From the UHGV virus genome UHGV-1976595: a stretch of 4,503 nt of DNA; one strand, given 5' to 3'. This stretch comes from a virus. The notes under the pieces are model-generated. The model worked only from the letters and a program-made list of their open reading frames with translations. It did no database searches and was not told the origin of the DNA. Positions 1 through 4,503 of this stretch are shown here, piece by piece. How positions within the stretch are numbered: position 1 is the first letter of the stretch; each line of letters starts with the position of its first letter. The position numbers and the translations under genes are program-made.

Positions 1-35
1 CCCCCTGTTTTTCCGAGTAACCCCTAGGAGGTAAT

Positions 36-155
36 ATGGCTCGTTCTCGCCGTCGTATGTCCAAGCGTTCTTCTCGTCGTTCGTTCCGTAAGTACGCAAA
101 GACGCATAAGCGAAACTTTAAAGCCCGTTCGATGCGTGGCGGTATTCGTCTTTGA
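36..155 (+). CDS. Small arginine/lysine-rich DNA-binding (packaging) protein, gokushovirus VP8 / microvirus J-like
   Basis: ATG at 36 preceded by AGGAGG (26-31) with a 4-nt spacer; 39 codons, stop TGA 153-155. Translation by hand: MARSRRRMSKRSSRRSFRKYAKTHKRNFKARSMRGGIRL, about 40 percent Arg/Lys, typical of the small DNA-condensing proteins of Microviridae. Too short to appear in the supplied ORF track. Family assignment is by composition, size and genome context only. Confidence 0.7.
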   Translation: MARSRRRMSKRSSRRSFRKYAKTHKRNFKARSMRGGIRL

Positions 156-166
156 TTGACAAAGTT

Positions 167-195
167 GATCGTAACGATCTACGATAATTATCGTA
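167..195. repeat. Two adjacent perfect palindromes built on ATCGTA half-sites: GATCGT-a-ACGATC (167-179) and TACGATAATTATCGTA (180-195)
   Basis: Read directly from the sequence. ATCGTA occurs at 168-173 and 190-195, and its reverse complement TACGAT at 180-185. Lies in the VP8-VP4 intergenic region just downstream of a perfect TTGACA hexamer (156-161). Function unknown; candidate operator, iteron or origin element. Confidence 0.6.
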
Positions 196-208
196 AGTCG
201 TTGTTTTT

Positions 209-236
209 GTTAAACTAAATATACATTATGCGCACC
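209..236 (-). other. dif-like Xer recombination site (candidate attP for XerC/XerD-mediated integration)
   Basis: The minus strand of 209-236 reads GGTGCGCATAA-TGTATA-TTTAGTTTAAC. Compared with E. coli dif (GGTGCGCATAA TGTATA TTATGTTAAAT, recalled from memory) the XerC arm matches 11/11, the central region 6/6 and the XerD arm 7/11. A conserved XerC arm with a degenerate XerD arm is the pattern described for phage and IMEX attachment sites. Confidence 0.6.
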
Positions 237-248
237 AAGGTGCGCATA
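227..248. repeat. Perfect 10-bp inverted repeat TATGCGCACC-aa-GGTGCGCATA (XerC-arm sequence duplicated in inverted orientation)
   Basis: Read directly: 227-236 is the exact reverse complement of 239-248, with a 2-nt spacer. The second copy (239-249, GGTGCGCATAC) matches the dif XerC arm at 10/11 positions in forward orientation. Confidence 0.85.
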
Positions 249-269
249 CGTGAATTATGGAGGTGTGTC

Positions 270-1133
270 ATGGCTTGTACCCGTCCGTTAAACGCGTACC
301 AGATGCCATCGGGGAAGATTTTTTTCACGCCGTCACGTGGCGCTAAATTCATTCAGTTGCCTTGCGGTCAGTGCATCGGTTGCCGTCTTGCCCATTCTCG
401 TGACTGGGCGACCCGCTGTGTTCATGAAGCCCACATGCACGATCACAATTGTTTTATCACCCTGACTTATTCGCCTGAGAATTTACCCGAAGGCGGAACT
501 CTCGTTCGTAAACATTTCACCGATTTTATGAAGCGTTTGCGTAAGGCTTTGTCTGTTGATGATATTTCAATTCGTTTTTTCGGCTGTGGTGAATATGGCT
601 CTAAATTAGAGCGACCGCATTATCATGCGATTATTTTTGGATATGATTTTCCGGATAAGACACTGCATAAAGCTGGAAGATTTAATTTATTTAGGTCTTC
701 GCTTCTTGAAAGATGCTGGACTTTTGGCTTTTCTGTTATTGCTGGCTTTAGCTTTGAGTCGGCTGCATATGTGGCGCGATACTGTGTTAAAAAAGTCACC
801 GGTTCCCGTTCAGAGGAGCATTATGGACATCGCCTACCCGAGTTTTCAGCTATGAGTAACAGGCCAGGAATTGGCTACGATTTTTTTATGGAGTATTACG
901 ATGACATAGTTAATTCAGATGCGTGTATTGGTCGTGGCGGTCGTCAGATAAAACCGCCCCGCTATTATGACAAGTTATTATCAGGCTGTGATTTGGAAAA
1001 GTTGCAGCAAAATAAAGAAAAGCGCCAGTTAAATGCTCAGGTATTAGACCCGTGGCGTTTGCAGGATTTAGATAAATTTAATCTGGTTAAATTCCAGCGA
1101 ATGATGAGGAAATTAGAAAATGGCTCACTCTGA
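270..1133 (+). CDS. Replication initiation protein, HUH rolling-circle endonuclease (gokushovirus VP4 / microvirus gpA-like)
   Basis: ORF 228..1133 in the supplied track. I place the start at ATG 270 (MACTRPLNAYQ...) because GGAGG at 259-263 sits 6 nt upstream, whereas ATG 228 has no Shine-Dalgarno and lies inside the dif-like motif. Motifs read in the translation: motif I FITLTY (453-470), HUH motif HYH in PHYHAIIF (618-626), and the twin-tyrosine catalytic motif YVARYCVKK (768-794, Tyr codons at 768 and 780), closely resembling the active-site region of phiX174 gpA. A Cys/His-rich segment CGQCIGC...RCVHEAHMHDHNC spans 363-452. Stop TGA 1131-1133. Confidence 0.9.
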   Translation: MACTRPLNAYQMPSGKIFFTPSRGAKFIQLPCGQCIGCRLAHSRDWATRCVHEAHMHDHNCFITLTYSPENLPEGGTLVRKHFTDFMKRLRKALSVDDISIRFFGCGEYGSKLERPHYHAIIFGYDFPDKTLHKAGRFNLFRSSLLERCWTFGFSVIAGFSFESAAYVARYCVKKVTGSRSEEHYGHRLPEFSAMSNRPGIGYDFFMEYYDDIVNSDACIGRGGRQIKPPRYYDKLLSGCDLEKLQQNKEKRQLNAQVLDPWRLQDLDKFNLVKFQRMMRKLENGSL

Positions 1134-1389
1134 TGCAGTTTATGTATTTCACGACAAGCTGATTAATGCTGATGTTTATATGTTTATGGCTCAGCATGAT
1201 GGTATTGCGAAAGGTCAATTGCATGCGTTTTGTAACCGCATGCAGCGTACTGATTTTGCGTTGTATCGCGTAACTTCGTTTGATTTTGAGGGTGAACAGC
1301 TTATTCCGGTCAGCGTTGACCGTGTTTATGTTTGTGAAGCTACTCCGGCCTTTCTGAAGGATTCTGAAAATGCGTACATCGAAGCGTAA
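1120..1389 (+). CDS. Small protein, gokushovirus VP5-like (assignment by position and size only)
   Basis: ATG 1120 with GAGGA at 1106-1110; 89 aa; overlaps the end of the rep gene by 14 nt and the next gene by 20 nt, typical microvirus gene packing. No diagnostic motif recognised. In the same strand and operon-like array as the other genes. Confidence 0.5.
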   Translation: MAHSDAVYVFHDKLINADVYMFMAQHDGIAKGQLHAFCNRMQRTDFALYRVTSFDFEGEQLIPVSVDRVYVCEATPAFLKDSENAYIEA

Positions 1390-1879
1390 GTTCCATACCC
1401 GCTATGACCCGCCACCGTCGCCCGGCATCGAGTTCAAAGAACCCACGATGACCCAGCAGCATTTCCGCGATGAGTGCGACATCAATAAGATTGTTGAGCG
1501 TGCGATAAGAACGGGAGACACGACCGTGTTTACCAGTACTCAACGTGCTGAATTTTACGATGCATCCGCGATTACCGATTATGTGGACGCAATGGCTTTA
1601 ATTGACGACGTTAACGACGACTTTAATAGCCTGCCGTCCGCTACTCGCGCGATGTTTGGTAATAACGTTAAACAGTACGTTGAATTCATGAGTGATCCGG
1701 CGAACTGGGATAAAGCCCGTGAGCTTGGATTGTTGAGCGGCGGAGAGGTTTCGGCGACCGAACCGAAGGTTCGCGAGTCGGAACCTGCTCCGGCGTCCCC
1801 GCGGGAGCGTTCCGGTGCTGATGTGAATAAAGCATCAAATGCGGGTTCTGAACCCGCGAAACCTGCAGACGGCTCCTGA
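1370..1879 (+). CDS. Putative internal scaffolding protein (gokushovirus VP3-like), with a low-complexity Pro/Ser/Glu/Ala-rich C-terminal tail
   Basis: ATG 1370 with GAAGGA at 1355-1360; 169 aa; stop TGA 1877-1879. An alternative internal start at ATG 1448 (MTQQHFR...) has no Shine-Dalgarno. Size and position immediately upstream of the major capsid gene fit a scaffold protein, but the assignment is by synteny and size, not by a recognised motif. Confidence 0.5.
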   Translation: MRTSKRKFHTRYDPPPSPGIEFKEPTMTQQHFRDECDINKIVERAIRTGDTTVFTSTQRAEFYDASAITDYVDAMALIDDVNDDFNSLPSATRAMFGNNVKQYVEFMSDPANWDKARELGLLSGGEVSATEPKVRESEPAPASPRERSGADVNKASNAGSEPAKPADGS

Positions 1880-1887
1880 CCCTGCAG

Positions 1888-1924
1888 CCTGGCACAGTGC
1901 CCTACTTGATGTAACTGTGCCAGG
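1888..1924. repeat. Stem-loop: 11-bp perfect inverted repeat CCTGGCACAGT / ACTGTGCCAGG with a 15-nt loop
   Basis: Read directly: 1888-1898 is the exact reverse complement of 1914-1924. Located in the VP3-VP1 intergenic region, 9 nt after the VP3 stop. Not followed by a T-run on the + strand. Confidence 0.85.
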
Positions 1925-1936
1925 TGACACCGAAAC

Positions 1937-1964
1937 TTACAGGCGGCTCCCACGAAGCCTGTAA
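1937..1964. repeat. Stem-loop: 8-bp perfect inverted repeat TTACAGGC / GCCTGTAA with a 12-nt loop
   Basis: Read directly: 1937-1944 is the reverse complement of 1957-1964. Followed by AAAAA on the + strand, so it is not a + strand intrinsic terminator. Confidence 0.8.
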
Positions 1965-1968
1965 AAAG

Positions 1969-1997
1969 GTGTCAGTTTATACAGTGGTTTGTATAGT
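1969..1997 (+). promoter_or_regulatory. Candidate sigma70-type promoter for the major capsid gene: -35 GTGTCA (1969-1974), 17-bp spacer, -10 TATAGT (1992-1997)
   Basis: Hexamers match the consensus at 4/6 and 5/6 with optimal 17-bp spacing; the predicted start is about 20 nt upstream of the VP1 ATG, followed by a G-rich Shine-Dalgarno (GAGGGGGG, 2014-2021). Pattern match only. Confidence 0.3.
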
Positions 1998-2024
1998 ATT
2001 TAAACAATTCCCTGAGGGGGGTTT

Positions 2025-3704
2025 ATGAGTAAATTCGGTCGTAAAGTACCTAGTAATGCAAAAAGTCAGCATAATTTTTCAGTAATCCCGAGTGCTAATA
2101 TTCAGCGTTCGGTCTTTAACCGTAGTTCTGGTTATAAAACCACCTTTGACGCTGGTTATTTGATTCCCGTGTTTCTGGATGAGGCTTTGCCGGGTGATAC
2201 GTTCCACCTTAAAACGAGTGTTCTCGCGCGTCTTTCCACGCCCGTGGTTCCTTTCATGGATAATCTACGTCTGGATATTCAGTATTTTTCTGTACCTTAT
2301 CGCCTCGTCTGGGATAACTGGCAGAAATTCAACGGAGAACAGAAGAACCCTGGTGATTCTACGGATTATTTGATTCCGCAGATTACAGCCCCTGCTGGCG
2401 GTTTCCCTGTTGGCTCTCTTGCCGATTATTTTGGTGTTCCTACAGGTGTCGAAGGTATCAGCGTAAGCGCCCTGCCGTTCCGCGCTTATAACCTGATTTA
2501 TAACGAGTGGTATCGTGACGAAAACCTGATTAATTCCGCCCCGCTTCCGCTTGGCGATGAGACGGAAACAGGTCTCGCAAATTTCCCGCTGCGTAAGCGT
2601 GCCAAGCGTCATGATTACTTCACAAGTGCCCTTCCGTGGCCTCAGAAAGGCGAAGGTGTTGAGATTGGTTTAGGCGTTCCGCCGTCGTACTCGTTGAATT
2701 ATCCGGAATATCCGGATGGTTTAGCGTTCTTTACGCAGTCTTATGGCGCCGGCGGCCAGACTGTTGCTGGTACGGGCTATATTGCCCGTAGTGGTCTTGA
2801 CGCCGATACAGGTCTCTATTTGAGCGGTGGCCTTCAGAATGGTATTAACTGGCCTGAATCTCCTGTTCAGGGACGTTATGACGTTATTTCCGGTTTCCTT
2901 CCGGGCAAACCTCCGGTTACTTTGGAAAAGACAGGTGGTGAAGTTGTTGACAATCTCACGATTAACTCATTGCGTCAGGCGTTCCAGCTTCAGCGCCTGC
3001 TTGAGCGTGATGCTCGCGGTGGTACGCGATACATTGAGATTATTCGCAGTCATTTTGGCGTCATTTCTCCTGATGCCCGTGTTCAGCGTCCTGAGTATCT
3101 TGGCTCTGGTTCGTTCGATATAAATATCAATCCCGTTCTTCAGAACTCTGCGACTACCGATGCCAGCCCACAAGGTAACCTCGCAGCTTATGGTGTTTCC
3201 GGTGGTGTTAACCGTGGTTTTTCACATTCTTTTGTGGAGCACTGTTTTGTCATTGGTCTTGTATCTGTCCGTGCAGATTTGACCTATCAGCAAGGCATCC
3301 CGCGCATGTTCTCCCGTCAGACCCGCTTTGATTTCTACTGGCCTGCACTGGCCCACCTGGGCGAACAGGCTATTCTTAACAAGGAGATTTATGCGCAAGG
3401 CAACGCTAAAGATGATGAAGTCTTTGGCTATCAGGAACGTTACGCGGAGTACCGCTATCGTCCATCCCAGATTACTGGTAAATTACGTTCCACAGACCCG
3501 CAATCCCTCGATGTGTGGCATTTAGCCCAGCGGTTCGACTCTCTGCCCGCATTGAATCAGGAGTTCATCGAAGAGAATCCACCGATGAGTCGTGTTCTGG
3601 CCGTTCAGGACGAGCCTCAGTTCATTCTGGATGCATTCTTTGACCTGAAATGTGTGCGGCCTATGCCAGTTTATTCAGTACCCGGTCTTATTGACCATTT
3701 TTAA
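2025..3704 (+). CDS. Major capsid protein (gokushovirus VP1 / microvirus F-like)
   Basis: 559-aa ORF. ATG 2025 follows GAGGGGGG (2014-2021); stop TAA 3702-3704. The N-terminal region (...SVIPSANIQRSVFNRSSGYKTTFDAGYLIPVFLDEALPGDTF...) matches the conserved N-terminal signature of gokushovirus major capsid proteins as I recall it from Chlamydia phage and related VP1s. Its length fits a gokushovirus VP1 with the large surface insertion. Confidence 0.92.
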   Translation: MSKFGRKVPSNAKSQHNFSVIPSANIQRSVFNRSSGYKTTFDAGYLIPVFLDEALPGDTFHLKTSVLARLSTPVVPFMDNLRLDIQYFSVPYRLVWDNWQKFNGEQKNPGDSTDYLIPQITAPAGGFPVGSLADYFGVPTGVEGISVSALPFRAYNLIYNEWYRDENLINSAPLPLGDETETGLANFPLRKRAKRHDYFTSALPWPQKGEGVEIGLGVPPSYSLNYPEYPDGLAFFTQSYGAGGQTVAGTGYIARSGLDADTGLYLSGGLQNGINWPESPVQGRYDVISGFLPGKPPVTLEKTGGEVVDNLTINSLRQAFQLQRLLERDARGGTRYIEIIRSHFGVISPDARVQRPEYLGSGSFDININPVLQNSATTDASPQGNLAAYGVSGGVNRGFSHSFVEHCFVIGLVSVRADLTYQQGIPRMFSRQTRFDFYWPALAHLGEQAILNKEIYAQGNAKDDEVFGYQERYAEYRYRPSQITGKLRSTDPQSLDVWHLAQRFDSLPALNQEFIEENPPMSRVLAVQDEPQFILDAFFDLKCVRPMPVYSVPGLIDHF

Positions 3705-3717
3705 AACCCAACTCTTT

Positions 3718-3740
3718 GGCCTCTTCGGAGGCCTTTTTTT
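3718..3740 (+). terminator. Rho-independent terminator: GGCCTC-TTCG-GAGGCC followed by TTTTTTT
   Basis: 6-bp GC-rich stem (3718-3723 / 3728-3733), UUCG tetraloop (3724-3727) and a 7-T run (3734-3740), 14 nt after the VP1 stop and immediately before the VP2 ribosome-binding site. Confidence 0.75.
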
Positions 3741-3754
3741 CATGAGGTGAAATT

Positions 3755-4503
3755 ATGTGGGGAGCAATTGCAGGTGCTGTAGGTTCCGTTGCCGGTTCTC
3801 TTCTTGGTGCCCACTCTGCCCAGCAGAACGCCGCTCAGGCGAACAAGTTAACGATGGATTTGGCCAAAAACGGTATGCAGTACCGCGTACAGGATTTGCG
3901 AAAAGCAGGTCTTAACCCGATTCTGGCCGTTAATGGTTCCGGTGGTCTTGGTTCCGTCAGTTCTTCCGGTATTCAGCAGGCTGCCCCTGCCGATTATTCT
4001 GGTGCGGTTAACTCTGCCGTTGCCGCGTTCGACGCTCTGACGAAGCGTGAGCAGCAAAAGGTTGCCCGTGAAGGCATTGAGTCTCAGATTGCGTTACAAC
4101 GTAACCAGATTGCGAATAGCGCGGCTGATGTGCGTCTTAAAACGGCTCAGGCTGACCAGGCTATCCAGAGTGCCGATAACATGCGATCGCAGTCGAATCT
4201 GATTAATCAGCAGGTTTTGACCGAGGCTTCTCGTCGTGCCAATATTGAAGCACAGACAGGCCTCAGTTCTGCGCAGCGGATTAGAACACAGTATCAAACT
4301 GTTCAGGACAAGGTTCTGGCTGATTATTTGAATACACCGACTGGTGCTCAATCACTTAAGGTTAATTATGACTCTCAAGGGAAAGGGTTTGTCGGACAAG
4401 GTAATGCGATTGGTAGTTGGTTACGTCGTATTTCAGGTCTTGATGGCTTTGGCTTTCGCGATTCTAATAGTGCTAAGTCCGTAAACCAAAGGGGGGATTC
4501 TTC
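3755..4503 (+). CDS. DNA pilot / minor capsid protein (gokushovirus VP2-like), 3'-partial in this window
   Basis: ATG 3755 preceded by GAGGTGA (3744-3750). The frame stays open to the window end: 249 codons plus 2 nt by hand translation. It is absent from the supplied ORF track because it has no in-window stop. The N-terminus MWGAIAGAVGSVAGSLLGA is Gly/Ala-rich and hydrophobic, followed by ...RKAGLNPILA... and a long Gln/Ala-rich, probably helical, region, as in microvirus pilot proteins. If the genome is circular the frame continues into positions 1-34 and stops at TAA 32-34, giving 260 aa. Confidence 0.85.
   Translation, partial: MWGAIAGAVGSVAGSLLGAHSAQQNAAQANKLTMDLAKNGMQYRVQDLRKAGLNPILAVNGSGGLGSVSSSGIQQAAPADYSGAVNSAVAAFDALTKREQQKVAREGIESQIALQRNQIANSAADVRLKTAQADQAIQSADNMRSQSNLINQQVLTEASRRANIEAQTGLSSAQRIRTQYQTVQDKVLADYLNTPTGAQSLKVNYDSQGKGFVGQGNAIGSWLRRISGLDGFGFRDSNSAKSVNQRGDS

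What the first reader, a model, noticed from the sequence alone, without database searches (positions are those of the whole stretch)
1..4503. Window appears to be a complete circular genome linearised inside VP2
The pilot-protein ORF starting at 3755 has no stop before the window end. If position 4503 is joined to position 1, the same frame continues for 11 codons (S-P-L-F-F-R-V-T-P-R-R) and stops at TAA 32-34, one nucleotide before the ATG of the small basic protein at 36, whose AGGAGG Shine-Dalgarno is then embedded in the VP2 tail. Such precise abutment is typical of microvirus gene packing and is unlikely by chance. 4,503 nt with six genes fits a gokushovirus-sized genome. There is no terminal redundancy between the window ends.
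Basis: inference. Interest (0 to 1): 0.55.

Follow-up and report, generated by a model that had tools for sequence, protein, structure and literature searches.

The report
Complete circular enterogokushovirus genome, cut in VP2

Summary
The ORF from ATG 3755 runs off the end. Joined 4503->1 it reads ...SSPLFFRVTPRR and stops at TAA 32-34, giving 260 aa. That stop lies one base before the VP8 ATG at 36, and AGGAGG sits at 26-31. There is no terminal redundancy.

All three frames entering position 1 stop before base 35.

The decisive evidence is a metagenome scaffold, L004, that differs by one SNP. It carries the same phage integrated at an E. coli dif site and reads straight across the 4503->1 join. 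Its phage unit is exactly 4,503 bp. Other E. coli prophages at 88-90% identity also span the join and keep the same VP2 tail.

The window holds a single hybrid dif-like site (209-236) between VP8 and VP4, not at its ends. That is the excised, circular (attP) arrangement.

All six genes match Enterogokushovirus (Kirchberger and Ochman 2020). Identity to EC6098 is 91.7%. This is a new member of a known kind, of low interest.

The one thing worth a follow-up is a covarying hairpin at 1888-1931. Its loop carries the phiX174 origin nick motif ACTTG|AT, it occurs once in hundreds of gokushovirus genomes, and it may be their viral-strand origin.

The parts
3755..4503 (+). VP2 (DNA pilot / minor capsid protein), 5' part: codons 1-249 plus the first two bases of codon 250
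   Evidence: Open frame to the window end. PHROG 8693 'pilot protein for DNA ejection', E=2.4e-19. Aligns along its whole length with VP2 of EC6098 and of E. coli prophages.
1..34 (+). VP2, 3' part: third base of codon 250, ten further codons (PLFFRVTPRR) and stop TAA at 32-34
   Evidence: Frame continuity. Identical and contiguous in L004; conserved in L002 and L003.
26..31 (+). AGGAGG Shine-Dalgarno for VP8, inside the last two codons of VP2
   Evidence: Read from the sequence. (A/C)GGAGG-TAA-(T)T-ATG is kept in eight relatives; mar4 has GGAGG-TAG followed by an extra small ORF.
36..155 (+). VP8, a 39-aa arginine-rich putative DNA-binding (J-like) protein
   Evidence: ORF. PHROG 10695, E=1.6e-10. 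Identical protein in EC6098 (annotated vp8) and in five prophage loci.
156..185 (+). Best sigma-70-like promoter match in the window (TTGACA-18-TACGAT), directly after VP8 and upstream of the dif site and VP4
   Evidence: Consensus scan, 10 of 12 positions. A consensus match only; function not tested.
209..236 (+). 28-bp dif-like site in the circular (attP) form: degenerate XerD arm GTTAAACTAAA (209-219), spacer TATACA (220-225), XerC arm TTATGCGCACC (226-236)
   Evidence: The only match in the window; 0 of 200 shuffles gave any match. Equals the right-end dif of prophages L004 and L002, here joined to the phage sequence that follows their left-end dif. EC6098 annotates the homologous 28 bp as 'dif-motif'.
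270..1133 (+). VP4, rolling-circle replication initiator (287 aa). An upstream in-frame ATG at 228, inside the XerC arm, would give 301 aa
   Evidence: Pfam PF23343, E=6e-21. PHROG 942, E=1e-114. GGAGGTGTGTCATGGCTTGTAC is conserved at the 270 start in all nine related loci, whereas the sequence upstream is not.
1120..1389 (+). VP5, non-structural protein (89 aa)
   Evidence: Weak Pfam PF20577 Phage_ORF5 hit, E=4e-4, below the curated cut-off. Same position and length as vp5 of EC6098.
1370..1879 (+). VP3, internal scaffolding protein (169 aa)
   Evidence: Pfam PF09675 Chlamy_scaf, E=6.5e-35. The exact protein is found on L004 and L005.
1888..1931 (+). Conserved hairpin: stem 1888-1898 / 1914-1924, loop GCCCTACTTGATGTA, followed by invariant TGACACC (1925-1931). 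Candidate viral-strand origin, with the putative nick between G1908 and A1909
   Evidence: See Noticed in passing.
2025..3704 (+). VP1, major capsid protein (559 aa)
   Evidence: Pfam PF02305 Phage_F, E=6.6e-185. PHROG 514.
3718..3740 (+). Intrinsic-terminator-like hairpin GGCCTCTTCGGAGGCC followed by T7, between VP1 and VP2
   Evidence: Consensus scan. This stretch also caused the only, sub-threshold Rfam hit.

Best explanation
The window is exactly one copy, circularly permuted, of the 4,503-nt genome of a temperate Enterogokushovirus (Microviridae, Gokushovirinae) of Escherichia. It is written in the excised or replicative (attP) arrangement and linearised between the second and third base of VP2 codon 250.

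Shown here:
- The six-gene set, all on one strand.
- The continuity of VP2 across the join.
- The unit length.
- The single internal hybrid dif site.
- The existence of the same phage integrated at an E. coli dif site.

Inferred from the published biology of EC6098 and of Microviridae:
- The packaged molecule is the + (coding) strand as a ssDNA circle.
- The host converts it to a double-stranded replicative form.
- VP4 nicks a viral-strand origin and drives rolling-circle synthesis. The origin is probably the hairpin at 1888-1931, whose loop carries the phiX174 nick motif.
- VP8 condenses the DNA into procapsids built from VP1, VP3 and VP2.
- Host XerC/XerD recombine the phage dif-like site (209-236) with chromosomal dif. 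This yields a prophage ordered dif-VP4-VP5-VP3-VP1-VP2-VP8-dif, and the reaction is reversible.
- The VP2 stop and VP8 start lie one base apart, with the VP8 ribosome-binding site inside the last two VP2 codons. This is most simply read as translational coupling of a small, abundant DNA-binding protein to the upstream structural gene.
For: Family assignment: megablast gives EC6098 at 91.7% identity over 90% of the window, and microvirus mar4 at 87%. Seven E. coli chromosomes carry a prophage at 86.6-89.9% identity, next to hipA.

Genes: Pfam and PHROG matches for VP1, VP3, VP4, VP2 and VP8, and a weak one for VP5. The order is the same as annotated in EC6098.

Junction:
- A 600-nt probe across 4503->1 aligns as one piece with L002 (538 columns, 88%) and L003.
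- L004 matches the window in two abutting pieces, 28-4321 and 4322-4558.
- After rotation the two differ at one phage position (2899), plus three positions that are the host-versus-phage XerD arm.
- L004 has a called 260-aa VP2 and then VP8 one base later.

VP2 tail: SSPLFFRVTPRR is identical in L004 and L003; L002 has SSPLIFRVTPRR.

Circular arrangement:
- The window has the phage XerD-like arm, spacer and XerC arm followed by VP4-side phage sequence.
- L004 and L002 have a near-canonical E. coli dif plus host flank on the left, and the phage dif plus host flank on the right.
- The site is unique in the window and not expected by chance.
- mar4, a circular virome genome, has the same VP2-VP8-dif-VP4 order.

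Literature (PMC7062461): six-gene order, 4,316-4,692 bp size range, flanking dif motifs, XerC/XerD-dependent reversible integration, and circular phage DNA detected by PCR across the phage dif.
Against: No reads or assembly graph are available, so physical circularity of the sampled molecule is not demonstrated.

No public contig was found that carries this exact sequence in circular form. Junction and end patterns gave zero hits in IMG/VR, JGI metagenomes and GTDB genomes. The only attP-pattern hit, L142, has the length of EC6098 (4,526 bp) and is probably that genome, which was itself made by circularising a prophage.

The same string would also arise from a tandem prophage, or from in-silico circularisation of a prophage such as L004.

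The abutment argument alone is weak (about 1 in 3).

Translational coupling and the origin assignment are inferences.
Confidence: 0.9

Rival explanations
1. The sequence is a genuine one-unit genome, but it does not derive from a physical circle. It is either one repeat unit of a tandem prophage array at dif, or a prophage that was circularised computationally at its dif repeats and then rotated.
For: A prophage differing by one SNP exists (L004). The reference EC6098 genome was itself produced by circularising a prophage. Clean ends with no overlap suggest post-processing.
Against: All seven E. coli genomes with a match have a single copy, with no tandem arrays. Circular forms of this phage group are documented experimentally and in a virome (mar4). 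The start point inside VP2 is not what att-based circularisation would produce. Biologically the sequence would be the same genome either way.
Confidence: 0.08
2. The window is an integrated prophage fragment cut out of a bacterial chromosome, and the VP2/VP8 abutment across the ends is coincidental.
For: Close relatives are prophages. All three frames stop before base 35, so an apparent abutment is cheap to obtain.
Against: No host sequence is present at either end. The dif site is internal and in the attP form. In every prophage examined, VP2 and VP8 are contiguous and the prophage ends lie between VP8 and VP4.
Confidence: 0.01
3. The window is an incomplete or mis-joined assembly, with bases missing or duplicated at the ends, so that the rejoined VP2 is an artefact.
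For: The break lies inside a G6...C6 hairpin (GGGGGGATTCTTC|CCCCC), a type of sequence where coverage and assembly often fail.
Against: L004 has exactly the same bases across the join and the same unit length of 4,503. L002 and L003 align without a gap at the join. The rejoined tail is conserved at the protein level.
Confidence: 0.01

Closest known systems
Escherichia phage EC6098 (Enterogokushovirus EC6098; MT185428 / NC_048874; Kirchberger and Ochman 2020, PMC7062461)
   Same: Same six genes in the same order. Identical VP8. Same type of dif motif next to the VP4 start. Same VP3-VP1 intergenic region (97.9% identity). Same GGAGG-TAA-ATG packing of VP2 and VP8. Overall 91.7% nucleotide identity over 90% of the window.
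   Different: EC6098 is 4,526 nt and its record starts at the dif motif. Its VP2 N-terminus and C-terminal roughly 60 residues differ (tail ...QFQQQLINNYRR, against ...PLFFRVTPRR here). Overall identity is below the 95% used in that paper to delimit clades.
ENA metagenome scaffold ERZ28595803 LEEK22-1 scaffold_7355 (L004), and gokushovirus prophages at dif in E. coli E9, tcmA_3, C41, 06-00048, C5 and others
   Same: L004 is the same phage, with one SNP in 4,503 nt. E9 and tcmA_3 share the PLFFRVTPRR-type VP2 tail. All sit between the fimA-side flank and hipA at the chromosomal dif.
   Different: They are integrated: two dif copies, the left one at most one base from canonical E. coli dif and the right one the phage copy, plus host flanks. 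The window has one hybrid site and no host DNA.
Microvirus mar4 (MZ089750), a circular virome genome from marmot faeces
   Same: A circular record with the order VP1-VP2-VP8-dif-VP4-VP5-VP3. 87% identity over 86% of the window.
   Different: An extra 33-codon ORF lies between VP2 and VP8. The XerD arm differs, as does the sequence downstream of the dif site.
Classical Gokushovirinae (Chlamydia phage Chp2, Bdellovibrio phage phiMH2K, Spiroplasma phage SpV4)
   Same: Homologous VP1, VP3 and VP4 (Pfam families) and a comparable 4.4-4.6 kb size. Chp2 also has a hairpin after VP3 with CTACTTGAT in its loop.
   Different: Different gene order. They are lytic and have no dif motif according to the literature. 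The exact hairpin motif was not found by regex in phiMH2K or SpV4.
dif-integrating elements that use host XerC/XerD and carry no recombinase of their own (IMEX, e.g. CTXphi and VGJphi of Vibrio; from my own knowledge)
   Same: No recombinase gene of its own, a dif-like site, and integration at chromosomal dif.
   Different: An icosahedral microvirus, not a filamentous inovirus. Integration is reported as reversible and from the double-stranded form.

Membership tests
Enterogokushovirus (Gokushovirinae, Microviridae) | Conserved six-gene arrangement VP4-VP5-VP3-VP1-VP2-VP8 on one strand | tested here: met
   ORFs. Pfam and PHROG matches. Same order as the EC6098 annotation. Definition taken from PMC7062461.
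Enterogokushovirus (Gokushovirinae, Microviridae) | Genome or prophage length of about 4.3-4.7 kb | tested here: met
   4,503 nt. The published range is 4,316-4,692 bp.
Enterogokushovirus (Gokushovirinae, Microviridae) | 28-bp dif-like motif with a conserved XerC arm and a variable XerD arm, between VP8 and VP4 | tested here: met
   Window 209-236. Spacer and XerC arm are identical to E. coli dif; there are four mismatches, all in the XerD arm.
Enterogokushovirus (Gokushovirinae, Microviridae) | Close sequence relationship to EC6098 and the enterobacterial prophage clade | tested here: met
   91.7% identity to EC6098, and 86.6-89.9% to seven E. coli prophages. No phylogenetic tree was built.
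Enterogokushovirus (Gokushovirinae, Microviridae) | Integration next to host dif, dependent on XerC/XerD | tested here: inconclusive
   The same phage (one SNP) is found integrated between E. coli dif flanks in L004. Dependence on XerC/XerD is known only from EC6098 experiments.
Enterogokushovirus (Gokushovirinae, Microviridae) | Circular ssDNA packaged in a T=1 icosahedral virion | not testable with these tools
   Requires particles, or strand-specific sequencing of encapsidated DNA.
Complete circular genome (assembly sense) | The end-to-start join is contiguous, with no gap or duplication, in an independent sequence | tested here: met
   L004 positions 4321/4322 correspond to window 4503/1. 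L002 and L003 align across the join without a gap.
Complete circular genome (assembly sense) | Every expected gene and cis element is present exactly once | tested here: met
   Six genes, one dif site, and one conserved hairpin of the kind found once per gokushovirus genome.
Complete circular genome (assembly sense) | Reads or PCR products bridging the join in the source sample | not testable with these tools
   No reads or assembly graph are available.
dif-integrating elements without their own recombinase (IMEX) | No self-encoded integrase, and a dif-like attachment site | tested here: met
   None of the six proteins matches a recombinase family. The dif-like site is at 209-236.
phiX174-type viral-strand origin (considered for the hairpin at 1888-1931 only) | Nick motif CAACTTG|ATA recognised by the HUH initiator | tested here: inconclusive
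   ACTTGAT and TAAC are shared with the annotated phiX174 origin. They are invariant in 113 aligned elements, although the retrieval pattern fixed most of those bases. Cleavage by VP4 was not tested. Unlike in phiX174, the motif sits in a hairpin loop in an intergenic region, not inside the initiator gene.

The most novel reading that the evidence does not exclude
The genome itself is ordinary, but it carries a 44-nt hairpin (1888-1931) that looks like the so far undescribed viral-strand rolling-circle origin of Gokushovirinae.

- The stem covaries and the loop is invariant (CTACTTGATGTAAC).
- The loop contains the phiX174 gene-A nick motif ACTTG|AT, and an invariant TGACACC follows.
- It occurs once per genome, on the coding strand, usually just after VP3.
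- It is present in at least 185 GenBank microviruses, at least 120 IMG/VR contigs, and in variant form in Chlamydia phage Chp2.

I found no mention of it in the searchable literature.

A second, weaker idea concerns the best promoter match (156-185). It lies upstream of attP, so integration at dif would separate it from VP4. That would give a repressor-free way of silencing replication in the lysogen.
Probability: 0.4. Interest if true: 0.5.

Novelty: new member of a known kind. Interest (0 to 1): 0.15.

Why it matters
For the finding itself, very little. It tells an annotator to treat the record as circular. VP2 should be annotated as join(3755..4503,1..34), 260 aa. The 209-236 site should be recognised as the phage attachment site rather than a prophage boundary.

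It adds one more lineage to the temperate E. coli gokushoviruses described in 2020. This lineage is about 92% identical to EC6098 and has the alternative VP2 C-terminus. The same phage is seen both integrated (L004) and in the circular arrangement.

The side observation could matter more. A defined origin hairpin would give a cis-element marker for orienting and completeness-checking the thousands of metagenomic gokushovirus genomes. It would also give a testable substrate for VP4.

Tried and rejected
- Exact-string scans for the last 33 nt and the first 40 nt of the window in IMG/VR found nothing.
- A junction-spanning pattern found nothing in GTDB genomes or JGI metagenomes.
- A circular-form attP pattern found nothing in JGI metagenomes, and in IMG/VR only a 4,526-bp contig that is probably EC6098. 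No independent public copy of the circular form was recovered.
- Exact-protein look-ups for VP1 and for the 301-aa VP4 found nothing. For VP1 this is explained by one SNP. For VP4 it is explained by the shorter 287-aa call used in public annotation.
- Rfam gave only a sub-threshold hit caused by the terminator-like hairpin after VP1.
- I considered whether the inverted XerC arm after the dif site (226-248) forms a CTXphi-like folded ssDNA attachment site. It is absent from L003, L008 and mar4, so it is not a family feature.
- A regex search for the hairpin motif in phiMH2K and SpV4 was negative. A variant was found in Chp2 only after folding its intergenic region.
- Literature searches for the loop motif returned nothing relevant. 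Subscription-only papers were not searchable.


Full report
**Observation.** The window was read in full and its ORFs listed.

- ATG 3755 opens a frame that reaches base 4503 without a stop.
- Translating the window joined to itself gives a 260-aa protein ending ...NQRGDSSPLFFRVTPRR, with TAA at 32-34.
- The next gene, a 39-aa arginine-rich protein, starts at ATG 36. AGGAGG occupies 26-31.
- No prefix equals a suffix, so there is no terminal redundancy.

Its probabilistic argument is weaker than stated. All three frames entering base 1 hit a stop before base 35 (TAA 18-20, TAG 25-27, TAA 32-34). A stop just before VP8 was therefore certain, and the exact abutment is roughly a one-in-three outcome.

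**What the sequence is.** Megablast against phage records finds Escherichia phage EC6098 at 91.7% identity over 90% of the window, and microvirus mar4 at 87%. Against complete E. coli genomes it finds seven single-copy chromosomal prophages at 86.6-89.9% identity. The five inspected all lie between a fimA-side flank and hipA.

EC6098 is annotated dif-motif, vp4, vp5, vp3, vp1, vp2, vp8. The window proteins match as follows:

| Protein | Match |
|---|---|
| VP1 | Pfam Phage_F, E=7e-185 |
| VP3 | Pfam Chlamy_scaf, E=7e-35 |
| VP4 | Pfam REP_ORF2-G2P, E=6e-21 |
| VP5 | Pfam Phage_ORF5, weak (E=4e-4) |
| VP2 | PHROG pilot protein, E=2e-19 |
| VP8 | PHROG 10695, E=2e-10 |

This is the six-gene, 4.3-4.7 kb, dif-flanked Enterogokushovirus group of Kirchberger and Ochman (PMC7062461).

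**The junction.** Relative to EC6098 and the prophages, the window is a rotation. It starts 35 nt before VP8 and ends inside VP2.

- A 600-nt probe spanning 4503->1 aligns as a single piece with the E. coli E9 prophage (538 columns, 88%) and with the tcmA_3 prophage.
- An exact-protein look-up with VP3 returned an ENA metagenome scaffold of 4,593 bp, L004.
- Window 210-4503 equals L004 28-4321, and window 1-237 equals L004 4322-4558. Bases 4503 and 1 are therefore neighbours there.
- After rotating L004 to the window's register, the two differ at position 2899 only. Three further differences are simply the host versus phage XerD arm. The unit length is exactly 4,503.
- The public gene call on L004 is a 260-aa VP2 followed one base later by a 39-aa VP8.
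- In a VP2 alignment the rejoined tail is identical in L004 and L003. It reads SSPLIFRVTPRR in L002. EC6098 and four others carry a second tail variant...QFQQQLINNYRR.
- In eight of these relatives the arrangement (A/C)GGAGG-TAA-(T)T-ATG is kept, so the packing is a family trait. mar4 is the exception, with GGAGG-TAG followed by an extra small ORF.

**Circular or integrated?** L004 and L002 show the integrated layout. On the left, a host flank is followed by a dif copy: canonical E. coli dif (ATTTAACATAATATACATTATGCGCACC) in L004, and one base off in L002. Phage VP4-side sequence follows. On the right, the phage end is followed by the phage dif (GTTAAACTAAATATACATTATGCGCACC) and then host flank.

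The window has the phage XerD-like arm, the spacer and the XerC arm, followed directly by the VP4-side phage sequence. That is the attP product expected for the excised or replicative circle. The site is unique in the window, and no match appeared in 200 shuffles. No host DNA is present.

mar4, deposited as a circular virome genome, has the same VP2-VP8-dif-VP4 order. Experimental evidence for circular and integrated forms and for XerC/XerD dependence exists for EC6098.

**What remains unproven.** I could not find this exact sequence in circular form in IMG/VR, JGI metagenomes or GTDB genomes. No reads are available. A tandem prophage or a computationally circularised prophage would give the same string. 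I put about 0.08 on that and about 0.9 on a genuine complete genome unit in circular arrangement.

**Mechanism.** Shown here: gene content, continuity, unit length, the attP arrangement, and the existence of an integrated twin.

Inferred from established Microviridae biology and:
- the packaged molecule is the + strand as a ssDNA circle;
- the host synthesises the complementary strand;
- VP4 drives rolling-circle replication;
- VP8 aids packaging into VP1/VP3/VP2 procapsids;
- integration at dif by XerC/XerD is reversible;
- VP8 is translationally coupled to VP2.

**Comparison and novelty.** This is a member of a known genus. It is below 95% identity to EC6098 and has the alternative VP2 C-terminus, so it is a new member of a known kind. 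Interest is low.

**Noticed in passing: a hairpin at 1888-1931.** The first megablast showed 44 nt at 1888-1931 matching otherwise unrelated microviruses at 95-98% identity.

- A sensitive blastn finds the element in 185 phage records. In most of the listed records it lies in unannotated sequence, and where checked it sits just after VP3.
- It is a hairpin. The stem is CCTGGCACAGT / ACTGTGCCAGG, the loop is GCCCTACTTGATGTA, and TGACACC follows.
Nearly all are of microvirus size (most 4-5 kb). There is one copy per genome, and 117 of 120 are on the coding strand.
- In an alignment of 113 distinct copies, 82.6% of cells pair, against 28-41% when the partner column is slid. Double changes are abundant, for example CG 62 / AU 33 / UA 8 / GC 7 at one pair.
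- The loop shares ACTTG|AT...TAAC with the annotated phiX174 viral-strand origin, CAACTTG|ATATTAATAAC.
- Chp2 has a variant hairpin with CTACTTGAT in its loop after VP3. phiMH2K and SpV4 did not match a simple regex.
- I found no description of it in the searchable literature.

The most economical reading is that it is the gokushovirus viral-strand origin. A complementary-strand priming signal is the main alternative. Its single presence also fits the 'complete genome' verdict.

Noticed in passing
window 1888-1931 (+), VP3-VP1 intergenic region: A hairpin conserved across Gokushovirinae. It has a covarying 8-11 bp stem, an invariant loop CTACTTGATGTAAC containing the phiX174 origin nick motif ACTTG|AT, and a following invariant TGACACC. 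It occurs once per genome on the coding strand in at least 185 GenBank microviruses and at least 120 IMG/VR contigs, with a variant in Chlamydia phage Chp2. It is a candidate viral-strand origin and was not found in the searchable literature.
   Followed up: partly
window 4491-4503 joined to 1-5 (GGGGGGATTCTTC|CCCCC): The linearisation point falls inside a G6-N4/6-C6 hairpin within the VP2 C-terminal coding region. The G6/C6 arms are kept in all eight related sequences aligned there, even though the flanking VP2 sequence is the most variable part of the genome and exists in two unrelated versions. It could be a cis element, a recombination boundary, or simply the conserved GG..PP peptide.
   Followed up: partly
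window 226-248: A perfect palindrome, TATGCGCACC-AA-GGTGCGCATA. The XerC arm of the dif site is followed immediately by an inverted copy of itself. It is present in the window, L002, L004, L006 and L007, and absent from L003, L008 and mar4. The scan also flags it as a minus-strand terminator-like hairpin. Its function is unknown.
   Followed up: partly
window 156-185 (+): The best sigma-70-like promoter match in the window (TTGACA-18-TACGAT) starts directly after the VP8 stop codon, upstream of the dif site and VP4. In the prophage arrangement it sits at the right end and points into the host hipA flank, while VP4 sits at the left end behind host sequence. Integration may therefore uncouple VP4 from its promoter. 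This is speculation and was not tested.
   Followed up: no
window 228 versus 270 (VP4 start): The longest VP4 ORF starts at an ATG inside the XerC arm (228; used in the EC6098 GenBank record). RefSeq and ENA gene calls use the ATG at 270. That start is preceded by GGAGG and lies in a 22-nt block conserved in all nine related loci, while the upstream stretch is not conserved. 270 is the more likely start.
   Followed up: yes
L009 (Microvirus mar4) 2533-2631: mar4 has an extra annotated 33-codon ORF inserted between VP2 and VP8. It is absent from the window and from the E. coli prophages.
   Followed up: no
window 1923-1974: The invariant GGTGACACC after the hairpin can pair with GGTGTCA about 40 nt downstream, enclosing a third small hairpin (ACAGGC...GCCTGT). 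Several unrelated microviruses also have a GGTGTC complement downstream of TGACACC.
   Followed up: no

What the first reader, a model, noticed from the sequence alone, without database searches (positions are those of the whole stretch)
156..208. Palindrome-rich region with perfect -35 hexamer upstream of the rep gene: candidate origin or operator
Immediately after the VP8 stop there is a perfect TTGACA (156-161), but no good -10 at 16-18 bp spacing (best is TACGAT at 180-185, 4/6). It is followed by two back-to-back perfect palindromes (13 bp at 167-179 and 16 bp at 180-195) that share ATCGTA half-sites, then a T-rich tract (201-207). Repeated half-sites in inverted orientation are the architecture of operators and of Rep-binding origin elements. 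The segment AAGTTGATCGTAACGA also loosely resembles the core of the phiX174 gpA nick site around CTTG/ATA as I recall it (about 11 of 18 positions), which is weak evidence only. The replication origin of gokushoviruses is poorly defined, so this is a reasonable place to look.
Basis: partly seen in the sequence, partly recalled or inferred. Interest (0 to 1): 0.5.

Follow-up and report, generated by a model that had tools for sequence, protein, structure and literature searches.

The report
Promoter-like spacer beside phage dif site
This conserved 53-base stretch of a small single-stranded-DNA E. coli phage is most likely the on-switch (promoter) for the phage's replication gene, carrying a conserved pair of methylation sites and lying next to the site the phage uses to insert into the chromosome; it is not the replication origin, which appears to lie elsewhere in the genome.

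Summary
The window is a complete circular Enterogokushovirus genome, 92% identical to Escherichia phage EC6098. The segment lies between the VP8 stop codon and the XerD arm of the phage dif/attP site (208-236).

It is under selection. Only 3 of 52 columns vary among nine close relatives, against 24-33% at neighbouring third-codon positions.

The origin reading fails:
- the phiX174 resemblance is at chance level;
- several close relatives lack the segment, and in most distant gokushoviruses VP8 abuts VP4;
- a family-wide, covarying stem-loop whose loop reads CTACTTGATGTA (1888-1931) is a far better nick-site candidate.

TTGACA-18-TAYGAT is the best sigma-70 match in the genome, and most relatives carry TATGAT. 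The perfect 16-bp palindrome is peculiar to this sublineage.

The truly conserved element is GATCG-N3-CGATC, two Dam sites. Its arms are invariant in six otherwise diverged lineages, in a genome depleted of GATC.

Best reading, inferred and not demonstrated: a VP4 promoter that reads through attP. Integration would disconnect it from VP4, and its spacer holds a methylation-sensitive or protein-binding site.

The parts
36..155 (+). VP8 gene (39-aa basic protein), the last gene before the spacer.
   Evidence: ORF. It is 100% identical to EC6098 vp8.
156..161 (+). TTGACA, candidate -35 hexamer. It starts one base after the VP8 stop codon.
   Evidence: Invariant in all nine type-1 genomes. Absent in other spacer types.
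167..179 (.). GATCGTAACGATC, whose conserved core is GATCG-N3-CGATC. It holds two Dam GATC sites 9 bp apart and lies inside the 18-bp promoter spacer.
   Evidence: The arms are 100% identical in six lineages, against 40% for the centre and 52% for the flanks. It always lies 10-11 nt after the VP8 stop. It holds 2 of the genome's 5 GATC sites, where 15-17 are expected.
180..185 (+). TACGAT, candidate -10 hexamer. It reads TATGAT in six type-1 relatives and TATGGT in one.
   Evidence: Only positions 3 and 5 of the hexamer vary; T1, A2 and T6 are invariant.
180..195 (.). 16-bp palindrome TACGATAATTATCGTA. It is perfect only in the window and L091.
   Evidence: Relatives have 7/8 or 6/8 pairs. It is absent from all non-type-1 spacers.
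173..207 (+). Extended imperfect hairpin (173-202) plus T-run (201-207), a weak terminator-like element.
   Evidence: 13/15 pairs. RNA folding energy is -11 kcal/mol with z -4.3. It collapses in L084 and L091.
193..207 (.). GTAAGTCGTTG(T5) module next to the XerD arm.
   Evidence: It is shared with the distant L184-186 lineage (VP4 66% identical), which lacks the rest of the spacer.
208..236 (-). Phage dif motif (XerCD attP). Read on the minus strand: GGTGCGCATAA TGTATA TTTAGTTTAAC, that is XerC arm, centre, degenerate XerD arm.
   Evidence: Annotated as 'dif-motif' in EC6098. Prophage junctions fall exactly here in 7 E. coli genomes. Function was shown experimentally for EC6098 in PMC7062461.
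227..248 (+). Hairpin TATGCGCAC-CAAG-GTGCGCATA. The XerC arm pairs with an inverted copy of itself, and it would lie in the putative VP4 5'UTR.
   Evidence: -16.1 kcal/mol, z -4.4. Present in type 1 and in L172/L173.
270..1133 (+). VP4 rolling-circle replication initiator, the gene the candidate promoter would drive. A GGAGG Shine-Dalgarno sequence lies 7-8 nt upstream.
   Evidence: PF23343. PGAP uses the same start codon in 7 prophages.
1888..1931 (+). Context, not part of the finding. Family-wide stem-loop: arms 1888-1898 and 1914-1924, loop containing CTACTTGATGTA (1902-1913), then TGACACC. It is the likely VP4 nick site and (+)-strand origin.
   Evidence: (H7-H9).

Best explanation
Positions 156-208 are the non-coding spacer between the last gene (VP8) and the XerD arm of the phage's dif-like attachment site. 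In this lineage the spacer most likely acts as a sigma-70 promoter with these parts:
- -35 hexamer TTGACA at 156-161;
- 18-bp spacer;
- -10 hexamer TAYGAT at 180-185;
- predicted transcription start near 192.

Its transcript would run rightward through the dif site and the 227-248 hairpin into the replication-initiator gene VP4.

XerCD integration splits the circle inside dif. In the prophage the promoter therefore sits at the right end and points out into host DNA, while VP4 sits at the left end behind the host dif. The promoter can drive VP4 only in the circular replicative or excised form.

The promoter spacer contains the one element conserved beyond this lineage, GATCG-N3-CGATC, which is two Dam sites. 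I infer that it is a sequence-specific recognition site, read either through Dam methylation and possibly SeqA or by a dimeric protein, and that it modulates this region. It is not conserved as a hairpin.

The perfect 16-bp palindrome is largely a by-product. Its left half is the -10 hexamer, and it is imperfect in most relatives.

Shown here: position, conservation, prophage geometry, GATC depletion.
Inferred: promoter activity, the transcription start, any methylation effect.
For: 1. The site is the best sigma-70 match on either strand of the genome: 10/12 and PWM 12.5 against 10.2 for the next best. In six relatives the -10 is the stronger TATGAT (PWM 14.1, 11/12).
2. The spacer is under purifying selection. 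Among nine genomes 3/52 columns vary, against 32.5% (VP8) and 23.6% (VP4) at third-codon positions (p=0.0015 and 0.0026).
3. The three variable sites are -10 position 3, -10 position 5 and position 199. The -35, T1/A2/T6 of the -10 and the whole 18-bp spacer are invariant. That is the pattern expected of a promoter, not of a symmetric operator.
4. Orientation and place are right. It lies 85 nt upstream of the VP4 start, with no gene in between and no ORF of 30 aa or more across it.
5. The GATCG/CGATC arms are 100% identical in six lineages whose centre (40%) and flanks (52%) have diverged. Among four independent groups only 4/25 flank columns are invariant, so 10/10 invariant arm columns has probability about 1e-8.
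6. The small hairpin these arms could form is no more stable than shuffled sequence (-4.3 to -4.4 kcal/mol, z about -0.7). Selection is therefore on sequence, not on structure.
7. GATC is the most depleted 4-bp palindrome in the genome (observed/expected 0.34). It occurs 1-8 times per genome in 21 relatives, where 11-18 are expected. The pair makes up 2 of 3 GATCs in L084, L171 and L175.
8. Seven E. coli prophages show the segment at the right end and VP4 at the left end behind the host dif.
9. L174 and L175 have the same geometry in weaker form: TTAATT or TTAGTT, 18 bp containing the GATC pair, then TAATAT.
Against: - There are no transcript or 5'-end data. Everything rests on consensus matching and conservation.
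- The 18-bp spacing is suboptimal, and the window's own -10 (TACGAT) matches only 4/6.
- Lineages type 2, L172 and L173 keep the GATC pair without any recognisable -35/-10 around it. The pair's function therefore cannot be strictly tied to this promoter.
- Lineages with almost no spacer (L176/177, 7 nt; L090, L094, L003) evidently express VP4 without it. The promoter is dispensable for the virus type as a whole.
- The nine type-1 genomes are closely related, so invariance of 49 columns has limited power.
- An outward-firing promoter in the prophage has no obvious benefit.
Confidence: 0.5

Rival explanations
1. Operator or host-factor site. The palindromes, above all GATCG-N3-CGATC, are primarily a binding site for a dimeric DNA-binding protein or for SeqA on hemimethylated DNA. 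That protein would control phage carriage, lysogeny or Xer recombination, and the promoter match would be secondary or incidental.
For: The arms are strictly conserved while the centre is free, which is the classic signature of a dimer site or a methylation pair. The pair is kept in type 2, L172 and L173, where no promoter is recognisable. It is retained against genome-wide GATC depletion. EC6098 confers superinfection immunity and stable carriage without a known repressor (PMC7062461).
Against: No candidate binding protein is encoded; the phage has six genes, none with a recognisable sequence-specific DNA-binding domain. The 16-bp palindrome, the best operator-like feature, is degenerate in 7 of 9 type-1 genomes, and its changes are not compensated. 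The pair is absent in many viable relatives. No match to a known E. coli operator consensus that I could recall (ArgR, Fur, HipB, matS, PurR were considered from memory only).
Confidence: 0.2
2. Intrinsic terminator. The hairpin at 173-202 followed by GTTTTTGTT ends the VP1-VP2-VP8 transcript. That would insulate dif and VP4 in the circle, and host DNA in the prophage, from read-through.
For: The hairpin folds at -11 to -12.6 kcal/mol with z -4.3 and is followed by a T-run. EC6098 keeps it at -11.8. Distant gokushoviruses that have a VP8-VP4 spacer often carry a GC-rich hairpin plus T-run there (L061, L069, L145, L179). The end of the last gene is the expected place for a terminator.
Against: The tool's terminator scan does not call it, because the inner stem has only 2 G-C pairs. 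The outer stem is broken in L084 (-6.3, z -0.4) and in L091, the window's closest relative (-8.7, z -1.2), with no compensation. The stem is AU-rich. A strong canonical terminator already follows VP1 at 3718-3733.
Confidence: 0.15
3. Extended attP or Xer accessory region. The sequences flanking the degenerate XerD arm help assemble or orient the XerCD synapse, compensating for the weak XerD arm.
For: The segment abuts the XerD arm. The GTAAGTCGTTG module next to the GTTAAAC-type XerD arm is shared with a lineage whose VP4 is only 66% identical. By my reading of the sequences, lineages with the GATC pair have poorer XerD arms (7-8/11 matches to ATTTAACATAA) than lineages without it (9-10/11). 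This rests on a small, phylogenetically confounded sample.
Against: Known Xer accessory sequences (cer, psi) lie on the XerC side, span about 180 bp, and bind ArgR/ArcA and PepA. None of that applies here. The distance from the GATC pair to the XerD arm differs between type 1 (29 nt) and the other lineages (16-17 nt). EC6098 integration was shown to need the two arms, but this region was never tested.
Confidence: 0.1
4. Replication origin. Either VP4 nicks the viral strand here, or a hairpin here primes complementary-strand synthesis.
For: It is non-coding, rich in palindromes and upstream of rep. TTGAT at 165-169 loosely resembles phiX174 CAACTTG^ATA.
Against: The phiX match of 11/17 equals the shuffle expectation of 11.8. 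The segment is absent in relatives whose VP4 is 87-94% identical, and in most gokushoviruses VP8 abuts VP4. The centre of the conserved palindrome, where a loop nick site would lie, is the least conserved part. A family-wide, covarying stem-loop with loop CTACTTGATGTA exists at 1888-1931, found as 121 distinct versions. All 10 of its stem pairs show compensatory changes, with covariation 0.554 against 0.177 in shuffles (0/500 shuffles as high).
Confidence: 0.04

Closest known systems
Dam-sensitive sigma-70 promoters of mobile elements (IS10 pIN, Tn5/IS50 transposase promoter with two GATC sites at the -10). This comparison rests on my own knowledge.
   Same: GATC sites sit inside the core promoter of the gene for the element's own replication or mobility protein. 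The element passes through un- or hemimethylated states. There are two closely spaced GATCs next to the -10.
   Different: Here the GATCs lie in the spacer (about -13 to -25), not in the hexamers. No methylation effect has been shown. The GATC pair also occurs in lineages without a recognisable promoter.
Circularisation-dependent expression in mobile elements (Tn916 transfer genes; IS911, IS2 and IS30 junction promoters). This comparison rests on my own knowledge; Tn916 context in PMC11658703, listed but not read.
   Same: A promoter at one end of the integrated element is joined to its target gene at the other end only in the circular form.
   Different: Here the whole promoter lies on one side of the crossover point, so it is not a split -35/-10. 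The recombinase is the host XerCD, and the function has not been tested.
dif-motif/attP of Enterogokushovirus EC6098 and other elements that exploit Xer (CTXphi, VGJphi); Kirchberger & Ochman 2020, PMC7062461.
   Same: The finding directly flanks the experimentally validated type of XerCD site. The window is a 92%-identical relative of EC6098.
   Different: The finding is not the dif site itself. The paper does not mention promoters, origins or hairpins for this flank.
phiX174 gene A origin (CAACTTG^ATATTAATAAC...), sequence recalled from memory.
   Same: VP4 belongs to the same HUH/rolling-circle Rep superfamily (PF23343).
   Different: Positions 156-208 match it only at chance level. The real look-alike (ACTTGAT in a hairpin loop) is at 1902-1913.
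cer/psi accessory sequences for XerCD. This comparison rests on my own knowledge.
   Same: Non-core DNA next to a Xer site.
   Different: It is on the wrong side (XerD rather than XerC), much shorter (52 nt against about 180 bp), and has no ArgR or ArcA box.

Membership tests
Sigma-70 promoter | -35 and -10 hexamers close to consensus at 16-18 bp spacing, with A2 and T6 in the -10. | tested here: met
   TTGACA-18-TACGAT matches 10/12 and is the top site of the genome. Relatives match 11/12.
Sigma-70 promoter | Critical positions conserved among relatives. | tested here: met
   The -35 and T1/A2/T6 of the -10 are invariant in 9 genomes. Variation is confined to -10 positions 3 and 5. The relatives are close, so power is limited.
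Sigma-70 promoter | A mapped transcription start or reporter activity. | not testable with these tools
   No transcript data were found in the literature searched.
Rolling-circle (HUH Rep) origin of the phiX174 type | Similarity to the known nick-site sequence above chance. | tested here: not met
   The match is 11/17 against a shuffle mean best match of 11.8.
Rolling-circle (HUH Rep) origin of the phiX174 type | Present in all genomes that encode a closely related Rep. | tested here: not met
   It is absent in L090, L094, L003 and mar4 (VP4 87-94% identical). In most distant gokushoviruses the VP8-VP4 spacer is 0-28 nt.
Rolling-circle (HUH Rep) origin of the phiX174 type | Rep nicks the sequence in vitro. 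| not testable with these tools
   A biochemical assay is required. The competing candidate at 1888-1931 has family-wide conservation and covariation.
Operator (symmetric repressor site) | Dyad symmetry maintained among relatives. | tested here: inconclusive
   The 16-bp dyad is not maintained (7 of 9 genomes imperfect). The GATCG/CGATC dyad is strictly maintained in 6 lineages.
Operator (symmetric repressor site) | A cognate DNA-binding regulator is encoded or identified. | tested here: not met
   There are only six genes (VP4, VP5, VP3, VP1, VP2, VP8), and none is annotated as a regulator. A host factor is not excluded.
Intrinsic (Rho-independent) terminator | A stable G+C-rich stem immediately followed by a T-run. 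| tested here: inconclusive
   The hairpin folds at -11 kcal/mol and a T-run follows, but the stem is AU-rich and the scan does not call it.
Intrinsic (Rho-independent) terminator | Stem maintained among relatives, with compensatory changes. | tested here: not met
   The outer stem is broken, without compensation, in L084 and L091.
Dam/SeqA-controlled site | Two or more GATC sites within about one to three helical turns, conserved. | tested here: met
   Two GATCs lie 9 bp apart and are invariant in 6 lineages, in genomes with GATC observed/expected about 0.1-0.5.
Dam/SeqA-controlled site | Methylation state changes binding or expression. | not testable with these tools
   This needs dam and seqA host genetics or methylation-aware sequencing.
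Xer accessory sequences (cer/psi type) | About 180 bp on the XerC-arm side, with ArgR/ArcA and PepA binding sites. | tested here: not met
   The segment is 52 nt long and on the XerD-arm side. No ARG box was seen by inspection.
XerCD dif/attP core | An 11-6-11 site where prophage junctions fall. | tested here: not met
   The core is 208-236, next to the finding and not overlapping it except at base 208.

The most novel reading that the evidence does not exclude
The conserved GATCG-N3-CGATC pair is a methylation-state sensor, read directly by RNA polymerase or through SeqA. Together with the separation of the promoter from VP4 by XerCD integration, it would set VP4 (Rep) expression according to whether the phage DNA is freshly replicated, a long-lived episome or integrated. 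That would give a phage with no repressor gene a way to switch between productive replication, quiet carriage and lysogeny.
Probability: 0.12. Interest if true: 0.7.

Novelty: new variant of a known kind. Interest (0 to 1): 0.4.

Why it matters
Enterogokushoviruses are the only gokushoviruses that can be grown in E. coli. They lysogenise and persist without any known repressor or integrase (PMC7062461). How Rep expression is restrained in carriers and lysogens is unknown.

A Rep promoter that is physically disconnected by XerCD integration, and that carries a conserved pair of Dam sites, would give a concrete mechanism. Four or five point mutations in the existing synthetic-phage system could test it.

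The negative result is also useful. It moves the search for the gokushovirus origin away from the VP8-VP4 spacer and towards a precise hairpin at 1888-1931, with a predicted nick between G1908 and A1909 placed by analogy with phiX174.

Tried and rejected
- **phiX174 origin resemblance at 162-178.** Rejected as chance.
- **Origin of either strand in 156-208.** Rejected on distribution and because of the competing element at 1888-1931.
- **Small GATC hairpin as a structural element or terminator.** Its energy is indistinguishable from shuffles, and there is no covariation, only identity.
- **ssDNA attP of the CTXphi type.** Only the XerC arm can pair, at 227-248. The centre and the XerD arm have no complementary partner downstream (inspection).
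- **ssDNA promoter or M13-type minus-strand origin.** The -35 is not in duplex in the predicted ssDNA fold, and many relatives lack the segment.
- **Matches recalled from memory to ArgR, Fur (GATAAT half-box), HipB (TATCC-N8-GGATA), matS, Ter/Tus, DnaA box, IHF and the oriC 13-mers.** None fits beyond a half-site. These were not tested with tools.
- **Rfam scan of the whole window.** Nothing relevant: one sub-threshold suhB hit over the VP1 terminator.
- **IMG/VR pattern scan for the GATC pair next to a dif core.** No hits.
- **Two literature searches for promoter, origin or stem-loop in gokushoviruses.** Nothing pertinent.
- **Exact-sequence search for the loop motif.** Only unrelated papers.
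- **One look-up (P0013).** Not on record.
- **An error of mine.** My first treatment of L172 as a circular contig was wrong. It is a linear prophage contig, and the '180-nt junction' is an artefact of my pseudo-circularisation.

Full report
**Identity of the window.** The 4503 bases are a complete circular gokushovirus genome.
- The gene order is VP8 (36-155), VP4 rep (270-1133), VP5, VP3, VP1 (2025-3704) and VP2 (3755 onward, wrapping to about 34).
- It is 92% identical over 90% of its length to Escherichia phage EC6098, genus Enterogokushovirus.
- EC6098 was resurrected from a prophage and integrates at the host dif site through XerC/XerD, using a phage-borne dif motif (Kirchberger & Ochman 2020, PMC7062461).
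- By alignment with the EC6098 annotation, that motif is window 208-236.
- The finding (156-208) is therefore exactly the spacer between the VP8 stop codon and the degenerate XerD arm of attP.

**Observation.**
- On its own the pattern is only mildly unusual. An 8-arm perfect palindrome turns up in 11.7% of dinucleotide shuffles, and two adjacent palindromes with arms of 6 or more in 2.25%.
- TTGACA occurs twice in the genome.
- The phiX174 resemblance (11/17) equals the best match expected in shuffled genomes, 11.8.
- A longer imperfect inverted repeat, 173-202, followed by a T-run is also present.

**Relatives.** I collected these:
- 7 prophages from complete E. coli genomes (L084-L090);
- EC6098 and Microvirus mar4;
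- 4 metagenome contigs (L091-L094) and 2 IMG/VR contigs;
- an Intestinirhabdus alba prophage (L082);
- 16 Logan/JGI/NCBI/ENA contigs chosen across 64-92% VP4 identity (L171-L187);
- about 150 distant gokushoviruses with VP4 40-50% identical.

All seven E. coli prophages sit at dif next to hipA. VP4 lies at the left end behind the host dif, and VP8, the spacer and the phage XerD arm lie at the right end.

**Is the segment selected?** Among the nine 'type-1' genomes that share this spacer, 3 of 52 columns vary. Third-codon positions vary at 13/40 in the adjacent VP8 (Fisher p=0.0015) and at 68/288 in VP4 (p=0.0026). The first 26 bases, covering the -35 and the whole promoter spacer, are invariant. 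The segment is functional DNA.

**Not an origin.**
- Close relatives lack the segment. L090, L094 and mar4 have about 20 nt between the stop codon and the XerD arm, L003 about 16 nt, and L176/177 7 nt.
- In distant gokushoviruses VP8 and VP4 usually abut or overlap, at -4 to +28 nt.
- The VP3-VP1 intergenic region holds a hairpin: arms 1888-1898 and 1914-1924, a loop ending in CTACTTGATGTA, and then TGACACC.
- Its exact 12-mer occurs once, on the gene strand, in 47 loci.
- Allowing up to 3 mismatches and requiring a stem gives 121 distinct versions. Only 18 of 183 sources have no match at up to 2 mismatches, and some of those are short contigs.
- In a 34-sequence alignment, CTTGAT and TGACA are (near-)invariant and all 10 stem pairs show compensatory changes. 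Covariation is 0.554 against 0.177 in shuffles (0/500 as high) and 0.07-0.14 for slid partners.
- The loop resembles the phiX174 nick site CAACTTG^ATA (recalled from memory).

**What is conserved in the spacer?** It is a mosaic of three blocks.
1. **Stop codon, 10-11 nt, then GATCG-N3-CGATC.** This block is shared by type 1, type 2 (L085/86), L172, L173, L174 and L175.
   - The arms are 100% identical, the 3-nt centre 40% and the flanks 52%.
   - Only 4 of 25 flank columns are invariant among four independent groups.
   - The hairpin these arms could form is no more stable than shuffles, and there is identity rather than covariation. Selection therefore acts on the sequence.
   - The arms are two Dam sites 9 bp apart. 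GATC is the most depleted 4-bp palindrome in the genome: 5 observed against 15-17 expected, observed/expected 0.34. In 21 relatives it occurs 1-8 times against 11-18 expected.
   - Across all loci the pattern occurs 15 times in this spacer and once elsewhere, about the chance expectation for that single hit.
2. **TAYGATAATTATC.** This block is type-1 specific.
3. **GTAAGTCGTTG plus the GTTAAAC-type XerD arm.** This block is shared with L184-186 (VP4 66% identical), which lack blocks 1 and 2.

**Promoter.**
- TTGACA-18-TACGAT is the top sigma-70-like site on either strand.
- Six relatives have TATGAT (11/12) and one has TATGGT.
- The only variable positions in the hexamers are -10 positions 3 and 5, the least constrained ones, while the right half of the 16-bp palindrome never changes to compensate.
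- The perfect 16-bp palindrome is therefore peculiar to the window/L091 sublineage, and its left half is better read as a -10.
- L174/L175 have the same geometry in weaker form: TTAATT or TTAGTT, 18 bp containing the GATC pair, then TAATAT.
- Type 2 and L172-175 also share a recurrent TTAAC(A/C/G)-16/18-TACATT, whose -10 lies in the dif core.
- A transcript starting near 192 would cross dif and the 227-248 hairpin (-16.1 kcal/mol) and reach the VP4 Shine-Dalgarno sequence.

**Consequence of the geometry (inference).** Integration by XerCD separates the promoter from VP4, and excision or circular replication rejoins them. This fits the report that cultures with only circular phage DNA release more phage than lysogens (PMC7062461), but it is not proved by that report.

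**Terminator.** The 173-202 hairpin with its T-run is plausible in the window and in EC6098 (-11 to -12.6 kcal/mol). It is broken without compensation in L084 and L091, and the scan does not call it. I rank it as a secondary, possibly overlapping role.

**Verdict.**
- The origin reading is rejected.
- The regulatory reading is partly supported, and refined to a VP4 promoter next to attP with a conserved double-GATC site in its spacer.
- Nothing here has been tested experimentally.
- The papers I could search do not describe this spacer, its promoter or the 1888-1931 hairpin. Older subscription literature was not searchable.

Noticed in passing
window 1888-1931 (VP3-VP1 intergenic region): An 11-bp perfect stem (CCTGGCACAGT/ACTGTGCCAGG) carries a loop ending in CTACTTGATGTA and is followed by TGACACC. 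The 44 nt are 96-98% identical to Eel River basin pequenovirus and to bajarodmic viruses. The element is present in nearly all fetched gokushoviruses, and its stem covaries strongly. It is the likely VP4 nick site and (+)-strand origin, resembling phiX174 CAACTTG^ATA. I did not find it described in the searchable literature.
   Followed up: yes
L004 1944-1962, L005 4319-4337, L006 4387-4405, L011 1389-1407, L042 277-295: In five distant gokushovirus contigs from several metagenomes, the same origin-like stem-loop lies on the strand opposite to VP4, VP1 and the other genes. A near-identical hairpin in L062 is on the gene strand. This could be an inversion of the element, packaging of the antisense strand, or an assembly artefact. 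It is unexplained.
   Followed up: partly
window 227-248: TATGCGCAC-CAAG-GTGCGCATA: the XerC arm of the phage dif is immediately followed by its own inverted copy. This gives a 9-bp hairpin (-16.1 kcal/mol, z -4.4) that reads as a terminator on the minus strand. It is conserved in type 1, L172 and L173, is partial in L082 and L179, and is absent in type 2 and L090. Its function is unknown.
   Followed up: partly
whole window and 21 related phage genomes: GATC is strongly depleted: observed/expected 0.34 in the window, and 1-8 sites per genome against 11-18 expected. This is consistent with the known counter-selection of GATC in enterobacterial phages, which I cite from my own knowledge.
   Followed up: yes
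L179 686-9200, L182 578-10852, L082 1161-9770: These are tandem arrays of two or three gokushovirus prophages at one dif site. The copies are identical in L182 and differ in L179 and L082. Such arrays recreate the circular-form VP8-dif-VP4 junction inside the chromosome. They would also allow Xer-mediated exchange of the spacer module between phages.
   Followed up: no
L085/L086 right ends; L172-L175 spacers: A second TTAAC(A/C/G) motif lies about 12 nt upstream of the XerD arm's own TTAACA. It gives a recurrent TTAACA-16/18-TACATT promoter-like arrangement whose -10 lies in the dif centre/XerC junction (PWM 8-10). It could be a promoter built on dif or a second XerD half-site.
   Followed up: partly
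window 3718-3743: A canonical intrinsic terminator, GGCCTCTTCGGAGGCC followed by TTTTTTT, lies directly after VP1. It overlaps a sub-threshold Rfam suhB hit.
   Followed up: no
window 228-272; L001 21-65: The EC6098 GenBank record starts vp4 at an ATG inside the dif XerC arm (window 228). PGAP, in seven prophages, starts it at the ATG equivalent to window 270, which has a GGAGG Shine-Dalgarno sequence. The later start looks more likely.
   Followed up: no
L091 (OLSJ01000077.1), L171, L094: These are prophages with the same or near-identical VP4 whose right flank is not the E. coli hipA side. The same phage type therefore appears to sit at dif in different host backgrounds.
   Followed up: no

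What the first reader, a model, noticed from the sequence alone, without database searches (positions are those of the whole stretch)
209..249. dif-like Xer site with duplicated XerC arm: candidate attP of a temperate microvirus
The minus strand of 209-236 matches the 28-bp E. coli dif site in the XerC-binding arm (11/11) and central hexamer (6/6), while the XerD arm is degenerate (7/11). The XerC arm is repeated in inverted orientation 2 nt away (239-249, 10/11), forming a perfect 10-bp palindrome that could fold into a hairpin in the single-stranded genome. Microviridae are classically strictly lytic, but enterobacterial gokushovirus prophages flanked by dif motifs and integrated by host XerCD have been described, and filamentous ssDNA phages such as CTXphi use folded ssDNA attP sites. 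The exact XerC arm points to an enterobacterial host. This is the most biologically informative element in the window.
Basis: partly seen in the sequence, partly recalled or inferred. Interest (0 to 1): 0.8.

Follow-up and report, generated by a model that had tools for sequence, protein, structure and literature searches.

The report
Known dif-type attP of an enterogokushovirus
The motif is the attachment site that lets this small single-stranded DNA phage of Escherichia use the host XerC/XerD recombinases to insert next to the chromosomal dif site, a mechanism already shown experimentally for its close relative EC6098; the adjacent inverted copy of the XerC arm is real and unreported, but integration does not need it.

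Summary
The minus strand of 209-236 reads GGTGCGCATAA TGTATA TTTAGTTTAAC: XerC arm 11/11, spacer 6/6, XerD arm 7/11. Positions 239-249 (GGTGCGCATAC) repeat the XerC arm in inverted orientation.

The window is a complete circular Enterogokushovirus genome, 91.7% identical to Escherichia phage EC6098. The EC6098 GenBank record annotates the same 28 bp as 'dif-motif'. Kirchberger & Ochman 2020 showed that host xerC, host xerD and both phage arms are required for lysogeny.

A metagenome scaffold differing from the window by one base is this phage integrated at an E. coli dif locus. Its junctions show a crossover in the 6-bp spacer. Phages with the identical Rep protein occur both as free circles and as prophages at dif, in E. 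coli and in another Escherichia lineage (flank protein named E. coli/E. ruysiae/unclassified Escherichia). The attP reading is therefore supported, and it is already known.

The duplicated XerC arm is not part of the minimal attP. Many dif-integrated relatives lack it, and EC6098 deleted for the proper arm but keeping the inverted copy does not lysogenise. Both halves stay together at one prophage end, which excludes a CTX-like folded single-strand attP. The copy recurs at 2-, 8- and 9-nt spacings in separate lineages and has an invariant 8-bp core. This suggests a selected hairpin of unknown function.

The parts
209..236 (-). 28-bp dif-like attachment site (attP) of the phage
   Evidence: 24/28 match to E. 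coli dif. It corresponds to the 'dif-motif' misc_feature 1-28 of EC6098 MT185428. Prophage junctions show recombination inside it.
226..236 (-). XerC-binding arm GGTGCGCATAA
   Evidence: 11/11 here. Most relatives have AGTGCGCATAA. Deleting this arm in EC6098 abolishes lysogeny.
220..225 (-). Central region TGTATA, identical to dif; this is the crossover region
   Evidence: Both prophage junctions carry TATACA flanked by one host arm and one phage arm.
209..219 (-). Degenerate XerD-like arm TTTAGTTTAAC (7/11)
   Evidence: It stays with the phage at the VP8-side junction. It varies between lineages. It is required in EC6098 (delta-difD gives 0% lysogens).
239..249 (+). Inverted copy of the XerC arm, GGTGCGCATAC (10/11)
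   Evidence: The core 240-247 is invariant in 9 haplotypes while flanking non-coding positions vary. It is absent in many dif-integrated relatives.
227..248 (.). Palindrome; predicted hairpin with a 9-bp stem and 4-nt loop in single-stranded DNA or RNA
   Evidence: about -9.4 kcal/mol as DNA. Equivalent hairpins occur with 8- and 9-nt spacers in Salmonella prophages L117-120 and in the circular contig L209.
259..272 (+). Shine-Dalgarno GGAGG (260-264) and the true VP4 (Rep) start at ATG 270
   Evidence: GGAGGTGTGTCATGGC is conserved in all relatives. PGAP calls the 864-nt ORF. Spacer lengths of 30-58 nt break the frame with ATG 228.
36..155 (+). VP8, a small basic protein and the upstream neighbour of attP
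   Evidence: The exact protein occurs in 1348 blocks of the assembly collection.
156..210 (+). Promoter-like site (TTGACA-18-TACGAT, 156-185), then an AT-rich hairpin (173-202) and a T-run, immediately upstream of attP
   Evidence: These are consensus matches only. On integration this segment ends up at the opposite prophage end from VP4.

Best explanation
Positions 209-236 are the attP of a temperate enterogokushovirus. The double-stranded replicative form presents a dif mimic: a XerC arm and 6-bp central region identical to host dif, and a degenerate XerD arm. Host XerC/XerD bound to this site and to chromosomal dif exchange strands at the borders of the central region. This inserts the 4.5-kb genome beside dif.

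The result is a canonical dif (host XerD arm + phage XerC arm) next to VP4, and a weaker phage-type site (phage XerD-like arm + host XerC arm) after VP8. Both sites remain Xer substrates, so integration is reversible.

Shown here: the site itself, its homology to the annotated EC6098 dif-motif, the circular and integrated forms of the same phage, the junction structure, and the absence of any phage integrase or XafT-like factor. Taken from the literature on EC6098 (92% identical): the requirement for xerC, xerD and both arms, and the reversibility. Inferred: the order of strand exchange, and that the degenerate XerD arm damps FtsK/XerD-driven excision, as proposed for gonococcal islands.

The inverted XerC-arm copy (239-249) is an accessory that is dispensable for integration. 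It most likely forms a hairpin with the XerC arm in the single-stranded genome or in the VP4 leader. Its function is unknown.
For: Identity of the site. The window is a circular gokushovirus: VP2 reads across the window ends, the gene set is Rep/ORF5/scaffold/capsid F, and it is 91.7% identical to EC6098. EC6098 annotates the same 28 bp as dif-motif.

Integrated forms: all 7 complete E. coli genomes with a relative carry it between fimA and hipA, with host-D/phage-C and phage-D'/host-C junctions. L102 differs from the window by 1 base and is the integrated form with E. coli flanks. Phages with the identical Rep occur as free circles with attP (L103-L107) and as prophages in two Escherichia lineages.

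Published experiments: delta-xerC, delta-xerD, delta-difC, delta-difD and delta-difCD all give 0% lysogens against 17.7% for wild type; xerC complementation restores 14.6%; lysogenic colonies keep a fraction of excised cells. No integrase or DUF3653 is found in the six proteins. The idea that a degenerate XerD arm limits FtsK-dependent excision is stated for gonococcal islands in PMC6744903.
Against: No experiment exists for this particular genome. The XerD-like arm matches only 7/11, so XerD binding is assumed from the EC6098 delta-difD result rather than shown. In the published work the xerD knockout could not be complemented, so the role of XerD is less secure than that of XerC. The window could be an in-silico circularisation of a prophage, although free circular contigs of close relatives exist.
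Confidence: 0.93

Rival explanations
1. CTX-phi-like mechanism. The single-stranded genome folds through the inverted XerC arms into a hairpin attP(+), and this folded single-stranded form is what integrates.
For: The genome is packaged as single-stranded DNA, and the two XerC arms form a stable predicted hairpin.
Against: The hairpin makes only the XerC arm duplex. The central region and XerD-like arm (209-225) have no complementary partner in 250-266. In every prophage both halves of the palindrome stay adjacent at the VP4-side junction rather than being separated, and the other junction is a plain phage-D'/host-C site. Many dif-integrated lineages have no inverted copy. CTX integration is irreversible, whereas EC6098 excises continuously.
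Confidence: 0.03
2. The inverted copy is a second XerC-binding half-site in duplex DNA. It would modulate recombination (synapsis, directionality, excision rate) or repress VP4.
For: It matches the XerC arm 10/11. Its core is invariant while neighbours vary: 0 of 8 positions against 10 of 15 variable (my hypergeometric estimate is p about 0.003).
Against: The spacing to the true arm is 2, 3, 8 or 9 nt in different lineages, which does not fit a fixed protein-protein geometry. The position adjacent to the would-be cleavage site varies (C/T; L122 and L129 also change position 10). No XerD-like arm follows it, since 256-266 is the ribosome-binding site. It cannot replace the true arm (delta-difC gives 0%).
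Confidence: 0.12
3. The hairpin has a role unrelated to Xer, for example a recognition structure for complementary-strand synthesis on the incoming single strand, or a 5' stem-loop in the VP4 leader RNA. In this reading the conserved GC-rich XerC arm is simply reused as one half of the stem.
For: Variation falls in the predicted loop (236, 237, 239) and at the stem base (248, 249), while the 8-bp core is fixed. Hairpins of similar stability (-9.4 to -10.5 kcal/mol) are rebuilt with different loop lengths in Salmonella prophages and in L209. Lineages without the copy fold at only -2 to -3 kcal/mol. Hairpins in microvirus intergenic regions have been proposed as minus-strand origins.
Against: It is absent in many viable-looking relatives, including sister lineages, so it is not essential. 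No U-tract follows on the + strand, so it is not a terminator. No true covariation is possible, because the left arm is fixed by XerC recognition.
Confidence: 0.3
4. The inverted copy is a neutral by-product of template switching on the internal TGCGCA palindrome of the XerC arm during single-stranded DNA replication.
For: Its phylogenetic distribution is patchy, with apparent gains, losses and degenerate versions (L113a/b, L116b).
Against: An 8-mer appearing within about 30 nt by chance in three or more lineages is very unlikely (my estimate is about 5e-4 per lineage). The core is invariant across 9 haplotypes whose linker is half variable.
Confidence: 0.25

Closest known systems
dif-motif of Escherichia phage EC6098 and other enterogokushovirus prophages (Kirchberger & Ochman 2020, eLife, PMC7062461)
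   Same: Same genus and gene order, and the same position between VP8 and VP4. The XerD-like arm and spacer are identical in sequence, the XerC arm is the same, and the same inverted copy is present. Integration is at dif with canonical dif upstream and the phage-type site downstream.
   Different: The genome is 8% diverged. The window has G rather than A at the outer XerC-arm position. The paper does not use the words hairpin, inverted or stem.
TLC-phi attP (Vibrio cholerae IMEX)
   Same: The XerC arm and central region are near-identical to dif, the XerD arm is degenerate, and integration is reversible.
   Different: TLC-phi encodes XafT (DUF3653), which activates XerD. No such domain is found in the six proteins here.
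VGJ-phi attP (Vibrio cholerae IMEX)
   Same: A single dif-like site used as double-stranded DNA, with the prophage flanked by two Xer sites and able to excise.
   Different: The VGJ central region matches dif only on the XerC side. Here the central region matches 6/6.
CTX-phi attP(+) folded hairpin
   Same: A single-stranded DNA phage using host XerCD at dif, with inverted dif-like sequences that can pair.
   Different: CTX pairs two complete sites about 90 nt apart so that both arms are duplex, and integration is irreversible. Here only the XerC arm pairs, and the junctions rule out this route.
Gonococcal genetic island difGGI
   Same: [quoted passage not shown]
   Different: It is a large genomic island rather than a phage, and its integration factor is unknown.

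Membership tests
Enterogokushovirus dif-motif attP | Gokushovirus genome with gene order VP4-VP5-VP3-VP1-VP2-VP8 | tested here: met
   ORFs, Pfam domains, 91.7% identity to EC6098, VP2 closes the circle.
Enterogokushovirus dif-motif attP | 28-bp dif-like motif in the non-coding stretch between VP8 and VP4, with a conserved XerC arm and a variable XerD arm | tested here: met
Enterogokushovirus dif-motif attP | Prophage copies at host dif, with canonical dif on the VP4 side and the phage-type site on the VP8 side | tested here: met
   L102 is the integrated form with 1 mismatch to the window.
Enterogokushovirus dif-motif attP | No phage-encoded integrase | tested here: met
   Pfam scan of all six proteins at E<=1.
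Enterogokushovirus dif-motif attP | Lysogeny depends on host XerC/XerD and on both arms of the motif | not testable with these tools
   Shown for EC6098 only (Table 1 of PMC7062461).
CTX-type IMEX (folded single-strand attP) | Two inverted dif-like sites pair so that both the XerC and XerD arms are duplex around a central bubble | tested here: not met
   Only 227-248 pairs; 209-225 has no partner.
CTX-type IMEX (folded single-strand attP) | Integration masks the attP so that it is irreversible | tested here: not met
   Intact sites are present at both junctions, and both palindrome halves sit at one end. EC6098 excises.
TLC-type IMEX | attP with dif-like XerC arm and central region and a degenerate XerD arm | tested here: met
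   11/11, 6/6 and 7/11. Definition.
TLC-type IMEX | Encodes a XafT-like (DUF3653) XerD activator | tested here: not met
   No DUF3653 hit at E<=1 in any of the six proteins. A non-homologous activator cannot be excluded.
VGJ-type IMEX | A single double-stranded attP, with the prophage flanked by two compatible sites | tested here: met
VGJ-type IMEX | Central-region homology restricted to the XerC side, with XerC-only catalysis | tested here: not met
   The central region is 6/6 identical to dif. Which recombinase catalyses the exchange is not testable here.

The most novel reading that the evidence does not exclude
The inverted XerC-arm copy may be a selected element that dif-integrating gokushoviruses have built or kept in at least three architectures: 2-nt spacer in Escherichia phages, 8-nt in Salmonella prophages, and 9-nt in an uncultured circular genome. 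It would form a hairpin whose stem is a duplex XerC-binding arm in the single-stranded genome. That could recruit XerC to incoming DNA, or couple Xer recombination to replication or to VP4 expression. The papers I could search do not describe such an accessory layer of attP function.
Probability: 0.25. Interest if true: 0.5.

Novelty: already known. Interest (0 to 1): 0.25.

Why it matters
The attP confirms that this genome belongs to the small group of microviruses that lysogenise by hijacking the host chromosome-dimer resolution system. This is useful for annotation and for assigning the host (Escherichia), but it adds nothing new in principle. The one fresh point is the accessory palindrome built on the XerC arm, which recurs in separate lineages. 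If it is functional, it would be a cheap and easily tested handle on how these phages tune integration, excision or Rep expression using only six genes.

Tried and rejected
(1) The hairpin as rolling-circle origin: rejected. A different stem-loop at 1888-1924 carries the invariant loop CTACTTGATGTAAC, which resembles the phiX174 nick site as I remember it. Its stem covaries across gokushoviruses with only about 45% Rep identity.

(2) ATG 228 as the VP4 start, as annotated in EC6098: rejected. There is no Shine-Dalgarno sequence before it, the spacer lengths of 30-58 nt break the frame, and PGAP uses ATG 270.

(3) A second full dif-like site at 239-266: rejected. Its 'XerD arm' is the ribosome-binding site, and it mismatches dif at 14 of 28 positions.

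(4) A formal covariation test of the hairpin is uninformative, because the left arm is fixed by XerC recognition. I used per-site variability instead.

(5) An intrinsic terminator on the + strand: there is no T-run. The only terminator-like call is on the minus strand, where no genes lie.

(6) Rfam gave nothing relevant.

(7) The genome contigs pattern hits L092/L093 were chance matches.

(8) A scan of IMG/VR for XerC-core palindromes gave 107 stretches with a match (80 listed). Among those checked, all appeared to be chance except EC6098 and L209.

(9) Seventy-eight distant gokushovirus loci showed no dif-like site with an inverted copy.

(10) The promoter-like site at 156-185 being split from VP4 by integration: I kept this only as an idea, because the site is not conserved in all lineages.

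Full report
WHAT THE WINDOW IS

The 4503-base window is a complete circular gokushovirus genome. All genes are on the + strand.
- VP8: 36-155.
- VP4/Rep: 270-1133 (PF23343).
- VP5: 1120-1389.
- VP3 scaffold: 1370-1879.
- VP1 capsid: 2025-3704.
- VP2: starts at 3755 and reads across the window end to a stop at position 34, which shows the sequence is circular.

It is 91.7% identical to Escherichia phage EC6098, genus Enterogokushovirus. It is 87-90% identical to prophages in 7 of 5426 complete E. coli genomes.

THE OBSERVATION

The minus strand of 209-236 reads GGTGCGCATAA TGTATA TTTAGTTTAAC. Against E. coli dif this is XerC arm 11/11, spacer 6/6 and XerD arm 7/11.
- The XerC arm occurs twice, at 226-236(-) exactly and at 239-249(+) with one mismatch. 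Only 0.09 hits are expected by chance.
- The 10-nt perfect inverted repeat 227-236/239-248 is listed.
- No shuffle of the window came closer than 8 mismatches to dif, against 4 observed.

Physically, a 2-nt loop cannot close. Folding gives a 9-bp stem and 4-nt loop of about -9.4 kcal/mol as DNA.

WHAT IT IS

The EC6098 GenBank record annotates the homologous 28 bp as 'dif-motif'. Kirchberger & Ochman 2020 (PMC7062461) reported the following:
- EC6098 integrates downstream of the host dif.
- Lysogeny drops from 17.7% to 0% in delta-xerC and delta-xerD hosts and for phages lacking the XerC arm, the XerD arm or both.
- Only the xerC defect was complemented.
- Lysogenic colonies continuously contain excised cells.

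I checked the same logic for this genome.
- The seven E. coli prophages lie between a fimA-like gene and hipA.
- The junction next to VP4 is ATTTAACATAA TATACA TTATGCGCACT, that is host XerD arm, spacer, phage XerC arm.
- The junction after VP8 is phage XerD-like arm, TATACA, then host XerC arm TTATGCGCACC and host flank. This is what a crossover in the central region predicts.
- The exact Rep protein of the window is listed in 30 blocks of the assembly collection.
- Among these are free circular contigs of about 4.5 kb that carry attP (L103-L107).
- Also among them are prophages in the E. coli dif locus (L098, L101, L102) and prophages at dif in another Escherichia lineage (L097, L099, L100). 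The flank protein of the latter is named E. coli, E. ruysiae or unclassified Escherichia.
- L102 differs from the window by a single base over 4.5 kb. It is the integrated, circularly permuted form with E. coli flanks.
- None of the six proteins has an integrase or a XafT-like DUF3653 domain.

HOW IT MOST LIKELY WORKS

The double-stranded replicative form offers a dif mimic. Host XerC/XerD synapse it with dif and exchange strands at the borders of the identical 6-bp central region. This regenerates a canonical dif beside VP4 and leaves a weaker phage-type site after VP8. Both sites survive, so the reaction is reversible, as published for EC6098.

In architecture (XerC arm and centre like dif, XerD arm degenerate) the site resembles TLC-phi attP, but without its XafT activator. 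In outcome (a single double-stranded site, two sites retained, excision possible) it resembles VGJ-phi, but with full rather than partial central-region identity. A degenerate XerD arm is said to protect gonococcal islands from FtsK-dependent excision. I infer the same role here. The order of strand exchange and any dependence on FtsK remain unknown.

THE DUPLICATED XerC ARM

The duplicated arm is the only part not already described. The eLife paper never uses 'hairpin', 'inverted' or 'stem'.

Where it is present. Across 26 distinct XerC-arm-plus-spacer sequences, the inverted copy with a 2-nt spacer is found in:
- the window;
- EC6098;
- most E. coli prophages;
- the 84%-Rep relative L109.

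Where it is absent. It is missing from other lineages that are just as clearly integrated at dif:
- L003, L007, L095, L126 and L130, which have a 56-nt spacer;
- L008, L094 and L128;
- Microvirus mar4;
- a Citrobacter prophage, L110;
- L111/112, L114/115, L116a and L121;
- EC6163, judging from its primer.

The published delta-difC construct removes only the 11-bp proper arm and keeps the inverted copy, yet gives 0% lysogens. The copy is therefore neither necessary nor sufficient for integration.

A CTX-like folded single-strand attP is excluded for three reasons. Only the XerC arm becomes duplex. Positions 209-225 have no partner in 250-266. Both halves of the palindrome stay together at the VP4-side junction in every prophage.

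The copy nevertheless looks maintained.
- In nine haplotypes of the 2-nt-spacer group, the core 240-247 never varies. By contrast, 10 of the 15 other unconstrained positions do vary, and they fall in the predicted loop (236, 237, 239), at the stem base (248, 249) and in the linker.
- An inverted GGTGCGCA also follows the XerC arm at an 8-nt spacing in Salmonella prophages L117-120.
- It follows at a 9-nt spacing in the circular contig L209, whose Rep is 66% identical and which has its own dif-like attP.
- L116b has it with a 1-base deletion, and L113a/b carry degenerate versions.
- These hairpins all fold at about -10 kcal/mol, against -2 to -3 for lineages lacking the copy.
- On a Rep tree the trait is patchy.

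Variable spacing argues for a hairpin rather than a fixed second XerC site. What the hairpin does cannot be decided here. The candidates are a signal for complementary-strand synthesis, a structure in the VP4 leader RNA, XerC recruitment, or nothing at all.

OTHER POINTS

The C at 236, which gives the 11/11 arm, is shared with L102. The more distant mar4 and L121 also have C at the equivalent position. The other relatives have T (AGTGCGCATAA), which equals the host dif arm of the other Escherichia lineage and of the Salmonella and Citrobacter hosts. That position also lies in the hairpin loop.

The ORF starting at ATG 228 inside the XerC arm, which EC6098 annotates as the vp4 start, is not the real start. 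GGAGG lies 5 nt before ATG 270 in all relatives. Spacer lengths of 30-58 nt break the frame. PGAP calls the 864-nt ORF.

VERDICT

The mechanism is already known from a close relative. The inverted XerC-arm hairpin is a modest, unreported and testable side feature.

Noticed in passing
window 1888-1931: A perfect 11-bp stem (CCTGGCACAGT/ACTGTGCCAGG) encloses a loop containing CTACTTGATGTAAC. From memory, this resembles the phiX174 origin nick site (CAACTTG^ATATTAATAAC). The 14-mer is exact and on the + strand in 55 fetched loci, including gokushoviruses with only about 45% Rep identity. The stem covaries (GCACAG/CTGTGC, GACCAG/CTGGTC, CACCAG/CTGGTG) and is followed by a conserved tgacacc. It is probably the rolling-circle (+) origin. 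A full-text search found no paper combining Gokushovirinae, origin of replication and stem-loop.
   Followed up: partly
window 228-269 (and EC6098 record 21-62): GenBank annotates EC6098 vp4 from the ATG inside the XerC arm. Comparative spacer lengths, the conserved Shine-Dalgarno sequence and PGAP calls all place the real start at the ATG equivalent to window 270. The 14-codon extension is an annotation artefact.
   Followed up: yes
window 156-210: A promoter-like site (TTGACA-18-TACGAT, 10/12) and an AT-rich hairpin with a T-run lie just upstream of attP. Integration moves this segment to the far end of the prophage, away from VP4, which might silence Rep in lysogens. The site is not conserved in all lineages.
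   Followed up: partly
L113 1105-9751 and L116 5421-11861: Two gokushovirus prophages sit in tandem at one dif locus, separated by hybrid dif-like sites. In L116 the two prophages are different (Rep 286 and 283 aa).
   Followed up: no
L008/L009 (mar4) attP: In this sub-lineage the phage site reads GGTGCGCATAA TGTAAAG TTATGTCAAA. That implies a 7-nt central region with a near-canonical XerD arm, a different solution from the window's 6-nt centre with a degenerate arm.
   Followed up: no
window 3718-3740: A strong intrinsic-terminator-like hairpin (GGCCTCTTCGGAGGCC followed by T7) lies immediately after the capsid gene VP1 and before VP2.
   Followed up: no
window 36-155: The exact 39-aa VP8 sequence is listed in 1348 blocks of the public assembly collection. 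Enterogokushoviruses therefore appear far more widespread than the fewer than 100 prophages reported in 2020.
   Followed up: no

What the first reader, a model, noticed from the sequence alone, without database searches (positions are those of the whole stretch)
1741..1879. Low-complexity acidic Pro/Ser/Ala-rich C-terminal tail on the scaffold-like protein
The last 45 or so residues of the 1370..1879 product (...SATEPKVRESEPAPASPRERSGADVNKASNAGSEPAKPADGS) are compositionally biased and probably disordered. Disordered tails on scaffolding proteins often mediate transient capsid-protein contacts, and their length varies between lineages. This could alternatively indicate that the true protein is shorter, or that the region evolves under relaxed constraint.
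Basis: inference. Interest (0 to 1): 0.2.

Follow-up and report, generated by a model that had tools for sequence, protein, structure and literature searches.

The report
Disordered scaffold tail over structured DNA
The Pro/Ser/Ala/Glu-rich end of this small phage's scaffolding protein is a real, probably floppy tail that the whole protein family carries, and the DNA encoding it also belongs to the most tightly folded stretch of the single-stranded genome, next to a probable replication-origin hairpin.

Summary
The window is a complete circular Enterogokushovirus-like genome (closest relative: Escherichia phage EC6098). Residues 124-169 of VP3 (nt 1739-1876) form the lowest-complexity, least hydrophobic 46-residue stretch in the phage proteome. 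AlphaFold2 predicts them unstructured (pLDDT 35-43). "Acidic" is an overstatement, because the net charge is only -2.

The tail is ordinary for the family. In 103 non-redundant gokushovirus VP3 homologues, tails run 15-62 aa, are rich in P/A/E/S, and are mostly net negative. The protein is not shorter than annotated. Only the last 2-6 codons differ between lineages, through 1-nt indels.

Synonymous divergence in the tail is five times lower than in the VP3 core (dS 0.105 vs 0.51), and dN/dS is about 1. The tail-coding DNA belongs to the most stably folded ssDNA block of the genome. That stability recurs in 23 of 24 relatives and exceeds synonymous-codon permutations in most relatives tested. 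Covariation support is moderate.

Eight nt after the stop codon lies a hairpin conserved across Gokushovirinae. Its loop carries ACTTGAT, the phiX174 nick-site core, so it is probably the plus-strand origin. The function of the tail hairpins is inferred, not shown.

The parts
1370..1879 (+). vp3, internal scaffolding protein gene (169 aa plus stop)
   Evidence: ORF. Pfam Chlamy_scaf E=6.5e-35. 88% and 86% protein identity to the annotated scaffolding proteins of EC6098 and Microvirus mar4.
1448..1723 (+). Helical core of VP3 (about residues 27-118), ending at the conserved E-LGLL motif
   Evidence: AlphaFold2 helices H27-35 to H110-118, with pLDDT 72-88 for residues 70-120. Invariant and near-invariant columns in A3. 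dN/dS 0.12.
1739..1876 (+). Low-complexity, predicted-disordered C-terminal tail of VP3 (residues 124-169), the finding itself
   Evidence: Composition extremes. pLDDT 35-43. Present in all homologues with variable length and sequence. dS 0.105, dN 0.100.
1746..1786 (+). Hairpin Ha inside the tail-coding DNA (AGGTTTCGG...CCGGAACCT, with inner stem GACCGAAC/GTTCGC)
   Evidence: 6 of the 9 outer pairs show changes on both sides and 91.5% of cells are paired (helix 2).
1787..1808 (+). Hairpin Hb (GCTCC.GCG....CGC.GGAGC), encoding the conserved peptide APASPRE; it contains the palindrome CCCGCGGG
   Evidence: Alone it folds at -9.5 kcal/mol, z -3.0. CCCCGCGGGAGCG is unchanged, third codon positions included, in L086, L090 and L087, whose VP3 is 65-73% identical.
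1841..1857 (+). Hairpin Hc (GCGGGTTC T GAACCCGC) inside the tail-coding DNA
   Evidence: z -4.55. 6 of 7 pairs have a change on both sides (helix 6). Read by eye from the alignment, different sequences also form a hairpin at this position in L096, L083 and L086.
1863..1887 (+). Hairpin Hd, which spans the vp3 stop codon (CTGCAG...CTGCAG)
   Evidence: Pair 1866/1884 is C-G in 10 sequences and A-T in 8, and L079 carries a second compensated pair (helix 8). In L083 the hairpin DNA is retained although it is no longer coding. On its own it is thermodynamically weak, z -1.5.
1877..1879 (+). vp3 stop codon TGA, inside the loop of Hd
   Evidence: EC6098-type genomes stop 12 nt earlier because of a 1-nt indel pair.
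1888..1924 (+). Hairpin He, conserved across Gokushovirinae (11-bp stem CCTGGCACAGT/ACTGTGCCAGG; loop carries ACTTGAT at 1904-1910); probable plus-strand origin, with the predicted nick between G1908 and A1909
   Evidence: nhmmer hit in 76 of 97 loci. 96-98% identical in otherwise unrelated microviruses. Stem covariation: 31 double-change cells against 9.2+-2.5 in shuffles. Equivalent hairpins in Chp2, phiMH2K and SpV4. The nick site is an inference from the phiX174 origin core CAACTTG/ATA (my own knowledge).
1923..1931 (+). GGTGACACC box directly after He, conserved family-wide as GGTGACA or GACTGACA
   Evidence: Invariant columns in A4 and A5.
1925..1974 (+). Hairpin Hf in the vp3-vp1 spacer (outer TGACACC/GGTGTCA, inner TTACAGGC/GCCTGTAA)
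   Evidence: z -4.5. Helix 11 is 97.6% paired with 2 compensated pairs; helix 12 is less well kept at 77%.
1969..1997 (+). Promoter-like site GTGTCA-17-TATAGT upstream of vp1 (start at 2025)
   Evidence: Consensus scan only, 9 of 12 matches. Not evidence of function.

Best explanation
Nt 1739-1876 encode a translated, intrinsically disordered C-terminal extension of the gokushovirus internal scaffolding protein VP3. Every member of the Chlamy_scaf family carries such a P/A/E/S-rich, mostly net-negative tail after the conserved helical core, so it is a family trait and not an annotation artefact. In this Escherichia-associated lineage the same DNA has a second role. It forms the 5' part of a roughly 260-nt run of stem-loops (Ha-Hg, 1746-1995), the most stably folded part of the single-stranded genome. 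That run contains hairpin He, which is conserved across the subfamily and is probably where the VP4 rolling-circle initiator nicks the plus strand. Selection here acts mainly on nucleotides, that is on base pairing and local sequence, and only weakly on amino-acid identity. This would explain why synonymous sites are unusually conserved while the peptide changes about as fast as silent sites. Shown here: translation frame, compositional bias, predicted disorder, family-wide occurrence, suppressed synonymous divergence, conserved thermodynamic structure, and conservation and covariation of He. Inferred: (a) the tail acts inside the procapsid as a flexible, mildly acidic spacer that leaves when VP8 and DNA enter; (b) the tail hairpins act in ssDNA as part of the replication control region, for example complementary-strand priming or presentation of the origin hairpin; (c) He is the plus-strand origin.
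For: Identity and frame. Bias and disorder. Family trait: in 103 non-redundant homologues the tail median is 36 aa (range 15-62), with P 15.8%, A 14.3%, E 12.1%, S 11.5%, and 83% are net negative. Nucleotide constraint, 17 close genomes: identity by codon position is 0.913/0.933/0.755 in the core against 0.894/0.911/0.865 in the tail. Third-position identity in the tail is the highest of 212 46-codon windows genome-wide. Nei-Gojobori estimates: core dS 0.51, dN 0.06; tail dS 0.105, dN 0.100. Structure: region 1720-2030 folds at -71 kcal/mol, z -6.7. In a genome scan the windows covering 1673-1976 have z -3.2, -4.5 and -8.3 against a median of -0.35. The tail-coding block has z -3.4 to -5.7 in 23 of 24 relatives, including lineages whose tail sequence has diverged strongly. 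In 15 of 16 genomes tested, the native sequence folds better than at least 98% of synonymous-codon permutations. Covariation on 24 genomes: 33 pairs changed on both sides against 8.9+-2.2 in shuffles and 11-17 in slid controls. In L083 the Hd hairpin DNA is kept even though it is non-coding there. The VP3 stop lies within -25 to +35 nt of He in 60 of 69 lineages where the hairpin was detected.
Against: With a genome-wide control (MFE helices of every 165-nt window scored on the same genomes), the share of variant pairs that stay paired in the tail is 0.38. That is inside the background range of 0.17-0.55. Only the count of double compensatory changes (7 of 47) and the folding energy stand out. 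Covariation support is therefore moderate, and many variants break predicted pairs. One control block in the VP3 core (1547-1699) also beats its codon permutations, z -3.4, so that test is not fully specific. Low dS with dN/dS near 1 could also arise from recombinational homogenisation near an origin combined with neutral peptide evolution. GC enrichment in the tail sits at codon positions 1 and 2, not 3, so amino-acid composition itself explains part of the stability. No experiment or solved structure covers VP3. No function has been tested for the tail or for the hairpins.
Confidence: 0.68

Rival explanations
1. The tail is only a disordered protein segment. The low synonymous divergence is a by-product of frequent recombination or gene conversion around the origin, which gives a shorter coalescence time for the ori-proximal block. 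The predicted hairpins are then a side effect of GC-rich Ala/Pro/Gly/Arg codons and have no function of their own.
For: dN is about equal to dS in the tail, as expected for a neutrally evolving peptide in a young block. The conserved block extends through the whole spacer next to He. The pair-preserving fraction does not exceed the genome background. Even codon-permuted tails still fold at about -30 kcal/mol because of composition. GC enrichment is at codon positions 1 and 2. Tail haplotypes look mosaic, for example L083 and the P0013 type.
Against: Native tails fold significantly better than synonymous permutations in 15 of 16 genomes. Strong z-scores persist in divergent lineages whose tail sequences differ, such as L086, L087, L090 and L088. 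Double compensatory changes are enriched over shuffles and slid controls. Hd is kept as non-coding DNA in L083. CCCCGCGGGAGCG is invariant at silent positions across lineages with 65-73% VP3 identity.
Confidence: 0.22
2. The structure matters in the mRNA and not in the ssDNA genome. The hairpins at the 3' end of vp3 and in the spacer would stabilise the upstream transcript or tune transcription and translation of vp1.
For: The packaged strand has the same sense as the mRNA, so every hairpin would also form in RNA. A promoter-like site (1969-1997) and the vp1 ribosome-binding region lie at the 3' edge of the block. From my own knowledge, not checked here: phiX174 uses hairpins for mRNA stability and weak termination.
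Against: No hairpin in 1740-1995 is followed by a T-run. No Rfam family matches. He is conserved together with a Rep-type nick motif, which points to DNA-level use. The tools here cannot separate DNA from RNA function.
Confidence: 0.2
3. The synonymous constraint reflects a second, overlapping protein-coding frame in the tail region, on the same or the opposite strand.
For: Open frames exist: ORF 1839-1964 (+, 41 aa) and antisense ORFs 1579-1953 (124 aa) and 1686-1895 (69 aa). The lack of codon periodicity is what overlapping genes produce.
Against: The other + frames carry stops inside the tail in the window. Open-frame lengths and frames differ between relatives, and the 1-nt indel pair near the stop breaks any frame running through it. 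From my own knowledge: antisense genes are unknown in Microviridae, and antisense openness is expected in GC-rich sequence. P0019, which reads the +2 frame, is a deletion fusion in a degraded prophage and not a conserved product.
Confidence: 0.03
4. The annotated ORF is too long, and the real VP3 ends at about residue 123 or 144. The tail would be untranslated read-through.
For: Pfam's model ends at residue 144. The distal end is frame-unstable between lineages.
Against: No in-frame stop occurs before the hairpin region in any of 24 close relatives or 103 family members. Internal indels preserve the frame. A tail of similar composition is universal in the family.
Confidence: 0.02

Closest known systems
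Gokushovirus internal scaffolding protein VP3 (Pfam PF09675 Chlamy_scaf; Chp2 VP3, EC6098 VP3)
   Same: Strong Pfam match. Gene order vp4-vp5-vp3-vp1-vp2-vp8. 88% identity to EC6098 VP3. The tail is present in all members.
   Different: Nothing essential. The window carries the commoner ...KPADGS end and not EC6098's ...KT. No structure or mutational study of the tail could be found (papers not held).
phiX174 internal scaffolding protein B
   Same: Same role assigned in the literature (PMC11281519, PMC11980548): a small helical protein with a long disordered segment that is absent from the virion.
   Different: No detectable sequence similarity (one search found no PDB relative). From my own knowledge, not tested here: in protein B the ordered coat-binding part is C-terminal and the variable, disordered part N-terminal. 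In this VP3 the disordered low-complexity part is C-terminal, though the N-terminal 60 residues are also low-confidence.
phiX174 plus-strand origin (30-nt sequence in gene A, cleaved by protein A at CAACTTG/ATA)
   Same: The heptamer ACTTGAT sits in the loop of the best-conserved element of the genome (1904-1910). The phage encodes a rolling-circle initiator, Pfam REP_ORF2-G2P. It is another cis-acting element packed against or into coding sequence.
   Different: Overall 30-nt similarity is 16/30, no better than chance in this genome. Here the motif sits in the loop of an 11-14 bp hairpin between vp3 and vp1, not inside the initiator gene. Cleavage is untested.
Complementary-strand origins of phiX174/G4 and the multi-hairpin intergenic region of Ff phages
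   Same: A cluster of stable hairpins in ssDNA in or near the main non-coding spacer. In Ff phages the plus- and minus-strand origins sit side by side (my own knowledge; PMC9865509 discusses such hairpins for other small microviruses).
   Different: No sequence or Rfam similarity. Part of the cluster lies inside a coding region. No priming data exist.

Membership tests
Chlamy_scaf / gokushovirus VP3 internal scaffolding protein | Sequence match to PF09675 above the gathering score | tested here: met
   120.6 bits against a cut-off of 25, residues 11-144.
Chlamy_scaf / gokushovirus VP3 internal scaffolding protein | Gokushovirus genome context (with VP1 major capsid, VP4 initiator, VP5, VP2, VP8) | tested here: met
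   Pfam Phage_F and REP_ORF2-G2P pass their cut-offs; Phage_ORF5 is a weak hit (20.3 bits, below its cut-off of 27). Colinear with EC6098 at 91.7% nt identity.
Chlamy_scaf / gokushovirus VP3 internal scaffolding protein | Present in procapsids and absent from virions | not testable with these tools
   Reported for Chp2 by Clarke et al. 2004, cited in PMC11281519. That paper is not held.
Intrinsically disordered low-complexity tail | Low sequence complexity and depletion of hydrophobic residues | tested here: met
   Extreme among 1142 windows of the phage proteome.
Intrinsically disordered low-complexity tail | No predicted or observed fixed structure | tested here: met
   pLDDT 35-43 and no DSSP elements for residues 125-169. 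The alignment is shallow (23 sequences). This is a prediction and not a measurement.
Intrinsically disordered low-complexity tail | Composition and approximate length kept while sequence turns over between lineages | tested here: met
   103 homologues, 15-62 aa, same P/A/E/S bias, not alignable beyond the genus.
phiX174-type plus-strand origin | Conserved initiator recognition and cleavage sequence containing CTTG/AT | tested here: inconclusive
   ACTTGAT is conserved in the He loop across the subfamily, but the full 30-mer similarity is at chance level.
phiX174-type plus-strand origin | Cleavage by the phage initiator protein at that site | not testable with these tools
   Needs a VP4 nicking assay or RF II nick mapping.
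phiX174-type plus-strand origin | Location inside the initiator gene | tested here: not met
   He lies between vp3 and vp1 (1888-1924), while vp4 is at 228-1133. He is therefore not filed as a phiX174-type origin, only as working like one.
Conserved structured nucleic-acid element overlapping a coding region | Suppressed synonymous substitution relative to the rest of the gene | tested here: met
   dS 0.105 against 0.51. Third-position identity ranks first of 212 windows.
Conserved structured nucleic-acid element overlapping a coding region | Folding stability above composition and codon controls, conserved in relatives | tested here: met
Conserved structured nucleic-acid element overlapping a coding region | Base-pair covariation above a phylogeny-matched background | tested here: inconclusive
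   Exceeds shuffles and slid controls. The pair-preserving fraction does not exceed genome-wide MFE-helix controls.

The most novel reading that the evidence does not exclude
The last 140 nt of vp3 plus the vp3-vp1 spacer form the replication control domain of enterogokushoviruses. Hairpin He would be the plus-strand origin, nicked by VP4 at CTTG/AT in its loop. The flanking hairpins, including those inside the tail-coding DNA, would serve complementary-strand priming, origin presentation or packaging. On this reading the sequence of the VP3 tail in this lineage is largely dictated by a cis-acting DNA element, so it is a coding region written over an origin domain. The tight VP3-hairpin linkage seen across Gokushovirinae would then mark a conserved replication-assembly module.
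Probability: 0.35. Interest if true: 0.55.

Novelty: new member of a known kind. Interest (0 to 1): 0.33.

Why it matters
As a protein feature the tail is routine. It tells annotators that the long P/A/E/S-rich end of gokushovirus VP3 is real and need not be trimmed. The more useful result is at the DNA level. Gokushoviruses are among the most abundant ssDNA phages, and I found no description of their replication origin in the searchable literature. This window, and the culturable relative EC6098, offer a precise candidate that can be tested: hairpin 1888-1924 with a predicted nick at 1908/1909. They also offer a neighbouring coding segment whose silent sites appear to be under selection. That matters for three reasons. 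Synthetic recoding of these phages must respect such sites. dN/dS scans would misread this tail as neutrally evolving. It is also another example of very small genomes stacking coding and cis-acting functions.

Tried and rejected
- PDB sequence search with VP3 found no relative, not even at E<=1.
- No fold search was run, because the AF2 model is too low in confidence (mean pLDDT 54.6).
- Rfam scan of the whole window found only a sub-threshold suhB-like match at the vp1 terminator and nothing in 1700-2030.
- A fuzzy-regex scan for the hairpin timed out. It was replaced by nhmmer.
- Overall similarity of 1902-1931 to the phiX174 30-nt origin was tested and is not above chance: 16/30, against a shuffled-genome maximum averaging 17.5. 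I keep only the heptamer argument.
- Overlapping-ORF explanations were checked frame by frame in 22 genomes and rejected.
- I tested whether the block is borrowed from plasmid single-strand initiation signals. The plasmid search returned only two other gokushovirus copies.
- A simple covariation claim had to be weakened after the genome-wide MFE-helix control.
- Papers that might describe the VP3 tail or the origin are not held: Lee 2022, Clarke 2004 and Brentlinger 2002. Full-text searches for the motif or for a gokushovirus origin found nothing relevant. I therefore cannot exclude that hairpin He is already described in older literature.

Full report
**What the window is.** The 4503-nt window is a complete circular gokushovirus genome cut inside vp2.
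- The vp2 frame, starting at 3755, runs off the end and closes at a TAA at window 32-34 when the ends are joined. That gives a 260-aa product, two nt ahead of vp8 at 37-156.
- Gene order is vp8, a dif-like site, vp4 (228-1133), vp5 (1120-1389), vp3 (1370-1879), vp1 (2025-3704), vp2.
- Pfam recognises Chlamy_scaf, REP_ORF2-G2P and Phage_F above their cut-offs. Phage_ORF5 is only a weak hit, below its cut-off.
- The nearest deposited genomes are Escherichia phage EC6098 (genus Enterogokushovirus; 91.7% identity over 90% of the window) and Microvirus mar4 (87%).
- Seven complete E. coli chromosomes carry related prophages between a fimA-type fimbrial gene cluster and hipA.

**Observation check.** The quoted peptide is correct.
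- The tail is best delimited as codons 124-169 (nt 1739-1876), after the conserved ...ARELGLL motif, with stop TGA at 1877-1879.
- P+S+A+G+E make up 70% of the tail and hydrophobic or aromatic residues 6.5%.
- Among 1142 46-residue windows from the five larger proteins of this phage, only the two windows covering the tail reach its entropy, PSAGE content and low hydrophobicity. The bias is real.
- "Acidic" is only marginally true: the net charge is -2 and the core is more acidic.
- AlphaFold2 on a 23-sequence alignment gives pLDDT 35-43 and no secondary structure for residues 125-169. Residues 70-120 form confident helices.
- No solved structure has detectable sequence similarity to VP3.

**Homologues.**
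- All 22 protein clusters found with VP3 carry a tail. Within the Escherichia-associated clade the sequence is well kept, and PAPASPRER is nearly invariant.
- At 57-71% identity, length (about 40-47 aa) and composition persist, but only PPRERE stays recognisable.
- I extracted VP3 ORFs from loci fetched out of viral, metagenomic and genome collections. This gave 103 non-redundant homologues.
- After the (E)(L/M)GL(L/I/A) motif, their tails run 15-62 aa (median 36). Composition is P 15.8%, A 14.3%, E 12.1%, S 11.5%, G 7.7%. 83% are net negative and about 5% of residues are hydrophobic.
- The tail is therefore a family-wide trait whose sequence turns over. The window's 46-residue version is on the long side but typical.

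**Is the protein shorter?** No.
- The frame stays open to the same place in all relatives, and internal indels preserve it (3-nt and 15-nt examples).
- Only the extreme end is unstable. A 1-nt deletion and a 1-nt insertion 24 nt apart make the window end ...EPAKPADGS, while EC6098 and mar4 end ...EPAKT. The window's version is the commoner one among clusters.
- One lineage (L083; P0013/14/22) has a replaced distal tail and an earlier stop. P0019 is a deletion fusion in a degraded prophage.

**The DNA-level signal.** Aligning 17 close genomes shows that the tail lacks the normal codon periodicity.
- Mean pairwise identity at codon positions 1/2/3 is 0.913/0.933/0.755 in the VP3 core but 0.894/0.911/0.865 in the tail.
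- Third-position identity in the tail is the highest of 212 46-codon windows across the genome. The adjoining spacer is 0.904 identical.
- Nei-Gojobori estimates give dS 0.51 and dN 0.06 for the core (ratio 0.12). The tail gives dS 0.105 and dN 0.100 (ratio 0.96). The contrast persists when three divergent genomes are added.
- So the peptide is weakly constrained, while silent sites are about five times more conserved than elsewhere in the gene.
- No alternative reading frame explains this. The + frames have stops, open antisense frames shift between relatives, and the indel pair breaks any frame through the distal tail.

**Structure.**
- As ssDNA, 1720-2030 folds into a row of hairpins at -71 kcal/mol, z -6.7 (individual hairpins).
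- Ha 1746-1786, Hb 1787-1808 and Hc 1841-1857 lie in the tail-coding DNA. Hd 1863-1887 spans the stop codon. He 1888-1924, Hf 1925-1974 and the weak Hg 1978-1995 lie in the spacer.
- In a 152-nt scan of the genome, the three windows covering 1673-1976 have z -3.2, -4.5 and -8.3, against a genome median of -0.35.
- The block homologous to 1736-1887 has z between -3.4 and -5.7 in 23 of 24 relatives. These include L086, L087, L090 and L088, whose tail sequences differ substantially.
- I permuted synonymous codons among identical residues, keeping the protein and codon usage. In 15 of 16 genomes the native sequence folded better than at least 98% of permutations (z -2.4 to -4.3). L115 was weaker at z -1.7.
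- Covariation counted on 24 genomes gives 33 pairs with changes on both sides. Shuffles give 8.9+-2.2 and slid controls give 11-17. Clear cases include pair 1866/1884 (C-G in 10 sequences, A-T in 8) and several pairs of Ha and Hc.

**Caveats on structure.**
- I applied the same scoring to MFE helices of every 165-nt window of the genome. The share of variant pairs that remain paired in the tail (0.38) is within the background range. Only the double-compensatory count (7 of 47) and the folding energy stand out.
- One control block in the VP3 core also beats its codon permutations.
- GC enrichment of the tail (63% against 48% for the genome) sits at codon positions 1 and 2. Amino-acid composition therefore contributes much of the stability.
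- I regard selection on nucleotide-level structure as probable, not proven.

**The neighbouring hairpin.** Eight nt after the stop codon begins He (CCTGGCACAGT / loop GCCCTACTTGATGTA / ACTGTGCCAGG), followed by GGTGACACC.
- It is the best-conserved sequence of the genome. It is invariant from ACTTGATG to GGTGACA in all 24 enterogokushovirus-like genomes.
- It is 96-98% identical in otherwise unrelated microviruses such as the Eel River basin pequenovirus.
- A profile detects it in 76 of 97 loci. An exact 25-mer found it in further metagenome and viral contigs (15 and 23 stretches, with some overlap).
- Across 34 diverse versions the stem covaries: 31 double-change cells against 9.2+-2.5 in shuffles.
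- Chp2, phiMH2K and SpV4 each have a hairpin with a stem of at least 10 bp and TACTTG(A/T)T in the loop.
- ACTTGAT is the core of the phiX174 cleavage site CAACTTG/ATA (my own knowledge). The phage also encodes a rolling-circle initiator. He is therefore a good candidate for the plus-strand origin, with a predicted nick between 1908 and 1909.
- The resemblance must not be overstated. Over the full 30 nt the match is 16/30, which is at chance level for this genome. Unlike in phiX174, the site is not inside the initiator gene.
- In 60 of the 69 lineages where the hairpin was detected, the VP3 stop lies within -25 to +35 nt of the hairpin. In many distant viruses the last VP3 codons (...SVAQ) are encoded by the 5' arm itself.

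**Most likely mechanism.**
- Protein level, inferred: the tail is a flexible, mildly acidic extension of the scaffolding protein inside the procapsid. Composition and length matter more than sequence. It is removed with VP3 when VP8 and DNA enter. The role assignment follows PMC11281519 and PMC11980548.
- DNA level, partly shown: the tail-coding DNA belongs to a folded cis-acting domain around the probable origin hairpin.
- Among possible roles for the flanking hairpins, I consider complementary-strand priming or presentation of the origin in SSB-coated ssDNA the most likely. This is by analogy with phiX174, G4 and Ff phages and is untested.

**Rivals.**
- Hitch-hiking of the tail with a recombinationally homogenised origin block.
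- Function in the mRNA rather than in the ssDNA.
- Much less likely: an overlapping ORF, or a shorter protein.

**Comparison and novelty.** The protein is a clear member of the Chlamy_scaf/VP3 family, and its tail is ordinary for that family. Cis-acting DNA embedded in coding sequence is a known habit of Microviridae. I could not find the gokushovirus hairpin or the synonymous constraint on the VP3 tail described in the searchable library. Key older papers are not held, so prior description cannot be excluded. I rate the finding as a new member of a known kind, of modest interest, with a more interesting and testable side lead: the candidate origin and its structured surroundings.

Noticed in passing
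window 1888-1931: A hairpin with ACTTGAT in its loop followed by GGTGACACC is nearly invariant across Gokushovirinae and some other microviruses. Chp2, phiMH2K and SpV4 carry versions of it. It usually sits just after vp3, whatever the gene order. It is a candidate plus-strand replication origin with a predicted nick at 1908/1909. I found no description of it in the searchable literature.
   Followed up: partly
window 209-236 (and inverted repeat 227-248): A dif-like XerCD site matches the reverse complement of E. coli dif at 24 of 28 positions and overlaps the vp4 start codon at 228. The homologous position is annotated 'dif-motif' in EC6098. Related prophages sit between a fimA-type fimbrial gene cluster and hipA in E. 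coli chromosomes.
   Followed up: partly
window 3755-4503 joined to 1-34: The window is a circular genome linearised inside vp2. Joined, vp2 is 260 aa and stops at 32-34, two nt before vp8 (37-156).
   Followed up: yes
window 2585-2888 (hairpin 2692-2726): There is a second strongly folded ssDNA zone (z -3.4 to -3.9) with a 16-pair hairpin. It lies inside the hypervariable protrusion-coding part of vp1, where relatives are only 36-46% identical.
   Followed up: no
window 3718-3733 plus T-run to 3740: A textbook intrinsic terminator (GGCCTC TTCG GAGGCC TTTTTTT) follows directly after vp1. It is also the only weak Rfam hit, suhB-like and below threshold.
   Followed up: no
window 1798-1805: The palindrome CCCGCGGG within CCCCGCGGGAGCG (encoding P-R-E-R) is unchanged, silent positions included, in lineages with only 65-73% VP3 identity, even where its hairpin partner arm has changed. 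It could be a sequence-specific site and not a stem.
   Followed up: no
window 1580-1640 (VP3 codons 71-90): A second patch of high third-position identity (0.89-0.91) lies in the VP3 core. The block 1547-1699 folds better than its synonymous-codon permutations, z -3.4.
   Followed up: no
L083 3328-3687; proteins P0013, P0014, P0022: A lineage has a 33-nt insertion and a replaced distal tail (...RERERTSESSPKGESEKSANNDAGS) with an earlier stop. The downstream hairpin DNA is retained as non-coding sequence, which suggests recombination inside the tail.
   Followed up: partly
P0019 (E. coli, 122 aa): A deletion fuses VP3 at about residue 89 to the +2 frame of the vp3-vp1 spacer (...LQTAPDPAAWHSALLDVTVPGDTETYRRLPRSL). 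It is probably a decaying prophage.
   Followed up: no
H78 CP057117.1 (4549 bp) and H77 NZ_CP053574.1: A 4.5-kb E. coli 'plasmid' record is in fact a circular gokushovirus genome. A Citrobacter 171-kb plasmid carries an integrated copy.
   Followed up: no
L099 (OLSJ01000077.1, 86.9-kb contig) 8747-9106: A metagenome contig carries a VP3 99.4% identical to the window's, embedded in a long bacterial contig. It is a near-identical integrated copy of this phage.
   Followed up: no

What the first reader, a model, noticed from the sequence alone, without database searches (positions are those of the whole stretch)
1888..1964. Two stable stem-loops in the VP3-VP1 intergenic region
An 11-bp and an 8-bp perfect inverted repeat sit between the scaffold-like gene and the capsid gene. 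Neither is followed by a T-run on the coding strand, so they are not classical + strand terminators. In phiX174 and G4-type microviruses, intergenic hairpins serve as primosome or primase recognition sites for complementary-strand synthesis and as mRNA-stabilising structures. By analogy these could be the complementary-strand origin of this ssDNA genome or a processing and stability element separating early and capsid transcripts.
Basis: partly seen in the sequence, partly recalled or inferred. Interest (0 to 1): 0.45.

Follow-up and report, generated by a model that had tools for sequence, protein, structure and literature searches.

The report
Probable replication origin hairpin of gokushoviruses
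The larger of the two hairpins is a stem-loop conserved across gokushovirus-type ssDNA phages, and its loop carries the cutting-site sequence of the phiX174 replication origin. It is therefore most likely where this phage's own replication protein nicks the DNA to start copying; the smaller hairpin is a local add-on found only in the E. coli relatives.

Summary
Both inverted repeats are real. HP1 is 1888-1898/1914-1924 (11 bp) and HP2 is 1937-1944/1957-1964 (8 bp). They sit in a run of five abutting stems between VP3 and VP1.

HP1 is far beyond chance; HP2 alone is not. HP1 plus the flanking TGACACC is the most conserved non-coding element of gokushovirus-like microviruses:
- It occurs in about 72 of 73 genomes picked only by Rep similarity.
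- It also occurs in Chp2, phiCPAR39, SpV4 and phiMH2K.
- 10 of its 11 stem pairs covary.
- The invariant loop core CTTGAT equals the phiX174 gpA cleavage site CAACTTG^ATA.

VP4 is a gpA homologue with the same YVA(K/R)Y motif. In at least 8 genomes the hairpin is inverted relative to all genes, and in 7 of them the T-over-A bias at four-fold sites flips with it. The element therefore acts on DNA and marks one strand.

Best reading: HP1 is the viral-strand rolling-circle origin, nicked by VP4 at G1908^A1909.

HP2 occurs only in enterogokushoviruses. It is nested inside a second stem (TGACACC/GGTGTCA) and is kept by two alternative pairings. Its role is open, and complementary-strand priming remains possible. 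Nothing here is experimentally shown.

The parts
1863..1887 (+). HP0: 6-bp stem CTGCAG/CTGCAG (1863-1868 with 1882-1887) and a 13-nt loop. It spans the VP3 stop codon (1877-1879) and abuts HP1.
   Evidence: Folded. Among 10 enterogokushovirus sequences it is 100% paired, with 2 pairs changed on both sides (CTGAAG/CTTCAG, ATGAAG/CTTCAT). A perfect hairpin of at least 5 bp lies within 36 nt upstream of HP1 in 71% of 169 elements, against 28% of control windows.
1888..1924 (+). HP1: 11-bp perfect stem (1888-1898 / 1914-1924) with the 15-nt loop GCCCTACTTGATGTA (1899-1913). Proposed nick-site hairpin of the viral-strand origin.
   Evidence: z = -4.99. Model R1 scores 68.4 bits, E 1e-16. Covariation on 94 sequences: 10 of 11 pairs changed on both sides, 80% of cells paired against 25-42% when slid, 0 of 500 shuffles as good.
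1904..1910 (+). ACTTGAT, the core shared with the phiX174 origin CAACTTG^ATA. Predicted VP4 cleavage lies between G1908 and A1909.
   Evidence: The phiX174 rep_origin is annotated at 4306 within ccccCAACTTGATATTAATAAC. ACTTGAT occurs once in the window on both strands. C, T, G and T of CTTGAT are invariant, and the second T and the A are at least 90% conserved, in alignment A2. The cleavage position itself is inferred.
1925..1931 (+). TGACACC, a conserved motif immediately 3' of HP1. Proposed Rep-binding part of the origin; it is also the 5' arm of stem B.
   Evidence: T and G are invariant and A, C, A at least 90% conserved in A2. The motif is present even where no complementary arm follows. 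The binding role is inferred.
1925..1974 (+). Stem B: TGACACC (1925-1931) paired with GGTGTCA (1968-1974), enclosing HP2.
   Evidence: z = -3.48. Invariant in 10 enterogokushoviruses. A perfect complement of at least 6 nt within 70 nt downstream occurs in 23 of 161 distinct elements, against 2 of 161 with shuffled tails.
1937..1964 (+). HP2: 8-bp stem TTACAGGC/GCCTGTAA with the 12-nt loop GGCTCCCACGAA. A lineage-specific insert in the loop of stem B.
   Evidence: Found only in enterogokushoviruses. The inner 4 bp are invariant; the outer 4 bp are kept in two alternative registers, with one T:A to C:G compensatory pair.
1969..1997 (+). Promoter-like site GTGTCA-17 nt-TATAGT upstream of VP1. It overlaps the 3' arm of stem B and HP3 (1978-1983/1990-1995).
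   Evidence: Consensus scan, 9 of 12 matches. The region is 97% conserved among 11 enterogokushoviruses. Function is not shown.
270..1133 (+). VP4, an HUH rolling-circle Rep. Proposed trans-acting nuclease for HP1.
   Evidence: Pfam PF23343 REP_ORF2-G2P, E 5.6e-21. hhalign to phiX174 gpA gives probability 95%, E 2.4e-8, over the TLTY and HYHA motifs. YVARYCVKK (Y167, Y171) corresponds to gpA YVAKYVNKK (Y343, Y347).

Best explanation
HP1 (1888-1924) together with the adjoining TGACACC (1925-1931) is the viral-strand (double-strand) origin of rolling-circle replication of this enterogokushovirus. The proposed steps are:
1. In the supercoiled replicative form the inverted repeat extrudes, or is melted by Rep binding to the stem and the TGACACC flank. 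This exposes the loop as single-stranded DNA.
2. VP4, a two-tyrosine HUH nuclease homologous to phiX174 gpA, cleaves the loop at CTTG^AT (G1908^A1909) and becomes linked to the 5' end.
3. The host polymerase extends the 3'-OH and displaces the hairpin-bearing strand.
4. After one round the regenerated site is cut and joined by the second tyrosine, releasing a circular strand for packaging.

The strand that carries the hairpin is therefore the packaged strand.

HP2 is not part of this universal core. It is an enterogokushovirus-specific hairpin inserted in the loop of a second, more widespread stem (TGACACC/GGTGTCA). It most likely serves as an accessory to the origin region, for example priming of the complementary strand in enterobacterial hosts.

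Shown here: the structure, its conservation and covariation, the sequence identity of the loop core with the phiX174 cleavage site, the homology of the Rep, and the strand linkage. Inferred: cleavage by VP4 at this site, Rep binding to TGACACC, and any role of HP2.
For: 1. Extreme conservation in otherwise diverged genomes. Positions 1888-1931 match at 95.5-97.8% in an Eel River pequenovirus and in bajarodmic viruses, where nothing else reaches megablast.
2. Prevalence. The loop 14-mer occurs in more than 119 IMG/VR contigs; 90 of 132 occurrences have a stem of at least 6 bp, and 86 of those are in contigs under 7 kb. In 73 genomes chosen only by VP4 similarity, about 63 carry it within 3 mismatches, and model R1 finds it in 8 more.
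3. Covariation. 10 of 11 pairs have changes on both sides, with 0 of 500 shuffles as good. The Chp2 and phiCPAR39 stems differ at many paired positions under an identical loop.
4. Presence in cultured gokushoviruses of four very different hosts, all with TACTTG(A/T)T in the loop: Chp2 and phiCPAR39 (Chlamydia), SpV4 (Spiroplasma), phiMH2K (Bdellovibrio, R1 25.7 bits, E 4e-5).
5. The invariant core CTTGAT equals the annotated phiX174 viral-strand origin CAACTTG^ATA. ACTTGAT is unique in the window. The same heptamer CTTGATA lies upstream of repA in pC194.
6. VP4 is homologous to gpA and has the same two-tyrosine motif.
7. Position. The element is usually directly upstream of (VP8-)VP4, which is the usual place of a dso in rolling-circle replicons (PMC5703833).
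8. Strand linkage. Where the hairpin is on the gene strand (n = 134), four-fold sites on the coding strand are T 48% and A 20%. Where it is on the opposite strand (n = 8), they are T 12% and A 34%. Mann-Whitney p = 1.5e-5.
Against: - No experiment. Cleavage, binding and replication dependence are all inferred.
- Similarity to the phiX174 origin is limited to the 7-8 nt core. The full 30-nt ungapped match (16 of 30) is equalled or exceeded by seven chance 30-mers elsewhere in the window.
- The phiX174 origin is not hairpin-borne and lies inside gene A, so the architecture differs.
- A 15-nt loop on an 11-bp stem is costly to extrude as a cruciform.
- The strand-asymmetry result is equally predicted by a complementary-strand origin. 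It also has exceptions: L041, and 4 of 134 same-strand genomes.
- No hairpin was recognised in Chp1.
- Part of the sample was selected by the loop sequence itself, which inflates loop conservation in alignment A2.
- Older gokushovirus papers could not be read.
Confidence: 0.62

Rival explanations
1. The hairpin cluster (HP0-HP1-B/HP2) is the complementary-strand origin. It folds on the incoming single-stranded genome and is recognised by host priming machinery (PriA primosome, DnaG or RNA polymerase), as in phiX174, G4 or f1. The viral-strand nick site lies elsewhere.
For: - Strong single-strand folding of the whole region, z = -4.8.
- It is orientation-locked to the T-rich strand, which such an origin also requires.
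- It is the only structured non-coding element in many compact relatives.
- Olo Ndela et al. proposed this role for conserved hairpins next to Rep in tiny microviruses (PMC9865509).
- HP2 is host-lineage specific.
Against: - The HP1 loop sequence is conserved among phages of Chlamydia, Spiroplasma, Bdellovibrio and Enterobacteria. Their priming systems differ, whereas the phage Rep is the shared factor.
- The invariant core equals the gpA cleavage site.
- No other ACTTGAT exists in the genome to serve as a nick site.
Confidence: 0.17
2. The region is a combined origin. HP1 is the Rep nick site, and the neighbouring stems (HP0, B with HP2) provide the priming site for the complementary strand, so both origins sit in one about 110-nt block.
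For: - All the evidence for the best explanation applies.
- The stems abut without spacers.
- HP0-type and B-type stems are enriched next to HP1.
- The intergenic region is as conserved as coding sequence.
- Many relatives have almost no other non-coding DNA.
Against: - HP0 and B are not universal: 71% and about 14% of elements.
- HP2 is absent from the nearest outgroups.
- No sequence feature ties any of these stems to a known priming signal.
Confidence: 0.3
3. The hairpins act in RNA, as a processing, stability or termination element between the early (VP4-VP5-VP3) and capsid (VP1) transcripts.
For: - The region folds equally well as RNA, -59.3 kcal/mol, z = -4.4.
- It lies at the 3' end of VP3, and a promoter-like site follows.
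Against: - There is no T-run and no Rfam family match.
- In at least 8 genomes the element is antisense to all genes with its sequence preserved.
- Its position relative to genes differs (VP3|VP1, VP3|VP4, VP2|VP4) while the sequence stays constant.
Confidence: 0.05
4. HP2 has no function of its own. It is a chance 8-bp repeat carried along in a conserved intergenic region.
For: - By my own arithmetic, about 4 such 8-bp repeats are expected per genome, and 3 are seen.
- Its z is only -2.87.
- It is absent outside enterogokushoviruses.
- mar4 carries an uncompensated C-A mismatch.
Against: All 10 distinct enterogokushovirus sequences keep a hairpin here, by two different pairing registers. One T:A to C:G double change occurs, and the loop is nearly invariant.
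Confidence: 0.25

Closest known systems
phiX174 (Bullavirinae) viral-strand origin, the 30-nt gpA site CAACTTG^ATATTAATAACACTATAGACCAC
   Same: - Same virus family.
- Homologous two-tyrosine Rep.
- Identical core ACTTGAT spanning the annotated cleavage position.
- Single copy on the gene-sense strand.
   Different: - The phiX174 site lies inside gene A and is not in a hairpin; here it sits in the loop of a covarying intergenic stem.
- Outside the core, the 30-nt similarity is not above chance.
- The conserved 3' flank here is TGACACC.
Double-strand origins of pC194/pUB110-family rolling-circle plasmids (nick sequence CTTG^ATA; nick position from my own knowledge of the literature)
   Same: - Same heptamer CTTGATA upstream of rep on the rep strand.
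- The Rep has HUH-type chemistry.
- The dso lies upstream of rep (PMC5703833).
   Different: These are plasmid Reps of another Pfam family (Rep_1) with one catalytic Tyr plus Glu. The conserved hairpin and TGACACC architecture was not seen there.
Stem-loop origins of CRESS-DNA viruses (geminivirus and circovirus nonanucleotide) and of pT181 and pMV158 plasmids
   Same: [quoted passage not shown]
- A Rep-recognition sequence lies beside it.
- The element defines the displaced or packaged strand (PMC5703833, for the plasmids).
   Different: Unrelated loop sequences (TAATATT^AC type) and different Rep families. Iterons are direct repeats there; here there is a single TGACACC or an inverted pair.
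Complementary-strand origins of phiX174 (PriA n' site hairpin) and G4 (primase hairpins)
   Same: Intergenic hairpins on the packaged strand of a microvirus.
   Different: Those are recognised by host proteins and are not conserved between phage groups. HP1 is conserved across hosts and carries the Rep cleavage core. Only HP2 has the lineage-specific distribution expected of such a site.
Conserved hairpins between Cap and Rep in roodoodoo- and reekeekeeviruses (Olo Ndela et al. 2022, PMC9865509)
   Same: Intergenic hairpins next to Rep in small microviruses, with a conserved loop and compensatory stem changes. Function is unassigned.
   Different: These are different clades. Their sequences were not compared here, and the authors did not link them to the gpA cleavage sequence.

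Membership tests
Rolling-circle viral-strand (double-strand) origin served by an HUH Rep | A cognate HUH Rep with catalytic tyrosine(s) is encoded by the same replicon | tested here: met
   VP4 matches PF23343. hhalign to gpA gives 95% probability. The YVARY motif is present.
Rolling-circle viral-strand (double-strand) origin served by an HUH Rep | A short conserved nick sequence matching that cut by homologous Reps | tested here: met
   ACTTGAT at 1904-1910 equals the phiX174 CAACTTG^ATA core. CTTGAT is invariant or at least 90% conserved across 94 elements.
Rolling-circle viral-strand (double-strand) origin served by an HUH Rep | The nick sequence is exposed as single strand (hairpin loop or easily melted DNA) with an adjacent Rep-binding sequence | tested here: inconclusive
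   The loop position and the covarying stem are shown. The conserved TGACACC flank is shown. Binding and extrusion were not tested.
Rolling-circle viral-strand (double-strand) origin served by an HUH Rep | One copy per genome, on the strand that is displaced and packaged | tested here: met
   There is one strong R1 match in the window. The hairpin lies on the deposited gene-sense strand in Chp2, SpV4, phiMH2K and phiCPAR39; that this is the strand those phages package is my own knowledge of the family, not tested here. The four-fold-site T/A bias follows hairpin orientation, which is indirect evidence.
Rolling-circle viral-strand (double-strand) origin served by an HUH Rep | Rep cleaves at the site and replication depends on it | not testable with these tools
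   This needs a nicking assay, nick mapping and mutagenesis.
phiX174-type 30-nt origin (strict membership) | The conserved 30-nt sequence inside the Rep gene, without a hairpin | tested here: not met
   The element is intergenic and hairpin-borne. A 16 of 30 identity is not above chance. It works like the phiX174 origin but is not a member of that sequence family.
Complementary-strand origin (phiX174 n' site, G4 oric, f1 minus origin) | A stable hairpin or hairpins on the packaged single strand in non-coding DNA | tested here: met
Complementary-strand origin (phiX174 n' site, G4 oric, f1 minus origin) | Recognition by host priming proteins, hence host-lineage-specific sequence | tested here: inconclusive
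   For HP1 this is not met: it is conserved across four host groups. For HP2 it is met: the sequence is restricted to enterogokushoviruses. Recognition itself is not testable here.
Intrinsic (rho-independent) terminator | A G+C-rich stem followed by a T-run | tested here: not met
   No site is reported in 1880-2024 on either strand. HP1 is followed by GTGACACC and HP2 by AAAAAGG.
Described structured RNA family (Rfam 15) | A covariance-model match | tested here: not met
   No match in 1856-2024, even at E up to 10.

The most novel reading that the evidence does not exclude
The hairpin is the strand-determining origin of gokushovirus-like phages, so its orientation tells which strand is packaged. 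In at least five lineages (L046/L055, L127/L140, L117, L139, L085) it is inverted relative to every gene, and the T-over-A bias at four-fold sites is inverted with it. These would be microviruses that package the strand antisense to all their genes, that is, negative-sense Microviridae. As far as I know, none has been described.
Probability: 0.4. Interest if true: 0.75.

Novelty: new member of a known kind. Interest (0 to 1): 0.58.

Why it matters
- The replication origin of the Gokushovirinae, the most abundant and widespread microviruses, is not annotated in any gokushovirus record I opened. It is also not mentioned in the recent genomics papers I could search.
- A 44-nt element with a defined predicted cleavage site makes the question directly testable in the culturable EC6098/E. 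coli system.
- It gives a marker (model R1, or the pattern CAG-N(3-5)-(T/C)ACTTG(A/T)T...CTG...TGACAC) for orienting and circularising metagenomic microvirus genomes.
- It would allow origin-bearing plasmids to be built for packaging.
- It provides a sequence-only way to call the packaged strand, which points to antisense-packaged microviruses.

Tried and rejected
- **Rfam scan of the whole window at E up to 10:** nothing in the intergenic region.
- **Terminator reading:** rejected, because there is no T-run.
- **Extended homology to the 30-nt phiX174 origin, including a GACACC/GACCAC register match:** rejected as evidence. Seven other 30-mers in the window reach 16-17 of 30.
- **TGACACC as a -35 box of a general promoter:** rejected. 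In many relatives the next start codon follows within about 20-30 nt, leaving no room for a -10 box and a transcript start (read by eye).
- **Horizontal transfer or contamination as the reason for the 97% match to unrelated microviruses:** rejected. Stems covary across many genomes, and the element is present in Sanger-era isolates and in E. coli chromosomes.
- **HP2 as a host-derived or widespread repeat:** rejected. It is found only in 7 of 5,426 E. coli genomes, all of them the prophages, and in EC6098 and mar4.
- **Chp1:** no convincing hairpin found.
- **Literature:** sequence-string searches returned only primer matches. The original Chp2, phiMH2K and SpV4 papers are not held, so an earlier description there cannot be excluded.
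- **Independent origin of the inverted genomes:** not resolved. VP4 identities are all near 50-56%.

Full report
**What the window is.** The 4,503-nt window is a complete circular genome of an Enterogokushovirus (Microviridae, Gokushovirinae).
- It is 91.7% identical to Escherichia phage EC6098 over 90% of its length.
- It is 87-90% identical to prophages in 7 of 5,426 complete E. coli genomes.
- Genes: a VP8-like basic ORF at 37-155; VP4 Rep at 270-1133 (PF23343); VP5 at 1120-1389; VP3 scaffold at 1370-1879 (Chlamy_scaf); VP1 capsid at 2025-3704 (Phage_F); VP2 from 3755 across the window end.
- The phage-type dif motif annotated in EC6098 aligns to 208-235.

**The observation.** Both perfect inverted repeats exist at the stated coordinates.
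- HP1 is 1888-1898/1914-1924, 11 bp with a 15-nt loop.
- HP2 is 1937-1944/1957-1964, 8 bp with a 12-nt loop.
- No stem-plus-T-run site lies in the intergenic region on either strand.
- HP1 is well beyond chance (z = -4.99, 0 of 200 shuffles).
- HP2 alone is not (z = -2.87, 3 of 200 shuffles). Three 8-bp perfect repeats occur in the window.

The single strand from 1856 to 2000 folds into five directly abutting stems (-31.8 kcal/mol, z = -4.83):
- HP0, 1863-1868/1882-1887, spanning the VP3 stop codon.
- HP1.
- Stem B, TGACACC 1925-1931 with GGTGTCA 1968-1974, which encloses HP2.
- HP3, 1978-1983/1990-1995.

**HP1 is a family-wide element.**
- Megablast of the whole genome against phage records gave an unexpected result. 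Positions 1888-1931 alone match at 95.5-97.8% in an Eel River basin pequenovirus and two bajarodmic viruses, which otherwise share no detectable nucleotide similarity. In those genomes the element lies upstream of the Rep gene, not between VP3 and VP1.
Of 132 occurrences, 90 are flanked by a stem of at least 6 bp, and 86 of those lie in microvirus-sized contigs.
- To remove selection by the motif, I fetched 80 loci using only an alignment of VP4 proteins. Of the 73 new genomes, about 63 carry the hairpin within 3 loop mismatches.
- A covariance model (R1, built from 94 distinct elements) finds it in eight of the remainder at E from 9e-12 to 0.012. One genome is left without a match.
- On the 94-sequence alignment, 10 of 11 stem pairs show changes on both sides. 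80% of cells are paired, against 25-42% when the partner is slid. No shuffle out of 500 reaches the observed score.
- The loop core and the 3' flank TGACACC are conserved in sequence. C, T, G and T of CTTGAT are invariant and the other two positions are at least 90% conserved. Part of this sample was chosen by the loop sequence.

**Cultured gokushoviruses have it too**:
- Chp2: ctagcgtataacag-tCTACTTGATc-tgttatacgctag-gtgatagc, between VP3 and ORF8/Rep.
- phiCPAR39: the same loop on a stem that differs at many paired positions.
- SpV4: ggggcatatat-TACTTGTT-ataatatgcccc-attgacgac.
- phiMH2K: gttcggctac-ggacccTACTTGTTgtaa-gtagccgaac; R1 scores 25.7 bits, E 4e-5.
- No convincing copy was seen in Chp1.
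- None of these records annotates an origin.

**What the loop sequence is.**
- The phiX174 RefSeq record annotates the origin of viral-strand synthesis at nucleotide 4306, inside ccccCAACTTGATATTAATAAC. Cleavage is therefore CAACTTG^ATA.
- The invariant gokushovirus core ACTTG(A/T)T is this sequence. In the window ACTTGAT occurs once on either strand, at 1904-1910. This predicts cleavage between G1908 and A1909.
- VP4 is homologous to phiX174 gpA (hhalign probability 95%, E 2.4e-8, covering the TLTY and HYHA motifs). It has the same catalytic block: YVARYCVKK against gpA YVAKYVNKK, Y343/Y347.
- The heptamer CTTGATA is also present upstream of repA in pC194. That it is the nick sequence of the pC194 plasmid family is from my own knowledge.
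- The similarity must not be overstated. The full 30-nt ungapped match to the phiX174 origin is 16 of 30. Seven other 30-mers in the window reach 16 or 17. Only the core counts.

**The element acts on DNA and marks a strand.**
- In most genomes the order is element, (VP8), VP4, VP5, VP1, VP2, VP3. In the enterogokushovirus-type order the element lies between VP3 and VP1. In bajarodmic virus it lies between VP2 and VP4.
- In at least eight genomes the element is on the strand opposite to all genes, in the same intergenic region: L041, L046, L055, L085, L117, L127, L139, L140. R1 scores there are 40-60 bits. This argues against a role in mRNA.
- I then asked whether base composition follows the hairpin. 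At four-fold degenerate sites of VP1 plus VP4, on the coding strand:

| Hairpin relative to genes | Genomes | T | A |
|---|---|---|---|
| Same strand | 134 | 48% | 20% |
| Opposite strand | 8 | 12% | 34% |

- Seven of the eight opposite-strand genomes are reversed. Mann-Whitney p = 1.5e-5.
- The hairpin strand is thus the T-rich strand whichever way the genes point. This is what one expects if it is the strand that spends time single-stranded and packaged.
- Exceptions exist: L041, and 4 of the 134 same-strand genomes.
- The inverted genomes form at least five groups at no more than 56% VP4 identity, but their independence is unresolved.

**Why viral-strand rather than complementary-strand origin.** Both kinds of origin must sit on the packaged strand, so the asymmetry test does not separate them. 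Four points do:
- The identity of the conserved core with a Rep cleavage site.
- Conservation across phages whose hosts (Chlamydia, Spiroplasma, Bdellovibrio, Enterobacteria) have very different priming systems but which all encode the same Rep.
- The absence of any other ACTTGAT in the genome.
- The usual position just upstream of the Rep gene, typical of double-strand origins (PMC5703833).

The closest published observation I found is that of Olo Ndela et al. They describe conserved, covarying hairpins next to Rep in tiny microviruses and tentatively suggest negative-strand initiation, while saying it cannot be certified (PMC9865509).

**HP2 and the other stems.**
- HP2 occurs only in enterogokushoviruses: the window, EC6098, mar4, the E. 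coli prophages and three metagenomic contigs.
- It is absent from the nearest outgroups, namely an Intestinirhabdus alba prophage and L125/L126 with 66-69% VP4 identity.
- Among 10 distinct sequences the inner four pairs and the loop are essentially invariant. The outer four pairs exist in two alternative registers: TTACAGGC/GCCTGTAA, or (T/C)TCA-c-AGGC/GCCT-TGA(A/G). There is one T:A to C:G double change. This is modest evidence that a hairpin is selected.
- Stem B is more widespread. A perfect complement of at least 6 nt to the TGACACC motif follows within 70 nt in 23 of 161 distinct elements, against 2 of 161 with shuffled tails.
- The motif itself is conserved even without a partner, so it is probably read as sequence, most simply by Rep.
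- An HP0-type hairpin precedes HP1 in 71% of elements, against 28% of control windows. It shows two compensatory pairs within the enterogokushoviruses.
- The whole intergenic region is as conserved as the flanking genes among 11 enterogokushoviruses. Positions 1906-1935 are invariant and 1936-1995 are 94-97% identical, whereas the VP3 C-terminus just upstream is the most variable stretch.
- A promoter-like site (GTGTCA-17-TATAGT, 1969-1997) overlaps the 3' arm of stem B and HP3.

**Verdict.**
- For HP1 the better-supported function is the viral-strand rolling-circle origin nicked by VP4 (confidence about 0.6). A combined origin is a compatible variant. A pure complementary-strand origin is the main rival.
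- HP2 is a lineage-specific accessory whose function is open.
- As a kind of system this is a known one, an HUH-Rep origin with the nick site in a hairpin loop. However, I could not find it described for gokushoviruses in the searchable literature, and older papers could not be read.
- No step of the mechanism has been tested experimentally.

Noticed in passing
L046, L055, L085, L117 (= L172), L127, L139, L140 (and L041 as an exception); whole contigs: These are gokushovirus-like genomes in which the origin-type hairpin lies on the strand opposite to all genes. In 7 of 8, the T-over-A bias at four-fold sites is reversed as well (coding strand T 12%, A 34%, against T 48%, A 20% in 134 ordinary genomes; p = 1.5e-5). 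This suggests microviruses that package the antisense strand.
   Followed up: partly
window 208-248: A phage-type dif motif (TGTTAAACTAAATATACATTATGCGCAC, 208-235) aligns to the dif-motif annotated in EC6098 and to the host dif at the E. coli E9 prophage junction. It overlaps a 10-bp perfect palindrome, TATGCGCACC/GGTGCGCATA (227-248), and the alternative start of the VP4 ORF. This is the XerCD integration site of this phage group (PMC7062461).
   Followed up: partly
window 3718-3743: A textbook intrinsic terminator, GGCCTCTTCGGAGGCC followed by TTTTTTT, lies directly after the VP1 stop and before VP2. It is the only strong terminator-like site in the genome.
   Followed up: no
window 1789-1879: The C-terminal end of VP3, just upstream of the origin region, is the most variable stretch among enterogokushoviruses (54-78% column identity). 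The VP3 stop is shifted relative to EC6098: there, TGA sits at the position of window TGC 1864-1866, and the window reads on to 1877-1879, inside the HP0 loop.
   Followed up: no
L032, L040, L055, L063, L100, L118, L214, L217 and others: Several metagenomic contigs longer than one genome carry two non-identical copies of the hairpin about one genome length apart. They look like head-to-tail joins of two related variants or partial duplications. I did not determine whether these are assembly artefacts or real multimers or defective genomes with junctions near the origin.
   Followed up: no
window 1963-2002, minus strand: Because GGTGTCA is the complement of TGACACC, the minus strand shows a weak mirror image of the origin layout: hairpin TATACA/TGTATA, then AAC, then TGACACC. 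R1 scores it 15.3 bits, E 0.03. Its loop lacks CTTGAT, so the intergenic region is a loose large palindrome centred on HP2.
   Followed up: no
L154, L157, L160, L177, L181, L136, L149 versus L158, L169, L175, L176, L183, L187: Closely related genomes with identical flanks differ in the loop core, CTAGAT against CTTGAT. SpV4, phiMH2K and several contigs have CTTGTT. The positions two before and one after the predicted cut therefore tolerate change, which could be used to look for co-variation with Rep.
   Followed up: no
L207 (Intestinirhabdus alba NZ_WMJZ01000007.1, element at 6361-6411): A gokushovirus prophage with the same HP1 3' half and TGACACC lies in a genus other than Escherichia. It lacks HP2 and the GGTGTCA arm.
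   Followed up: no
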